Under the pieces are notes generated by a model. That model ran no database searches, was not told the DNA's origin, and was given only the letters and a program-made list of their open reading frames with translations. This document shows positions 1 to 64,000 of a stretch of 64,000 nucleotides of DNA, piece by piece; within the stretch, counting starts at the first letter, position 1; every line of letters starts with the position of its first letter. The translations under genes were made by a program, and so were the position numbers. Origin of the DNA: Burkholderiales bacterium (GTDB lineage: Bacteria > Pseudomonadota > Gammaproteobacteria > Burkholderiales > JACQAP01); assembly GCA_035275265.1 (NCBI GenBank), contig DATENC010000017.1, positions 6,442 through 70,441 of the forward strand, read 5' to 3'.

Positions 1-1596
1 TGCGCGCCGCAGCTCGCCAAGCAGCGACAGTTGGCTTGGCCTACCCTGCTCGAAGCTCGGGTCGTAGTACGTGTAGCCGGTGTTGTTTCTCTTGGCGACG
101 TACATTGCGATGTCGGCGCGCCGCATCAGCACGATAGTATCGTCGCCATTTTCGGGAAAGCCGGCAATTCCAATGCTGATGCCAAGATCGATTGGCTGGC
201 CCTGCATAAGGATAGGTTCTTCCAGCGCCCTTTGAATACGTTCCGCCACAATGCCTACCCGTTCGGTGCCGCTGGTCGGCAATAGAACGGCGAACTCGTC
301 GCCGCCGAAACGTGCCACGGTGTCCGAATCACGCAGAAGTTTGCGCAGCCGTCGAGCCACTTCCTGCAACACCATGTCCCCGACCGGGTGACCGAGGCCT
401 TCGTTGATGAGTTTGAAACGATCGAGGTCCATGATCAGGACCGATACCGGTCCGCCGTTGCGTTGGGCGATCTTGATGGCCTGGTCGAGGCGGTCGCTGA
501 ACATGGCGCGGTTTGGCAGGCCGGTAAGCGTGTCCTCATATGCCAGGCGCAGGATTTTCGTTTCGCGCTCGAAGATGCGCTCGAGCATGTGATTGAAACT
601 CTCGGCCAGGTCTCCGATTTCGCCCTGTAACCCTCCTTCCGCTTTCTGGGAGTAGTCGCCGTCACGGATCTTGCGAGCGACCCCTGCCAGGCGGTTGATC
701 GGGCCGGCGATGCTGCGGGCGATCAGCACGCTCCCGATAATCGACAGCACGATGCTTGCCAAGGCGAGCCACAACAGCGTATTGCGAAGCTCAACGAACG
801 GCGCCAGTCCTTCTCTCAACGGGCGTTGCAGAACGGCGGCTATTTCGCTATCGCCGAGCTCGTTCAATAACAACAGAAGGGTCTCGAAGTCTTCGCCGCC
901 TAGCGGCAATGTTGCTGTACCACGCATGCTGCCCAGGCTGCCGCCGAGTTCGCTGCGAGACACGGGAGGCAGTGTCGAAGCGTGCACGACCCACGTGCCG
1001 CGGCCGGTGCGGGACAGAAAGGAAACCTGCAGTGCCGACAGCTCCTGCAGGTCGCGTGCTACAGCGTCGTCAACAACGAGGCCCGTCGCGACCCAGGCAA
1101 TCGGAAGCGGTGCCAGGGCCGGGACTACGACGAGCTGATAGGGGCGGCCGTCGATCAGTACTATGCTGGATGCCTTACCATCGCGCTGCGCAGTTTCGAT
1201 GAGTTCCGGGAAAGGAAAGCTCGCGTCCGCTGAAATTGCATTTAGCGTATCGGCAATCATCTTCTTGTCGAGATCCGCAAGCATCACGACGTTGGCGTGA
1301 ATGCGGCGGCCATGATTGGCGAGCGCCGAAGCAATGGTCGCCCGGTCGCGGGTGGCGATTGCATCGCGAAAAGCAAAATCAGCAGCGAGCACCGAGGCAG
1401 CCTGGGCCAGCTGCTGACTGTTCTGTTCGAGCAACCGCAGGAAGACGCGCTGGCCGACGGTGAGGTCTTCCGCGATCTGGGTTTTCGCAATTCGCTCGTT
1501 GGCTGCGCTGATAAGGACAAACGCCACGCCCTGCACCACGCATAGAAGCAGTACGAAAAAAACAACGATGCGGGTTTGCAGACTTCGCAGAAGCAA
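1..1596 (-). CDS. Membrane-bound c-di-GMP enzyme: TM-periplasmic sensor-TM-HAMP-GGDEF, probably followed by EAL; runs off the left edge
   Basis: Not in the ORF track (no stop in window). Read manually from TTG at 1596: MLLRSLQTRIVVFFVLLLCVVQGV...; HAMP-like IAGPINRLAGVARKIRDGDY; YEDTLTGLPNR; RDSDTVARFGGDEF at ~290-335 with intact RxxD I-site; ends SLLGELRRA, typical GGDEF-EAL junction. Confidence 0.9.
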   Translation of the reverse strand, partial: MLLRSLQTRIVVFFVLLLCVVQGVAFVLISAANERIAKTQIAEDLTVGQRVFLRLLEQNSQQLAQAASVLAADFAFRDAIATRDRATIASALANHGRRIHANVVMLADLDKKMIADTLNAISADASFPFPELIETAQRDGKASSIVLIDGRPYQLVVVPALAPLPIAWVATGLVVDDAVARDLQELSALQVSFLSRTGRGTWVVHASTLPPVSRSELGGSLGSMRGTATLPLGGEDFETLLLLLNELGDSEIAAVLQRPLREGLAPFVELRNTLLWLALASIVLSIIGSVLIARSIAGPINRLAGVARKIRDGDYSQKAEGGLQGEIGDLAESFNHMLERIFERETKILRLAYEDTLTGLPNRAMFSDRLDQAIKIAQRNGGPVSVLIMDLDRFKLINEGLGHPVGDMVLQEVARRLRKLLRDSDTVARFGGDEFAVLLPTSGTERVGIVAERIQRALEEPILMQGQPIDLGISIGIAGFPENGDDTIVLMRRADIAMYVAKRNNTGYTYYDPSFEQGRPSQLSLLGELRRA

Positions 1597-1602
1597 GGGA
1601 AC

Positions 1603-2229
1603 CTATTCTTTGGCGGGTGCGGACTGGGGGGGCGAAAGTTCGAGCTGGAACTCGGCATTTTCCGTCATACTCTCCGTGAGCTTGATGGCGCGCGGACGGA
1701 ACTCGGACTTGGAATGGGGATGCCAGATACGCAACTCGTACTCGCCCGCCGGAAGGCCGTCGAGCCTGGCCGTGCCGGTCTTGCCGGTCTTCACAAAGTA
1801 AGGCGTATCGAAGACGTATATGTATCCGACCATCCAGTCGTGAATGTTGCAGCCGAGCACGACCACACCGGGCTTGTCGAAAATAACCGGTTTGGACGGC
1901 GTGCCCGAATAGAGTTTCAACTGGAAAACCTTGGCCGGTGAAAACGAATAGACGTGATGCCTGATGTTGTCCTTGTTTGGAAAGCTTACCGCAGCACCGA
2001 GTTGAACCGGCACCACCAGCGGCAGGAACTCCTTGTTGGCCTGATCCATAACGCCGGGCCGTGGCGCTACCGCAGTATTCGCGCCCGTCGGCAGGAGGTA
2101 GACCACGGCCTCGAAGACCGGAGCACCGCCGGAATCGGCGACCGTTGCGATCACGCTTGCGGCGGCGGCGTCGCCGCAAGCGATCGCCAGCAGCACGCAA
2201 AGGTAATGAGGCGCCGAAGTCGTCCGCAT
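1603..2229 (-). CDS. Exported cupredoxin-like protein with carboxypeptidase-regulatory-like domain (often labelled 'methylamine utilization protein')
   Basis: Signal peptide; FPNKDNIRHHVYSFS and GCNIHDWM (His, Cys-x2-His-x2-Met type-1 Cu ligand pattern). Confidence 0.8.
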   Translation of the reverse strand: MRTTSAPHYLCVLLAIACGDAAAASVIATVADSGGAPVFEAVVYLLPTGANTAVAPRPGVMDQANKEFLPLVVPVQLGAAVSFPNKDNIRHHVYSFSPAKVFQLKLYSGTPSKPVIFDKPGVVVLGCNIHDWMVGYIYVFDTPYFVKTGKTGTARLDGLPAGEYELRIWHPHSKSEFRPRAIKLTESMTENAEFQLELSPPQSAPAKE

Positions 2230-2243
2230 TTGCCGATCGTGAT

Positions 2244-2672
2244 TTACTTGGTAACGATGTCGCGTTTCATCGGTGCAAGCAGTTTGAGCAGTTCATTCTT
2301 TTCCCGCAAGCCGACTCCGTTGGCATCGAGCGCTGCAATCAGGTTCTCGACGAGGCCATTGAACTCCGCGTCGGTGATGTCCAGTCCTGCGTGCACAACT
2401 TTCATGTCATCGCCCATGTATTTGCAAGGCCCACCTGCGATCGCACAGAACTGTTCGTTGAGCATTTCCTGAGTTCGCTTGACGTTGATTTTCTGGAACG
2501 ATCGTTTGGTGCGTGGATCCACCCGGTTGCGCTGAATCAACTCGTCGATCACCCGCGCAACGACCGGGGCGCCGCCCATGCGGTCATAGAGGCTTTCCGC
2601 CGCGACGACAGAAGGCGCCGACGTGGTGGCCGCTACGAAAACCAGAAACAGGCCTTGGAAAGTCCTGTTCAT
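2244..2672 (-). CDS. Group I truncated haemoglobin with N-terminal signal peptide
   Basis: MNRTFQGLFLVFVAATTSAPSVVAAE then SLYDRMGG, GGPCKYMG, MKVVHAGLDITDAEF (proximal His); start moved to ATG at 2672. Confidence 0.88.
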   Translation of the reverse strand: MNRTFQGLFLVFVAATTSAPSVVAAESLYDRMGGAPVVARVIDELIQRNRVDPRTKRSFQKINVKRTQEMLNEQFCAIAGGPCKYMGDDMKVVHAGLDITDAEFNGLVENLIAALDANGVGLREKNELLKLLAPMKRDIVTK

Positions 2673-2703
2673 CAGTGGGTATACTTCACGTAACGAGGGG
2701 CAG

Positions 2704-3594
2704 ATGGATCGAATGTTAAGCCTAATTGCGCCGGCCGGGACACATCTCGTTGTCATGCTTCTGCTGTTTGCCGGTGTGGCGCGGGCCGACTTTTTGCCAG
2801 AACCGGGGGGCAGACTGCTTGCAACCGGCGGCGTCACCCAGATCGAGGGTGCGGCCGGTGGCGGCCTGGTGCCCTGGGCGCTGATCGCCGGTTACGGCAC
2901 TCGCGACCAGGTCGGGCTTACTGTTTACTACACCGCTGCTGATCCGACGGACTTTCGTCTGCGTGCAGCCGGGTTGTCGATCGGAATACATGACCGGTTC
3001 GAGTTGTCCGTGGCACAGCAGCGTTTCGGCTTGGGCAGCACCGTGCCTGGTGAGTTCATCAACCAGGACCTGATCGGCCTGAAAGTCAGGCTCCTCGGTG
3101 ACGCAGTTTTCGATCAGGACCGCTGGTGGCCCCAGGTGGCGGCGGGCCTCATGTACAAACGCAATGGGGACATGTCGGTGCCGCGGCTCCTTGGTGCCAA
3201 ACGCGAATCCGACACGGATTTCTACATTGCCGCGACCAAACTGTATCTCGCCGGGCTGTTCGGCCGGAACGTACTGTTGAACCTGACGCTGCGTGGAACG
3301 CGAGCCAACCAACTCGGGCTGCTTGGCTTCGGCGGGGACAAGAACGACGACTATCAGGTAATGGGGGAGGTATCGGCGGGCGTATTCCTGCACGATCGGG
3401 TCCTGCTGGGGACGGAGTATCGGCAGAAGCCGGACAATCTCAGTGCATTTCGCGAGCAAGACTTCTACGACGTTTTTGTCGCCTTCCTGCCTACGAAACG
3501 CGCGTCGATCACGGCAGCCTACGTGCAACTCGGCCAGATCGCCGACAAACAAGACCAGGACGCGCTGTACCTGTCGCTCCAACTGAGTTTTTGA
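2704..3594 (+). CDS. DUF3034-family predicted outer-membrane beta-barrel protein
   Basis: GRLLATGGVTQIEGAAGGGLVPWALIAGYG motif; alternating beta-strand pattern; C-terminal LYLSLQLSF beta-signal; start 2704 or 2713. Confidence 0.8.
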   Translation: MDRMLSLIAPAGTHLVVMLLLFAGVARADFLPEPGGRLLATGGVTQIEGAAGGGLVPWALIAGYGTRDQVGLTVYYTAADPTDFRLRAAGLSIGIHDRFELSVAQQRFGLGSTVPGEFINQDLIGLKVRLLGDAVFDQDRWWPQVAAGLMYKRNGDMSVPRLLGAKRESDTDFYIAATKLYLAGLFGRNVLLNLTLRGTRANQLGLLGFGGDKNDDYQVMGEVSAGVFLHDRVLLGTEYRQKPDNLSAFREQDFYDVFVAFLPTKRASITAAYVQLGQIADKQDQDALYLSLQLSF

Positions 3595-3642
3595 AGACCT
3601 GTGCCCGTTACCTCACCCGTACCTCTGCGACAAGAAAAATTC

Positions 3643-4059
3643 TCAGTTTTCAGGCTGCTGAATTGCGAAGACACCTGAAACTCGGGCGATGCGGGCGTCA
3701 CCGACGTGGAGATAGGCGTTCGCGAAGGCCAACGTCCTGCCTATTTTCTGGATGTCCACACGTGCCTCGATCCAGTCGCCGAGTTTGGCGCTGCCCGCGA
3801 AGTCGGCAGACAGGTTCGACGTAATTGCGCTGATCGGCGGTTCCCGGGTTGTGGCCATGGCGTAGCCAAGGGCAATGTCCGCGAGCGTCATGAGTACGCC
3901 GCCGTGGACTAGCGCGCGTGCGTTCATATGGTGTTCGAGTGCACGCAGACCGACCACCATTCCGGCGCCTTTGCCTTTTGAGTAGAGCGGTCCGACCCGA
4001 TCCAGAAATGGACTGCTGCGAAACAGCGGGGCGAAACCCTCGGCGGGTCTTGTGCTCAT
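3643..4059 (-). CDS. PaaI-family hotdog thioesterase
   Basis: HMNARALVHGGVLMTLAD motif; GGAGG RBS before MSTRP start. Confidence 0.85.
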   Translation of the reverse strand: MSTRPAEGFAPLFRSSPFLDRVGPLYSKGKGAGMVVGLRALEHHMNARALVHGGVLMTLADIALGYAMATTREPPISAITSNLSADFAGSAKLGDWIEARVDIQKIGRTLAFANAYLHVGDARIARVSGVFAIQQPEN

Positions 4060-4185
4060 TTGAGCCTCCATGCGTGACCGGGGAAGATCGGACCGAAGTT
4101 TGGGGACAATTGCCGGCCGAAGCAATAAAATCGGAACGGTGTCGTTCGAAGCGGCGCTACGCCTGAGAGAGGTGCCGGGCAAGCC

Positions 4186-5142
4186 ATGCTTTCCGAGTTC
4201 GATCTCATCACCAGGTATTTCAATCGTCCTACGCGGCATACGGTGCTGGGGGTAGGTGATGACGCTGCGCTGCTTGCGTTGACGTCCGGTCACGAGCTCG
4301 CCGCTTCGACCGACACCATGGTCGAAGGCGTGCACTTTTTCCCCGACGTGGAGCCCGACTCGCTTGGGCACAAGGCGCTTGCGGTCAATTTGTCCGACCT
4401 GGCGGCAATGGGAGCGACGCCGAAGTGGGCGATGCTGGCACTGACGGTACCGAAGGTCGACGAAACCTGGCTCGAAAGTTTTGCGCGAGGGTTCTTTACG
4501 CTTGCGGCAGACCACAAGGTAGACCTGATCGGCGGCGATACCGCGCGCGGACCGTGCAACATCTGCGTTCAGGTCATGGGTGAAGTCCAGAACGGTCAAG
4601 CTCTACGTCGCGACGGCGCCAGAGTCGGCGACGATGTCTGGGTTTCGGGGCATCTCGGCGATGCCGCCGCTGCGGTGGCCCACCGCAAGGGCGACCTCAG
4701 GTTGCGCGGCTCGTTACTGGCGCACTGCATTGCGCGATTGGACAGGCCGATGCCACGCGTGGCATTAGGGCGGATGTTGGTCGGCATGGCCAACAGCGCA
4801 ATCGACATCTCCGATGGACTGGTTGCCGACTTGGGACACATCTGCGAACGCTCCGGTGTCGGTGCGGCGATCGAGTTCGCGGCAATACCGTGCTCGGCGG
4901 AACTGATGCCGTTGCGAGGCCAGGCGTTGGTGACGAAGGCGATCTTGTCCGGCGGTGACGACTACGAACTGTGCTTCACCGCGGTTGCGGGACGCAAGAC
5001 TGAAATCGAGGCGTTGTCGGGTCGTTTGGGATTGGCGTTGACCCGCATTGGCAAGATCGTGGCGGGCAACGGTGTCATCGTCAAAGACCAGGCCGGAAAG
5101 CGATTGAGCGCAAAGGATGGAGGCTTCGATCACTTCCGCTGA
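4186..5142 (+). CDS. thiL: Thiamine-phosphate kinase
   Basis: MLSEFDLITRYF, GVGDDAA, AVNLSDLAAMGA, AIDISDGL, GGDDYEL. Confidence 0.96.
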   Translation: MLSEFDLITRYFNRPTRHTVLGVGDDAALLALTSGHELAASTDTMVEGVHFFPDVEPDSLGHKALAVNLSDLAAMGATPKWAMLALTVPKVDETWLESFARGFFTLAADHKVDLIGGDTARGPCNICVQVMGEVQNGQALRRDGARVGDDVWVSGHLGDAAAAVAHRKGDLRLRGSLLAHCIARLDRPMPRVALGRMLVGMANSAIDISDGLVADLGHICERSGVGAAIEFAAIPCSAELMPLRGQALVTKAILSGGDDYELCFTAVAGRKTEIEALSGRLGLALTRIGKIVAGNGVIVKDQAGKRLSAKDGGFDHFR

Positions 5143-5629
5143 AGCTTACGGGCGGCCGTCGCTGCGATTCGTGGTTTCGCACCCGGCGCATTTCATCGCG
5201 TTCGGTTTCGGCGTCGGCCTGTCTCCGGTCGCGCCCGGTACCTTCGGCACTTTGCTGGCGATGCCGATGTACGCCTGGCTTGCGCCGCGCCTCGACAATC
5301 AGCAATACCTGCTGCTGCTTGCGGGAATGTTCATCGCCGGGGCGTGGGCCTGCGATGTCAGCGGCAAAAGACTGGGTGTGCACGATCACGGCGGCATGGT
5401 GTGGGACGAAGTCACCGCGTTTCTCGCAGTGCTGTTCTTTACGCCGGCGACGCTGTTATGGCAGATGTCCGCGTTCCTGTTGTTTCGCCTGTTCGATATT
5501 GCCAAACCGGTGCCGATACGCCAGTTCGACCGCAATGTTCGCAACGGACTGGGTGTGATGCTCGACGATATGCTGGCGGCCTTCTATGCGTTGCTGTGTC
5601 TGGCCGGGTGGAAGTTTCTTTTCGGGTAG
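5117..5629 (+). CDS. pgpA: Phosphatidylglycerophosphatase A
   Basis: GFGVGLSPVAPGTFGT, HDHGGMVWDE, FRLFDIAKPVPI, GVMLDD. Confidence 0.94.
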   Translation: MEASITSAEAYGRPSLRFVVSHPAHFIAFGFGVGLSPVAPGTFGTLLAMPMYAWLAPRLDNQQYLLLLAGMFIAGAWACDVSGKRLGVHDHGGMVWDEVTAFLAVLFFTPATLLWQMSAFLLFRLFDIAKPVPIRQFDRNVRNGLGVMLDDMLAAFYALLCLAGWKFLFG

Positions 5630-5632
5630 ACC

Positions 5633-6127
5633 ATGGACGCTGAGCTTTACGCACTGGCGGGCAAAGTCGGCGATGCACTGAAGGTGCGCAAGCTGATGCT
5701 GGCAACGGCGGAATCGTGCACCGGCGGCTGGATCGGTCAGGTTGTCACCATGGTGCCGGGCAGCTCGAACTGGTTCGACCGCGGTTTCGTCACTTATACC
5801 AACGACGCCAAGCGCGAGATGCTGGGCGTGCGTGCGGCGACATTGAAGAAGTTCGGAGCGGTTTCCGAGCAGACCGTGCGCGCGATGATCAAAGGCGCGC
5901 TGTCGCATAGCAAAGCTCACGTGGCGCTGGCGGTCAGCGGCATCGCCGGTCCGGACGGCGGCTCGCCCGGCAAGCCGGTTGGCACGGTATGCCTGGCTTG
6001 GGGCAAGAAAAAAGGAGCGCCACCGCACAGCGTGATGCGATATTACGCGGGAGACCGCGATGCAGTGCGCAGGCAGTCCGTTATCGACGCGCTGGAGGGT
6101 CTGCTTGCGCTGCTCGAAGCGCACTGA
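5633..6127 (+). CDS. pncC: CinA C-terminal / NMN amidohydrolase (PncC)
   Basis: [34 protein letters not shown]. Confidence 0.9.
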
Positions 6128-6224
6128 GTTACCGGCCCGGATGTCTGAAGGCCGGGAGATTTCCGCATTCGGACGGCCCAGTGCGTTATGCGATAATGGC
6201 CGCTTCAAAAAAGAGGTGAATCGC

Positions 6225-7247
<1,023 letters not shown>

Positions 7248-7256
7248 AGCGCCAAC

Positions 7257-7712
7257 TTGGCCAACGCTCCCAGTTTCAGCCTGCGTGCACGGGCACTGAA
7301 GACGCTGGGGCGGCGCGAACACTCGCGTCGGGAGTTGCAGGCCAAGCTCCAACCGTTTGCTGAAAACCCGGACGAACTCGACACACTGCTGGACGAACTG
7401 GAAAAGCGCGCCTGGCTATCGGAGGCGCGTTTCGTCGAGCAGTTGACGACCACGAGGCGGCGCAAGTTCGGTGCCGCACGCATCGTTCATGAACTGCGCG
7501 AGAAGGGGGTCTCGGACGACGCGATCTCCGCAGCGCAAGCGCAGTTGAAGGCGGGCGAAGTCGAAGCGGCGCGGGCGGTGTGGACGAAGAAGTTCGGCAA
7601 ACTGCCACGGTCGCTGCAGGAGCGTGGCAAGCAGGCGCGTTTTCTGGCCAGCCGGGGATTTTCCGCCGAAATTGTGCATCAGGTGCTCAAGGACGGCAAC
7701 GAACGGGAATGA
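7257..7712 (+). CDS. recX: Regulatory protein RecX
   Basis: LGRREHSRRELQAKL, RFLASRGF; directly after recA. Confidence 0.92.
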   Translation: MANAPSFSLRARALKTLGRREHSRRELQAKLQPFAENPDELDTLLDELEKRAWLSEARFVEQLTTTRRRKFGAARIVHELREKGVSDDAISAAQAQLKAGEVEAARAVWTKKFGKLPRSLQERGKQARFLASRGFSAEIVHQVLKDGNERE

Positions 7713-7805
7713 AGCAGCTACGGCATCCGTGAATGAAATAGAATCCAAACAGGAAATGTCCGGATTCATTCCGACGAATTTCGACATCCAACGGTTATGC
7801 GGTCC

Positions 7806-10424
7806 ATGACAAGCAACGAAATCCGCCGTCGCTTCCTCGACTATTTCCAACGTCAGGGCCACACGATCGTCCCCTCCAGCCCGCTGGTTCCTGCCAACGA
7901 TCCGACGCTGTTGTTCACGAATGCGGGCATGGTGCAGTTCAAGGACGTGTTCCTCGGCAGGGAAAAGAGGCCGTACGCACGCGCCACCACCTCGCAGCGC
8001 TGCGTTCGCGCAGGCGGCAAGCACAACGACCTGGAGAACGTCGGCTACACCGCCCGGCACCACACCTTCTTCGAGATGCTGGGCAATTTCAGCTTCGGGG
8101 ACTACTTCAAGCGCGACGCGCTGCGCTTTGCCTGGGAACTGCTGACGAAGGAATTCGGGCTCGATCCCGCCCGTCTGTGGGTCACGGTGTATCAGACCGA
8201 CGACGAGGCCTACGACCTCTGGGCCAAGGATATCAAAGTGCCGAAGGAGCGCATCGCACGCATCGGCGATGTGCCCGGCGGAAGCAAATTCCAGAGCGAC
8301 AACTTCTGGCAAATGGGTGATACCGGTCCTTGCGGTCCATGCACCGAAATTTTCTATGACCATGGTCCTGGAATTCCCGGTGGCCCGCCTGGTACGCCAG
8401 ATGCGGACGGCGACCGCTACATCGAGATCTGGAACCTGGTGTTCATGCAGTTCAATCGCGACGAATCGGGGACGATGCACCCACTTCCCAAACCCTCGGT
8501 GGATACCGGCATGGGACTGGAGCGCATCGCCGCGGTGCTGCAAGGCGTGCACAGCAACTACGAGATCGACCTGTTCCGGGATCTGATCGCCGCTGCGGCC
8601 AGGGTCACCGCTGCGAAGGATCCTACTTCCAGTTCGCTGAACGTAATCGCCGACCATATCCGCGCTTGCGCCTTTCTGATCACGGACGGCGTGATTCCTG
8701 GCAACGAAGGCCGCGGCTACGTGCTCCGCCGGATCATTCGCCGCGCTATCCGTCACGGCTACAAACTCGGCCAGACCAAGCCGTTTTTCCACAAACTCGT
8801 CGGCGACCTGTCGCTTGTCATGGGCGAGGCTTTTCCGGAATTGCCGGCCGCGCAGGAACGGGTGACCGATGTACTGAAACAGGAGGAAGAGCGCTTCGCC
8901 GAGACGCTGGAAAACGGAATGAAGGTGCTCGAGAACGCGCTGCATCGCGAGGACCGGATGTTGGATGGCGAGACGGTGTTTCAGCTTTACGACACGTTCG
9001 GCTTCCCGGTCGATCTCACAGCCGACATTGCCCGCGAACGCGGCCTGATGATCGATCACGCAGGTTTTGAGTCGGCGATGCAAAAGCAGCGTGAACGCGC
9101 CCGTGCCGCCTCCAGGTTCACAGTGCACGCGGGAATGGATTACAGCGGTCAGGGTACCGAGTTTCACGGCTACGACACGCTGAATCTGGATGGCAAGATC
9201 GTGGCGCTCTACAAGGGTGGCACGCCGGTGCAGAGGATCGAGGCCGGCGACGATGCGGTGGCGGTGCTCGACCGCACGCCGTTCTACGCCGAGTCCGGAG
9301 GGCAGGTCGGTGACCTGGGCGAGATCACTTCCAGCAATGGCAGTTTCGCGGTGAACGATACGCAGAAAATCCAGGCGGAGGTGTTCGGCCACAAGGGCGT
9401 ACTCAAGGCCGGCCGTTTCGCGGTCGGCGATGCGGTCACCGCGCAGGTCAACCCGGTGACGCGTGCGCACGCGGCATACAATCATTCGGCCACCCACCTG
9501 ATGCACGCGGCGTTGCGCAAGGTACTCGGTCCGCACGTCACGCAAAAGGGCTCGCTGGTGGACGCCAACCGCACCCGCTTCGACTTTTCCCACCACGCGC
9601 CGATGACGGCGGAGCAGATCGGCGAGGTCGAGGAACTGGTGAATCGCGAGATCCGGAGCAATCATGCGGTCGAAACCCGGCGCATGAAGTACGACGAAGC
9701 GATCAAGGCCGGCGCGATGGCGCTATTCGGGGAAAAATACGGAGACGAAGTGCGAGTTCTGCGCATGGGCGATTTTTCCACTGAATTGTGCGGCGGCACC
9801 CACGTGCGGCGCACCGGCGACATCGGGTTCTTCAAGATCGTCTCCGAATCCGGGGTCGCCGCAGGCATTCGTCGGGTGGAAGCAGTGACCGCGCAAGGTG
9901 CGCTTGCCTGGGTTAAAGAGCAGGAAGCCAGGCTCGGTGAAGCGGCGCAGGTGCTGAAAGCCCAACCGCAGGAAATCCTGCAAAAGCTTGCCCAAGTGCT
10001 CGACAACGTAAAATCGCTGGAGAAGGAACTGGCCCGGCTCAAATCCCGCCTCGCCAGTTCGCAAGGCGATGACTTGGCCGCCCAAGCGGTCGCGATCGGG
10101 AAGGTGCGGGTCCTGGCAGCGAAACTCGACGGGGCGGACGTCAGGACACTGCGAGAAGCGATGGACAAGCTCAAGGACAAACTCAAGTCGGCAGCCATCG
10201 TGCTCGGCTCGGTCGAGGGCGACAGGGTCACCCTGATTGCCGGCGTGACAGACGATCTGACCGCCACGGTCAAGGCGGGTGAACTCGTGAACTACGTGGC
10301 GCAGCAGGTCGGCGGCAAAGGCGGCGGCCGCGCGGACATGGCGCAAGCTGGTGGCACGCAACCGGCGAAACTTTCGGATGCGTTGGCAAGCGTCGCCGAT
10401 TGGGTCAAACAAAAAGTGGCGTAG
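7806..10424 (+). CDS. alaS: Alanine--tRNA ligase
   Basis: [63 protein letters not shown]. Confidence 0.99.
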
Positions 10425-10459
10425 GGCGCGGGCGGCGCCCGACCGATAAGGAGATGTTC

Positions 10460-11002
10460 ATGAGAAAAATTGCGACACTACTGATGGGCCTGGCTGCGGC
10501 GCTTTGGGCGGAAGGAGCCGCTGCGGATGCCAAGGATCTGGAGATCTTCCACAGCATCGCGATCGATGCGCCGGCCGACGAGGTGTGGGCCATGGCCGGC
10601 GACTTCGGCGGCATTCAGCGATGGTCTCCGGGAACCGAATCCAGCCGGCTTATTGTCCGTGATCGCAACGAGACCGGCGCTATCAGGCTGCTTCGCCGTC
10701 GCAGCGACGGCACCCAGGTCACGGAGAAATTGCTCGACTACGATCCGGCCAACCGTCGTATGGCCTACACTTACGTGGACGGCGTGGTAAGAGCCGCCGA
10801 CTATTTCTCCGAATTGCAGGTGAAAGATGCTGGTAACGGGCGGTCGCTCGTCGAGTGGCGCGGCCGCTTCAAGCGGTTGGCCTACTGGACCGACGATCCC
10901 CCCGCGGGCCAGGATGACAAGGCGGCGCTCGATTTTCTCAATGGCGCCTACAAGACCGGACTCGAGAATCTCAAGAAGGTCCTCGAAGCGAAGAACCGCT
11001 AG
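10460..11002 (+). CDS. Exported SRPBCC (polyketide cyclase 2) protein, MxaD-like
   Basis: Signal peptide; IAIDAPADEVWAMAGDFGGIQRW, EKLLDYD, VEWRGRFKR; AAGGAG RBS. Confidence 0.7.
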   Translation: MRKIATLLMGLAAALWAEGAAADAKDLEIFHSIAIDAPADEVWAMAGDFGGIQRWSPGTESSRLIVRDRNETGAIRLLRRRSDGTQVTEKLLDYDPANRRMAYTYVDGVVRAADYFSELQVKDAGNGRSLVEWRGRFKRLAYWTDDPPAGQDDKAALDFLNGAYKTGLENLKKVLEAKNR

Positions 11003-11014
11003 TACATCTGTGCG

Positions 11015-12391
11015 CTAGAAGGGGAGCTGGGCGGCGGGAGCGGCCTGGTGCAATACCCGCCGGAAGTCTGCCTGGATTCGTTCCAAGGCGGCCTTATCAT
11101 CGGCTTCGAAGCGCAGCACCACCACCGGGGTGGTATTGGAAGAGCGAGCCAGTCCGAAACCGTCCGCGTATTCCACTCGCAGCCCGTCAATTGTGATTAC
11201 TTCACGGGCATCCGGAAAACGCGCGGCCTTCTGCAACTTTTCGATGAGCGCGTAATTCTCGCCTTCCTTGAGCTTGATCTGCAGCTCCGGCGTGTTGACC
11301 GAGTCGGGCAGCTCGTCGAGCGTTGCGTTGATGTCGGGTACGCCGCTCAGGAATTCGAGCAGGCGCGCGCCGGCGTAGAGGCCGTCGTCGAAGCCGTACC
11401 AGCGCTCCTTGAAGAAGATGTGCCCGCTCATTTCACCGGCGAGTAGCGCGCCGGTTTCCTTCATCTTTGCTTTGATCAACGAGTGGCCGGTCTTCCACAT
11501 AGTAGCCCTGCCGCCGTGCTTGCGGATCCAGGGCGCGAGATTGCGGGTGCACTTCACGTCGAACAGGATTTCGGCACCAGGATTGCGCTTGAGCACGTCC
11601 GCGGCGAACAGCATCAGCTGTCGATCCGGGAAGATCACCTTGCCTGCCTTGGTGACTACACCGAGGCGATCGCCGTCGCCGTCGAAAGCCAGCCCGATCT
11701 CGGCGTCTCCTTCCTTGAGTGCCGCGATCAGATCTTTCAGATTCTCCGGCTGCGACGGATCAGGATGATGGTTAGGGAAGGTGCCGTCCACTTCGCAGAA
11801 AAGCTCTTCGACCTCGCAGCCGAGCTTGCCGTACAGCGAGGGCGCAAAGGCGCCGGGTATGCCATTGCCGCAGTCCACTGCGATGCGCATCCTGCGCTTC
11901 ATCTTGATATCGCCGGTCACACGCTCAAGATAGGCGAGGCCGACGTTTTCGCTGCGAATGCTTCCGGAGCCACGCTTCAAGTCTCCAGCTTCCAGCCGCC
12001 GGCGCAGTTTCTGGATGTCGTCGCCCGAAAGCGTGTCGCCCGCGAGCATCATTTTCAAACCGTTGTAATCCGGCGGGTTGTGGCTGCCGGTTACCATGAC
12101 ACCGCTACCCGTGGAGAGGTGGTGCGTCGCGAAGTAAAGAATTGGTGTGGTTACGCGGCCGATGTCGATTACGTCCGCGCCGCTTTTCTGCAGTCCGCGC
12201 GCGAGCGCCTGGGCCAGCGCCGGTCCCGAAATGCGGCCGTCGCGGCCGATGCAGACGGCGCGTTTGCCGCGTGCCTGCGCTTCCGAGCCGATCGCCTGGC
12301 CGATCGCCTCAACCGCCTCGACTGTGAGCGTACGATCGACGATGCCGCGGATGTCATAGGCTTTGAAGATCTCGGGCGCGGGGAGGTTCAT
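11015..12391 (-). CDS. algC: Phosphomannomutase/phosphoglucomutase (AlgC-like)
   Basis: FKAYDIRG, TGSHNP, FDGDGDR, GEMSGH, RSSNTTP. Confidence 0.93.
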   Translation of the reverse strand: MNLPAPEIFKAYDIRGIVDRTLTVEAVEAIGQAIGSEAQARGKRAVCIGRDGRISGPALAQALARGLQKSGADVIDIGRVTTPILYFATHHLSTGSGVMVTGSHNPPDYNGLKMMLAGDTLSGDDIQKLRRRLEAGDLKRGSGSIRSENVGLAYLERVTGDIKMKRRMRIAVDCGNGIPGAFAPSLYGKLGCEVEELFCEVDGTFPNHHPDPSQPENLKDLIAALKEGDAEIGLAFDGDGDRLGVVTKAGKVIFPDRQLMLFAADVLKRNPGAEILFDVKCTRNLAPWIRKHGGRATMWKTGHSLIKAKMKETGALLAGEMSGHIFFKERWYGFDDGLYAGARLLEFLSGVPDINATLDELPDSVNTPELQIKLKEGENYALIEKLQKAARFPDAREVITIDGLRVEYADGFGLARSSNTTPVVVLRFEADDKAALERIQADFRRVLHQAAPAAQLPF

Positions 12392-12436
12392 GCAGGCGAG
12401 AATAACAAAGGTCCGCCGCGAAAGCATCATGCACGG

Positions 12437-13429
12437 TCATCGCGTGCGCCTATCCCCTTCCTGATCGCGGCCAACGATATGTTGCTCAAAGAAGCGGATT
12501 ACACGCCGGGGCATCCACTCCAAGTTGCCCGGAAACGACCCCGACGCGAATCCGACGTGGCCTCCTCCGTCCGGAAACTCCAGGTGCAGGCTTGCCGATA
12601 CCTGCTGCGGCGACGGCAGAAAACGCCCTGGCAGGAACGGGTCATTGCGGGCGTGCACGATCAGCGTGGGCACGGAAATGTGCGCAAGATCGGGCATGCT
12701 GCTGGCGCGCGTCCAGTAATCGTCGGTGTCTCTGAAGCCGTGCAGCGGCGCGGTGACCAGATTGTCGAACTCGCGCAACGTGCGCGAGCGCTTTACGGCA
12801 TCCCTGTCGTACAGGCCGGGAAAGCGCGTCAACTTGGCGAGGCCTTTTTTCTTCAGCCGCGCCAGGAAATGACTGCCGTAGGCGCGTGACAAGCCGCTGC
12901 CCAAGCGATCGCCGGCGGTCATCAGGTCCATCGGTGCCGACACGGCGGCCGCCGCGTCCACGATTGCCGCCGCATCGGCGCGCTCGCGCCCGAGCCATTT
13001 AAGCAGCGCATTGCCGCCGAGCGAAACGCCGACGGGCAACAACGCAGTATGTTCCGGTAAAGCGCGCAGACGGCGCAAGACCCAGTCGATTTCGTCGGCA
13101 TCGCCGGAATGGTAGGCGCGGGGCAATCGGTTTGGCTCGCCGCCACAGCCCCGGAAGTGCACCACGACACCGCGCCAGCCGCGCATCGCCACCGCGCGCA
13201 TCAACGCCGTGGCGTAGTGGCTGGTCGAGCTTCCCTCGAGTCCATGGAAAAGCGCAACCAGCGGCGCCGGTCGTTGCACATCCACCCAATCTAGTTCGAT
13301 GAAATCGCCATCCGGCGTGTCCCAACGTTCGCGCCGGTAGGGCGGCGGGCGGTGCCTCAGAACAAAATAGGGGTAGACGGTCTGCAGATGCCCGCCGGGC
13401 AACCACCATGGCGCGCGGTAGTCCTTCAT
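12437..13429 (-). CDS. YheT-family alpha/beta hydrolase
   Basis: PWWLPGGHLQT, HGLEGSS, GVSLGG nucleophile elbow, GGHVGF. Confidence 0.88.
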   Translation of the reverse strand: MKDYRAPWWLPGGHLQTVYPYFVLRHRPPPYRRERWDTPDGDFIELDWVDVQRPAPLVALFHGLEGSSTSHYATALMRAVAMRGWRGVVVHFRGCGGEPNRLPRAYHSGDADEIDWVLRRLRALPEHTALLPVGVSLGGNALLKWLGRERADAAAIVDAAAAVSAPMDLMTAGDRLGSGLSRAYGSHFLARLKKKGLAKLTRFPGLYDRDAVKRSRTLREFDNLVTAPLHGFRDTDDYWTRASSMPDLAHISVPTLIVHARNDPFLPGRFLPSPQQVSASLHLEFPDGGGHVGFASGSFPGNLEWMPRRVIRFFEQHIVGRDQEGDRRTR

Positions 13430-13857
13430 CAGTGCAGCATGGAGGGCGGATTTTCCTGGGGTGCGGGCTCGCCTGCAAGCGGCGAACCGTGGTGCATCAA
13501 CATCCGCCAGCCCCGGTCTCCAAGCAGATAAATGTTGGTGGCGAGCACGGGGTTCGCCGGCCGCGGGTCTCCGGCCACCGTAACCTGTTCGTACACGCTG
13601 TGAATCGAAAGCATGCGCCCGGAGAACACGCGGCTGCCGGTGAGCCGAAAGCGCAGGCTTGGGCCCTGCGCAAAAATCTTCCGCCAGGATTCGCGCACCT
13701 CTACGACGCCGGTGAGACGCGCACCGCCCGGATGGACGCAGACAATATCGTCTTCCTCGGCCCACACGGCCATCATCGCGGCGAGGTCGGCGCGTTCGAA
13801 TGCCTGGTAAAAGGCCTGCTCGGCCTCCTGGGCCGTCGCGAAGGTCGCGGTGATCAC
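13429..13857 (-). CDS. SnoaL/NTF2-like (YybH-type) protein
   Basis: AEQAFYQAFERADL, CVHPGG, WRMLMHHGS. Confidence 0.82.
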   Translation of the reverse strand: MITATFATAQEAEQAFYQAFERADLAAMMAVWAEEDDIVCVHPGGARLTGVVEVRESWRKIFAQGPSLRFRLTGSRVFSGRMLSIHSVYEQVTVAGDPRPANPVLATNIYLLGDRGWRMLMHHGSPLAGEPAPQENPPSMLH

Positions 13858-14915
13858 GTCTGGAAATTACGGTGAATTTCGTCGAGTACGCGGCTCGGAG
13901 CGAGCTTGATCATACAATCGAAGTGCTTGAGCGGGCAGACGCGCTGGAAACACGGGCTGCAAGGAACCTCATGCTTTACCACGCGCGCCCGGTCGGAAAG
14001 CGGTGGGGTAAATGAGGGAGAACTCGAGCCGTACAGTGCGATCATCGGGCGATCGAGCGCCGCGGCGACATGCATCAGTCCGGAATCGTTGCTTACGACC
14101 AGGTCCGCGCACGACAACAACACCACGGCATCGTCGAGCGTAGTTCGGCCGCAAAGATTCACGGCATCGGGGGTGGTTGCCGAGATGGCGTTGCCGATGT
14201 CGTGCTCCTTCGCCGATCCCACCAGCCACACCATGTAGCCCTCGGCGCCCAGTCTTTGCGCCAATTCGCCGTAATACTGTGCCGGCCAGCGCTTTGACGG
14301 ACCGAACTCTGCGCCCGGACAAAAACACACGACCCGACCGGTGCCTCCCAGACCGAGGCGCTCGCGCAGGTGGGCGCGCTCTGCCTCGTTGACTCGCAGT
14401 TGTGGTCTGGGGACCGGTCGCGTCAGGGCGTCGTCCGCTGCATCTGCCAACCATGCGAAGCGCTCCACCATCAACGGCAGCGTCCGCACGTCGAGCGGGC
14501 GCGCTTCAGTAAGCAACCACTGCCGCAACTCTCCGATGAAACCGATGCGTTCGGGAATGCCGGCGAACATGGGTACGAGCGCTGACTTGAATGAGTTCGG
14601 GAGCACGAAGGCACGATCGTATTGGTTGGCGCGCAGGATACGAGCGAGGCGCCAGCGCTTGCCGAGTGCCAACTCACCGTGGCCAAACGGGCTTTCCAGG
14701 GTTTCGCCGACTTCAGGCATGCGGCGGAAGATCGGCAGCGCCCAGCCGGGAGCGAGGATGTCGATACGTGACCGCGGGTGCTGTTGCTTGAGGCGCGTGA
14801 GCAAAGGTTGGGACAATAGCGCGTCGCCGACCCACGAGGGCGCTACCACAAGGATTCTAAGACCAGCAGTCACCACAGATTTTGAACCGAACGAGAAATA
14901 CGAGGCGCGGAGCAC
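13854..14915 (-). CDS. waaF: LPS heptosyltransferase II (start uncertain)
   Basis: LVVAPSWVGDA, PNSFKSA, CPGAEFGPSKRWP, NDSGLMHVAAA, YGSSSP. Confidence 0.95.
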   Translation of the reverse strand: MLRASYFSFGSKSVVTAGLRILVVAPSWVGDALLSQPLLTRLKQQHPRSRIDILAPGWALPIFRRMPEVGETLESPFGHGELALGKRWRLARILRANQYDRAFVLPNSFKSALVPMFAGIPERIGFIGELRQWLLTEARPLDVRTLPLMVERFAWLADAADDALTRPVPRPQLRVNEAERAHLRERLGLGGTGRVVCFCPGAEFGPSKRWPAQYYGELAQRLGAEGYMVWLVGSAKEHDIGNAISATTPDAVNLCGRTTLDDAVVLLSCADLVVSNDSGLMHVAAALDRPMIALYGSSSPSFTPPLSDRARVVKHEVPCSPCFQRVCPLKHFDCMIKLAPSRVLDEIHRNFQT

Positions 14916-15038
14916 GCCAAGGAAAGTCAGTTTGCAAGGAGGCCGCCGGCAATTGGGTGCTCACTGTGGAACGAAAATATCCGCATTTCTGTTTCTGGAT
15001 TGGGTTGTTTTTCCTCCGAGTCCCTCTCGTTGAGCGTT

Positions 15039-15242
15039 TCAACGTGCTGGTTTGACTGATCCGTGAAGCGCGTAGCGCGTACCGCAGTAAGGGCACAATG
15101 CCTCGCCGGTTTTCTCGATCGCCAGGAATACGCGCGGGTGCGAATTCCAGAGCTTCTGCGACGGTAAAGGGCAGTGCAGCGGCAATTCGGCCGCCGTTAC
15201 CACGACCTCGTGTTCCTTGCTGGCGCTCTTGACCGGGTCCAT
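15039..15242 (-). CDS. zf-CHCC zinc-finger protein
   Basis: LHCP...WNSHPRVFL...CPYCGTRY. Confidence 0.88.
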   Translation of the reverse strand: MDPVKSASKEHEVVVTAAELPLHCPLPSQKLWNSHPRVFLAIEKTGEALCPYCGTRYALHGSVKPAR

Positions 15243-15261
15243 GTCTGCCTGGCGGTGGTGC

Positions 15262-16182
15262 TCAGACGAAATGCAGCCAGTGGCTGTATTTGTCCGACCG
15301 GCCGTTGACCACGTCGAAAAACATGGATTGGAGCTTCTCGGTCAGCGGACCGCGTTTTCCGGCGCCGACAGTGCGGCCGTCCACTTCACGGATTGGCGTG
15401 ACTTCGGCCGCGGTACCCGTAAAGAACACCTCATCGGCGATGTACAGGTCATCCCGGGTGATGCGCTTGGCATTGATCGCGTAGCCGAGGTCACCGGCGA
15501 GTTGGATCACCGATTCGCGGGTGATGCCTATGAGCGCGGAGTTCAGCTCCGGTTCGACGATCTTGTCGTTCTTGATCATGAACAGATTTTCGCCGGCACC
15601 TTCGGCCACGAATCCGTCCACATCAAGCAACAACCCCTCGTCATAACCGTGTTCGGTTGCCTCCATGTTGGCCAGGATGGAGTTGGCGTAGGTGCCGGAA
15701 TACTTGGCCCGGCACATCGACACATTGACATGGTGGCGCGCGTACGAAGAGGTTTTCACGCGAATGCCCTTTTCGAGACCCTCGCTGCCCAGGTAAGCGC
15801 CCCAGGGCCAGGCCGCAATTGCGACATGGACTTTCGCGCCCTTGGGAGACACGCCCATCTTTTCCGAACCATAGAAGGCGATCGGCCGCACATAACACGA
15901 ATCCAGCTTGTTGGCGCGCACCACTTCTTTTTGCGCCGCCATCAGCGTTTCCCTGTCGTAGGGAATTTTCATCATGTAGATGTGTGCGGAATTGAACAGA
16001 CGTTCGGTGTGCTCCTTCAGACGGAAGATGGCGGTGCCTTTGACAGTCTTGTAGGCGCGCAACCCCTCGAATACCGCGAGTCCGTAGTGCAGCGAATGGG
16101 TGAGCACGTGCGTCGTTGCCTCGCGCCAGGGCACCATTTTGCCGTCATACCAGATCAGACCGTCGCGGTCGGCCATCGACAT
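15262..16182 (-). CDS. ilvE: Branched-chain amino acid aminotransferase
   Basis: SLHYGLAVFEG, EGAGENLF, FFTGTAAEVTPI. Confidence 0.97.
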   Translation of the reverse strand: MSMADRDGLIWYDGKMVPWREATTHVLTHSLHYGLAVFEGLRAYKTVKGTAIFRLKEHTERLFNSAHIYMMKIPYDRETLMAAQKEVVRANKLDSCYVRPIAFYGSEKMGVSPKGAKVHVAIAAWPWGAYLGSEGLEKGIRVKTSSYARHHVNVSMCRAKYSGTYANSILANMEATEHGYDEGLLLDVDGFVAEGAGENLFMIKNDKIVEPELNSALIGITRESVIQLAGDLGYAINAKRITRDDLYIADEVFFTGTAAEVTPIREVDGRTVGAGKRGPLTEKLQSMFFDVVNGRSDKYSHWLHFV

Positions 16183-16349
16183 ATTGCTTACTCCCTTGAA
16201 AAGGCATTAATTCTAGCGCAGACGCCCGACTTTGAAGAGTGTATCCGGTTCGCCTTGCGGGAACGCGCTCGCATGCTTTACTCTTGGGCTTTTTCGAAGC
16301 GGCTGCCGCCAAGAAAAACAACCCAAACCGAAAAAACAGTATCGATTCC

Positions 16350-17639
16350 ATGGCCGAACCCGTCAAAACTGCCGTTATCGCCGGACGCGGGCTGATTTCG
16401 CGTTTGGGCAACGCGGCGATCGACGCGAACGACAGCGAGGAAACAAGGCTGCGCAAGACGCTGCTTATTTTCGCCAGCGGCCTGATGAACCTCGCTGCGA
16501 TTATCTGGCTGGCGATTTACTGGTGGATGGGGATGAAGCTCCCCACCTCGATTCCGCTGGGTTTCCAGGTGCTGTCGGCGCTGGTTGTGCTGATCTACCT
16601 GCGCACACGCAATTTCGATTTCTTCCGCGTCGCGCAATTGTCGCTGTTCCTGTTCTTTCCCTTCATCATCCAGTGGTCGATAGGCAGCTTCGTGAGCTCT
16701 TCGGGCATCGCGCTGCTGGCGATTCTCGCGCCGATCGGCGCCACGGTCTGCTACGGCCCACGCGAGTCGATCCCCTGGTTTTTCGCCTACGTGGTGCTGA
16801 CCATCCTCTCGGGCGTGTTCGATTTCTTCCTCGCCAGAGGCGAGGATTACGGCATCCCGATGAAGACCATAGCGGTTTTCTTCGTGCTGAACTTCACCAT
16901 CATTTCCACGATGGTGTACCTGTTGCTGCGCCATTTCATCCAGGAACGCAACCGCTATGAGAAACAGCTCGCCGAGCAGCACGAACTGGTGCGGATCGAA
17001 CGCGAAAAATCGGAGCGGCTGCTGGTCAGTATCCTTCCCACCCACATCGCGGAGCGTCTCAAGCTCCAGCCCGGCACAATAGCCGACGGCTTTGCCGACG
17101 TGTCGGTGATGTTCGCTGACGTGGTGGATTTCACCCGAATGGCTGAGGAGCTGACGCCCAATCAGGTGGTGTCCTTCCTCGACGAGGTGTTCACACGTTT
17201 CGACAAACTGACCGCGCAATACGGCCTAGACAAGATCAAGACCATCGGTGATGCCTACATGGTGGTGGGCGGATTGGCGGGAAACCGGCTGAACTATGTG
17301 GACCATGTCGCCGACATGGCCCTGGAGATAATGGAGCTGACCCGAAGTGATCCGCAGTTGCGGCGCCTGGCGGTGCAGCTTCATATCGGGATCGCGACCG
17401 GCCCGGCGATCGCAGGCGTGATCGGCGCCACGCGCTTCATCTACGACTTGTGGGGGGACACCGTCAATCTGTCCAGCCGGCTCACTGCCGAGGCGTCCGG
17501 GGGCATCATCCTGGTGGACAAGACCACCTATCGCCGGCTCGGCCAGCGTTATTCCTTTGACGAGCCGCGGACGATTGCGATCAAAGGCAAGGGCGAGACC
17601 ACGGTCTACCGACTTGCCGGGAAAGTCTCCTCGAGTTAG
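16350..17639 (+). CDS. Membrane-bound class III adenylate cyclase
   Basis: About 6 hydrophobic segments then VSVMFADVVDFT, KIKTIGDAYM, YDLWGDTVNLSSRL (Lys/Asp adenine-specifying pair, Asn/Arg present). Confidence 0.88.
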   Translation: MAEPVKTAVIAGRGLISRLGNAAIDANDSEETRLRKTLLIFASGLMNLAAIIWLAIYWWMGMKLPTSIPLGFQVLSALVVLIYLRTRNFDFFRVAQLSLFLFFPFIIQWSIGSFVSSSGIALLAILAPIGATVCYGPRESIPWFFAYVVLTILSGVFDFFLARGEDYGIPMKTIAVFFVLNFTIISTMVYLLLRHFIQERNRYEKQLAEQHELVRIEREKSERLLVSILPTHIAERLKLQPGTIADGFADVSVMFADVVDFTRMAEELTPNQVVSFLDEVFTRFDKLTAQYGLDKIKTIGDAYMVVGGLAGNRLNYVDHVADMALEIMELTRSDPQLRRLAVQLHIGIATGPAIAGVIGATRFIYDLWGDTVNLSSRLTAEASGGIILVDKTTYRRLGQRYSFDEPRTIAIKGKGETTVYRLAGKVSSS

Positions 17640-17658
17640 CGCCGTATTTCAAGCCGCG

Positions 17659-20355
17659 TTATCTCGAGAACACCCGTTCCCAAAGCCTGACCACGGCTTT
17701 CGTGTGTGCCGCCACGGTCGCTGGCTGCACGCGCGCGTAACGCTCGCCTTGCAGGCGTATCTGGTGCTGCAGTCGCCGGAACTCGCGATAGGCCGCATGG
17801 GCGGACGCAGCCATGTCTTCCGGTATCAATCCAAGTCCGGCCGCGAGTTTGAGCAAAGCCAGATTGCCGATGTTCCCGGTCAGTCCCACATGGCGATGCG
17901 CGTTGCCGAGCACCAGGTACTGGACGATAAACTCGACGTCGACGATGCCGCCGCGGTCGTGTTTCAGGTCAAAAAGCCCGGTGTCGTTAGGATGGCCCTG
18001 GCGCATCTTGTCGCGCATCGCGCTGATCTCCAGCCCGAGCGAGGTTTCATCGCGCTGCCTGCGCAGTATTTCTACGCGCATGGCCTCGAAGCGGGCGCCG
18101 ATTTGCGCATCTCCGGCGACCGCGCGTGCGCGCGTGAGGGCCTGGTGTTCCCAGATCCACGCATTCTTGAACTGGTAGTCCTGGAATGCGGCGATGTCGC
18201 TTACCAGCAAGCCGGACGCGCCGTTAGGCCGAAGCCGCAGGTCGGTCTCATAGAGCACGCCCGCGGAGGTGGTGCTGGTAAGCAGGGTATTGATGCGCTG
18301 CGCGAGCCTGGCGTAGGTCTCGGGCGCGATCTCGTGCGCGTCGTCGTACAGAAAGATGATGTCGAGGTCCGATTCGTAACCCAGTTCCTTGCCGCCGAGC
18401 TTGCCGTAGCCGACGACGGCAAAGCGCGGTTGGTCACGGTGGCGCACCCGCAAGCCGACCCAGGCCAGCCGCAGCACTTCCTCGAGCACCACGCACGCGA
18501 GGTCGCTGAGGTGGTCGGACAGCGTTTCCAGCGGCAGGTCTCCGGCAAGGTCGAGCGCAAGCAGTCGCAGCGTCTGTGTCTGCTTGAATTGGCGCAGGAT
18601 ATCCATCTGCCGCTCGGAATTGGCGGCGTGCTCGTCGAGACTGGAACGCAAGGCGGTGCGCAGTTGCGGCCATTCAGGCGCGTGTCTGCTTTGCGGCGTG
18701 ATCAGCTCGTCGAGCAGTATCGGGTGCTGTGCCATGTACGCGGCTGCCCAGGGGCTTGCGGAAGCCAGATGGGCGAGGCGCGCCAGCGCCGGCGGATACT
18801 CGAGCAGCAGCGCGAGGTAGGATTCGCGTCGGCCGATGCTTTCCACCACCTGCAGCACCCGCTCGAAAGTCGCGTCCGGACCAGAGAGAGTCGTGGCTAG
18901 CTTGAGCAATTTCGGCATCAACTGGTCCAGGCGTGCCTGGCCAGAGGCCGCCATGCGGCGATACGGGCCGCTGGAGCGGATGGCAGCGATCAGCCGGAAA
19001 ATGCGTGCCGCGTCGGCGTAACCCAGCGCGGCAATACGGGCCAGCGAATCTTTCTCTGGTAACTGTTGCTGCCAGAGGTCGGCGCAGGGATCTGCCGTCG
19101 CATCTTGGGGCTCTGCGGCAAAGATCGCTTCGAAATGTCGGGACACCACGCCGCGATGTATCCTCAGGTCTCGGTCCAGGTCGGCATAGTCGGAATAGCC
19201 CATCATTTCGGCAATTAACTTCCGGTCTTCCGAGCCCGCGGGGAGCATCTGTGTCTGCTGATCATCCAGGTATTGCAGACGGTGCTCTAGATTGCGCAGA
19301 AACACGTAGGCCTGATGCAATTCCCCGACTGCCGCCGCCGGCAGCAACTGCTTTTCTCCAAGCAGGCCAAGCGCTTTCAGCGTTGGTCGCAGGCGCAATT
19401 GCGGTTCGCGCCCCCCGCGAATAATCTGAAACACCTGTACCAGAAACTCGATCTCGCGGATTCCGCCGGGACCGATCTTGATGTTGTCCGCGATCTCGCG
19501 CCGCTGCACTTCCTGGCGGATCTGCGCATGCAGGTCGCGCAGGCTGGCCAGCGCGCTAAAGTCGAGGTGGCGCCGGTACACGAATGGGGCGACGATGGCC
19601 TCGAGCTGCGCGCCCCGGCCGCCGCTGATGGTCCGGCCCTTGACCCAGGCGTAGCGTTCCCATTCGCGGCCCTGCGTGGCGAGGTAATCCTCCAGCATGT
19701 CGAAACTCACCACCAGGGGCCCGCCGTCGCCGTACGGCCTGAGCCGCGTGTCGACCCGGAACACAAAGCCGTCCGCGGTCACTTCGCCGAGCGCAGCGAT
19801 CAGTTTGCGTGCCAGACGGGTGAAATATTCGCTGTTGGCGATCCGGCGCGGGCCGTCGGTCTCCCCGTCTTCGGGATACGCGAGGATGAGGTCGATGTCC
19901 GAGGACACGTTGAGTTCGGCGCCGCCGAGCTTGCCCATGCCGATCACGTGCAATTCCTGCACTTCCCCTGTTGCGACGCCGAGGGGTCTGCCGAAGTCGC
20001 GTGTAAGCCAGTGCACATGGCGTGCAGCCGCGGCGCGCACGGTTTCTTCCGCTAGCGCCGTGGCAGTCGCGACGACCTCGGCAAGGTCGGCGCGCCCGCC
20101 AAGGTCGCGGGTTATGAGCCGCACCATGACCGCCTGGCGCAGCCGGCGCAGGCCGGCCTTGAGCGCGTCCTCGTCGCCAAAGTCGGCGCCGGAAAGGCGC
20201 GCGCGCATCTCGTCGGGCGCAAACGGCGAATCCGCTGCAGCTTCGATGGCGAGCGCAGGATTTGCCGACAGCAGGTGACGCGCGTAGCGCGACAGGCGCG
20301 CGGCGCGCGTGATGCCTTCGGATGGTGTGCCGTTGGAAGGTACGGGAGAAGACAT
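17659..20355 (-). CDS. glnE: Bifunctional glutamine synthetase adenylyltransferase/adenylyl-removing enzyme
   Basis: GMGKLGGAELNVSSDIDL, RVDTRLRPYG, GYGKLGGKELGYESDLD, DLKHDRGGIVDVEF. Confidence 0.96.
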   Translation of the reverse strand: MSSPVPSNGTPSEGITRAARLSRYARHLLSANPALAIEAAADSPFAPDEMRARLSGADFGDEDALKAGLRRLRQAVMVRLITRDLGGRADLAEVVATATALAEETVRAAAARHVHWLTRDFGRPLGVATGEVQELHVIGMGKLGGAELNVSSDIDLILAYPEDGETDGPRRIANSEYFTRLARKLIAALGEVTADGFVFRVDTRLRPYGDGGPLVVSFDMLEDYLATQGREWERYAWVKGRTISGGRGAQLEAIVAPFVYRRHLDFSALASLRDLHAQIRQEVQRREIADNIKIGPGGIREIEFLVQVFQIIRGGREPQLRLRPTLKALGLLGEKQLLPAAAVGELHQAYVFLRNLEHRLQYLDDQQTQMLPAGSEDRKLIAEMMGYSDYADLDRDLRIHRGVVSRHFEAIFAAEPQDATADPCADLWQQQLPEKDSLARIAALGYADAARIFRLIAAIRSSGPYRRMAASGQARLDQLMPKLLKLATTLSGPDATFERVLQVVESIGRRESYLALLLEYPPALARLAHLASASPWAAAYMAQHPILLDELITPQSRHAPEWPQLRTALRSSLDEHAANSERQMDILRQFKQTQTLRLLALDLAGDLPLETLSDHLSDLACVVLEEVLRLAWVGLRVRHRDQPRFAVVGYGKLGGKELGYESDLDIIFLYDDAHEIAPETYARLAQRINTLLTSTTSAGVLYETDLRLRPNGASGLLVSDIAAFQDYQFKNAWIWEHQALTRARAVAGDAQIGARFEAMRVEILRRQRDETSLGLEISAMRDKMRQGHPNDTGLFDLKHDRGGIVDVEFIVQYLVLGNAHRHVGLTGNIGNLALLKLAAGLGLIPEDMAASAHAAYREFRRLQHQIRLQGERYARVQPATVAAHTKAVVRLWERVFSR

Positions 20356-20566
20356 GCCCCGGTAGTCTAGAATCCGGAAATCCTGAGAGCAGGATACCCG
20401 AATCGGCGTTCGCTCCCGACCGATGTCAACGCATTGGCGTCTCGCGCGTCAACGTGCGCTCGAACGGTTGGCAGAGAGCATGCAGAAGCAGCTGGACAAT
20501 CGGGGAATCTTATTGCCGACCGGGTATCCTAATTGTATCTTTCCCATGCCCTGACCTCGTCACACT

Positions 20567-23500
20567 GTGGTTCTCAAAAGCAGCCTCTTCATTCTCAAGC
20601 ACGGTTCGATCTGGACGTATCGCCTTGCAACTTACATGGTGCTGGCTGTCGGCATCATTTTCGTCGCTCTGGTGATGGGACTGCGTTATGTGGTCCTGCC
20701 GAACATCAACGACTATCGCGAACCGATAGGACAGGCAATCAGCCGCGCGGCCGGACAACGGGTGGTTATCGGAGCCATCACGGGCAGTTGGAAGGGCTAT
20801 CGTCCCGAACTGAGTTTTCGGGATGTGCGCATCTTCGATTCACGGAACGAGCAGGCGCTTAGTCTGGGCCGGGTAGAGACGGCGCTTTCCTGGCTGTCGC
20901 TGCTCGATGCCGAGGTGCGCTTCGACAGTATCGAGATCATCGAACCGGAGTTGGAAGTCAGACGCGATACCGCTGGCGTGCTGTGGGTCGCGGGCATCGC
21001 GGTCGGACGAGGCCGAGGGGGCGACGGTGGATTTGCGGACTGGCTGCTGACGCAACCTCAAGTGGTGGTGCGCAATGCGCAGGTTGTCTGGCGCGACGAA
21101 GCCCGCGCCGCACCGGATTTGATGCTAACCAAGGTGAATGTTCGTCTCGACGGCGACGGTGAAAGCCATCGCTTTGGATTGAGCGCATCGCCGCCCTCGA
21201 CGGTCGCTTCCGCGATCGTGGCTCGCGGCGACCTGTGGGGCAGTAGTTCGCACGATCTCCAGGCCTGGCGCGGCCGGCTGTACCTCGACATCGGTTCCGC
21301 CGATCTGACGCAGGCGCAGACCTGGATTGCGGTGCCGATTGATGTGGCGCGCGGACTCGGCTCGCTAAGTGTCTGGATGGATCTGGAGAACTCCGAGATA
21401 GCTGCGGCCACCGCTGACCTTCGTTTGGTCGATGTGCAGGCGCGGCTCTCACCGGACCTTCCCGAGCTTGCGCTTGCCAATCTTCGCGGGCGCCTTGGCT
21501 GGGAAAAGCGGGGGTCGCGCACGCAGATAACCGCGCAGTCGCTCGGATTCACGACCGCCGACGGATTGACGCTGGCGCCGATGCAATTGACTTTTAGCCG
21601 TACTGCGACCGACGATGGCCGCCGCCGTTCGGAACTCCGATTGGAAAAGCTCGACCTTGCGCCGGTCGTTGAACTGGCCGAATACCTTCCTCTTGACGCT
21701 TCGCTGCGCGGCCGGCTGGCACGCTCCTTACCTAGCGGCATGGTCGAGGAGGCCCAGTTTTCCTGGGAGGGCGAATGGAATGTCGACCGCGCGTACCTTG
21801 CCCACGCGCGCTTTTCCGGTCTTACGTTGCGGCCGGATGGAATTTTCCCCGGTTTTCGCGGCATCAGTGGCCAGTTCGACGCCAATGAGGCGGGCGGCGT
21901 CGTTTCACTCGGTGCCCGCGACGCTCATGTCGAATTGCCGCGTGTGTTCAGCGAAGAAGTGCCGCTGGACTTTCTGGCCGCGGAGGCGGATTGGAAGTTC
22001 CAGGAGGGGCACACCCTGGTTTCTCTCAAGAGCGTGACGTTTACCAACGATCATATGGCCGGCAATGTGTACGGCTGGTACCGCGCCGATCCCGAAGGAG
22101 GCCGCGGCAGCGCCGATCTTGCAGGGTCGCTTGTGCGCGCCGAGGCGCGCCAGGTATGGCGCTACATCCCGGTATTCGCGCCGGTAACGCAGGCGTGGAT
22201 CAAGCGCGCGTTGCTTGCGGGCGAGTCGCGCGAAACGCGATTCCGGCTGCGGGGTCCGCTCAAGGATTTTCCGTTTGAGGACGACAAGACCGGATTGTTC
22301 GAGGTGAGGACGCGCATGAAGGGGGTGACGCTCGATTATGCCGACGGCTGGCCGCCTCTGACGAACGCAGACGCCGAGGTGGTATTTCACGGCCGGCGCA
22401 TGGATGTGCAGCCCGAGGCCGGTTCGCTCCTGGGGCTGCAGCTTTCCGGCGTGGTCGCATCCATTCCAGTACTCGGCAAGAAGGACGAGCATCTTCTGGT
22501 GAAAGGCGGAGCCGAAGGGCCGACCGCGGAGTTCTTGCGCTTCGTCGAAACCAGCCCGGTGTCGCGCTACATCAACCATTTCACCGAGGACATGAAAGCG
22601 AGCGGCGACGGCCGGCTCGATCTCGACCTGGACTTGCCGTTGCGGCAGATAAGTGACTCCGCGATCTCCGGCGTATTGGTGTTGCGCGACAATCAGGTAA
22701 CTGTGGACCCGCGCTTGCCGCCGCTGGAGGGATTCGACGCGCGCATCGCCTTCACCAGAAAGAGCGTGAGCGTCACCGATGGTCGCGCCCGGCTGGCCGG
22801 CAATCCGCTTTCTTTCGAAGTGTCGAACCGGAAGGACGGCGGCCTGGTACTCAATGTCGCCGGCACGCTGGACGTGGCCCGGTTGCGCACCCTGACGAAC
22901 CACCCCGCGCTGCAGTTCGTGGAAGGGCAGACCGAATGGCGCGGCAACATCGGCATACGCGACAAAATGGCCAACCTCAAATTCGATTCGAATCTGGTAG
23001 GGATCGGCTCGACATTGCCCGCCCCGTTTGCAAAGGCACAAGGTGCCAGCCTGCCCCTGCGGGTGGAGTTGCGCGAACGCCCTGGACGCCAACGCATGCT
23101 CGCGGTCGATCTGGGCACGGTGGCCTCGGCGCGGTTGCTGCTGGATTCTGCTGATCCCGATGGCGTGAGGCGCGGCATGGTAAGTCTGGGCGCGGTTGCT
23201 TCGCTGCCGGCGGTTGACGGCTTGTGGGTGAACGGCAACATGGACGTGGTGGACGTGGATAGCTGGCGACCGATCTTTGCGGGCGATGGCGGCGGCACCG
23301 CCATGGATCTTGCCGGCGCCGATCTGAAGATCGCTATCCTCGATATCAATCGGAGACGGTTCCACGATCTCAGCGTGAATGCGACAAGGAAGGACTCGAT
23401 ATGGGACGCCGCGCTTTCGGGGCGCGAAATCGACGGTCAATTGTCATGGGCACCGGCAGATGAGGGCCATTTGTCCGCGTCCCTGTCGCGGTTCACTTTT

Positions 23501-24379
23501 CCGCCGCTGACCACCACCCTCGAGCCCGGTGCGCCGGACAGTTTTTCGGGCGAGCATTTGCCGTCGATCGATCTGGCCGTTGAGAATTTCAACTATGAGG
23601 GCAAAAACTTGGGCCGCCTTACCCTGCGCGCCGATCCCGATGCGTCCGGCTGGCGCCTGCAGCGCCTGGAGGTGACCAACCCGGATAGCAACTTGAGCAT
23701 CATCGGTCGGTGGGTGGTTGGCGAGGTGTCGCGCACCGACGTTGCGGTGCGGCTGGACGTGCACGACATCGGGAATTTTTTCTCGCGGCTAGGATGGGAA
23801 GGGGTCATGAAAGGCGGTTCGGCTCTGCTCGAAGGACCGGTCGCGTGGACCGGCGGTCCGCATCGGGTCGATATCGCCACGCTTTCCGGAAGGCTCACAC
23901 TGGAAGCCAAGGATGGCCGATTCCGCAAGATTGAGCCGGGTGTGGCAAAGTTGCTGGGCATTCTGAGCCTGCAGGCGCTGCCGCGCCGGATGTCGCTGGA
24001 TTTCGATGACGTGTTCAACAAAGGCTTCAGCTTCGATCGTATCAGCGCCAACCTGAGCATCGCCAACGGCGTGGCGCATACCGAAGACTTCATGATGGAT
24101 GGCTCGGCCGCGCGCGTGGGTATGCGGGGCCAAGTGGCCCTTGCGGCGGAAACCCAGAATCTCGTCTTACGCATAACACCCCTGCTGTCGGAAGGCATTG
24201 CGTTGGCCGGCGCGATCGTAAGCCCGGCGCTGGGGCTTGCGGCCTACCTCGCCCAGAAAGCTCTCAAGGATCCCTTGAGTCAGATCGCGTCTTTCGAGTA
24301 TTCGGTAACCGGCACATGGGCCGATCCGGTAGTGACACCGATGAACAAGCCTGACGAAACTCAATTTCCAAGGCGCTAG
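20567..24379 (+). CDS. yhdP: YhdP-family (AsmA-like) envelope lipid-bridge protein
   Basis: 1270 aa, N-terminal TM, LPNINDYRE, C-terminal LLGILSLQALPRR...GTWADPVV; precedes nit-tldD. Confidence 0.88.
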   Translation: MVLKSSLFILKHGSIWTYRLATYMVLAVGIIFVALVMGLRYVVLPNINDYREPIGQAISRAAGQRVVIGAITGSWKGYRPELSFRDVRIFDSRNEQALSLGRVETALSWLSLLDAEVRFDSIEIIEPELEVRRDTAGVLWVAGIAVGRGRGGDGGFADWLLTQPQVVVRNAQVVWRDEARAAPDLMLTKVNVRLDGDGESHRFGLSASPPSTVASAIVARGDLWGSSSHDLQAWRGRLYLDIGSADLTQAQTWIAVPIDVARGLGSLSVWMDLENSEIAAATADLRLVDVQARLSPDLPELALANLRGRLGWEKRGSRTQITAQSLGFTTADGLTLAPMQLTFSRTATDDGRRRSELRLEKLDLAPVVELAEYLPLDASLRGRLARSLPSGMVEEAQFSWEGEWNVDRAYLAHARFSGLTLRPDGIFPGFRGISGQFDANEAGGVVSLGARDAHVELPRVFSEEVPLDFLAAEADWKFQEGHTLVSLKSVTFTNDHMAGNVYGWYRADPEGGRGSADLAGSLVRAEARQVWRYIPVFAPVTQAWIKRALLAGESRETRFRLRGPLKDFPFEDDKTGLFEVRTRMKGVTLDYADGWPPLTNADAEVVFHGRRMDVQPEAGSLLGLQLSGVVASIPVLGKKDEHLLVKGGAEGPTAEFLRFVETSPVSRYINHFTEDMKASGDGRLDLDLDLPLRQISDSAISGVLVLRDNQVTVDPRLPPLEGFDARIAFTRKSVSVTDGRARLAGNPLSFEVSNRKDGGLVLNVAGTLDVARLRTLTNHPALQFVEGQTEWRGNIGIRDKMANLKFDSNLVGIGSTLPAPFAKAQGASLPLRVELRERPGRQRMLAVDLGTVASARLLLDSADPDGVRRGMVSLGAVASLPAVDGLWVNGNMDVVDVDSWRPIFAGDGGGTAMDLAGADLKIAILDINRRRFHDLSVNATRKDSIWDAALSGREIDGQLSWAPADEGHLSASLSRFTFPPLTTTLEPGAPDSFSGEHLPSIDLAVENFNYEGKNLGRLTLRADPDASGWRLQRLEVTNPDSNLSIIGRWVVGEVSRTDVAVRLDVHDIGNFFSRLGWEGVMKGGSALLEGPVAWTGGPHRVDIATLSGRLTLEAKDGRFRKIEPGVAKLLGILSLQALPRRMSLDFDDVFNKGFSFDRISANLSIANGVAHTEDFMMDGSAARVGMRGQVALAAETQNLVLRITPLLSEGIALAGAIVSPALGLAAYLAQKALKDPLSQIASFEYSVTGTWADPVVTPMNKPDETQFPRR

Positions 24380-24433
24380 GACCCGCTCGGAAGAGGGTTA
24401 CAATTCGCGCTCTTTTTAAGGTTCAGACCACAG

Positions 24434-25333
24434 ATGGCAACCATCACCAGATCGGGATTCGGCAGGGCTAAGGTGCGCGCAGCGCGCGAACACTCTTCCG
24501 CGAGTGGATCAAAAAACCAGCCGCACGGCTTCCGCATAGCCGGGGTTCAGATGGCCTCCGGGCCGAACGTGTCCGCCAACCTCAATGAGGCCGGGCGGTT
24601 GATCGAGATGGCGGTAGCAGAAGGCGCGAAGCTGGTTGCGCTGCCGGAGTACTTCGCCATCATGGGTATGCGTCCAACGGACAAAGTAAAGGCGCGCGAG
24701 AAAGACGGCGATGGACCGATCCAGGCATTTCTCGCGGAGACCGCGGCCAGGCTTGAAATCTGGCTGGTGGGCTGCTCAGTGCCCCTGGAAACCGCAGTCG
24801 AGGGCAAGATCTACAATTCCTGTCAGGTCTACGACGACACCGGAAAAATGGTGGCGCGCTACGACAAGATCCACTTGTTCAGCCTCGACCTTGGCAAGGA
24901 GAAGTTCGCGGAGCAGGGCACCATCGAACCGGGCAAGCACGTCAAGGTGGTGGATTCACCGTTTGGGCGCATCGGCCTTTCGGTATGCTACGACCTGCGT
25001 TTTCCGGAGCTATATCGAGCGATGAAGGATGTGGACATCATCGTGGTCCCGTCCGCATTCACCGAGACCACCGGGCGCGCCCACTGGGAAGCGCTGGTGA
25101 GGGCGCGCGCGATCGAGAACCTGGCATACGTATTGGCGCCGGCGCAGGGGGGCTATCACCTTAGCGGGCGCGAAACGCACGGCGATTCGATGATCGTGGA
25201 CCCGTGGGGAACCGTGCTGGACCGCCTCCCGCGCGGTTCGGGTATTGTCAGTGCCTGGGTCAATCCGGCGTATCAGGCCAGCTTGCGCAAGAGTCTGCCG
25301 GCGCTTACGCATCGGGCGATACACAGGATCTAA
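24434..25333 (+). CDS. Carbon-nitrogen hydrolase (Nit1/deaminated glutathione amidase-like)
   Basis: LPEYF, YDKIHLF, VCYDLRFPE (Glu-Lys-Cys triad), RARAIEN. Confidence 0.9.
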   Translation: MATITRSGFGRAKVRAAREHSSASGSKNQPHGFRIAGVQMASGPNVSANLNEAGRLIEMAVAEGAKLVALPEYFAIMGMRPTDKVKAREKDGDGPIQAFLAETAARLEIWLVGCSVPLETAVEGKIYNSCQVYDDTGKMVARYDKIHLFSLDLGKEKFAEQGTIEPGKHVKVVDSPFGRIGLSVCYDLRFPELYRAMKDVDIIVVPSAFTETTGRAHWEALVRARAIENLAYVLAPAQGGYHLSGRETHGDSMIVDPWGTVLDRLPRGSGIVSAWVNPAYQASLRKSLPALTHRAIHRI

Positions 25334-25337
25334 AGCC

Positions 25338-25450
25338 GGGGGCGAGGGGCAGGGTTTGAATTCTCGGGTAAGAGTCCCGACTTGAGATAAGGCACGAACC
25401 AACGACATTTCCGGACTTCTAACGTTCTTTCCCTCGCTCCTCGTCCCTGA
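25338..25450. repeat. Imperfect inverted repeat made of GGGGCGA/GGGACGA-type heptamers
   Basis: GGGGGCGAGGGGCAGGG (25338-25354) vs CCCTCGCTCCTCGTCCCTGA (25431-25450). Confidence 0.5.
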
Positions 25451-25456
25451 ATCTCC

Positions 25457-26917
25457 ATGCCAAACGATCCGAACAACAACCACGAACTTCTGTTTGCCAC
25501 GGCTGATAGCACGCTGCTTGCTCCCTATGGTCTCGACGCCGGCGGACTGGCGCGCGTGTTTGGCCAGATCATGAGCCACAAGGTGGACTACGCCGACCTG
25601 TACTTCCAGTATTCGCGTTCCGAGGGCTGGAGCCTGGAGGAAGGCATGGTCAAGTCCGGCAGTTTCAACATCGACCAGGGCGTGGGCGTGCGTGCGGTGA
25701 GCGGCGAAAAGACCGCATTCGCCTATTCGGATGACATAAGTGTGCCGGCGCTCGAATCGGCCGCTTACGCCACACGCGCCATCGCGCGCCAGGGCGGCGC
25801 GGGCACGACCCAGGTGGCGAAGCGAACCCAGGGCCGCGAGTTGTATTTGCCGAAGGATCCGCTCGGAAGCCTCCCGGACGAGCGGAAGGTGAAGCTCCTG
25901 GAACAGTTGGAGCGCTACGCACGCGCCCTCGATAACAGGGTGGTACAGGTGATGGCCACGCTGGCCGGAGAATACGAGGTAATCCTGGTAGCGCGCTCCG
26001 ACGGCGTTCTTGCCGCCGATGTGCGGCCGCTGACCCGTCTGTCGCTGCAGGTGATCGTCGAGGAAAACGGCCGGCGCGAGCAGGGCAGTGCCGGCGGCGG
26101 CGGGCGGTTCGACTATGCCTATTTCAGCGACGACATCCTCAGGGACTACGCGGCCAAGGCGGTGCACCAGGCGGCGATCAACCTGTCGGCGCAGCCTGCG
26201 CCGGCGGGCACCATGACCGTCGTGCTCGGACCGGGTTGGCCCGGTGTCCTGCTGCACGAGGCGATCGGCCACGGCCTCGAAGGGGATTTCAATCGCAAGG
26301 GTAGCTCGGCGTTTACCGGGCGCATCGGAGAGCGCGTGGCCGCGGCTGGTGTCACGGTGGTCGATGATGGCACGATCACCAGACGACGCGGATCACTGGC
26401 CGTGGATGACGAGGGCAATCCGACGCAACGCACCGTGCTGATCGAGGATGGGATCCTCAAGGGATATATGCAGGACACCCTCAATGCGCGGCTGATGGGC
26501 GCGTCCCCGACCGGAAACGGCCGCCGCGAATCGTACGCGCATATCACCATGCCGCGCATGACCAACACCTACATGCTCAACGGCGACAAGGATCCGCAAG
26601 AGATAATCGCCTCGGTTAAGCACGGCTTGTACGCCGTCAACTTCGGCGGCGGACAAGTGGACATCGTTAGCGGAAAATTCGTGTTCTCTGCCTCCGAGGC
26701 CTACATGATCGAGGACGGGAAAGTCGCTTACCCGGTCAAAGGTGCCACGTTGATCGGAAACGGCCCGGACGTGTTGACACGCGTGTCGATGATCGGCAAT
26801 GACATGAGCCTTGATTCCGGTATCGGTACCTGCGGCAAGGAAGGGCAGAGCGTGCCGGTGGGCGTGGGGCAGCCGACCCTGCGCATCGACGGACTGACTG
26901 TCGGCGGTACGGCGTAG
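25457..26917 (+). CDS. tldD: Metalloprotease TldD
   Basis: [50 protein letters not shown]. Confidence 0.97.
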
Positions 26918-26930
26918 GTGAGGGATTGGG

Positions 26931-27088
26931 GAGAGGGACGAGGGGCGAGGGAAGAGGGTCGACGGACAAGGGGCTAGAGATCCGCAGCTTTCACGCCTTC
27001 ACCCTTCACACCTTCACCCATTGACCTTTCACACCTTCCTCCCACGCTGCTTCCGCCTCGCCCTCTTCCCTCGCCCCTCGTCCCTCTC
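26931..27088. repeat. Perfect 28-bp inverted repeat enclosing CCTTCAC-type tandem heptamers
   Basis: GAGAGGGACGAGGGGCGAGGGAAGAGGG (26931-26958) is the exact reverse complement of 27061-27088; interior has about 6 C(C/T)TTCAC-like units. Confidence 0.85.
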
Positions 27089-27096
27089 GGCACACA

Positions 27097-28227
27097 ATGA
27101 TCCTCATCCTCAGCGACAGCGCCGATCCGCAAAGCCCGGAATACGCGCAATTGATGCAGTCGCTTGCGCGATTGCCGAACATCAAGACGCGGATACACCG
27201 AATCCAGGGTACCGAGCGTTCGGTCACCGAGGTCTATCTGCTCGGCGACACCAAGGCACTTGCCGTCGAAGACATGCGGAGCCTGCCCTGCGTCGAACGG
27301 GTGATCCGGGTGTCGGAGGAGTACCGCGTACTCGGACGCCATCCCGGCGACACGCGGCCCACCCATTTCGACTATCAGGGGCTGCGTTTCGGCCAGGATA
27401 CGTTGCACGTGTTCGCCGGGCTATGCGCGGTGGATACTCGCGAACACGTCGAAATCATGATGCGCACGCTGAAGGATAACGGCCAGCAGTGCACCCGCAT
27501 GGGCGCCTACAAGCCGCGCACCAGTCCATATGCGTTTCAGGGCCACGGCAAGGCCTGCCTGCCTTATGTGTTTGAGCTCGCCGGCACGTACGGCATCAAG
27601 GTAATCGCGATGGAGGTCACCCACGAATCGCAGGTGGAGGAGATCCGGCAGGCGTTGCACGATACCGGCAATCCGACCGGGGTGATGCTGCAGATCGGCA
27701 CGCGCAATACCCAGAACTTCGAGCTGTTGAAGATCGTTGGGCGCCAGAAGGAATTTCCGGTGCTGATCAAGCGCGGTTTCGGTATCACGCTAGACGAGTC
27801 TCTGAACGCGGCCGAATACCTTGCCAGCGAGGGCAATCACAAAGTGGTGTTCGGTCTGCGCGGCATGAAGACCAACCTTGGCGACCCGCACCGCAATTTC
27901 GTCGATTTCTCCCATGTGCCGGCTGTAAAGAGGCTGACCCGCATGCCGGTGTGCGTAGACCCCAGCCACTCGGTGGGCTCGCGCACGGCCGGACCCGACG
28001 GCATCCTCGACGTCATGCACGTCACTGCGCAAGGCGTGCTGGCGGGTGCGAACATGGTGCTGGTGGATTTTCATCCCAACCCGGCGAAGGCGCTGGTGGA
28101 TGGACCGCAGGCTTTGCGGCTGGACGAACTGCCTCACTTCCTCGCCGATGTCGCGATTGCCCGCGAGGCCTGCGTCAAGCGTGCCGAACTGGCGCGGCAT
28201 TACCATGACATGTCGGGCTCCTTCTGA
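27097..28227 (+). CDS. aroF: DAHP synthase type I-beta with N-terminal regulatory domain
   Basis: AYKPRTSPYAFQG, QIGTRNTQNF, KRGFG, VDPSHSVG, DFHP...DGPQAL. Confidence 0.85.
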   Translation: MILILSDSADPQSPEYAQLMQSLARLPNIKTRIHRIQGTERSVTEVYLLGDTKALAVEDMRSLPCVERVIRVSEEYRVLGRHPGDTRPTHFDYQGLRFGQDTLHVFAGLCAVDTREHVEIMMRTLKDNGQQCTRMGAYKPRTSPYAFQGHGKACLPYVFELAGTYGIKVIAMEVTHESQVEEIRQALHDTGNPTGVMLQIGTRNTQNFELLKIVGRQKEFPVLIKRGFGITLDESLNAAEYLASEGNHKVVFGLRGMKTNLGDPHRNFVDFSHVPAVKRLTRMPVCVDPSHSVGSRTAGPDGILDVMHVTAQGVLAGANMVLVDFHPNPAKALVDGPQALRLDELPHFLADVAIAREACVKRAELARHYHDMSGSF

Positions 28228-28354
28228 ACCAAACCTGAGGCGACACCGGATCGGGCTTTACCGGCTGCGGCCGCTCACGCATAATGGATCGGACACTTTC
28301 CGGCCGAGGGAATTTCGGCAATGCCCGAGCGAAGGACTCCGATCCCGCTTTCCA

Positions 28355-28894
28355 ATGAATGTGGCTGATACCGACCTCCAGGAGCCGCAGAACATGCTTC
28401 TGAATACTCTTGAACACCTGGGAGAGGGAACCGCGCTCGCGCAGCAGATCTTCGACATGATTGGCCACTCGAAATTCTTTGCGGATTTCACCCGCGAGGA
28501 CGTCGAGAGGCTTACCGCATTCATGCAGATCTATCGTGGCGAGTCCGCGCAGATGATCATCCGAGAGGGCGACGTCGACGATTTCATGCTGCTGATCATT
28601 CAGGGTCGGGTGGAAATCGTAAAGACCGATTCGCATGGCAATCTTCAGCCGATGACAACGGTCGGGCCTGGCGCCACGCTCGGTGAGATGTCGATGATCG
28701 ACGGCGAACCGCGTTTTGCCACTTGCATGGCGCTGGAAACCACCACATTCGCCGCGTTGTCGCGCGACAGTATGGTGCAGATCATCCTTGAAGAGCCAAG
28801 CCTGGGGGCCAAAGTTCTGGTCAAGTTGGTGACCCTGCTGTCGCAGCGCCTGCGCCAGACCAGCTCCAACCTGCTCCACTACATGGAGCGCTGA
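28355..28894 (+). CDS. Stand-alone cyclic-nucleotide-binding domain protein
   Basis: IIREGDVDDFMLLIIQGRVEI, GEMSMIDGEPRFATC; no HTH extension. Confidence 0.85.
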   Translation: MNVADTDLQEPQNMLLNTLEHLGEGTALAQQIFDMIGHSKFFADFTREDVERLTAFMQIYRGESAQMIIREGDVDDFMLLIIQGRVEIVKTDSHGNLQPMTTVGPGATLGEMSMIDGEPRFATCMALETTTFAALSRDSMVQIILEEPSLGAKVLVKLVTLLSQRLRQTSSNLLHYMER

Positions 28895-28909
28895 GCTCTT
28901 GCGCTGCCA

Positions 28910-29830
28910 ATGCGGCGCCTTTCCTTTTTCGCAAGTCTCGTTATCCAGTTTTTCGCATTGACGGCTCCGGCGGCCGTCGAGGTCATCGACGATCGCGGGG
29001 TCGTCCTGCGCCGCGATTCACCCGCACAGCGGGTCGTTGCGCTCGCGCCGCATCTGACCGAGCTGGTCTTCGCCGCCGGCGCCGGCAATCGTCTGGTCGG
29101 AAAGGTGCGAGGCAGCGATTTTCCGCACGGGGCGCTCACCCTTGCAGAAGTCGGCGACGCCGCGGGACTCGACTTCGAGCGCATCCTGGCATTGCAACCT
29201 GACCTGGTGCTGGCGTGGGGCAGCGGCAATCGCATGGTGGATGTGGAACGTCTGGAGAGGCTCGGGTTGGCTGTGCTGGTACTGGAGCCGCGTCGTCTAG
29301 AGGACATCCCGCGGCATTTGCGAATGCTCGGCATGTTGCTGGGGGACGGCGGGCGCGGACATGCTGCGGCGCTGGCCTTTGCCTTGCGCACAGACCGGCT
29401 GCGCGAGCGCTACGGTGGAAAACCTGCTGTGAGCGTGCTGTTCGAGGCGTGGCATCAACCGCTGATTACCGTCAACGGCGAGCATCTGATCAGCGACGTA
29501 CTGCGGCTCTGCGGTGCGCGCAATGCCTTTGCCGATCTGACGCAACTGGCCGCCGCCGTGTCGCCGGAACAGGTGCTGGCCAGGGACCCGGATGCCATCA
29601 TTATCGGATCCGAAGCCGATGACGCCGGGTCACAAGGCTGGAGGCGTTATCCCTATCTCAAGTCGGTGCGGGCGGAGGCAATATTCTCGGTCTCCGCCGA
29701 TCTCATCACGCGGCAAACGCCGCGCGTTCTCGATGCCGCGGAAAAGATCTGCGCGGATCTCGATACCGTCAGAAGCAGAAGCCCACCTCTCCCCGTCCCT
29801 CTCCCCCAAAGGGCGGAGAGGGTGAAGTAG
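28910..29830 (+). CDS. btuF: Cobalamin-type periplasmic binding protein (BtuF-like)
   Basis: AQRVVALAPHLTELVFAAGAG, DFERILALQPDLV, ADLITRQTPR. Confidence 0.75.
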   Translation: MRRLSFFASLVIQFFALTAPAAVEVIDDRGVVLRRDSPAQRVVALAPHLTELVFAAGAGNRLVGKVRGSDFPHGALTLAEVGDAAGLDFERILALQPDLVLAWGSGNRMVDVERLERLGLAVLVLEPRRLEDIPRHLRMLGMLLGDGGRGHAAALAFALRTDRLRERYGGKPAVSVLFEAWHQPLITVNGEHLISDVLRLCGARNAFADLTQLAAAVSPEQVLARDPDAIIIGSEADDAGSQGWRRYPYLKSVRAEAIFSVSADLITRQTPRVLDAAEKICADLDTVRSRSPPLPVPLPQRAERVK

Positions 29831-29898
29831 CAAAGCGCACAGCAGTCAAACATGTTCTCGGCGCCCTCTCCACGCTAGTGGAGAGGGCGGGGGTGAGG
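29786..29898. repeat. Inverted pair of REP-like CCCTCTCC...GGAGAGGG hairpin elements between convergent genes
   Basis: Hairpin 1: 29797-29804/29815-29822. Hairpin 2: CCCTCTCCAC-GCTA-GTGGAGAGGG 29864-29887, followed by CGGGGGTGAGG. Confidence 0.75.
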
Positions 29899-30615
29899 TC
29901 AGGTTTCCACCAACGGGCCGGCGAACAGCACCGGGCCGCTAGGTAACCCGGTGGGTGAGCCGCCTGCGGGCTCCACGCTCATCGCCAAGCCCTCGGCCTG
30001 GTCCAGTTTTGCCGCCAGCGGCGCGGGCAGGATCAAACTCTGAATGCCGTGAGTGGTGATCAGGCCCAGCGATACTGGCTTTTGGTCTTCACCCGGCAGC
30101 ATCCAAAGCTCCCATGCGGTGCCAGGGGCCATTTCGGCGTGGACGATGACGCGGATGCGCACGACACGTTTTCCGGATTTTCCGGGTTGCCAGGACACCG
30201 TCATCGCCGGATTCCTGGTCTTCAGGTCGTTCATGACCACAACCATCCTGTTGGCATCGACCGGAACCTGATCCAGACGCGGACCCGCGACCATGATCAG
30301 CAACGCCAGCGCCACAAGCCCGCTGGCGATGGACGAGAAACGCCAGAACCACAGGCTTCCCCAGAATCCCGGCCTGGCCTGACTGACAGGGCGGATTCTG
30401 GACTCGATGGCCTGCCATACGCGTGACGGCGGCTCAAGGTCCGGCAACGCCAACGCCAACGGTGTCAGACGTTTTTCCCAGTCGGCCACCGCACGCCGCA
30501 GCGCCGGGTTCTCCCTCAGGTTGATTTCGAACCGGCGGCGGGCGTGCGCGGACATGGTGCCGAGCACATACTCGGCGGCCAGTTTGTTGCGCAGCTCTTC
30601 GTTTGCGAATTTCAT
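29899..30615 (-). CDS. Anti-sigma factor, RskA-like
   Basis: LAAEYVLGTM, single TM, WELWML, LAMSVEPAGGSPTGLPSGPV. Confidence 0.88.
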   Translation of the reverse strand: MKFANEELRNKLAAEYVLGTMSAHARRRFEINLRENPALRRAVADWEKRLTPLALALPDLEPPSRVWQAIESRIRPVSQARPGFWGSLWFWRFSSIASGLVALALLIMVAGPRLDQVPVDANRMVVVMNDLKTRNPAMTVSWQPGKSGKRVVRIRVIVHAEMAPGTAWELWMLPGEDQKPVSLGLITTHGIQSLILPAPLAAKLDQAEGLAMSVEPAGGSPTGLPSGPVLFAGPLVET

Positions 30616-30645
30616 TTTCGCGATCCGGGTTTCAGCAGGTATCCG

Positions 30646-31212
30646 TCAAATGTCCCGTGCATCGAGGCAGCCTTTAAGGCGTTCCAGCCCGCGGCGAATC
30701 CAGGTCTTCACGGTGCCGAGCGGTTTCTGCATCTGGCGCGCAAGTTCGCCGTGCGAAAGACCGTTGAAGAAAGCCAAAGCAATGCTCTTCTGCTGCTCCC
30801 CGGTCAACTGCTTCATGCATTCCACCAGCGCGCCGGCCTCCATGGACTGCTTGAGCAGTTCCTCCGGACCGGGGGACTCATCCGGAATCGATGCCATCAG
30901 GTCTTCGTGGTCCTCGCCGATTTCGACTTCCCGCGGCCGGCGCAGGAGATCCAGGGCCCGGTTGCGCACAACGGCGGTCATCCATGTCATCGGTGCGCTT
31001 TTCGCCGTGTTGTAACCAGCGGCATTGTTCCAGATATTGATGAAACTCTCCTGCAGCACTTCTTCGGCCCAGTCCCTTCTGCGGGTTATGCGTACCGCAA
31101 CGGCAAACAATTTTGCCGAGCAGTGCTGATACAGCGTCTTGAATGCCTGCTGGTCGCGAAGGGCGCAGCGGGACAGCAAGACGGAGAGTTCATCCGCATC
31201 CATGGCTTTCAC
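30646..31212 (-). CDS. ECF sigma factor (SigK-like)
   Basis: AEEVLQESFINIW, WMTAVVRNRALD, PLGTVKTWIRRGL. Confidence 0.92.
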   Translation of the reverse strand: MKAMDADELSVLLSRCALRDQQAFKTLYQHCSAKLFAVAVRITRRRDWAEEVLQESFINIWNNAAGYNTAKSAPMTWMTAVVRNRALDLLRRPREVEIGEDHEDLMASIPDESPGPEELLKQSMEAGALVECMKQLTGEQQKSIALAFFNGLSHGELARQMQKPLGTVKTWIRRGLERLKGCLDARDI

Positions 31213-31772
31213 GCAGGGTCACCGCGGTTCTTGCCTTTTTGCCAATATACGTCGGTGACGCCGGCGTCACGGTTGAGCACCCGGCAGAGTACAAAAAGCA
31301 GGTCGGAGAGCCGGTTGAGATAGCGCTGCAAAGCCGGGGACAACGGCTCCGCGGCGACAAGGCCGACCACCCGGCGTTCAGCCCGGCGGCAAACGGTGCG
31401 TGCCACATGGCACAGCGCGGCTGCGCGCGAGCCGCCCGGGAGGATGAATTCCTTGAGCGCGGGGAGATCGGCGTTGAACCCGTCAAGCACGCCTTCCAGT
31501 CGCGCGACATGCGAATCCTCGATGCTGGTGTAACCCGGGATGCTGAGTTCACCGCCCAGGTCGAACAAGTCGTGCTGCACGTCGAGCAGGCAGCGGTGCA
31601 CTGCTTCTGCCAATGTTTCGGCGAGCAGCACGCCGATGGCACTGTTCAGTTCGTCCACTGCACCGATGGCCTCGATGCGCAGACTATTTTTGGATACGCG
31701 CAAACCGTCGCCGAGTCCGGTGGTGCCGGCGTCGCCGGTGCGGGTGTAGATCTTGGTCAGGCGGTGACCCAT
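31209..31772 (-). CDS. ATP:cob(I)alamin adenosyltransferase, PduO type
   Basis: KIYTRTGDAGTTGL, GAVDELNS, ARTVCRRAERR, YLNRLSDLLF. Confidence 0.95.
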   Translation of the reverse strand: MGHRLTKIYTRTGDAGTTGLGDGLRVSKNSLRIEAIGAVDELNSAIGVLLAETLAEAVHRCLLDVQHDLFDLGGELSIPGYTSIEDSHVARLEGVLDGFNADLPALKEFILPGGSRAAALCHVARTVCRRAERRVVGLVAAEPLSPALQRYLNRLSDLLFVLCRVLNRDAGVTDVYWQKGKNRGDPA

Positions 31773-31859
31773 ATGCTGTTCGAGCGAAAGCGGCTTTGCG
31801 CCGGATTATAGAGGATCGATACGTTGCGGCAGGCAATCCGGATTCAAAATCCAGTGAAT

Positions 31860-32849
31860 TCAGCGTTGCGGTAGCGCAGTCGAGCGGGGATCGCCGCCCA
31901 GTTCCTCGATCTCGAGTTGCAGGTATCTATGCAGCGCGTTTTGCCGGTGGGTCGTCGCATACATGGCCCAGGCGGCGTAGGCAGGCAGTGCGGCATTGTC
32001 CACCGATTCGAGCAGGCTCGAGCTTCTGGCGTACAGCGCCTTGATCTTCTGATCGAGGTCGCGCAGATAGTCCGCAGTGGAACGGATCGCTTCCGGGCCG
32101 GACACCGGGCCGTGCCCGGGGACCACTCGCTTCACCGGCAGGTTTCGCAGCATGTCGAGTGCCCGTGTCCAGCCTTCGAAATCACAGTCGCGGATCTCGG
32201 GAATACGGTTCAGCGCCACCATGCCGCCGCCAAACAACGTGCCGGTCGCGCGGTCGAACACCGCGAGGTCACCCGGCGTACTTGCCCAGCCCAGGTAAAT
32301 CAGCTCGAGCATCCGGCCGCCCGCCTCGATCGCCGAGCTTCCGGTCACCTGCCGCTGGGGCAGTACCAGCCGGGTGCCCTCGAGCTCATTGCCGAGAACC
32401 GGGCGCAGGTTTTCAAGGCAGTGTGCGCAGCGCGCTTTCATCAACGCCGTGGTTTCGCTGTGCGCGACGATTGAAACGCCGCGTTCCTCGAATGCGGCGT
32501 TACCGAACAGGAATTCCTGCACCGCGTGAGTGATTACCACCAACTCGACCGGCTTGGCCGTCACGCGCCCGACCGCTGCCAGCATCCGCCGGCCGTGGCG
32601 ATACGAGATGCCGGTATCGATTACCACCACACCCGTGGGACCGACGATGAAGCCGCTGTTGCCCACGTCGCCGCGATTTGCTGCAGAGATCTCGCCGGTG
32701 TCGGCGACGAATGCGTATACGCCGTCGGCAACCATTTGCGGTCTGAGTTCGTCTGCGGCCCGGGCCGGGCAGGCGACTAATAGCGAAAGCGCAAGCAGGT
32801 GAAGCGCAACCTTGGCGATTCGCGCCGCGATGCTCCGAACGGAAATCAT
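31860..32849 (-). CDS. Exported SoxH-like MBL-fold protein with degenerate metal ligands
   Basis: GNSGFIVGPTGVVVIDTG and VPGHG present; HxHxDH replaced by THAVQEF; contains RCAHCL. Confidence 0.75.
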   Translation of the reverse strand: MISVRSIAARIAKVALHLLALSLLVACPARAADELRPQMVADGVYAFVADTGEISAANRGDVGNSGFIVGPTGVVVIDTGISYRHGRRMLAAVGRVTAKPVELVVITHAVQEFLFGNAAFEERGVSIVAHSETTALMKARCAHCLENLRPVLGNELEGTRLVLPQRQVTGSSAIEAGGRMLELIYLGWASTPGDLAVFDRATGTLFGGGMVALNRIPEIRDCDFEGWTRALDMLRNLPVKRVVPGHGPVSGPEAIRSTADYLRDLDQKIKALYARSSSLLESVDNAALPAYAAWAMYATTHRQNALHRYLQLEIEELGGDPRSTALPQR

Positions 32850-32955
32850 GTGCAAGCAAATCCCGACCAAAGCACTTACCGTAATCGACTCCTGCAGCGC
32901 GGGCAAGGGCAAAAAGATTCTGTTCTAATGGCCCGGTGCACAGCCGAGGAAAGGC

Positions 32956-33900
32956 ATGAATCGGATCAAGGGTACGACCTCCATGCTGGTCACGGTGGTG
33001 GTCGCAATCGCGCGGACGTCGATCGCGGCGGAGCCTGCGCAGATCGGGAATTTCGAGGTGACTGAGGTTGCCCCCGGGAACTATGTGCACTATGGCACCT
33101 TCGCTGAACGTTCGCCGGGGAACCTGGGCGACAACGCCAACATCGGTTTCATCGTCGGGCAGCGCTGCGTGCTGGTAGTGGACGCGGGGGGATCGCTTTC
33201 AGTCGGCCGGGCGCTGAAAACGGCGATCAGAAGGGTTACGCAAACCCCGATATGTCACGTGGTGCTGACACACGTGCATCCGGATCATTTTTTCGGTGCT
33301 GCCGCTTTCCTCGATGACGGAGCGCAATTCGTCGCGCACCGGAACTATCCGCGCCAAATCGCCGCCCGAGCGCGGTCTTACCTCAATTATTTGCGGCGCG
33401 ATCTGGGCGCATTTGCTGATGGCAGCGAAATTGTGCAGCCGACGCTGCTGGTCACGGACAGGCTCGAACTCGACCTCGGCGGCAGAACCGTGGTGGTGCA
33501 GGGGTGGCCGCCGGCGCATACCGACGACGATCTCACGGTCTTCGACCGGGCGACGCGCACCTTCTGGCTGGCAGACCTCTTGTTCGTGGACCATACGCCG
33601 GTTATCGACGGCACCATTACCGGCTTTCTTGCGGTGATGGACGATCTGCGCAAGGTCGATGCCGTGCACTACGTTGCCGGTCACGGGTACTCCCGGACAC
33701 CGTGGCCGCAGGTTCTGGAAGCGCAGCGGCGTTATTTCAGCGTGATCCTCGAGGAAACACGCACAGCCATCAGGGACAGAAAAACAATCCAGCAGGCCAC
33801 CGACGAGGTCGGTCTTTCGGAGGCGAAAAACTGGGCTGCCTTCGACACCTTCCACCGCCGCAATGTAACCACCGCCTATACAGAGCTCGAGTGGGAATGA
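32956..33900 (+). CDS. Quinoprotein-relay-system zinc metallohydrolase (SoxH-like, type 2)
   Basis: GDNANIGFIVG, THVHPDH, AHTDDDL, VAGHG, C-terminal AYTELEWE. Confidence 0.8.
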   Translation: MNRIKGTTSMLVTVVVAIARTSIAAEPAQIGNFEVTEVAPGNYVHYGTFAERSPGNLGDNANIGFIVGQRCVLVVDAGGSLSVGRALKTAIRRVTQTPICHVVLTHVHPDHFFGAAAFLDDGAQFVAHRNYPRQIAARARSYLNYLRRDLGAFADGSEIVQPTLLVTDRLELDLGGRTVVVQGWPPAHTDDDLTVFDRATRTFWLADLLFVDHTPVIDGTITGFLAVMDDLRKVDAVHYVAGHGYSRTPWPQVLEAQRRYFSVILEETRTAIRDRKTIQQATDEVGLSEAKNWAAFDTFHRRNVTTAYTELEWE

Positions 33901-33973
33901 GTGGCTCGATGCCGTGAAGCGTTGGGGTATACTTCCCACGGACTTGTCAGAAAGAATTCGAGGGAGAGCGCGG

Positions 33974-34810
33974 ATGAAAAGCGCGAAGAATGGGGTCGCC
34001 GCGTTGTTGTCGGCGTTGGTGTTCGTGCTACCCGCGCTCGCGAACGAAAAAGCCGAGCCGGATCCGGCCCAGAGTCCCTACTGGGAGCCGATCAGGATAT
34101 TGATATTCGGCGACCGGGTGATCAACCCCGATAACCGGGACGTGATCCGCGTCTATCTCAACCGGCGAGCCGACGATGCGACGACCGTTCCCGTGGCTGT
34201 GAAGTCGCAGATCGATCAAACCGACAAGGACTACATCAAGTCGATCTACCTGATTGTCGAACGCAACCCGTCTCCGACGGCTGGTGTATTTCACTTCACC
34301 CCCTCCAGTGGCCGCGCCCAGGTCGAGACCCGTCTGCGCTTCGAGGACTTCAGCTTCGTTCGTGCGGTCGCGGAAATGAATGACGGAAAGCTTTACATGT
34401 CGCAACGCTGGGTGAAGGCGGCCGGGGGTTGTTCAGCGCCCAATGCGAAGAACTTCGTGCCGGAGGCGTTGCTCGGGAAAATGAAGGTGCGTTTCGATGA
34501 CGATTCCGTCACCTACGGCAAACCCAATCTGGTGCAACTGATGATCCGCCATCCGAACGAATCAGCGTTGGCGGCGGACTTCGATGGGGAGAAGGTGCCG
34601 CAGTTCGTGCGCAGCGTGAAAGTTTCTTTCGATGGCAGGCCGGTGATGGATGCGGAGGTGGATTTCTCCATATCGGACAATCCCAACTTCCGTTTCTTCT
34701 TTAGTCCGCTGGACAGGGGCGAGTTGAAAATCGAAGTGGAAGACACCCACGACCGCAAATTCATCCATTCGCTGCCGATCAGCGAGGGCGCTTCGCTTCC
34801 CGGGGGTTGA
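33974..34810 (+). CDS. Quinoprotein dehydrogenase-associated fused SoxYZ-like carrier
   Basis: Signal peptide; SoxY-like IVERNPSPTAGVF...VKAAGGCSAP; SoxZ-like MIRHPN, SISDNPNFRF. Confidence 0.82.
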   Translation: MKSAKNGVAALLSALVFVLPALANEKAEPDPAQSPYWEPIRILIFGDRVINPDNRDVIRVYLNRRADDATTVPVAVKSQIDQTDKDYIKSIYLIVERNPSPTAGVFHFTPSSGRAQVETRLRFEDFSFVRAVAEMNDGKLYMSQRWVKAAGGCSAPNAKNFVPEALLGKMKVRFDDDSVTYGKPNLVQLMIRHPNESALAADFDGEKVPQFVRSVKVSFDGRPVMDAEVDFSISDNPNFRFFFSPLDRGELKIEVEDTHDRKFIHSLPISEGASLPGG

Positions 34811-34907
34811 GTTTGTACTTCCCGCCACGCATGATCGTTGACCGGCATATCCGCTTCGGCTAGAGTTGCGCGGTTTTTTGTTCCGAGATTCAGGAAAACG
34901 CCACGTC

Positions 34908-35240
34908 ATGAAATTCCGCATCCTCGCCATGGCTGGTCTTGTCGCCGCATTGGCGTCGGTAGCGGCACCGTTGCTCGCTGAAGGCGATCCCACGGCAGGC
35001 AAGAACAAAACCACCATGTGTGCCGGTTGCCACGGCATTGCCGGGTTCCGCGCCGCGTATCCCGAGACCTACCAGGTTCCAAAGCTTGGTGGACAGAACC
35101 CCGCGTACATCGTCGCCGCGCTGAAGGCCTACAAGGCCGGTGAGCGCAATCATGCGACCATGAAAGCAATCGCCTTCAGCCTCACTGAACGGGACATGGC
35201 TGATCTCGCCGCGTACTACGCTGGAACCGGCAAGAACTAA
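34908..35240 (+). CDS. Monohaem class I cytochrome c (c4/c553-like)
   Basis: Signal peptide, CAGCH, PKLGGQNPAY, distal Met (ATMKAIA). Confidence 0.92.
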   Translation: MKFRILAMAGLVAALASVAAPLLAEGDPTAGKNKTTMCAGCHGIAGFRAAYPETYQVPKLGGQNPAYIVAALKAYKAGERNHATMKAIAFSLTERDMADLAAYYAGTGKN

Positions 35241-35268
35241 GCCCGCACAAGACGCGAAACAGAAAAAC

Positions 35269-35595
35269 ATGAACCGCTTGTTGATTGCGATCATTGTCCT
35301 CACGGCTCTTGCGCTCAGTGGGGGCACCCTTGCCGCGGATGCGGCGGCAGGGAAGGAAAAATCCCAGTTGTGTGCGGGCTGCCATGGCCCAGACGGAAAT
35401 ACGCCGATGATGCCGGAGTATCCCAAGCTGGCGGGACAACCCGCCGATTACCTGGAAAAGGTATTGCGTGACTACAAGAAGGGTGCGCGCAAGAACCCGA
35501 TGATGATGCCCATGGCGCAGGGGCTTTCCAAACGGGACATCAAGGACCTGGCTGCCTACTATTCGAGCCTGAAAGGCGATCTGAAGGTCAAGTAA
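35269..35595 (+). CDS. Monohaem class I cytochrome c (c4/c553-like)
   Basis: Signal peptide, CAGCH, PKLAGQPADY, NPMMMPMA. Confidence 0.92.
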   Translation: MNRLLIAIIVLTALALSGGTLAADAAAGKEKSQLCAGCHGPDGNTPMMPEYPKLAGQPADYLEKVLRDYKKGARKNPMMMPMAQGLSKRDIKDLAAYYSSLKGDLKVK

Positions 35596-35678
35596 AGGTA
35601 ATTGCGGGCACGCATCCAAGAAACAGAGGCGCCGTCGGCCACTTTTCTTGTCTGAATCAGAATCGATAGACTGTATTG

Positions 35679-36107
35679 CTATCCAAGCTTGCGGCGAATG
35701 CAGTCGAGATACGCCACTTCATCCGGCGCAGCGTGATCGCGCTGCGCTTGCCATATCGTTTCTCCCAGACATTCCAGCAGCACGTGCAGCGCGTCGTGCT
35801 CGAGTTGCGCGTGAGTCAGAAGCTGCGCATACAGCCCGCGAATTCCGCGCGGCTGGTCGATCGAGATCTGCTCGGCGAGTGCAAGATGCAGCGATAGATG
35901 AAGGAATGGATTGAGCTCGCTGCCTTCGGGACCAAAATCGCGGCCGATACTGTGGTCTTCGCTATCAAGCAAAGTCTGGTATTCCGGGTGCAGCAGTACC
36001 ACTTCGAGCGCGGTTTTTTCCAATCCTTCCAGCGGCGCCTGCATGCGGTACTTGCGCCAGCTTTCGAAGAAGAAACGGCGCACGTCTTCGCGCGACGGAT
36101 TGAACAT
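35679..36107 (-). CDS. DUF1841 family protein
   Basis: MFNPSREDVRRFF, LHPEY, NPFLHLSLHLAL.EQ.SIDQP. Confidence 0.88.
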   Translation of the reverse strand: MFNPSREDVRRFFFESWRKYRMQAPLEGLEKTALEVVLLHPEYQTLLDSEDHSIGRDFGPEGSELNPFLHLSLHLALAEQISIDQPRGIRGLYAQLLTHAQLEHDALHVLLECLGETIWQAQRDHAAPDEVAYLDCIRRKLG

Positions 36108-36115
36108 GAGGGCAA

Positions 36116-36143
36116 GTATGAAGGATGAAGCATGAAGGCGGAA
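36116..36143. repeat. Degenerate heptamer tandem repeat (G(G/C/T)ATGAA x3-4)
   Basis: GTATGAA GGATGAA GCATGAA GGCGGAA. Confidence 0.55.
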
Positions 36144-36460
36144 GCCAGGGCGTTCCACGGGCAGATGCAGTAGGCAACGGAGATGGTGAGTGCCATCGCG
36201 AGCGTCCTTTTTTCAGCCAGATTAAGTTGAACGCCCCGATCCATTCTCAATCGGCATAACGCGCAGGGAATACCGGTCAATTCTCCGGATGGCGGCAACG
36301 GCCTGTTGGGACATGGTCCATTCGGACTACCTCGATTCTGTCGGCAATACACAAATTGCGCTCATCGTGGGCGTCCAACCGCGAGCAAAGTTGCTTGATT
36401 GGTCTGAACTTCAGACCACTGTTTATGGACGCGTCGTAATGAATTGCAAATAGGGAAAGA

Positions 36461-37228
36461 ATGGACCTCATGAATCGACACATGTCCGTGAAGTTGGTGG
36501 TCAAGGCGGCAAATGTCAGCGCCCACCAGGTACTGTACAAGCCCGCGGAATGGATGGTCCGCCGCTTTTCATCGGTCGGGGAGCATTCGTTCTTCAATCC
36601 ATCAGAGCTTGATTGGATTCCACGGGTCGAAGCGGGCTGGACCGCGATTCGAGACGAATTGCGTGAGGTGCTGCGCGAACGCGACCGGATCCCGAACTTC
36701 CAGGAGGTCTCTTCGGAACAGACGAGGATTACGCAGGATAACAAGTGGAAGACCTACTGGTTGTATGCCTACGGGCGAAAAATGGCGGACAACTGCCGCT
36801 CTTGTCCCGAGACCACGCGACTAATCGAAGCGATTCCCGCGATAAAAACCGCGTTCTTCTCCATCCTTGCGCCGCGGAAACATATCCCCGAACATCGAGG
36901 TCCCTATGCTGGCGTGCTTCGATACCACTTGGGGCTCATCGTGCCTCGCCATAAGGAGGCCTGCCGTATCCGGGTAGGCTCCGAGATGGCCCACTGGGAG
37001 GAGGGAAAGAGCCTTGTATTTGATGATACGTACCTGCATGAAGTCTGGAATGATACGGATGAAGAGCGCGTGGTGTTGTTCGTCGATTTCGCGCGCCCAT
37101 TGCCGTTTCCGGTGTCCCTGCTGAATGAAGCGATGATTCGGATATTGAGTCGATCGGGATACGTCCAGGAAATCGTCGAAAACGTCCGCGATTGGAATCG
37201 TCAAGCCGGTACTGCGACGACGGTCTAG
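36461..37228 (+). CDS. Aspartyl/asparaginyl beta-hydroxylase-family Fe(II)/2OG oxygenase
   Basis: CPETTRLI, AFFSIL.P.KHIPEHRGPYAGVLRYHLGL, WEEGKSLVFDDTYLHEVWN, RVVLFVD. Confidence 0.87.
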   Translation: MDLMNRHMSVKLVVKAANVSAHQVLYKPAEWMVRRFSSVGEHSFFNPSELDWIPRVEAGWTAIRDELREVLRERDRIPNFQEVSSEQTRITQDNKWKTYWLYAYGRKMADNCRSCPETTRLIEAIPAIKTAFFSILAPRKHIPEHRGPYAGVLRYHLGLIVPRHKEACRIRVGSEMAHWEEGKSLVFDDTYLHEVWNDTDEERVVLFVDFARPLPFPVSLLNEAMIRILSRSGYVQEIVENVRDWNRQAGTATTV

Positions 37229-37294
37229 CCGTCTGAAGTGATAGCTGCAAGTGTGCTTGGCAGGCATTGGCGAGACATCCCTCGCCCCTGGGTC

Positions 37295-37930
37295 TCACCC
37301 CTTGGTTTTCGCTCTGAATTCGCAAAGATCGCGGATCAAACAGGTCGGACACGCCGGCTTCCGCGCAATGCACACGTAGCGCCCGTGCAGGATCAGCCAA
37401 TGGTGGGCATCCTTGCGGAACTCCTCCGGGACGAATTTCATCAGCTTGTTCTCGACTTCGACGACGTCTTTGCCGGGAGCGATCCCGGTCCGGTTGGCCA
37501 CGCGGAAGATATGGGTGTCCACCGCGATGGTCGGTTCGCCGAACGCGGTATTGAGGATCACGTTCGCGGTTTTCCGGCCCACTCCCGGCAGGCTCTCCAG
37601 GTTCTCGCGCCGCCGCGGCACTTCGCCGCCGAACCGTTCCAAAAGGTTGGCGCAAGCGGCGAGAATGTTCCTCGCCTTGGTCCGGTACAACCCGATGCTA
37701 CGAATGAAAGGCGTGAGCCCGGATTCGCCGAGCGCCAGGATCGCCTGCGGCGTGTTCGCGACCGGAAAAAGTCTGGCGGTGGCGAGGTTCACGCTTTTGT
37801 CGGTGGCTTGGGCGGAGAGCACGACCGAAACCAGCAGTTCGAACGGCGTCTGATATGCGAGTTCGGTGGTCGGCGCGGGATTGGCCTGCCGCAGCCTGCG
37901 GAAGATTTCTGCTCTTTTCGTGGGATTCAT
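37295..37930 (-). CDS. nth: Endonuclease III
   Basis: LSAQATD, LPGVGRKTANV, VDTH, C-x6-C-x2-C-x5-C. Confidence 0.97.
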   Translation of the reverse strand: MNPTKRAEIFRRLRQANPAPTTELAYQTPFELLVSVVLSAQATDKSVNLATARLFPVANTPQAILALGESGLTPFIRSIGLYRTKARNILAACANLLERFGGEVPRRRENLESLPGVGRKTANVILNTAFGEPTIAVDTHIFRVANRTGIAPGKDVVEVENKLMKFVPEEFRKDAHHWLILHGRYVCIARKPACPTCLIRDLCEFRAKTKG

Positions 37931-37995
37931 ACTGAAGACAATTTGCCCGAGGAACTGGCGCACACAGTGAATTTCATTTCACATGCGTCTTGTCC

Positions 37996-38670
37996 TTAGC
38001 CTCGGCCGGCGAGGCGCGCGCGGGCGCGTTCAATGGCGGCGCGCACCGCAGCTTTCTTGCGATCCAGATCATGGCCGGCCGTCAGCAGTTCCAGGCGCGC
38101 AAGGTTGGCCCCGGCTTTCCGTGCCCGCTTGTGCTCGCGCTCGTTCGCCTGGGTTTCGAGTCGAAGCTGATGAAATTGGTAACGCTTCCGGGCAATGGTC
38201 GCAGTGTCCTCGACGCTCCGGCCGGCCAGCGCGGCTGCGTGCCGATTGCCGCGCCCGGCGAGCGCCCCCAGCCCGACAATCTCGATGCAGTCGACCGGGC
38301 AGGGTGGAACGCACAAATCGCAACCGGTGCAGAACTCGGTCAGCACGGTGTGCATTTGCTTGGAACTGCCGACGATCGCGTCCACGGGACAGGCGTGGAT
38401 GCAAAGCGTGCAACCGATGCAGCGCGATTCGTCTATCAGCGCCGCCATACGCGGTTGCTCGATTCCGTACGCGGGATTGAGCTCTTTCTGTTCGCGTCCG
38501 AGCAAATGCGCAAGCTTGCGTATGCCCACGGACCCGCCAGGAGGACACTGGTTGATCTCGGCGTCGCCTTGCGCAATCGCCTCGGCGTAGGGGCGGCAAC
38601 CCTGATAGCCGCACTTTGTGCACTGGGTCTGCGGAAGCTGCGCGTCGATCGCGTCGGCGAGACTGGCCAT
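37996..38670 (-). CDS. rnfB: Stand-alone RnfB/RsxB-like polyferredoxin (no rnf partners in window)
   Basis: [14 protein letters not shown]...[40 protein letters not shown]. Confidence 0.8.
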
Positions 38671-38691
38671 GGTGCCCAATGCTATACCCGG

Positions 38692-41600
38692 TTAGCGCGT
38701 CGGCCGGCGGCCAAGGTGAACCAGGCAGCGGTCGATCCAGTGGGCGGAGAGCTTTTCCTGCACGGAGTTCTGGGCGAGCCGTGCTGACAGTCCCGGAAAA
38801 TCCACCTTGTCGAGCGGCTGATCCTGGTTGAAGCAGGAGAACACGTAAGTACGCTCGCCGCTGGCCGGATCCACATGCGGCTGCAGGCACTGGGCGCAGA
38901 TCTCCTTCATCATGCACTGCATCGGCGAATTGACCGAACCGATCGCGAAGTGGTGAGGATCGAGATGCGCCGCAAGCACGTCGTGCCGCGCTGCAGCCAC
39001 TGCCGCCATCATCCGGTCGGACCCGATGGCGATGATGCGATTCGCAGCTTGAAACGCGATCGCCTGCGAGCCGAGATCACCTTGCGCATATGCAGCCATC
39101 GCCTGCACGATGTTGCCCACGAAGGTGCGGTCGTCCGCCCGATTCGGCCGAAATCCCGGCGCTTCGTCGCAGCACCACACCACCACGTCGGAGGCCGCTT
39201 CAATGTCCGCGATCTTGTAGCGATCGATCAATTTCTTGTAACCCGCAAAGTACAGAACCCTTGACCCGGCTGCGCGCAATGCCTGGCCGATCGAGAACAG
39301 CACGGCATTGCCGAGACCACCGCCGACAAGCACCACGGTTTCGTCCGCATGAATTTCGGTTGGTGAGCCGGTCGGCCCCATCAGGATCACCGGCTCGCCG
39401 GGCTTGAGAAGAGCGCACAGATCGGACGAGCCGCCCATCTCCAGGACGATGGTGGATACCAACCCCCTGTCGCGATCCACCCAGGCGCCGGTGAGCGCCA
39501 GGCCTTCCATTGCCAGACGGGTGCCATCCACATGCTGCGCCAGGGTTTCGAAATTCTGCAGGCGATAGAACTGGCCAGGCCGGAATTTCTTCGCGGCCAT
39601 CGGCGCGCGCACCACCACTTCGACGATGGTGGGCGTAAGCCGGATCACCTCGTGCACCGACGCGCGCAAATCGCTGTTGAGCGCAGCGAGGAAATCAGCG
39701 TCGGTTCCGGCAAAGGCTGGACGCACTTTTTCCAGAACGCGGCTGACCACCGGGTAGCCCTGCTTGGCGCCGCCCATGGCTTTGACCACGTTGCCGAAGA
39801 AGGAAGGGTGCAGGTCGCCGAAGAAGCTGACGAACCGGCCATCCGGACGCTTCGACAGCAGCACCTGCGGGGAATCCGGCTTGGCGCTTTTCTCGGGATG
39901 CACCTGCATGCCGTTCTCGTCGCAAGCCTGAAAGTAACGGCCGTCGAGATGGAAGTTGTGCGCGTCCTCGCGTGCCAGCACCGTGTTCGGCTGCGTGCCC
40001 GCCGCAACCAGCACCGTGCGCGCCGGCAGCGTTAGCGTCGCGGTTTCGGTGCCGCCGTTCGCGAGCACGCGCTTGCTGGTGACGGTAAGCCCCATGGCAT
40101 AGCCGAGTTCGTCCACTTCGACTGCAACGGGTGTCAGGTTTTCCGCGAAGCGGATGCCTTCCTCGAGCGCTTTCTCGACTTCCTCGTGGTTGAGAACATA
40201 CGAAGGGCTGTCGATCAGACGCTTGCGATAGGCGATGGTGACCCCGCCCCAGGATTGGAGCAATTCAAGCACATGCGGCTCGCGGCCTTGCGCTGCGGCC
40301 TCCGTGCGTTCGCCGCGAATTGCGCGTGCGTGTGTCAGATACTCTTCGGCGACGCTGCGCTCCGCGGCAGTCCATGAAGCGCGAACCTTTTCCTCGCCTC
40401 GTTCGGCGCACAGCGTCTCGAAGCGGCGCAGGAATTTCTCCACCTGCAACGGATAATAAGCAGCCGATTCGGTCGCCGTGTCGATCGCAGTGAGGCCGCC
40501 GCCGATCACCACCACCGGCAAACGCAGCTGCATGTTGGCGATCGAATTCTGCTTGGCTGCCCCGGTGAGTTGCAGCGCCATGAGGAAGTCGGAAGCTGTG
40601 CGCACCCCCGGCGCCAGGCCGTTGGGGATGTCGAGCACGGTGGGGCGCCCCGCACCTGCGGCCAGCACCACGTGATCGAACCCGAAATCAAAGGCGTCGT
40701 CGACCGAAAGTGTGCCGCCAAAACGCACTCCCCCGAACAACGCGAATTCCCGCCGCCGTTGCAGCAAAAGCCGGATGAGCTTGAGGAAATTCTTGTCCCA
40801 ACGCACCGTGATGCCATATTCGGCCACGCCTCCGAAACCGGCCATGACGCGATCGTCCAGCGATTCGAACAGCGATTCGGAATCGTAAATCGGTTCGAAC
40901 GCGACCCGTGCCCCCGAGCGATCCACCCCGCACTGTTGCGCAGGCAGTGGCTCGATCTTAAGACCATCAATGCCGACCACGCTGTGACCATCGTTCATCA
41001 GGTGGTGTGCCACGGTGAATCCGGCCGGCCCCATGCCGGCGACCAGCACGCGACGGCCGCTTGCGGGCCGGGGCAACGGTCGGCGCAAATCGAGAGGATT
41101 CCAGCGCGTGAGCAGGCTGTAGATTTCGAATCCCCAGGGTAGTTCCAGCACGTCCTTCAGCGTGCGAGTCTCCGCCTGCGGAATGTTGACCGGCTCCTGC
41201 TTCTGGTAGATGCAGGATTTCATGCAGTCGTTGCAGATGCGGTGCCCCGTGGCGGCGACCATCGGGTTGTCCACCGTTATCATTGCCAGCGCGCCGACCG
41301 CGATGCCTTGGGTCTTGAGCATCTGAAACTCGGAGATGCGCTCTTCCAACGGACAGCCTGCCAGAGGCACGCCGAAAACGGTTTTCTTGAACGGCGCAGC
41401 ACCGCCGTCCGCCGGAGCCTTCTCCTTCAGCCCGTGCGAACAGGAGTCGCGCGCCTGCTCGTGGCACCAGATGCAATAGTTGGTCTGATCGAGCGCACCG
41501 ACAAGATCGGTGCCGGAATCGGTGAGCGCGAAACCGTGGCGGCGGCGCAGGTGGGAAAGCGTGTGAACCGTGACGCCGTTTACTTCACGCGTCTCGAGCG

Positions 41601-42225
41601 GTACCAGATTCTGAAAGTCGAGTTTTTTTGGCGCCTTGAACAGCACCCCGGCCTGGTGTTTCCTTTGTCCCGCAGGCGTATGCGCCGCCCATGCGGCGTA
41701 GCGCATAGCGGTATCGAGTTTCCCGGTGTTGGCGGCCTCGTCTTTCTGCCATTCGGCAACGTACCGGGAGAATGCCAGCTCGCTGAACGCTTCGCCGAAC
41801 AATAGCGTTAGCTTCCGCGCAAGTTCATCGCCGTCGAACCCGGCGGCGATGTCGGATCTGTATGTGTTCATCGATTTGCGCTGGACGAACAGGCGCTTGC
41901 AGGAGAACAGCGGCGCAAGTTCGTGGTGACGAGCGGAAAGCGCCCGCACCTCGGCCTCGATGCTGAACAGTTGCGCAACGAAATCGTCCAGATGTTCGGC
42001 CACCGCTATCAGCAAATCCGATTCGTCCTTGCGCGCGAGAAGCTCCGGGTCGACCCGGGCGGATTCAAGACGAGCCCGCAGTGCGGCGTCCGCGTTCCCA
42101 AGGAAAACGAGGAAAGCGGCATCGAGCCGCTGCAATCCGGCGAGATCGTAGAGATCTTCGAAACGGCTACCGAAGCCGAGCTTCAGTTCAGGCTGGGTGA
42201 AAACTGCGTCTACGCTGATATTCAT
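38692..42225 (-). CDS. Fused Fe-S flavoprotein: GltD/NfnB-like N-terminal part plus PyrK/NfnA-like FNR C-terminal part
   Basis: CIWCH...SC...GCPL, GHRICNDCMKSC, GMGPAG, GGGLTAIDTA; then MGPTG, GGGLG, SPMQCMMKEICAQC...FSCF. Confidence 0.8.
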   Translation of the reverse strand: MNISVDAVFTQPELKLGFGSRFEDLYDLAGLQRLDAAFLVFLGNADAALRARLESARVDPELLARKDESDLLIAVAEHLDDFVAQLFSIEAEVRALSARHHELAPLFSCKRLFVQRKSMNTYRSDIAAGFDGDELARKLTLLFGEAFSELAFSRYVAEWQKDEAANTGKLDTAMRYAAWAAHTPAGQRKHQAGVLFKAPKKLDFQNLVPLETREVNGVTVHTLSHLRRRHGFALTDSGTDLVGALDQTNYCIWCHEQARDSCSHGLKEKAPADGGAAPFKKTVFGVPLAGCPLEERISEFQMLKTQGIAVGALAMITVDNPMVAATGHRICNDCMKSCIYQKQEPVNIPQAETRTLKDVLELPWGFEIYSLLTRWNPLDLRRPLPRPASGRRVLVAGMGPAGFTVAHHLMNDGHSVVGIDGLKIEPLPAQQCGVDRSGARVAFEPIYDSESLFESLDDRVMAGFGGVAEYGITVRWDKNFLKLIRLLLQRRREFALFGGVRFGGTLSVDDAFDFGFDHVVLAAGAGRPTVLDIPNGLAPGVRTASDFLMALQLTGAAKQNSIANMQLRLPVVVIGGGLTAIDTATESAAYYPLQVEKFLRRFETLCAERGEEKVRASWTAAERSVAEEYLTHARAIRGERTEAAAQGREPHVLELLQSWGGVTIAYRKRLIDSPSYVLNHEEVEKALEEGIRFAENLTPVAVEVDELGYAMGLTVTSKRVLANGGTETATLTLPARTVLVAAGTQPNTVLAREDAHNFHLDGRYFQACDENGMQVHPEKSAKPDSPQVLLSKRPDGRFVSFFGDLHPSFFGNVVKAMGGAKQGYPVVSRVLEKVRPAFAGTDADFLAALNSDLRASVHEVIRLTPTIVEVVVRAPMAAKKFRPGQFYRLQNFETLAQHVDGTRLAMEGLALTGAWVDRDRGLVSTIVLEMGGSSDLCALLKPGEPVILMGPTGSPTEIHADETVVLVGGGLGNAVLFSIGQALRAAGSRVLYFAGYKKLIDRYKIADIEAASDVVVWCCDEAPGFRPNRADDRTFVGNIVQAMAAYAQGDLGSQAIAFQAANRIIAIGSDRMMAAVAAARHDVLAAHLDPHHFAIGSVNSPMQCMMKEICAQCLQPHVDPASGERTYVFSCFNQDQPLDKVDFPGLSARLAQNSVQEKLSAHWIDRCLVHLGRRPTR

Positions 42226-42314
42226 TCAGAGATTCTGGGGACCTGGAGCGGCACCGATAAAAGCGCGCATTATAACGCCGGCGGTTCGAAATCTTATTCG
42301 AACTGACGCTGAAG

Positions 42315-43346
42315 TTATAACGGATTCATGGCCTTAAGCGCGAGATCCGCGACGATCCTGCGCGCCAATCCCGGGCCTTCGTAGATCAGGCCACTGTAGA
42401 GCTGGAGCAGGCTGGCGCCGGCGTTGAGTTTTTCGCGGGCGTCGGTTGCGGAAAACACGCCGCCCGCCGCGATGATCGGGATGCGGTCGTCCAATGATCT
42501 TGCCAGTTCGCGCAAGACTGCGGTCGAGCGAGCTTTCAGCGGCGCGCCGCTCAATCCACCCGCCTGCTCGCTGTTCGCCATGCCTTCGACGCCATCGCGG
42601 GAGAGGGTAGTGTTGGTGGCGATCACCGCGTCCACCCCGTGCCTGACAAACGTGGTGCACATGTGTCCAATTTCCTCGGCTGTCAGGTCGGGTGCCATTT
42701 TGACTGCGAGCGGAACCGTCTTGCCGTGCCGGGCCGCGAGTTTGCGGTTCTCCTCGGTCAGGATGCCCAGCAACCGTTCGAGTTGTTCGGACTGTTGCAG
42801 CTGGCGCAGGTTGACGGTATTTGGCGAGGAGATATTGATCGCGACATAGCTTGCGGCCACATGCACTTTGCGCAGGCAGTACAGGTAATCCTCTGCAGCG
42901 CGCTCGATGGGCGTGTCGAAATTCTTGCCGATGTTGATCCCGAGAATGCCGCGATAGCGCGCCCGTGCGACGTTGTCGAGCAGCCGTTCGACGCCATCGT
43001 TATTGAACCCCATGCGGTTGACGATGGCACGAGCCTCAGGGATGCGGAACAGGCGCGGAGCCGGGTTGCCGGGTTGCGGGCGCGGGGTCACGGTTCCGAC
43101 CTCGATGAATCCGAAACCGAGCGCCGCCAGCGAGTCGATGTGTTCGCCGTTCTTGTCCAGTCCTGCCGCCAGTCCCACGGGATTTGGAAACTCAAGCCCC
43201 ATAACGCGGCGCGGAGACTGAACCGTGGCGCCGGTCGCGCGCGTGAATCCTAAGCGGTGGGCAAGATCGAGGAATCGCAGCGCGCCTTGGTGCGAACGCT
43301 CGGGTTCGAGTTGGAACAGGAACGGGCGCGCCAGGCGATAGAGCAT
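42315..43346 (-). CDS. pyrD: Quinone-dependent dihydroorotate dehydrogenase (class 2)
   Basis: NPVGLAAGLDKN, GTVTPRPQPGN, NRMGFNN, NISSPNT, GGLSG. Confidence 0.97.
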   Translation of the reverse strand: MLYRLARPFLFQLEPERSHQGALRFLDLAHRLGFTRATGATVQSPRRVMGLEFPNPVGLAAGLDKNGEHIDSLAALGFGFIEVGTVTPRPQPGNPAPRLFRIPEARAIVNRMGFNNDGVERLLDNVARARYRGILGINIGKNFDTPIERAAEDYLYCLRKVHVAASYVAINISSPNTVNLRQLQQSEQLERLLGILTEENRKLAARHGKTVPLAVKMAPDLTAEEIGHMCTTFVRHGVDAVIATNTTLSRDGVEGMANSEQAGGLSGAPLKARSTAVLRELARSLDDRIPIIAAGGVFSATDAREKLNAGASLLQLYSGLIYEGPGLARRIVADLALKAMNPL

Positions 43347-43397
43347 GTCAGAGGGCGGCGGCAATTTCGCCGCCGTCCATGACCTGGCGTGCCGGGA

Positions 43398-44147
43398 TCA
43401 CACGGCCTCGGGAGAGGACGCGTCGCGCGGCAGTCGCCGCCATTGGCCGTCGATCAGTCCCTCCAGCGGCTGAAAGTTGATCTTGTAGGCCATCTTGCGG
43501 CTTTGCGCTATCCAGTAGCCCAGATATAGATAGGGAAGTCCCAGCCGCCGGCACAACTCCACCTGCCAAACCACGTTGAAAGTGCCAAGGCTGGCGCCAG
43601 CGACTTCGGGTTCGAAAAATGTGTACACCGAAGACAGGCCGTCTTCGAGCCGATCGACAATGCTGACCATGCGCAGGCGCCCGTCCTCGCGAAACTCCAC
43701 AAGGCTCGAGCGGACGTTGCTCTGCAGGAGGAAATGGCGGTACTGCTCGCGACTGTCGTGATCCATGCCGCCACCGCTATGACGGTGCGACTGGTAACGC
43801 AGGTACAGCGCATAGTGCTCGGGGTGATACTTGAGTTCCAGCATGCGCGCTTCCAGCGCGTTGTGACGGGAGTGGGCTCGACGGTGCGAGCGGCTGGGCT
43901 CGAAACCGGCGGTAACGATGCGCACCGGCACGCAGGCGCGGCAGTGATCACAATAAGGCCGATAGGTGAACGCGCCGCTGCGACGGAAGCCGACTTTCAC
44001 CAACTCGCTGTAGACCTGGTTGTCGATTGCATGGCTGGGTGTGGCCACCTGCGAGCGGGCCAGCTTGTCGGGTAGGTAGCTGCACGGGTAGGGCGCAGTT
44101 GCGTAGAACTGCAGCACCGAAAAGGGCAGGTCGTTGAGCTGTGTCAT
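43398..44147 (-). CDS. bpt: Bacterial protein transferase Bpt (Asp/Glu leucyltransferase; ATE-like)
   Basis: [45 protein letters not shown]. Confidence 0.9.
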
Positions 44148-44842
44148 CGCGCGATCGTGGGTTCCAGGCGCCAAGGTGCCGGAACCGGGTCATAGTGTAC
44201 CAATTCCCGCAGCCTGCGCGTGAACTCGGCGCGCGGGATTTCCCGGGCGCCGAAAGAAGCGAGGTGGGCGGTGTTCATCTGGCAGTCGACGACGCCGAAT
44301 CCCCAGCGCTCCAGTTGCCGGGCCAATGCCACAAGCGCGACTTTCGAGGCGTCGCTGACACGGGTGAACATGGACTCGCCGAAGAACGCGCGGCCGAGCG
44401 CCACGCCGTACAGGCCGCCCACGAGTTCGCCGTCGCGCCAGGTTTCCACCGAATGCGCGTACCCCGCGCGATGAAGGGCGCTGTAGGCGTCGGCCATCTC
44501 TTCCGTGATCCAAGTGCCGGATTCCTCGCGCCGGGGCTGACGGCACCCTTCGATCACTTCGCCGAAAGCGGTATCGGCCCGCACTTCGAAGCGCATGTTG
44601 CGCATTGCGCGTGCCAGCGAGCGCGAAACCTTCAACTCGGCGGGGAACAGGACCATGCGTGGATCGGGGCTCCACCAGAGGATCGGCTGCTCACGGGAGA
44701 ACCAGGGGAAGATGCCGTTACGGTAGGCTTCAAGGAGCCTGGGTAGCGACAGATCGGCGCCTGCAGCGAGCAGACCGTTCGGTTCCGCGAGTGCGCGCTC
44801 AACGTCGGGAAAGTGATCGCCGGAGCCCAGCCAGGGAATCAA
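44144..44842 (-). CDS. aat: Leucyl/phenylalanyl-tRNA--protein transferase
   Basis: [41 protein letters not shown]. Confidence 0.96.
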
Positions 44843-44860
44843 GGTGCGATGGACGCACGC

Positions 44861-45403
44861 TCAGAAAACTTTGTCGGGGTTCTTGCTGATGAGTCCACAG
44901 GCCACGCGAGCACCGGAGTTACCGGCCGGTTGGGATTTCAAATCGTCGGGCCCCCCATGAACAATCACGGCGCGACCGATGATACTTTTGGAGTCGGTGC
45001 CCAGCGTAATCCCGCTCACCTGGATCGAGGCCTGCGCAAAACCGTTGGCGTCGGCGCGAAGGTTGCCGAGATCCCCACCGTGACGAATTGCGCCGACCTG
45101 GCCACCGTGCTTGCCGCCGGACGGATTGAAATGTGCGCCGGCGCCGGCAGCATCGGGAGCACCACAGTTGCCTTTCTCGTGAATATGGAAGCCGTGTGTG
45201 CCGTTGGCCGAGAGCCCGCTGATCTTGGCTTCCACCAGCACTACTTCGCCTTTCTGGGTGAAGTTGACGGTGCCGCTCACCGAATTGCCTTTGGTCGGTG
45301 CCAACACTGCAGTGGCGGAGGGATTCTTGGTGAACATCTTGCTCATGGTGCTGCAAGCCGGCAGCAGCACGCATACGCCGATCAATGCCCACTGGGTTTT
45401 CAT
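44861..45403 (-). CDS. sodC: Cu/Zn superoxide dismutase (lipoprotein)
   Basis: Lipobox LPAC; HGFHIH, HFNP, HGGDLGNL, IVHGGPDD, GARVACG. Confidence 0.95.
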   Translation of the reverse strand: MKTQWALIGVCVLLPACSTMSKMFTKNPSATAVLAPTKGNSVSGTVNFTQKGEVVLVEAKISGLSANGTHGFHIHEKGNCGAPDAAGAGAHFNPSGGKHGGQVGAIRHGGDLGNLRADANGFAQASIQVSGITLGTDSKSIIGRAVIVHGGPDDLKSQPAGNSGARVACGLISKNPDKVF

Positions 45404-45566
45404 TTTGCTCTCCGCGAAAAGTCTTTTCGGGTTTAAAGGGCCACCGCAACGGACGTTTTTAGCACCGGCGCCGGGGAGGTGTCAAATCAGCTTGTGCGCC
45501 CGCGTCGCGCGGAAAAGGCGAGCGATACGCGGCGGGCGGGCGTCATGGAAAGCTGTAGCATTGTGA

Positions 45567-46154
45567 ATGTTCCCGCATCCCGGTTGCATCCAACGGTTGG
45601 ATAACGAACACGCACTGCAGTCGCCCTCCGAATGGGTGCAACGCTGGGCCTGCTTGATCGCCGCCGACGGCGAAGTGCTCGATCTCGCCTGCGGTAGTGG
45701 CCGCCACAGCCGCTATCTCGCTTCCGCGGGCTATCACGTCTGCGCGGTCGATCGCGACGCCCATGCGCTTGCGGCACTGACCGGCGTCACCGGCGTCAGC
45801 GTTCAGGTCGCCGATCTGGAACGCGCGCCATGGCCGCTCGAAGGCAGGCGCTTTGCGGGCATCGTCGTTTGCAATTACCTGTATCGGCCGCTGTTCCCGC
45901 ATGTCCTGGACGCCCTGGAGCGAGACGGTGCGCTGATATATGAAACGTTCGCGCTAGGCAATGAACGTTTCGGCAAGCCGTCCAATCCCGATTTTCTGCT
46001 CCGACCCGGTGAACTGCTCGAACTGGTTCGCGGGAAATTACGCGTACTGGCCTACGAAGACCTGCAGGTGAGCCTGCCCAAGCCGGCGATGGTGCAGCGA
46101 ATCTGTGCAGTAGGCGCGGCCTGGAACGCGCCGGCTGCGCAAAGAATCGGTTAA
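45567..46154 (+). CDS. Class I SAM-dependent methyltransferase
   Basis: VLDLACGSGRH, VDRD, ADLE, NYLYRPL. Confidence 0.85.
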   Translation: MFPHPGCIQRLDNEHALQSPSEWVQRWACLIAADGEVLDLACGSGRHSRYLASAGYHVCAVDRDAHALAALTGVTGVSVQVADLERAPWPLEGRRFAGIVVCNYLYRPLFPHVLDALERDGALIYETFALGNERFGKPSNPDFLLRPGELLELVRGKLRVLAYEDLQVSLPKPAMVQRICAVGAAWNAPAAQRIG

Positions 46155-46184
46155 AATCGCGCTTTCAATCGAATGGGGGCCGCC

Positions 46185-47093
46185 ATGCTGAAAGGAAGCC
46201 TCGTCGCCATCCTCACGCCGATGTTGGAGGATGGCAGCCTCGATCTCGAACGGCTGCGCCGGTTGATAGATTTCCACATCCGCGACGGGAGCAACGGCAT
46301 TGTCGTCGTCGGGACCACCGGCGAATCGCCGACAGTGGATTTCGAAGAGCATTGCCTTCTGATCCGCACCACCATCGAGCACGCCGCCGGCCGTATTCCG
46401 GTTATTGCCGGTACGGGCGCCAATTCGACGCGCGAGGCCATCGCGCTTGCGGCGTACGCCAAGTCCGTGGGCGCCGACATGAGCCTGTCGGTGGTCCCCT
46501 ATTACAACAAGCCCACCCAGGAAGGTTTGTACCGCCACTTTCGCGCCATTGCCGAGACGGTGGACCTTCCCCAGATTCTGTACAACGTGCCAGGCCGCAC
46601 GGTTGCTGACATGCAGAACGACACGGTGCTGCGCTTGGCGCAGGTACCGAACATAGTCGGCCTGAAGGATGCGACCGCCAACATGGAGCGCGGCGCGGAG
46701 CTGCTTCGACGCGCGCCAAAAGGTTTTGCGATCTATAGCGGAGATGATGGCACTGCATTGCCATTGATGATGTTGGGTGCGCATGGCGTAATCTCGGTGA
46801 CCGCGAATGCGGCACCCCGGTTGATGCAGGAGATGTGCGCGGCCGTTTTCGCCGGCGATCTTCCCAAGGCCCGCTCACACAATAACAAGCTGCTCGGGCT
46901 GCACCGACACCTGTTCGTCGAGGCCAACCCGATACCGGTGAAGTGGGTGCTGCAACAGATGGGACTGATCGACGGCGGTATCCGGCTGCCGCTGACACCG
47001 CTGTCTTCGTCCTTCCATGACCTGTTGCGCGGCGCAATGGAGCAGGCCGATATTGCAGGCACTGCGGTGGCGCAGGCTTCAATGGCCAAATGA
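46185..47093 (+). CDS. dapA: 4-hydroxy-tetrahydrodipicolinate synthase
   Basis: [32 protein letters not shown]. Confidence 0.97.
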
Positions 47094-48226
47094 ACCCATC
47101 GATCGCAACGAAGTTTATTGCTGCGGCTATCACGTCGGTCGTCGCACTCTCGGGTTGTTCCAGCAAACTCATTGAAGGCAAGAAGATCGACTACAAGTCG
47201 GCGGGCAAGGTAAACCCGCTCGCGGTGCCGCCTGATCTGAGCGCACCGCCGACCAGCGATCGATACACCATCCCCGAAACCGCGGCCGGTTCGGCGACCT
47301 ACTCGGAGTATTCCGAAGAACAGGGCGCTCGCCAAACGGGGACGACCGCCGCCGCAGTCCTGCCTGCTGCATCGGAAGGAATGCATATTGAACGCGGCGG
47401 CAGCCAGCGCTGGCTGGTGGTGGAAGCGGATGCGGAGACCTTGTGGCCGACGATCAGAGAGTTCTGGCAGGACACTGGATTCCTGATCGACAGGGAACTA
47501 CCCGACATCGGCATCATGGAGACGGGATGGGCCGAAAACCGCGCCAAAATACCCCAAGGTGGCCTGCGCAAGTTGCTCAGCAAGGTGATTGACCAGGCCT
47601 ATTCGTACCCCGAGCGGGACAAATTCCGCACGCGCCTGGAGCGTGGCGAGGAATCCGGCACGACCGAAATCTACATCAGCCATCGCGGCGCGTACCAGGT
47701 CCTAACCGGTGACGTACACAAGGGCGAGCAGGTGAAATGGCAGATGCGCCCCACCGACCCCGAGCTCGAGGCGGAGATGTTGTCGCGGCTGATGCGCAGG
47801 CTGGGTGCAAAGGAAGAGCAGGTCCAGGCGCAAGCGCCGGTCGAGGCACCAAAGGCGCAGTTGATGAAGAATGGCGAGTTTCCCGAGACCCTCATGCTGC
47901 CCGACAGTTTCGATCGCGCCTGGCGACGCGTGGGTTTGGCGCTCGACCGCGTTGGCTTTACGGTCGAGGATCGCGACCGCTCGAAAGGCCTCTATTATGT
48001 GCGTTACCTGGATCCGGACATCGACGGCAAGGGCAAATCCGGAAGCGGTTGGTCCCGGCTGGCGTTCTGGCGTAGCGACGACAGCAAGAAGGATGAGCAG
48101 TACCGGATCAGCGTGGCCAATGCGGACGATGGCAGCGAGGTAACGGTGCAGAGCGCCGAAGGCGCGAGTACGAAATCCCCCACCGCGGGGCGCATTCTTG
48201 CGCTGCTGCAGAACGAACTGAAGTGA
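47090..48226 (+). CDS. bamC: Outer-membrane assembly lipoprotein BamC (NlpB/DapX)
   Basis: Lipobox LSGC; [31 protein letters not shown]; follows dapA. Confidence 0.88.
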
Positions 48227-48256
48227 ATCCGACGCGATGACATTGGCGACGCCGAC

Positions 48257-49036
48257 GTGAGCGGCGCGATGCGCTTCGCGTTGCTGGGCAGCGGCAGTCG
48301 GGGCAATGCCCTGGTCGTCGAGGCCGGTTCTACGCGGATCTTGCTCGACTGTGGATTTGGGCTGGGTGAAACGAGCGCCCGTCTAGGCCGACTTGGGCTT
48401 ACTCCCGAAGATCTGTCCGCCGTCGTCGTCACCCACGAGCACGACGACCATATCGGCGGTGTCGCGCGTCTGGCGCGCCGGCATTCGATTCCTGTATGGC
48501 TAACCCACGGCACGCTGACCGGCTTCGACGCGCTCTTTGCCGGCGTCGATGACCTTCACGTCATCGACAACTACGGTAGCTTTTCGGTCGGGGATCTTCA
48601 GGTCGAACCGTTCCCGGTGCCGCACGATGCGCGCGAACCGGCGCAGTACGTATTTGGCGATGGCTCACGCAGGCTCGGCGTGCTCACGGACACCGGTTGT
48701 TCTACGCTGCACATCGAGGCCATGCTGTCGGGCTGCGATGCCCTGGTACTGGAATGCAATCACGATCCCGGAATGCTGCAGGTAAGCAGCTATCCGCAGA
48801 AGTTGCGTGAACGTATTGCCGGGCGCTACGGCCACCTCGACAACGGGGCGGCGGCGGGCCTGCTGGCGCGCTTGGACACGGGCCGCCTTAAACATCTGGT
48901 GGCTGCACACTTGAGTCAGGAGAATAACCGGCCGGAACTGGCGCGCGCCGCGCTCGCGGGCGCAATTGGCTGCGATCCGGGATGGGTCGAAGTCGCTGAT
49001 CAGGACACGGGGTTGGGGTGGCGCGCGATCAGTTGA
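48257..49036 (+). CDS. MBL-fold metallohydrolase, YycJ/WalJ-like
   Basis: LGSGSRGN, VTHEHDDH, PHDAREP, TDTG, LECNH, HLSQENN. Confidence 0.88.
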   Translation: MSGAMRFALLGSGSRGNALVVEAGSTRILLDCGFGLGETSARLGRLGLTPEDLSAVVVTHEHDDHIGGVARLARRHSIPVWLTHGTLTGFDALFAGVDDLHVIDNYGSFSVGDLQVEPFPVPHDAREPAQYVFGDGSRRLGVLTDTGCSTLHIEAMLSGCDALVLECNHDPGMLQVSSYPQKLRERIAGRYGHLDNGAAAGLLARLDTGRLKHLVAAHLSQENNRPELARAALAGAIGCDPGWVEVADQDTGLGWRAIS

Positions 49037-49067
49037 CGCTGCTAGAAGACTCTGCCGCTAACAAAAC

Positions 49068-49097
49068 AAAAAAGCCGGTCGCAGACCGGCTTTTCTT
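49068..49097. terminator. Bidirectional intrinsic terminator
   Basis: AAAAGCCGGTC-GCA-GACCGGCTTTT between convergent genes. Confidence 0.8.
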
Positions 49098-49173
49098 CAC
49101 TGCGGCGGGCGAGACTACGTGTCATGCATAGGCTCGCCGGATGGCCGACAGATTCAAACTACAGATGGCGTAC

Positions 49174-49665
49174 TCAAAGGCCGATTGTGGTCGGGGGGGC
49201 CGTCGGGAAAGATGCTTCCCAGATTTCTTCGAAGCGCTCCGCAAGCACGTGGGTCCCTATCGGGTCATCCAGCGCGAGCAATCCGCGCATCTCGTCGAAG
49301 TGAAAGCGGTGCACGAAGCAGTGGTCGTCCACGACCGTAAAGGGGTCGTAGACCGCTTTTGCGTTGGGGTGGGTTTCATGGATGCTGATTACGTCGCTGT
49401 GCAGGCGCAATAGATTCAGGATACGAGGACAATTGCGGTCGATCGTCTGTGGTTCGTGCACCACGATCTGGAGCCGGTTGCGCCGGCTGGCGCGCAGAAA
49501 CCGGCGCAGCAGATCGAAACGTTGTGGCGAATTGTATCCCCGACCGAGCGTGTGCTCGAAGATGCGGATGGCGCGCTGCGCCTTCGCCAGCACGGTATCC
49601 AGGGCGGCTTCGTGTTCGGCATTACCGAGCAGGGAAGTGTGTTGCGGCGTGGCGTTGTCGGCCAT
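49174..49665 (-). CDS. Conserved hypothetical protein (PLD-like/DUF7931-type)
   Basis: AQRAIRIFEHTL, LQIVVH, FTVVDDHCFVHRFH, FEEIWEAS. Confidence 0.65.
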   Translation of the reverse strand: MADNATPQHTSLLGNAEHEAALDTVLAKAQRAIRIFEHTLGRGYNSPQRFDLLRRFLRASRRNRLQIVVHEPQTIDRNCPRILNLLRLHSDVISIHETHPNAKAVYDPFTVVDDHCFVHRFHFDEMRGLLALDDPIGTHVLAERFEEIWEASFPTAPPTTIGL

Positions 49666-49673
49666 GTGCATGC

Positions 49674-50813
49674 TCAAATTGCGGTCGCGTGGGTCGCCAT
49701 CAAAATATAACCGCTGCGATACCACCGGTAAAGTACTTCCGCGGTCGCGCCCGATCGCGGAACCTTGCGGCCGCTCAGCAGGCGTGTATCCGCGAGCGCT
49801 CGCAACGGCCGCGCCTGTCTGGCGTCGATCGCAAGCGACTCTCCATTGATGAATAGCCTGGACCCGGTGTAGAGCATCTGCGTGGGCAACGCCAGTTCCA
49901 GCCCACGGCTGCGCGCACCACGCAGGAACGCTTTCAGCGCAAGCGGACTGCGCGGCGGCGAGAACAGGACGTGCGGCTTTGGCTCGGTCAGGTAGGTGCC
50001 AAGAAAATCGACGACATCGCCACGGTCCCAGCGAATGCTTCCGAGCGTGCGCTGTACCTGCGCGACCATCGATGCACCGATTCGCGCGGGATTAGCTTGC
50101 GTTGCCAGGCCGGGGTCCCGATAGCGACCGGATGGATTCAGGTGTTCTTCCAGGAAAATCAGGAATTGCGACACCAGTTCCTGATGAGACGGCGCGCGAA
50201 ACCCGATCGAATATGTGAAGCAGGTATCGACCGCAACGCCCTGATGGGCAAATCCGGGTGGCAGATAGAGCATATCTCCCGGTCCGAGCACGCTCTCGCC
50301 CTGCGGCACAAAGCGCTTGAGGATTTTCAGCGGCGCATCGTCCAGCAGCATCAAGTCGTCCTGCCGGCCAACCTTCCAGAGTCGTTGCCCCGAACCTTGC
50401 AGCAGGAAAACGTCGTAAGAGTCGAAATGCGGCCCTACCCCGCCGCCGGGCGGCGCGTAACTCACCATCAGATCGTCCAGGCGGATATGAGGAATGAAAT
50501 CGAAGCGGGACAGGAGTTTCCGTGCGGCGGGGAGCACGAGATTCACTCCCTGGACCAGAAGTGTCCAGTTGCGCCGTGGCAGGCTGGAAAGGTACCTGCG
50601 GGCGAACGGGCCGTGTTCGACGGTCCAGCGCCGGCCTGCACGCAACACCAGCCGTGTTTCGCAATCGTCGCGACCGGCGAGTTCGACTAGATCGCGCCAA
50701 TCGACCACGCCCTCGAATCCCGGAATCGCGTTACGTACCAGCAACGGATTCTTCTGCCAATGGCGGCGCAGGAAGGACGAGGCAGACATGCCGCCGAGTA
50801 GTGGGATTTTCAC
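49674..50813 (-). CDS. roxA: JmjC/cupin 2OG oxygenase, RoxA/YcfD-like
   Basis: FLRRHWQKNPL, RLDDLMVSYA..GGVGPHFDSYDVFLLQ, DMLYLPP, SIGFRAP. Confidence 0.88.
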   Translation of the reverse strand: MKIPLLGGMSASSFLRRHWQKNPLLVRNAIPGFEGVVDWRDLVELAGRDDCETRLVLRAGRRWTVEHGPFARRYLSSLPRRNWTLLVQGVNLVLPAARKLLSRFDFIPHIRLDDLMVSYAPPGGGVGPHFDSYDVFLLQGSGQRLWKVGRQDDLMLLDDAPLKILKRFVPQGESVLGPGDMLYLPPGFAHQGVAVDTCFTYSIGFRAPSHQELVSQFLIFLEEHLNPSGRYRDPGLATQANPARIGASMVAQVQRTLGSIRWDRGDVVDFLGTYLTEPKPHVLFSPPRSPLALKAFLRGARSRGLELALPTQMLYTGSRLFINGESLAIDARQARPLRALADTRLLSGRKVPRSGATAEVLYRWYRSGYILMATHATAI

Positions 50814-50913
50814 GACGAGGATTCTATCTTTGTCGGTGAATCATCGTCGCGGCATTGACAATCGTATTTTTGAAATCGGTTAAAATCCGCCTTGTGCCTT
50901 ACCGGAGTTGCTT

Positions 50914-51378
50914 ATGCTGAAAGTCGGTCAATCCGCACCCACCTTCGATCTGCCCGACGCCGATTTGAACGTGGTGAGCCTCGATGGCTACAAGGGCACA
51001 AACGTGGTTCTGTATTTCTACCCGAAGGACGACACGCCGGGCTGCACCATCGAAGCCATAGATTTCAGCGAACTGCAGGATGCGTTCCTGGGTGTCGATA
51101 CCGTGGTGCTGGGGATTAGCATGGACGATTGCATGAGCCACGGTTCTTTTCGCGACAAGCACGGGCTGGCAGTCCAATTGCTGGCGGATGCCGAGGGCGA
51201 AGTCTGCGCGAAGTACGGCGTGCTGCACGATAAAGACGTGAACGGCAAGGGCAAAAAGCGCTGCATTGTCCGCTCCACCTTCGTGATCGACAAAAAGGGT
51301 TTCGTGCGCCATGCCCTCTATGGCGTCAACGCCCGCGGCCACGCTGCTGAAGTCCTGAACCTCGTCAAGGAGCTATAG
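50914..51378 (+). CDS. bcp: Peroxiredoxin BCP/PrxQ
   Basis: LYFYPKDDTPGCTIEA, RSTFVID. Confidence 0.92.
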   Translation: MLKVGQSAPTFDLPDADLNVVSLDGYKGTNVVLYFYPKDDTPGCTIEAIDFSELQDAFLGVDTVVLGISMDDCMSHGSFRDKHGLAVQLLADAEGEVCAKYGVLHDKDVNGKGKKRCIVRSTFVIDKKGFVRHALYGVNARGHAAEVLNLVKEL

Positions 51379-51383
51379 CAAGC

Positions 51384-51863
51384 ATGCAGATTGGCAAGGA
51401 CACTGTGGTGTCCCTCAACTATGAACTATTCGATACCGCGGGTACGATCGTCGAAAAAACTCAGGCCCCGATTACTTATCTACACGGGGGCTACGACGGC
51501 ATTTTCCCGATGGTGGAAAGCGCGCTGCATGGCAAGGGCGTTGGCGATACCTGCGAGGTCCGCCTCGAGCCGGATGAGGCGTTTGGCGAGTATGACGCGG
51601 GTATGGTTCGCGTCGAACCGCGCAAACTGTTCCCGGAAAACATCACGGTGGGTATGCAGTTCGAAGGCGCCGTGGAAGACTCCGACCGGTACAAGCTCTA
51701 TACGGTTACCGAGATAGCCGACGACAAAGTGGTGGTAGACGGCAACCATCCGCTGGCAGGGCAGACGCTGGTATTTTCCTGCACCGTGACCGAAGTACGC
51801 GCCGCGACCGACGAAGAACTGCACCACGGCCACGTACATGGTCCCGAGGGGCACCACCATTAG
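51384..51863 (+). CDS. slyD: FKBP-type PPIase SlyD
   Basis: YLHGG, VDGNHPLAG, His-rich C-terminus. Confidence 0.92.
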   Translation: MQIGKDTVVSLNYELFDTAGTIVEKTQAPITYLHGGYDGIFPMVESALHGKGVGDTCEVRLEPDEAFGEYDAGMVRVEPRKLFPENITVGMQFEGAVEDSDRYKLYTVTEIADDKVVVDGNHPLAGQTLVFSCTVTEVRAATDEELHHGHVHGPEGHHH

Positions 51864-51883
51864 CCAATCAAAAATGCTTGCTG

Positions 51884-52693
51884 TTAGTTCCCGCGCTTGC
51901 CGGTGAGGATGTGGATCATCGGCTCGTAAGCGCTCTCCTGTGAGAAACGCCAACTGGCGACGATCAGTGCTGCCAGGGTAAAACCGGCGAGCACTGCAAG
52001 ATCCATCGCAAGCGGGAAATCCGCCCCCATGCCGGATGACAGAACGCCGAGCGTGGCGTGCTTCAGCAGGTCGACGCCGTAAGTGTAGGGGTTGGCCAAT
52101 GCCACCACCTTGAGCAGCGCCGGCAACTGGTTCACCGGGTAGAGCGAGCCGGACAGGAAAAACACCGGGAAGATCACGAAATTCATTATTGCTGCGAAGT
52201 TGTCGAGTGTCCTGGTGAACGCGGCCACCAGCATTCCGATTCCCGCGCACGCCAGCGACGTTGCTATCAACCCGATCGCCAGGATGCCGAACCGCGTTTC
52301 CTGTCCCACGTATCCAAGCAAAGCGAGCACGACCAGCAGCAGCAGCGCTTGGAGGATCGCCGCCAGCGCCGCAGCCAGCATTTTGCCGATGACGATCCAG
52401 TAGTGTGCAAACGGCGCGACGATCAACATGCGCATCACGCCGGATTCTTTGTCGTACACGACCGTTAGCGCCGCCAGCATCGCGCCGAACAACATGGTCA
52501 TGCCCAGCACGCCCGGAACCAGGAACTGCTGGTAACTCAGACCGCTCGCCTGGCCGAGCACGGCACCAAACCCGGCTCCGATCACGAACAGCCAGATCAG
52601 CGGCCGTACCATTGCTGCAACCAGTCTGGTGCGCTGGCGGAACATGCGCACCACTTCGCGCTCCAGCACCGCATAGACAGGCCTCCAGGGCAT
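51884..52693 (-). CDS. ABC-2 type permease, PedC-like
   Basis: LEREVVRMFRQRTRLVAAMVRPLIWLF, FLVPGVLGM, FFLSGSLYP, NPYTYGVD. Confidence 0.82.
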   Translation of the reverse strand: MPWRPVYAVLEREVVRMFRQRTRLVAAMVRPLIWLFVIGAGFGAVLGQASGLSYQQFLVPGVLGMTMLFGAMLAALTVVYDKESGVMRMLIVAPFAHYWIVIGKMLAAALAAILQALLLLVVLALLGYVGQETRFGILAIGLIATSLACAGIGMLVAAFTRTLDNFAAIMNFVIFPVFFLSGSLYPVNQLPALLKVVALANPYTYGVDLLKHATLGVLSSGMGADFPLAMDLAVLAGFTLAALIVASWRFSQESAYEPMIHILTGKRGN

Positions 52694-52695
52694 CT

Positions 52696-53628
52696 TCAGA
52701 TCTTCCCTTCTGCGATCCACAGAAACACATCGTTCAGGTTCGGCCGGCGCCAGCGCAGCGCCTTGATTTGCGCGCCCAGTTCTCCCTGCAGCCGTGCCAG
52801 GGGCGTCACATCCTCTTCCGGGTATCGAAACTGTGCGACTTCGCCATCTCTGAGACAAGGGCCCAACTTCGAGGCAAGCCGTTTGGAAAGCGCGTCGATG
52901 TCCCGGCCTTCGATCTCCACGATATGCCTACCCAGGCTTTCGACCAGTTGCTGCGGCGGACCGGATTGCACGAGCTTGCCGCTCTTGATGAATGCCACGC
53001 GATCGCAACTATCGGCTTCCTCAAGATAGTGCGTGGTAAGCAAGACGGTCATTCCGGTGCGGGCGCGCAGCCTGTCGATGAAACGCCAGATGTTGCGCCG
53101 GTTGGGCAGGTCGAGGCCGATGGTGGGTTCGTCGAGGAACAGGATGCTGGGGTGGTGGATCATTCCGCGCAAGATGTCGAGCGCACGGCGCATGCCGCCC
53201 GAGAGGGACCCCACGGGCCGATTGCTCTTGTCGGCTAGGCCGAACAATTCGAGCAACTCCGCGGAACGCTCGCGGATGACCGCTGGCGTCAGGTTGTAGA
53301 GAAGGCCGGCAAATCGCAGATTTTCCGCAATGGTGAGCGAGCGATCCAGCGCCGAGTCCTGGAAGACCAGTCCGATTGCGGCGCGGACCTTCACTGCCTG
53401 CTCAACCACATCATGGCCGGCGACGCGGGCCGTTCCGCTGCTGGGGCGGATCAGCGTCGCCAGCATATGGATGGTGGAAGTCTTGCCCGAGCCGTTTGGA
53501 CCGAGCAATCCGAAGAACTGGCCTGAGGGAATGTCGAGATCGAGACCGTCGACCGCGACCAGCTGGCCGTAGCGCTTCACGAGCCCGCTGGCGCGCACGG
53601 CGAGCAGCGAGTCAGCCGCCTGATTCAT
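52696..53628 (-). CDS. ABC transporter ATP-binding protein, PedB-like
   Basis: GPNGSGKT, LSGGMRR, ILFLDEPT, LTTHY. Confidence 0.88.
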   Translation of the reverse strand: MNQAADSLLAVRASGLVKRYGQLVAVDGLDLDIPSGQFFGLLGPNGSGKTSTIHMLATLIRPSSGTARVAGHDVVEQAVKVRAAIGLVFQDSALDRSLTIAENLRFAGLLYNLTPAVIRERSAELLELFGLADKSNRPVGSLSGGMRRALDILRGMIHHPSILFLDEPTIGLDLPNRRNIWRFIDRLRARTGMTVLLTTHYLEEADSCDRVAFIKSGKLVQSGPPQQLVESLGRHIVEIEGRDIDALSKRLASKLGPCLRDGEVAQFRYPEEDVTPLARLQGELGAQIKALRWRRPNLNDVFLWIAEGKI

Positions 53629-53644
53629 GAAACAGAAGTTTCTA

Positions 53645-54790
53645 TCAGGCCGGCGTTTTACTCAAGGCACGCGAATTCTTGTCGTCGCGGAACAGGATCG
53701 GCTTCACCTCGACCGCTGGCGCCGGTTTCTGCGCCTTGTCCACTGCGTCGGTCACCAGGTGATGATGAGGGGACAGGTCGCATACCGGATCGGCATTGGT
53801 GGCATCGCCGGTGAGCATGTAGGCCTGGCAGCGGCAGCCGCCAAAATCCTTGGCCTTTTCCGGACAGGTTCGACACGGCTCCTTCATCCACGCATCGCCA
53901 CGGAAGGCATTGAAGCCGGGGGAGTCGTACCAGATCGAGCGCAGGTCGTGGTCGCGCACGCTGGGGAAGGTCAGGCCCGGTAGCTGGCGTGCTTCGTGAC
54001 AAGGCAGCGCGAGCCCATCGGCGGTGATGGTGAGGAAAACCGAGCCCCAGCCGTTCATGCACGCTTTCGGGCGGTTTTCGTAGTAATCCGGAACCACGAA
54101 GAAAATCCGCATCTTGTTGCCGACGCGTTCGCGAAATTTGTTCGTGACTTCCTCGGCCCGCTGCAATTGTTCGCGGGTCGGGAGCAGTTGATTCCGGTTC
54201 ACGTAAGCCCACCCATAGTACTGGGTGTTGGCGAGCTCCACGTACTCCGCCTCCATCGCCTCCGCCATCTCCAGGATCTGTTGCACATGGTCGATGTTGT
54301 GCCGGTGAAGCACGCAGTTCAGCACCATGGGGTAGTCGTGTTTCTTGATCAGCTTTGCCACTTTCTGCTTGAGATCGAAAGTGCGCGTGCTCGACAGAAA
54401 ATCGTTCAGTTCCTTGGTCGAGTCCTGGAAGGAGAGCTGGATGTGATCCAGGCCACCCTCCTTGAAAGCGCTGATGCGTTTTTCGTTGAGCCCAACGCCG
54501 GAAGTGATCAGGTTGGAGTAGTAGCCGAGCTTGCGTGCTTCCGCGACCATGATCTCGAGGTCATCGCGCACGAGCGGCTCGCCGCCGGAAAAGCCCAGTT
54601 GCGTTGCGCCGATTTCACGGCCTTGGCGCAGCACTCGCAACCAGTCTTCCGTCGAGAGCTCCTGGCCGTAAGACGTGTAGTCCACCGGGTTGTAGCAGAA
54701 CACGCAGTGCAAAGGGCACTTGTACGTGATCTCCGCCAGCAGCCAGAGCGGGCTACCCGGTTTGTTTGGGGCGGATCCAGCCTTTTCCAT
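53645..54790 (-). CDS. pqqE: PQQ biosynthesis radical SAM enzyme
   Basis: EITYKCPLHCVFCYNP, SGGEP, YVELANTQYYGWA, CMNGWG, DFGGCRCQA. Confidence 0.98.
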   Translation of the reverse strand: MEKAGSAPNKPGSPLWLLAEITYKCPLHCVFCYNPVDYTSYGQELSTEDWLRVLRQGREIGATQLGFSGGEPLVRDDLEIMVAEARKLGYYSNLITSGVGLNEKRISAFKEGGLDHIQLSFQDSTKELNDFLSSTRTFDLKQKVAKLIKKHDYPMVLNCVLHRHNIDHVQQILEMAEAMEAEYVELANTQYYGWAYVNRNQLLPTREQLQRAEEVTNKFRERVGNKMRIFFVVPDYYENRPKACMNGWGSVFLTITADGLALPCHEARQLPGLTFPSVRDHDLRSIWYDSPGFNAFRGDAWMKEPCRTCPEKAKDFGGCRCQAYMLTGDATNADPVCDLSPHHHLVTDAVDKAQKPAPAVEVKPILFRDDKNSRALSKTPA

Positions 54791-55046
54791 GTACGTGCTC
54801 CAGAAAACCGATGACGTCCCCTCTCAGGTCCGTACCGGGAAATGCGTTATGCAAATCTTCGACGATTGCGCGCACGCTGGATTTGCCGTCGATTCGCTTC
54901 ATGATTTCTCCGGCGCTGCCCGGCAACTTGACCATGCCTTCCGGATAGAGCAGGACGAAACCCTGTTGTGCCGGCTCCCATTGGAAACGGAAATGGCGCT
55001 GAAGTTCGAAAACAGTATCGTCCGTGAATGTCGCGGCATCAGACAT
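54753..55046 (-). CDS. pqqD: PQQ peptide chaperone
   Basis: [22 protein letters not shown]. Confidence 0.95.
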
Positions 55047-55758
55047 ATCGGGTCTCGCCGATCCCGTAGTTGATCTGCATCGAGTCGAGCATGCTCCACA
55101 GCACGTCGAGCTTGAACTGCAAGATACCCAGTGCACGTTCCTGTTCTTCGCGGGTCTTGAAATAGTCGAGCGTCACCTTGAGTCCGTGCTCGACGTCGCG
55201 GCGCGCTTCCGACAGGCGCTTGCGGAAATAGGCATAGCCCTCGGGCTCGATCCAGGGATAGTGCTGCGGCCAGTTCTCAAGGCGCTTCTTGTGGATCTCG
55301 GGCGCAAACAATTCCGTCAGCGACGAACACGCGGCCTCCTGCCATGGCGCGCGCCGGGCGAAGTTGACGTAGGCGTCCACCGCGAAGCGCACGCCGGGCA
55401 GCACGTGCCTGAGCGAAGTAATCTCTTCGCGTTTTAGCCCGCATGCCTCGCCCAGGCGCAGCCATGCTTCGATGCCACCTTCCTGTCCCTCGACGCCGTC
55501 GTGATCGATGATGCGCTGAATCCACTTGCGGCGTTGTTCGCGGTCCGTCATGTTGGAGAGCACCGCTGCATCCTTGATCGGGATGCTGATCTGGTAGTAG
55601 AAGCGGTTATAAACCCAGCCCTGCACCTGCTCCCGGGTGAACTTGCCGCTGTTCATCGCGATGTGGAACGGGTGATGAATGTGGTAGCGGTTGCCCTTGG
55701 CGCGCAATTGCCTTTCGAACTCGTCTTTGCTCCACGGCAGATTTTCGGCTGCGCCCAT
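55039..55758 (-). CDS. pqqC: Pyrroloquinoline-quinone synthase
   Basis: [45 protein letters not shown]. Confidence 0.98.
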
Positions 55759-55770
55759 GCAGGCTCCAGT

Positions 55771-56685
55771 TCAGAGTGTGACGTCCATTCCGTCGTACGC
55801 CACCTCGATCCGGCGGGAGTCCAGTTCCTTACGCTCCTTTGAGTCTTCGTCGAGGATGGGGTTGGTGTTGTTGATATGGATCAGTATTTTGCGTGACGCC
55901 TTGAGCGGTTCAAGTACTTCCATCATGCCCCCGGCACCCGACTGCGGCAGATGGCCGATGTCGCGTGCATGTTTTTTCGAGATACCGAGTTTGATCATCT
56001 CGTCGTCGGTCCAGAATGTCCCGTCCACCATCAGGCAATCCGCCTCCTCGAGTAGCGGCCGCAAGTGCGGCTCACTGGCGCCAAGTCCGGGAGCATAAAA
56101 AAGCACCTTGCCGGAGCGCTTGTCCCTGATGCGCATGCCGATGTTATCCCCCTCGTGCGGGTTGTCACGGTGCGGCGAATAGGGCGGTGCTTTGCTGCTC
56201 AGGGGTACGGCCGTAAAAGTGAGTTGTTCCGCACCTATTACCGGGAACTCGTTGCCGGGACTGGTGGGTACTTGGTGCCAGTGTACGCCGCAATAGTGTT
56301 CGAGGATGTTGAACAGCGGATTGCCGGTGGTCAGGTCCTCGCGTGCCATGCCGGTACAGTAGATTTCCAGCGGCTTGCCTTCGCGTAGCATCAGCAATCC
56401 GGTGGTGTGGTCGATCTGCGCATCCATCAGCACTATCGATCGGATCGCTGTGTCGCGAATCGCCCGTGCTGGCTGCAATTCCGGAAACGCCTTCAATTGC
56501 GCCAACAGGTCGGGCGAAGCGTTGAACAGCACCCAGTTGATATTGTCGGCACTGACGGCGATTGAGGACTGGGTCCGAGCTTTTGCCCGAACAGTGCCCT
56601 TGCGCACGCCGTCGCACATACGGCAGTTGCAGTTCCACTGCGGAAAGCCTCCGCCCGCCGCGGCCCCAAGAACCTTTATTCGCAT
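55771..56685 (-). CDS. pqqB: PQQ biosynthesis protein B
   Basis: [45 protein letters not shown]. Confidence 0.98.
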
Positions 56686-56718
56686 TGTCCGTCAAAATTA
56701 TCGTGTTATGGCCGGCAC

Positions 56719-56750
56719 AAAAAACGAAAGCCCCGCGAAGGGGCTTTCGT
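56719..56750 (-). terminator. Intrinsic terminator/attenuator between pqqA and pqqB
   Basis: 11-bp stem ACGAAAGCCCC/GGGGCTTTCGT, 5-nt loop, followed on the minus strand by a T run. Confidence 0.8.
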
Positions 56751-56767
56751 CCAAGCCCAACCCGGAA

Positions 56768-56839
56768 TTAGCGGTTGGCAATGTACATCGTGACTTCAAA
56801 GCCGAAACGCATTTCGGTGTACTCAGGCTTGCTCCACAT
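56768..56839 (-). CDS. pqqA: PQQ precursor peptide, copy 1 ([23 protein letters not shown])
   Basis: 23 aa, E-x3-Y core, GGAGA RBS, upstream of pqqB. Confidence 0.97.
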
Positions 56840-57006
56840 AGTCTTCTCCAAGTTTGAGGTTGAATTTCGCGGGAAAGGCCCGCTCTTTGCCGAATCATCC
56901 GACACTGGCCGCGCCCAGAACGCTGCGCAAAACCGGTATCCGACGAGTCCGCAGGCATTGTGCGCGTAGGCGGTACGAATCCGCACACGAAAATCAGCAT
57001 TTGACT

Positions 57007-57023
57007 CTCATGATTATCATGAG
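57007..57023. promoter_or_regulatory. Candidate operator: perfect palindrome CTCATGAT-N-ATCATGAG
   Basis: 8-1-8 inverted repeat in the AT-rich pqqA/tonB divergent gap; 15/17 copy at 61506-61522. Confidence 0.6.
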
Positions 57024-57073
57024 TTTTACAATGAATCTTTACTTGGCTCAAGGCCTTGCACTACGCTCTAAGC

Positions 57074-58027
57074 ATGTCTGACACCGCACTCGACAGAGGG
57101 TTTTATTTTGCTTTGCCAATGACCGATTGGTACCGCGATCGGCCCTTCAGGGTGGCCTTCGTGGCGTCGCTGCTTATACATGCGGCCCTTATCGCGCTGA
57201 TTCCTGGTTTTCGTGCGGTGGTGTTCGAGCCCTCCAAGGTTCTTGACGTCGAAATCATTGTTCCTGAGCCACCGCCGGCGCCGACGACGACGGAGAGAAG
57301 CCTGCCACCTCCGCAGCGAATAGTCGAAGAAACTCCATTGCAACCGGAACCGAAAGTCGAGCCGCCCCCGGAGCCACTATTGCGGCAGCCGGAACCCGAG
57401 CCTCCACCGATTCCGCGAGCGGAGATCGCGCCGCCGCCCGCACCAGTGGTAGTGCCAAAGGCGGAACCGCGGATCGAGCCGAAAAGCGAAATCACGCCAG
57501 AGCCCAAAATCGAGCCGCGACCTGAACCGCCGCCGGTTGCGCGCGTGGAACCGTTGCCCGAACCCCGCACGGAAATACTGCCCGACCAGCAACCTGTTCC
57601 CCGAGTGGAGCCGCCTCCGCCCGTCGAGCAGGCAACGGTTCCACCTGCACCGGTCGTTGCCACCCCGGTGCCTCCCCCCGCACCCCCGCAGCCGGTGGCG
57701 CGGAAGAAAGAGCCCGATAGGGCCGTGGAGCCCCGACTGCTGCTGACGTACGGCCTGTCGATCTCAAATGAAATCAAGCGTTATCAGAAATATCCGCCGA
57801 TGGCGCAACGCAAGGGCTGGGAGGGCACTGCGGAGGTGCTTCTGCAGATTGACGCGGATGGTAAAGTCACCAGAATTACACTGGGCAAGAGCAGCGGACG
57901 ATCGGTTCTCGACGAAGAAGCGCTCAACATGGTGCGCAAGGCTTCGCCACTGCCGCCGGCGCCGCAAGACCTGCGTGGCCGCGAACTTACCGTGACCGTG
58001 CCGATCGTCTTCAAATTGCAATCCTGA
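57074..58027 (+). CDS. tonB: Energy transducer TonB (start 57074 or 57119)
   Basis: TM anchor SLLIHAAL, long Pro/Glu-rich linker, YPPMAQRKGWEG...SSGRSVLDEEAL...VPIVFKL. Confidence 0.9.
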   Translation: MSDTALDRGFYFALPMTDWYRDRPFRVAFVASLLIHAALIALIPGFRAVVFEPSKVLDVEIIVPEPPPAPTTTERSLPPPQRIVEETPLQPEPKVEPPPEPLLRQPEPEPPPIPRAEIAPPPAPVVVPKAEPRIEPKSEITPEPKIEPRPEPPPVARVEPLPEPRTEILPDQQPVPRVEPPPPVEQATVPPAPVVATPVPPPAPPQPVARKKEPDRAVEPRLLLTYGLSISNEIKRYQKYPPMAQRKGWEGTAEVLLQIDADGKVTRITLGKSSGRSVLDEEALNMVRKASPLPPAPQDLRGRELTVTVPIVFKLQS

Positions 58028-58046
58028 ATCTCTTCGCTCGCCCGGC

Positions 58047-59030
58047 ATGGTCGTGGATCAGAACCAAGCCAGCGGCGAAGCCCTTTTTCCTCGTATTGAA
58101 CCCTACCGAAAAGATTGGCTTGATGTCGGTGGCGATCATCGCGTCTATTTCGAGGAAAGCGGCAATCCCGCGGGATTCCCCGTGTTGTTCGTCCACGGCG
58201 GCCCGGGAAGCCGGTCGCGCCCGGCGCATCGCCGTTTTTTCGACCCCTCCTTTTACCGCATCGTGTTGTTCGATCAGCGTGGATGCGGACAGAGCACGCC
58301 TTCCGGTTCAATTGTAGAAAACACCACCTCGCATCTGGTGGCCGACATCGAGCGATTGCGCCACTATCTGGGCGTGGATCGATGGCTGCTGTTCGGAGGC
58401 TCCTGGGGCAGTACACTGAGCCTGGCCTATGCAATTGCTCATGCGGACCGGGTTGCAGGGATGGTGTTGCGCGGCGTGTTTCTTGGCAGCGCCACGGAAA
58501 TCGAGTGGTACGTTTCCGGAATTCGGCGTTTTGTACCCGAGGCTTGGACGGAGTTTGCCCGCGATGCGGGCGAGTCCATCATCGAATACTATCGGCAACT
58601 AATCGATCACCCCGATGTGTCGATTGCGCTGGTGGCGGCCCGGCGCTGGTACGACTATGAAGCCAGGATCATGGCGATCGGGGAGGTCCCGAATGGCGGT
58701 GATGGCAGCGGCAATGTCGCGACGGCCGAGGAATTGCTGGCGAGTGCCAGAATCCAGCTCCATTTTCTGGCTCATCAGTGTTTTCTGCAGCCGAACCAGT
58801 TGCTTGATGATCTCTGGCGGATCGGCGAAAAACCGATAGCCCTGGTGCAAGGCAGAATGGATATGGTGTGCCCACCAATCAGTGCATTTGAGGTGTCGCG
58901 GCGGCTTGCCGGCGCGGAACTGCGTCTGGTAGCCAATGGCGGCCACTCCGCACTGCAGCCGGCGATCGCCGCGGAATTGTGCGCGGCGACCACACGCATG
59001 CGCGATCTTCTGGGCGGGTTCCGCCGATGA
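58047..59030 (+). CDS. pip: Proline iminopeptidase (S33)
   Basis: HGGPG, DQRGCG.STP, FGGSWGSTL, VQGRMDMVCP, GGHS. Confidence 0.92.
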   Translation: MVVDQNQASGEALFPRIEPYRKDWLDVGGDHRVYFEESGNPAGFPVLFVHGGPGSRSRPAHRRFFDPSFYRIVLFDQRGCGQSTPSGSIVENTTSHLVADIERLRHYLGVDRWLLFGGSWGSTLSLAYAIAHADRVAGMVLRGVFLGSATEIEWYVSGIRRFVPEAWTEFARDAGESIIEYYRQLIDHPDVSIALVAARRWYDYEARIMAIGEVPNGGDGSGNVATAEELLASARIQLHFLAHQCFLQPNQLLDDLWRIGEKPIALVQGRMDMVCPPISAFEVSRRLAGAELRLVANGGHSALQPAIAAELCAATTRMRDLLGGFRR

Positions 59031-60793
59031 AGAAATTCGGCCTGCGCTTTCGCATCAATTTCGTGATTACGCTGGTCATTGTGCTTTTCGCGTTTGCCGC
59101 CTCCGACGTTCTGATCGAGGAAACGCGCCGTTCCATCCGGGAAGAGGTCGAGGCGGGCACCAAGGTTACCGTGCAACTGATGGAAACCGTCATCGTCAAC
59201 ACCCGGGCCAATGCACAAAGCGGTCCGTACAACCAGGCGTTGCTGTCGTTCCTGCGCCACCTCGGTCGAGTACGTGCCAACGAAATCAAGATGTATGACG
59301 AGAATGACCAGTTGATCTACACTTCGCCGCCATCCCAGTACAAACACGGCAAGTGGGCGCCGGACTGGTTCACCCGTCTGGCGGAGCCGAAGATCGGCGA
59401 GTTCCGGTTGAATCTTCCGAACGGCGCGGTTGTGATCACGCCGGACGCTTCGAGGTCGATCCTCGATGCCTGGGACGATCTCAAGAGTTTCTTCTGGTTA
59501 GTGCTTGGATTTTTCGTGCTGGTCAATGTGTTGGTGTTCTGGCTTCTGGGTCGGTCTCTGCGGCCCATCGGAAAAATTCTGGGCGGCTTGTCCGAAATGG
59601 AGAAGGGCCGCTTTGGCACGCGGTTGGCGAGATTTGACCTTCCCGAATTTGACGCGATCAGCCACACCTTCAACCGCATGGCGGAGAATCTCGAACGGAG
59701 CCTTGCTGAAAATCAGCGCCTTGCGCTGGTCGCAAAGCAATCCAGCGATGCCATCATCATCCATGACCTCGAAGCGCGCATTTCGTTCTGGAACCCGGCC
59801 GCGGGCCGCATGTTCGGCTATCGTGACGATGAAATCGTGGGCCGTTCTGCTAGTCTGCTCGCCCCGCCGGAACGCCAAGCCGAAATCCAGGACAACCTCG
59901 ATACGGTCATGCGGCGTCAACTGGTCGAAAGGGTGGAGACCCAACGCCTGACCAAGGATGGCCGGATGGTCGATGTCGCGCTATCGGCGGCGCCCCTGGT
60001 GGATCCGGCGAGCGACCAAGTGATCGGTGAAATTTGCAGCATGCGCGACATCACCGAACATAAACTGGTGCGCCTTACCGAACGCGAGCTCGAGCAGAAT
60101 CGAAAACTCACCCAGTTGATCCAGATCAGGCTGGAGGAAGAGCGCCGCTCGATCGCGCGCGAACTTCACGATGAACTCGGGCAATGCGTAACGGCGATCA
60201 AGACCATCGGTACGGCGATTTCCAACCGCACTCGCGAAAACGCACCTGAGATCCATGGCAATGCGCAGACGATCGTTTCCGTGGCCACGCACATTTACGA
60301 TGTGGTGCACGGGATCATTCGCCAGTTGCGGCCCACGGCGCTGGACCACCTAGGCCTGAGCGCGACGCTGAAGGAGACTGTGGCGGCATGGCGGGAGAGG
60401 CACAAAGGGATCGACTGCGAACTCAGGCTTCAGGGCGAACTGGAGGGACTGGGCGAAACGCTCAATATCACCATTTACCGCATCGTCCAGGAATGCCTGA
60501 CCAACGTCATTCGCCATTCCGCCGCGACGCGCGCGGACATAGTGGTTGCGCGTGAAGGCGACGTCGGCCTTGGCGACGTGGTCAGGGTGACGGTGCGCGA
60601 CAACGGTAAAGGCATCGCCCAGCGCAATGAGCGTGACGCTACCAGATTCGGCCTGATGGGGATGCGCGAGCGCGTTCAGGCACTCGACGGGATATTTCAG
60701 ATCGACAACCGGCCGGGCGAGGGCGTGACGGTGACCGCTGTGATCCCGGCAAAGGCGACCCCCGTTGCGACCGGCGGGGTGGAAGCCGCATAG
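59027..60793 (+). CDS. Sensor histidine kinase (periplasmic sensor-HAMP-PAS-HisKA_3), MoxY/MxcQ-like
   Basis: Two TMs, HAMP, WNPAAGRMFGY PAS, ERRSIARELHDELGQ, QECLTNVIRH, DNGKG, GLMGMRER. Confidence 0.9.
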   Translation: MKKFGLRFRINFVITLVIVLFAFAASDVLIEETRRSIREEVEAGTKVTVQLMETVIVNTRANAQSGPYNQALLSFLRHLGRVRANEIKMYDENDQLIYTSPPSQYKHGKWAPDWFTRLAEPKIGEFRLNLPNGAVVITPDASRSILDAWDDLKSFFWLVLGFFVLVNVLVFWLLGRSLRPIGKILGGLSEMEKGRFGTRLARFDLPEFDAISHTFNRMAENLERSLAENQRLALVAKQSSDAIIIHDLEARISFWNPAAGRMFGYRDDEIVGRSASLLAPPERQAEIQDNLDTVMRRQLVERVETQRLTKDGRMVDVALSAAPLVDPASDQVIGEICSMRDITEHKLVRLTERELEQNRKLTQLIQIRLEEERRSIARELHDELGQCVTAIKTIGTAISNRTRENAPEIHGNAQTIVSVATHIYDVVHGIIRQLRPTALDHLGLSATLKETVAAWRERHKGIDCELRLQGELEGLGETLNITIYRIVQECLTNVIRHSAATRADIVVAREGDVGLGDVVRVTVRDNGKGIAQRNERDATRFGLMGMRERVQALDGIFQIDNRPGEGVTVTAVIPAKATPVATGGVEAA

Positions 60794-60807
60794 CTGGAGG
60801 AGTCGGG

Positions 60808-61464
60808 TTGAACAGCAAAGCAGCGGGCGGTGGAATCGGCGTCATGTTGGTGGATGATCATGCGGTCGTGCGCATGGGATTCAGGCTTTTGCTGGAAGGA
60901 TCGGCCGACATCAAAGTGGTTGCCGAAGCCGAAAGCGGCGAGGACGCGTGTCGCAAGTTTCCGGAAATCAGACCGGATGTCGTGGTCATGGACATCTCGA
61001 TGCCGGGGATCGGAGGCCTGGAGGCGATTGACCGCATCCTGGCGCGTGAGCCGACGGCGCGCATCCTGGTGTTGTCCGCGCATGAGGATGCGATGCATGC
61101 GCGACGCGTTCTGAAAGCCGGTGCTGCCGGATACCTTACCAAACGCAGTGCGGCGGAAGCCTTGATGCAGGCGATCCGGCAGGTTCACCAGGGCAAGACT
61201 TTCCTGGAACCGGAAATCGCCCAGCAGATGGCGGTGCAGCAGGTCAACGGCGAACGCAATCCGCTCGACATGCTGAGCGAAAAGGAATTCAAGGTATTTC
61301 TGGCGCTCGCGAAGGGACAGTCGGTGGCCGATATTGCCGGCGTCATGTCGTTGAGCCCTCGCACAATCGGCACCCATCTATACAACATCAAGCAGAAGTT
61401 GGGGGCATCGAACTCTGCCGAATTGGCCATCATTGCGATTCGCGCAGGCCTTATAGAACCTTGA
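60808..61464 (+). CDS. NarL/LuxR-family response regulator
   Basis: MLVDDHAVVRMG, DVVVMDISMPG, GYLTK, LSPRTIGTHLYNIKQKL. Confidence 0.93.
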   Translation: MNSKAAGGGIGVMLVDDHAVVRMGFRLLLEGSADIKVVAEAESGEDACRKFPEIRPDVVVMDISMPGIGGLEAIDRILAREPTARILVLSAHEDAMHARRVLKAGAAGYLTKRSAAEALMQAIRQVHQGKTFLEPEIAQQMAVQQVNGERNPLDMLSEKEFKVFLALAKGQSVADIAGVMSLSPRTIGTHLYNIKQKLGASNSAELAIIAIRAGLIEP

Positions 61465-61505
61465 TTATTAAAGAAAATTCTGCCGCCAGACTGGGTTGGG
61501 CAATT

Positions 61506-61544
61506 CTAATGAAAATCATGAGCCGGATTTCAGTGTTTTCTTGT
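61506..61544 (+). promoter_or_regulatory. Second copy of candidate operator upstream of pqqA copy 2
   Basis: CTAATGAA-A-ATCATGAG, then 13 nt, then TTTTCTTGT; same layout as upstream of pqqA copy 1. Confidence 0.55.
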
Positions 61545-61643
61545 AGGGTCTGGCACTGGGCTCCAACAGAATACGTTCCAAGGTCGTGAGGAAGCGGCCG
61601 TGAACACCGATGAAGTGGATTAACTCTCTAAAGGAGCTTCACC

Positions 61644-61715
61644 ATGTGGACCAAACCCGAATACACCGAAATGCGCTTTGGCTTTGAAGTCACGATGTAC
61701 GTCTTCAATCGCTAA
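61644..61715 (+). CDS. pqqA: PQQ precursor peptide, copy 2 ([23 protein letters not shown])
   Basis: Read manually, below ORF-track cutoff; AAGGAG RBS, E-x3-Y core, downstream terminator. Confidence 0.96.
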   Translation: MWTKPEYTEMRFGFEVTMYVFNR

Positions 61716-61736
61716 ATAGCACTGCAAGTCCCGAAG

Positions 61737-61763
61737 GGCTGCTTTCGAGCAGCCTTTTTTTTT
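61737..61763 (+). terminator. Intrinsic terminator after pqqA copy 2
   Basis: GGCTGCT-TTCG-AGCAGCC followed by a long T run. Confidence 0.88.
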
Positions 61764-62088
61764 GCATCACGGTGGCGCGAGGGTGGCCCCAAAAAAAATG
61801 AAATGAATAACGTGGGAGCTATTGCTCCCTTTCTTGTTAGAGCGTTCTCAGTCCCTCGGCTGCCGAAGTAGCAGCGTGCCTGTGCACGCAGTGAACCGGC
61901 TCCTCCGCATTGCAGAGTTACAATTGTGAAAATCAATCCTGGTCATTTTTCGGCAAGTGCTGGAGAAACACCTGCGGGGCAATCGATCGAAGCCCGTTCT
62001 TTGACGGGCATAGAGGAGCGGTAGTGACAACAGAATGTTCGCTGGCGCCGCGGCTGTGGATTTCGCACGCTCCGATACGGACGCCTCC

Positions 62089-63489
62089 ATGAATCGCACG
62101 CTGGTACTCGACGTGGTGGGCCTGACGCCCGCACTGCTCGCGAATGCGCCGAATCTGGGTGCGCTAGCCAAGCGGGGCGGCATGCGGGCGCTCGAGACAG
62201 TGGTGCCGGCGGTGACCACGGCGGTGCAATCCACTTTCGTCACTGGCGCGTTGCCGCGCGAACACGGTATCGTTGGCAACGGCTGGTATTTCCGCGACCT
62301 GTCCGAGATCTGGCTATGGCGCCAGTCCAACCGCCTCGTGGGCGGCGAGAAATTGTGGGACGCGGCCCGGACCCGTGACGCGGCGTTCACCTGCGCCAAG
62401 CTGTTCTGGTGGTACAACATGTATTCGAGCGCGGACTTCGCGGTCACACCCAGGCCGATGTATCCCGCGGACGGTCGCAAGCTTCCCGACATCCATTCCT
62501 ACCCGGCCGAATTGCGCGATGAACTGCAAGGCACGCTCGGCCAGTTTCCTTTATTCCGCTTCTGGGGCCCGGCCGCGGACATCATCTCGACGCAATGGAT
62601 CGGCAAGTCGGCGCTACACGTGTTCGACAAGTACAAGCCGACGCTGACGCTGGTGTACCTGCCGCACCTCGACTACAGCCTTCAGCGCCTCGGTCCGAAT
62701 CATCCTGCTATCGCGCACGAGGTCGCACAAGTAGACGAGGTCTGCGGCGAGCTGATCGATGCGGCGCAGCGGGCCGGCGCTCACGTAGTTGCGCTGTCCG
62801 AGTACGGCATCACGGAAGTGTCCAGGCCGGTGCACATCAACCGCGCACTGCGCCAGGCCGGCTGGCTGCGTGTGCGCGATGAACTCGGGCGCGACCAACT
62901 GGATGCCGGTGCTTCCGAAGCGTTTGCGGTGGCGGATCACCAGATTGCACATGTCTACGTGGCGCGCCCGGAACTGGTAGACAAAGTCGCCAATCTATTG
63001 CGTGGCTTGCCGGGTGTGGAACGTGTCCTGGACGAAGCGGGCAAGCGCGAGATGGGTGTGGATCATGCGCGCTCCGGGGAACTGGTGGCGATTGCTCGTC
63101 CGGACAGCTGGTTCACTTATTTCCATTTTCTGGACGATGCGCGCGCACCGGATTACGCGCGCACTGTGGACATTCACCGCAAACCCGGTTACGACCCGGT
63201 GGAGTTGTTCATCGATCCCGCGCTGTCGCTCCCCAAGCTGCGCATCGCGCTGCGGCTGGCGCAGAAGAAGCTCGGCATGCGCTATCTCATGGATGTAATT
63301 TCGCTCGACGCGACATTGATCAAGGGGTCGCACGGCCGTCCGACCGATCACGCGGAAGAGGGGCCGCTGTTCATCAGTTCGGCGCCGGAACTCTTCGGCG
63401 AAGGATCGGTGGCCGCCACCGCCGTGAAAAGCCTGCTGCTCGATCACGTGTTTGCAAGCAAGGCAGCGTCGGTGAGGCGTGCGGCATGA
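62089..63489 (+). CDS. eboF: Nucleotide pyrophosphatase/alkaline phosphatase superfamily protein, EboF-like
   Basis: TLVLDVVGLT, PAVTTAVQST, WRQSNRLV, LFWWYNM, YLPHLDY, VDIHRKPGYDPVELF, KGSHG. Confidence 0.85.
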   Translation: MNRTLVLDVVGLTPALLANAPNLGALAKRGGMRALETVVPAVTTAVQSTFVTGALPREHGIVGNGWYFRDLSEIWLWRQSNRLVGGEKLWDAARTRDAAFTCAKLFWWYNMYSSADFAVTPRPMYPADGRKLPDIHSYPAELRDELQGTLGQFPLFRFWGPAADIISTQWIGKSALHVFDKYKPTLTLVYLPHLDYSLQRLGPNHPAIAHEVAQVDEVCGELIDAAQRAGAHVVALSEYGITEVSRPVHINRALRQAGWLRVRDELGRDQLDAGASEAFAVADHQIAHVYVARPELVDKVANLLRGLPGVERVLDEAGKREMGVDHARSGELVAIARPDSWFTYFHFLDDARAPDYARTVDIHRKPGYDPVELFIDPALSLPKLRIALRLAQKKLGMRYLMDVISLDATLIKGSHGRPTDHAEEGPLFISSAPELFGEGSVAATAVKSLLLDHVFASKAASVRRAA

Positions 63490-63499
63490 GCGGCGGCAC

Positions 63500-64000
63500 A
63501 TGATTCCAGCGCAGGTACTTGAGCAATGGCTGATCGCCCGGCTGTCCGGCGATGCGGCGGCATGGCTGAAGAATGGGGCACAGCGACTGCGTGGCGGCGG
63601 CACCGACAAGGACCTGTACATGTCGGTGAGCCTGGTGCCGCGCAAGATCGGCAAGGCGGACCTGGAGCTGAACGCTGCAGAACTCGGCCAAGCCACTTCG
63701 GCCCGGCCCGGCTGGGACCCTCGTGAATGGAGCTTGGACCAGGCTGCGCGCGTGCTTCTCCTGCTCGCCTCCGAAAGCGATGGAGCCACCTTCTCGCGGC
63801 GGCTGGACCAGTTGTGCGCAACCGCGGATGTCGGTGAACTCGTCGCCTTTTATCGCGGTCTACCTTTGTATCCCGACCCGACGCGACACGTGCTGCGCGC
63901 CGCCGAGGGCGTACGCACCAACATGAAAGCGGTGTTCCAGGCGGTGGCGCACCGCAATCCGTATCCGTTCGAGCAACTGGCGGAGCCGGCCTGGAACCAG
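63500..64000 (+). CDS. eboA: EboA-domain protein, runs off the right edge
   Basis: Read manually (no stop in window): MIPAQVLEQWL...WSLDQAARVLLLL...ELVAFYRGLPLYP...AAEGVRTNMKAVFQAVAHRNPYP...AWNQ. Confidence 0.85.
   Translation, partial: MIPAQVLEQWLIARLSGDAAAWLKNGAQRLRGGGTDKDLYMSVSLVPRKIGKADLELNAAELGQATSARPGWDPREWSLDQAARVLLLLASESDGATFSRRLDQLCATADVGELVAFYRGLPLYPDPTRHVLRAAEGVRTNMKAVFQAVAHRNPYPFEQLAEPAWNQ

Follow-up and report, generated by a model that had tools for sequence, protein, structure and literature searches.

Response regulators that combine a receiver (REC) domain with a GerE domain bind inverted repeats as dimers, and a NarL-type activator working from an inverted repeat is already a textbook mechanism. 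At the Escherichia coli uhpT promoter, work from the Kadner laboratory reportedly puts a strong upstream UhpA site at about −64 and, closer to the gene, a weaker one that extends into the −35 region; this promoter is said to have no good −35 box and to be activated by UhpA. NarL/NarP with their 7-2-7 heptamer sites, and the regulators behind the RcsB, DevR, and VraR/LiaR boxes, share the same fold and act as dimers on an inverted repeat. In Pseudomonas, the LuxR-type response regulator AgmR/ErbR/PedR1 activates the ped cluster and pqqFABCDE, and the passages of the review that describe it give no binding motif for AgmR (PMC12997753). According to one paper, the molecular mechanism of PQQ regulation is not clear, and this holds for model Gram-negative bacteria too (PMC9851590).

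How does the locus studied here compare with these systems? In a 64,000-nucleotide stretch of a Burkholderiales genome (the window), two pqqA genes are each preceded by a palindrome which we consider, with a probability of about three in four, to be the site that the adjacent NarL/FixJ-type regulator binds with high affinity, and from which pqqA would be activated (Table 1). The locus resembles UhpB/UhpA in pairing a REC + GerE regulator with a HisKA_3 kinase and in having sites near −65 and −42 of promoters without a −35 box, these positions being based on predicted −10 elements and metatranscriptome contig ends. It differs in operator sequence, in its target (pqqA here, a sugar-phosphate transporter there), and in having no evident CRP site. 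As with AgmR, a LuxR/NarL-type response regulator stands above PQQ biosynthesis genes, but AgmR is part of a multi-kinase cascade tied to alcohol oxidation, whereas here a simple kinase–regulator pair adjoins pqqA. The half-site is CTMATGA in a 7-3-7 arrangement, in contrast to TACYYMT for NarL/NarP, and to our knowledge it is unlike other familiar GerE-family boxes. The predicted regulon—pqqA plus a periplasmic redoxin gene—is likewise unlike those of NarL/NarP and other GerE-family systems.

Table 1. Features of the pqqA locus, in window coordinates
Feature	Position	Strand	Remarks
GC-rich hairpin + T-run after pqqA1	56720..56752	-	Terminator or attenuator before pqqB; read from sequence
pqqA1	56768..56839	-	PF08042, 40.3 bits; 23 aa; heads pqqBCDE
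Predicted -10 hexamer, pqqA1 promoter	56957..56962	-	CACAAT; predicted start site near 56950
Degenerate proximal operator copy, pqqA1	56984..57000	-	ATGCTGATTTTCGTGTG, 12/17 to palindrome; centre ~ -42; includes TTTTCGTGT (56985-56993)
Operator O1 (putative)	57007..57023	.	CTCATGAT-T-ATCATGAG, perfect palindrome; divergent pqqA1 / tonB-like intergenic region
TonB-like gene	57074..58027	+	TonB_C PF03544, 74 bits; TIGR01352; first in unit divergent from pqqA1
Prolyl aminopeptidase (pip, S33 alpha/beta hydrolase)	58047..59030	+	TIGR01249, 300 bits, above cut-off
Sensor histidine kinase	59027..60793	+	TM, loop, TM, HAMP, PAS, HisKA_3, HATPase; Pfam domains, hydropathy
Response regulator, REC + GerE (NarL/FixJ type)	60808..61464	+	PF00072 103 bits + PF00196 55 bits; proposed operator binder
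Operator O2 (putative)	61506..61522	+	CTAATGAAAATCATGAG; centre ~ -65 of predicted pqqA2 promoter
Degenerate proximal operator copy, pqqA2	61529..61545	+	TTCAGTGTTTTCTTGTA; centre ~ -42; includes TTTTCTTGT (61536-61544)
Predicted -10 hexamer, pqqA2 promoter	61567..61572	+	CAGAAT; predicted start site near 61579
pqqA2	61644..61715	+	PF08042, 41.7 bits; 23 aa; stand-alone, own ribosome-binding site
Intrinsic terminator after pqqA2	61735..61763	+	GGGCTGC-TTTCGA-GCAGCC + T9; in all pqqA2-type loci

A sequence-only reading of the window had reported two palindromes, each accompanied by a TTTTCKTGT box. All four strings are present at the positions given there, and the spacing between palindrome and box is exactly 13 nt upstream of both pqqA1 and pqqA2. 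The O1 string, CTCATGATTATCATGAG, is a perfect 8-1-8 palindrome, and its box is ACACGAAAA on the forward strand (TTTTCGTGT on the minus strand); the O2 box is TTTTCTTGT. O2 begins 41 nt past the stop codon of the response regulator gene. The end of O1 lies 51 nt from the ATG of the tonB-like gene, in agreement with the roughly 50 nt given earlier, and O1 may overlap the −35 of this divergent gene. The pairing of the palindromes is confirmed and far beyond chance: the degenerate palindrome has four matches in the window (two sites, both strands), where shuffling predicts 0.07. The two upstream regions can be aligned at the motifs only, which excludes a recent duplication. When the whole 4.38-Mb genome was searched with a weight matrix, only three strong sites were found, scoring 27.7–31.3 (O1, the genome's best, 31.3; O2, 30.7), with the next at 21.2 and others at 18 or below. 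These three precede pqqA1, pqqA2, and, outside the window, a periplasmic redoxin gene whose promoter has the same design. The enrichment upstream of xoxF and exaA that the earlier reading had proposed to look for was not found.

How widely is this arrangement conserved? Orthologous pqqA genes in relatives do carry the motif, on whose presence the earlier proposal had been made to depend. The palindrome, with consensus CTMATGAWWWTCATKAG, stands before 109 distinct pqqA promoters of Beta- and Gammaproteobacteria (uncultured Burkholderiales, Pseudohongiella, other Gammaproteobacteria, and Panacagrimonas), and its outer CT...AG positions are near-invariant across promoters. The composite ATCATGAG-N13-TTTTCNTGT occurs in 18 of 41 relatives, with the N13 spacing every time, and never in the reversed control; each match has a pqqA ORF ~100 or 146 nt downstream of it. 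Within the genus, all 25 genomes have the palindrome, with at most one mismatch, before each of their two pqqA copies, the pqqA2-type promoters carrying an identical or one-mismatch version of O2. In five Methylophilaceae genomes, the palindrome also precedes dispersed pqqA copies. Among other features of the locus, pqqB, pqqC, and pqqE were identified downstream of pqqA1, and the aligned pqqA1-type loci (L009, L010) keep the hairpin after pqqA1.

What kind of promoter does the palindrome serve? A −10-like hexamer, nAnA[AC]T, begins 44–46 nt past the palindrome in 105 of the 109 promoters, and no sigma-70 −35 box was found in these pqqA promoters. The likely −10 elements of pqqA1 and pqqA2 lie 22 nt downstream of TTTTCKTGT. 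This box is neither a −35 nor a −10 element; it forms the right-hand portion of a second copy of the operator, which is degenerate. Similarity to the operator, profiled over the 109 promoters, peaks sharply 7 nt past the palindrome (9.9/17, vs. a background of ~5); the T-run and neighboring positions of the proximal copy are conserved in the same comparison, and one Methylophilaceae promoter retains an intact TCATGA half-site at this position. The operator centers are 23 bp apart, which is not exactly two helical turns. A sigma-54 promoter (TGGCAC-N5-TTGC) was also considered for pqqA2: the candidate TGGCAC at 61551–61556 is followed by TGGGC-TCCA, with the GC at −12 missing, and is not kept in relatives.

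Metatranscriptome contigs, whose ends are strandless and trimmed by assembly, begin 15–38 nt downstream of the predicted start sites in the window and 12–14 nt downstream at a Methylophilaceae locus. At pqqA1, a contig spans 56703–56912 with zero mismatches, ending at 56703, and there is no metatranscriptome signal from 56916 to 57060; at pqqA2, positions 61470–61590 give no signal and a contig starts at 61594. The palindrome is never covered by contigs at the window loci or at the Methylophilaceae locus.

This layout bears on whether the regulator, if it binds the palindrome, might act there by repression, or might serve only to control its own divergent tonB–pip–kinase–regulator unit. O1 overlaps a possible plus-strand −35 (TTATCA, 57014–57019) that is accompanied by a possible −10 (TTTACT, 57038–57043), and beta-type loci preserve the AAACTTTACTTA stretch; autoregulation of the divergent unit through O1, which the sequence-only reading had raised, is possible given the 51 nt between O1 and the tonB-like ATG. 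However, the stand-alone pqqA2 and the dispersed Methylophilaceae pqqA copies have the site and no divergent gene, and promoters without a −35 box whose site lies upstream of the polymerase footprint have the layout typical of activator dependence. Furthermore, no site lies within 6 kb of the Methylophilaceae kinase–regulator operon, so autoregulation is not a conserved feature. We consider repression, or autoregulation alone, quite improbable, and activation of pqqA remains our preferred reading.

Which protein would bind the palindrome? The nearest solved structures to the adjacent regulator are VraR/LiaR, ChrA, NarL, and DevR, the matches to VraR, NarL, and DevR being full-length, and its recognition helix is LSPRTIGTHLYNIKQKL. 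The receiver motifs LVDDH and VVVMDISMPG are kept in all aligned orthologues; we take the Asp in MDISMPG to be the phospho-acceptor. The regulator gene begins 14 nt after the end of the kinase gene, and the kinase encoded in the same operon is of the HisKA_3 class (NarX/UhpB/DesK); it matches the UhpB/NarX class, with UhpB as its best NCBIfam match, and carries a loop of ~120 aa between two hydrophobic segments that is predicted to be periplasmic. The kinase ATG overlaps the pip stop (ATGA), and a pip-like gene is also found upstream of the kinase in a Pseudohongiella locus (L113). By NCBIfam equivalog cut-offs, the regulator falls outside the UvrY/GacA (204.8 bits vs. 280), UhpA (127.3 vs. 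258), NarL (117 vs. 250), and ErdR (63.6 vs. 390) groups. A separate GacA-like paralogue in the genome has a differing helix (LSYKTVANY...).

The proposal that the palindrome is a site for this regulator is supported by synteny, phyletic co-occurrence, and operator/helix covariation, which together argue for tying the two to each other. Orthologues of the regulator (61–96% identity) adjoin pqqA in several lineages, with varying intervening genes. Across 16 other families of the order, an orthologue is present in exactly the three motif-bearing genomes; one pqqA-bearing genome has neither orthologue nor motif, and 12 genomes have neither. None of 200 further family-representative genomes, 28 of them with pqqA, contains the exact motif, and no regulator more than 54% identical was found in these representatives, the sole distant orthologue (54%) being that of genome G053. 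In the G053 family, pqqA promoters carry yTmAGGAAAATCCTkAr at the palindrome position; the changes T5 to G and A13 to C are symmetric partners, and the T-run and −10 spacing are unchanged in G053's own first promoter. The adjacent regulator there reads LSPKTVGTH[HYN]T[NT]IKQKL, vs. LSPRT[IV]GTHLYN[IL]KQKL elsewhere. The helix of this clade has thus changed from LSPRTxGTHLYN to LSPKTVGTHHTN together with a symmetric operator change from ATGA/TCAT to AGGA/TCCT, while the helix is invariant in 11 aligned regulators from ATGA-type lineages.

The many genomes that show the covariation in essence inherited it from a single evolutionary change, which might be a coincidental divergence of that clade. 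Common descent and the transfer of the cassette as one unit also confound part of the co-occurrence signal. The Methylophilaceae regulator gene lies apart from the genes it presumably controls, so that in this family the link is one of co-occurrence alone. A different, unlinked transcription factor might then bind the palindrome, its distribution tracking the same lineages, with the adjacent system controlling, e.g., the TonB/pip unit; the single origin of the covariation and the Methylophilaceae regulator gene, which adjoins no site, both favor this. We nevertheless regard it as unlikely: across the lineages compared for linkage (Burkholderiales, Pseudohongiella and related gammaproteobacterial MAGs, Panacagrimonas, and the G053 family) the regulator is the sole DNA-binding protein that stays linked to pqqA, the motif is missing from all 200 genomes without a regulator orthologue, and the helix is constant where the operator is and altered where both half-sites are.

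The same distribution speaks to a further candidate, a Fur-family (iron or other metal) box through which pqqA and the adjacent tonB-like gene would be metal-repressed. Like the Fur box, the sites are A/T-rich palindromes built around ATGA...TCAT; agreement with GATAATGATAATCATTATC is 12/19 positions at pqqA1 and 14/19 at pqqA2. A tonB-like gene stands beside O1, and a NicO-like metal transporter is preceded by TTCATGATTTTCATGAC, a weaker look-alike of the site. The differences concern outer positions, location, gene set, phyletic distribution, and the clade-specific symmetric variant. The near-invariant outer CT...AG positions are un-Fur-like, and outer GATAAT arms are missing; the site centers lie near −65 of the predicted pqqA promoters, not over the −35/−10 region where Fur represses. 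Strong sites precede pqqA and the redoxin gene instead of iron-uptake or iron-storage genes, and the bacterioferritin and FTR1 genes of this genome carry Fur-box-like direct repeats of the AATGAnAATGATT type instead. The exact motif is missing from the 200 other-family gammaproteobacterial genomes, and such genomes mostly have Fur regulons. Finally, the change from ATGA to AGGA would need a shift in Fur specificity in that one clade. A Fur box is accordingly very improbable in our view.

If the adjacent regulator is indeed the activator of pqqA, it would be partnered with the membrane HAMP-PAS-HisKA_3 kinase, and its phosphorylated dimer would bind the distal palindrome, centered near −65. The regulator would also fill the degenerate copy near −42, in the TTTTCKTGT region where the −35 box is missing; a degenerate copy in place of the absent box suggests that RNA polymerase, given a −10 element only (CACAAT or CAGAAT), depends on the regulator for its recruitment. 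Three units would be activated as a result: pqqA1-pqqBCDE, the stand-alone pqqA2, and the periplasmic redoxin gene, which lies outside the window.

What might such a system be for? We tentatively suggest, as a possibility that we think doubtful as a whole, a dedicated and previously undescribed PQQ-supply circuit in which the kinase loop senses periplasmic PQQ or apo-quinoprotein and sets the expression of pqqA and a periplasmic thiol-redox protein, with two orthogonal specificity classes. If true, this circuit would exist in several Beta- and Gammaproteobacteria, including the methylotroph-named Methylophilaceae, and its classes would be ATGA/TCAT with ...RT.GTHLYN... and AGGA/TCCT with ...KTVGTHHTN..., operator and helix having changed together; this natural specificity pair could provide orthogonal parts. 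What the finding adds to PQQ regulation is a defined operator, the geometry of its promoters, and a sensor–regulator pair as the candidate control system. Cultured members exist for genera in which all of these are conserved (Methylobacillus, Methylotenera, Methylophilus, Panacagrimonas, and Pseudohongiella), which makes the putative PQQ switch testable by standard genetics. The finding also suggests that the periplasmic redoxin is regulated jointly with PQQ supply, and it may explain how the many dispersed pqqA copies of methylotrophs are placed under a single control.

Do the two pqqA genes of the window share an operator? Each is preceded by a palindrome and, at a fixed distance from it, by a second conserved element, TTTTCKTGT; every motif string and the 13-nt spacing described in the sequence-only reading were recovered, which confirms that observation. 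A degenerate form of the palindrome has four matches in the window—two sites, each on both strands—against 0.07 expected. Between the two genes lie a TonB-like gene, a prolyl aminopeptidase gene (pip), a HAMP-PAS-HisKA_3 kinase gene, and the gene for a REC+GerE response regulator, which is a member of the NarL/FixJ family by domain content but of none of the UhpA, NarL, GacA, and ErdR orthologue groups. Outside the motifs, the regions upstream of pqqA1 and pqqA2 do not align; the shared blocks are thus selectively kept rather than the residue of a recent promoter duplication, an origin further contradicted by the same modules recurring in 109 promoters with free spacers. The window derives from an uncultured betaproteobacterium in a rhizosphere metagenome.

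Coordinates of the operator sites, promoter elements, and genes (window positions unless prefixed; G000, the window's own genome; C, contig; L, fetched locus)
Feature	Position	Strand	Remark
pqqA1	56768-56839	minus	23-residue product; first gene of pqqBCDE unit
-10-like hexamer CACAAT	56957-56962		pqqA1
TTTTCGTGT	56985-56993	minus	13 nt beyond O1 palindrome
O1 CTCATGATTATCATGAG	57007-57023		perfect 8-1-8 palindrome
pip	58047-59030
Kinase	59027-60793
Response regulator	60808-61464
O2 CTAATGAAAATCATGAG	61506-61522		upstream of pqqA2
TTTTCTTGT	61536-61544		13 nt after O2 palindrome
-10-like hexamer CAGAAT	61567-61572		pqqA2
pqqA2	61644-61715	plus	stand-alone, own terminator
Third site ATCATGATTATCATGAG	G000:C29:73737-73753 (L241:2238-2254)		outside the window
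Redoxin/AhpC-TSA gene	L241:2369-3001
Look-alike TTCATGATTTTCATGAC	G000:C4:23145-23161 (L279:2501-2517)		outside the window

How widely is this arrangement conserved? The scan of related genomes that the sequence-only reading had proposed placed the composite motif ATCATGAG-N{10,16}-TTTTCNTGT in 18 of 41, with a spacer of exactly 13 nt every time; the reversed control motif had no match. Each match precedes a pqqA ORF by ~100 or 146 nt. The gene order pqqA1, tonB-pip-kinase-regulator, pqqA2 is kept in all 25 genomes of the genus, and both pqqA copies have the palindrome ahead of them, deviating from it by one mismatch or none; a third, divergent pqqA-like paralogue is without it. Among 80 loci fetched around regulator orthologues (65–96% identity), a pqqA within 6 kb of the regulator has the palindrome (consensus CTMATGAWWWTCATKAG) 82–243 nt upstream, a few copies being degenerate or mismatched. 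The lineages with this linkage include uncultured Burkholderiales, Pseudohongiella, other Gammaproteobacteria, and Panacagrimonas perspica. Regulator and pqqA are not adjacent in five Methylophilaceae genomes, where most motif copies nonetheless precede dispersed orphan pqqA genes, by ~100–130 nt. Weaker matches in two genomes (G008:C233 and G013:C185) look like chance, with no promoter-like layout, and another (C18:12563) overlaps a lipoprotein start codon.

Which protein would bind the palindrome? In the linked lineages, no regulatory module other than the kinase-regulator pair constantly adjoins pqqA; the intervening genes vary (tonB and pip in beta-type loci, pip alone in the examined Pseudohongiella locus). 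Across 16 other families of the order, a regulator orthologue (61–80% identity) was present in all three genomes that have the motif ahead of pqqA and in no other; a further genome with pqqA lacked both orthologue and motif, and 12 genomes had neither. No regulator above 54% identity was found in 200 further family representatives across the class (the window genome's own GacA-like paralogue reaches 49%), and the exact motif occurred in none of them, although 28 have pqqA. With one genome per family and a single distant orthologue (genome G053), this sample is too sparse for a positive co-occurrence test; we used it as a negative control, and it led to a variant clade. A different palindrome, TGGTTGC-N2-3-GCAACCA, precedes pqqA by ~225–233 nt in three gammaproteobacterial genomes without the orthologue (loci L207/L237 in G137, L228 in G143, and L233 in G059) and may serve a different pqqA regulator as its operator.

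In the variant clade, operator and regulator both differ. G053, one of the 28 pqqA-bearing genomes, encodes a regulator of 54% identity immediately before pqqA and has the palindrome TTAAGGATAATCCTGAG, with T-run and -10 spacing as in the promoters whose half-sites read ATGA/TCAT (ATGA-type). The pqqA promoters of its family carry yTmAGGAAAATCCTkAr (AGGA-type, half-sites AGGA/TCCT), and the adjacent regulators, in the fetched loci that include the gene, have the recognition helix LSPKTVGTH[HYN]T[NT]IKQKL; in ATGA-type lineages the helix is LSPRT[IV]GTHLYN[IL]KQKL in 11 of 11 aligned regulators. The operator changes, T5 to G and A13 to C, are symmetric partners, the pattern that a half-site specificity shift in a dimeric protein would be expected to leave, and the Y-to-T position of the helix presumably corresponds to a base-contacting lysine of NarL in the NarL-DNA complex. 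The covariation is essentially one evolutionary event. A hybrid operator, CTAAGGAAAATCATTAG, with an AGGA-type left arm and a TCAT-type right arm, occurs on two contigs of an uncultured betaproteobacterium (L097 and L098), 82 nt upstream of a pqqA; 3 kb separate this pqqA from a regulator of 85% identity whose helix is ATGA-type.

Synteny, co-occurrence, and covariation—three independent kinds of comparative evidence—point to the adjacent REC+GerE regulator as the candidate binder of the palindrome and the proposed switch for pqqA, at a probability of roughly three in four; they support the sequence-only interpretation that the palindrome is the NarL-type regulator's site. Less probably, an unlinked transcription factor binds it instead, or the adjacent regulator acts as a repressor. 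We consider the reading of the palindrome as a Fur box, whose sequence its core matches at 12–14 of 19 positions, improbable on several grounds: its predicted centre is near -65, its CT...AG ends are nearly invariant, the exact motif is absent from the 200 other-family gammaproteobacterial genomes, the window genome's bacterioferritin and FTR1 genes have a different box type beside them, and the operator switches symmetrically in one clade.

How are these promoters built? We aligned 109 unique promoters anchored on the palindrome. A hexamer nAnA[AC]T begins 44–46 nt after it in 105 of the 109; taking this as the predicted -10 element, the palindrome centre would fall at about -65. A sigma-70 -35 hexamer is absent. 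Resemblance to the operator consensus has a sharp maximum 7 nt after the palindrome (9.9 of 17 positions; background ~5), and a Methylophilaceae promoter has an intact TCATGA half-site at this offset; TTTTCKTGT is therefore best read as belonging to another, degenerate copy of the operator, centred near -42, of which it forms the right part. This fits better than a -35 or extended -10 element, since 22 nt separate TTTTCKTGT from the conserved -10-like hexamer, more than a -35 box would allow. A sigma-54 promoter (TGGCAC at 61551) was rejected for wrong spacing and a sequence that is not conserved. At uhpT, UhpA has a strong distal site near -64 and a weak proximal site, and there is no -35 box. 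The pqqA promoters are alike in the distal palindrome, the degenerate proximal copy, and the missing -35, and by analogy the pqqA operator system may work as UhpA does at uhpT.

Contigs from soil and river metatranscriptomes cover 56703–56912 at pqqA1 without mismatch and start at 61594 at pqqA2, and those at a Methylophilaceae pqqA locus start 12–14 nt after the predicted start site. Being assembled and without strand information, they agree with the predicted promoters and weakly support them. None of the matching contigs covers the palindrome, which speaks against a terminator of the regulator operon or an RNA element; both readings are further opposed by palindromes that stand between divergent genes or ahead of orphan pqqA copies. 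The pqqA2 5' leader (61600–61643) is conserved among related loci (CAAGGTCGTGAnGAAGCGGCC ... TTAACTCTCT-N-AAGGAG); its CTCT run is a possible pairing partner of the GGAG ribosome-binding site, a hint that the leader controls translation.

Does the regulon extend beyond pqqA? A weight-matrix scan of the window's genome gave three strong sites. The third has the T-rich downstream module of the pqqA sites and CAGAAT at offset 45, and lies ~115 nt upstream of a signal-peptide-bearing (periplasmic) redoxin gene, an arrangement kept before the orthologue in four further species of this genus (G001, G004, G011, and G009) and in another family (G027). The predicted enrichment at xoxF/exaA was not borne out: no strong site other than the pqqA1, pqqA2, and redoxin ones exists in the genome, and none lies upstream of its quinoprotein dehydrogenase genes. 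A look-alike of intermediate score (21.2), between a DUF1800 gene and a NicO-like metal-transporter gene (NicO match below the Pfam cut-off), has its possible -10 at offset 49, not 45; it is possibly a member of the regulon or the site of a metal regulator. In three Methylophilaceae genomes (loci L185, L183, and L167 of G041, G042, and G043), the palindrome, near locus position 1500, lies between, or upstream of, a divergent gene pair encoding a Gly-zipper protein (229–237 aa) and, clearly in L185 and L167, a pentapeptide-repeat protein (342–353 aa), both with hydrophobic N-termini. By its conserved site, this pair looks like a second target beside pqqA in Methylophilaceae.

Autoregulation of the divergent tonB-pip-kinase-regulator unit through O1 is plausible, because O1 overlaps a possible -35 and stops 51 nt short of the tonB-like ATG. 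Such autoregulation does not hold generally, since in Methylophilaceae no site occurs within 6 kb of the kinase-regulator operons. The pip gene overlaps the kinase start via ATGA. The peptidase (S33) is apparently part of the kinase-regulator module, because a pip-like hydrolase gene likewise precedes the kinase in the Pseudohongiella locus L113 (L113:3640-5993); it might conceivably take part in processing PqqA.

The nearest functional analogue is Pseudomonas AgmR/ErbR, a LuxR-type regulator activating pqq (PMC12997753), for which the available text of that review gives no binding site. A full-text literature search found no description of the operator seen here, and the mechanism by which it would switch pqqA is of the known NarL/FixJ type.
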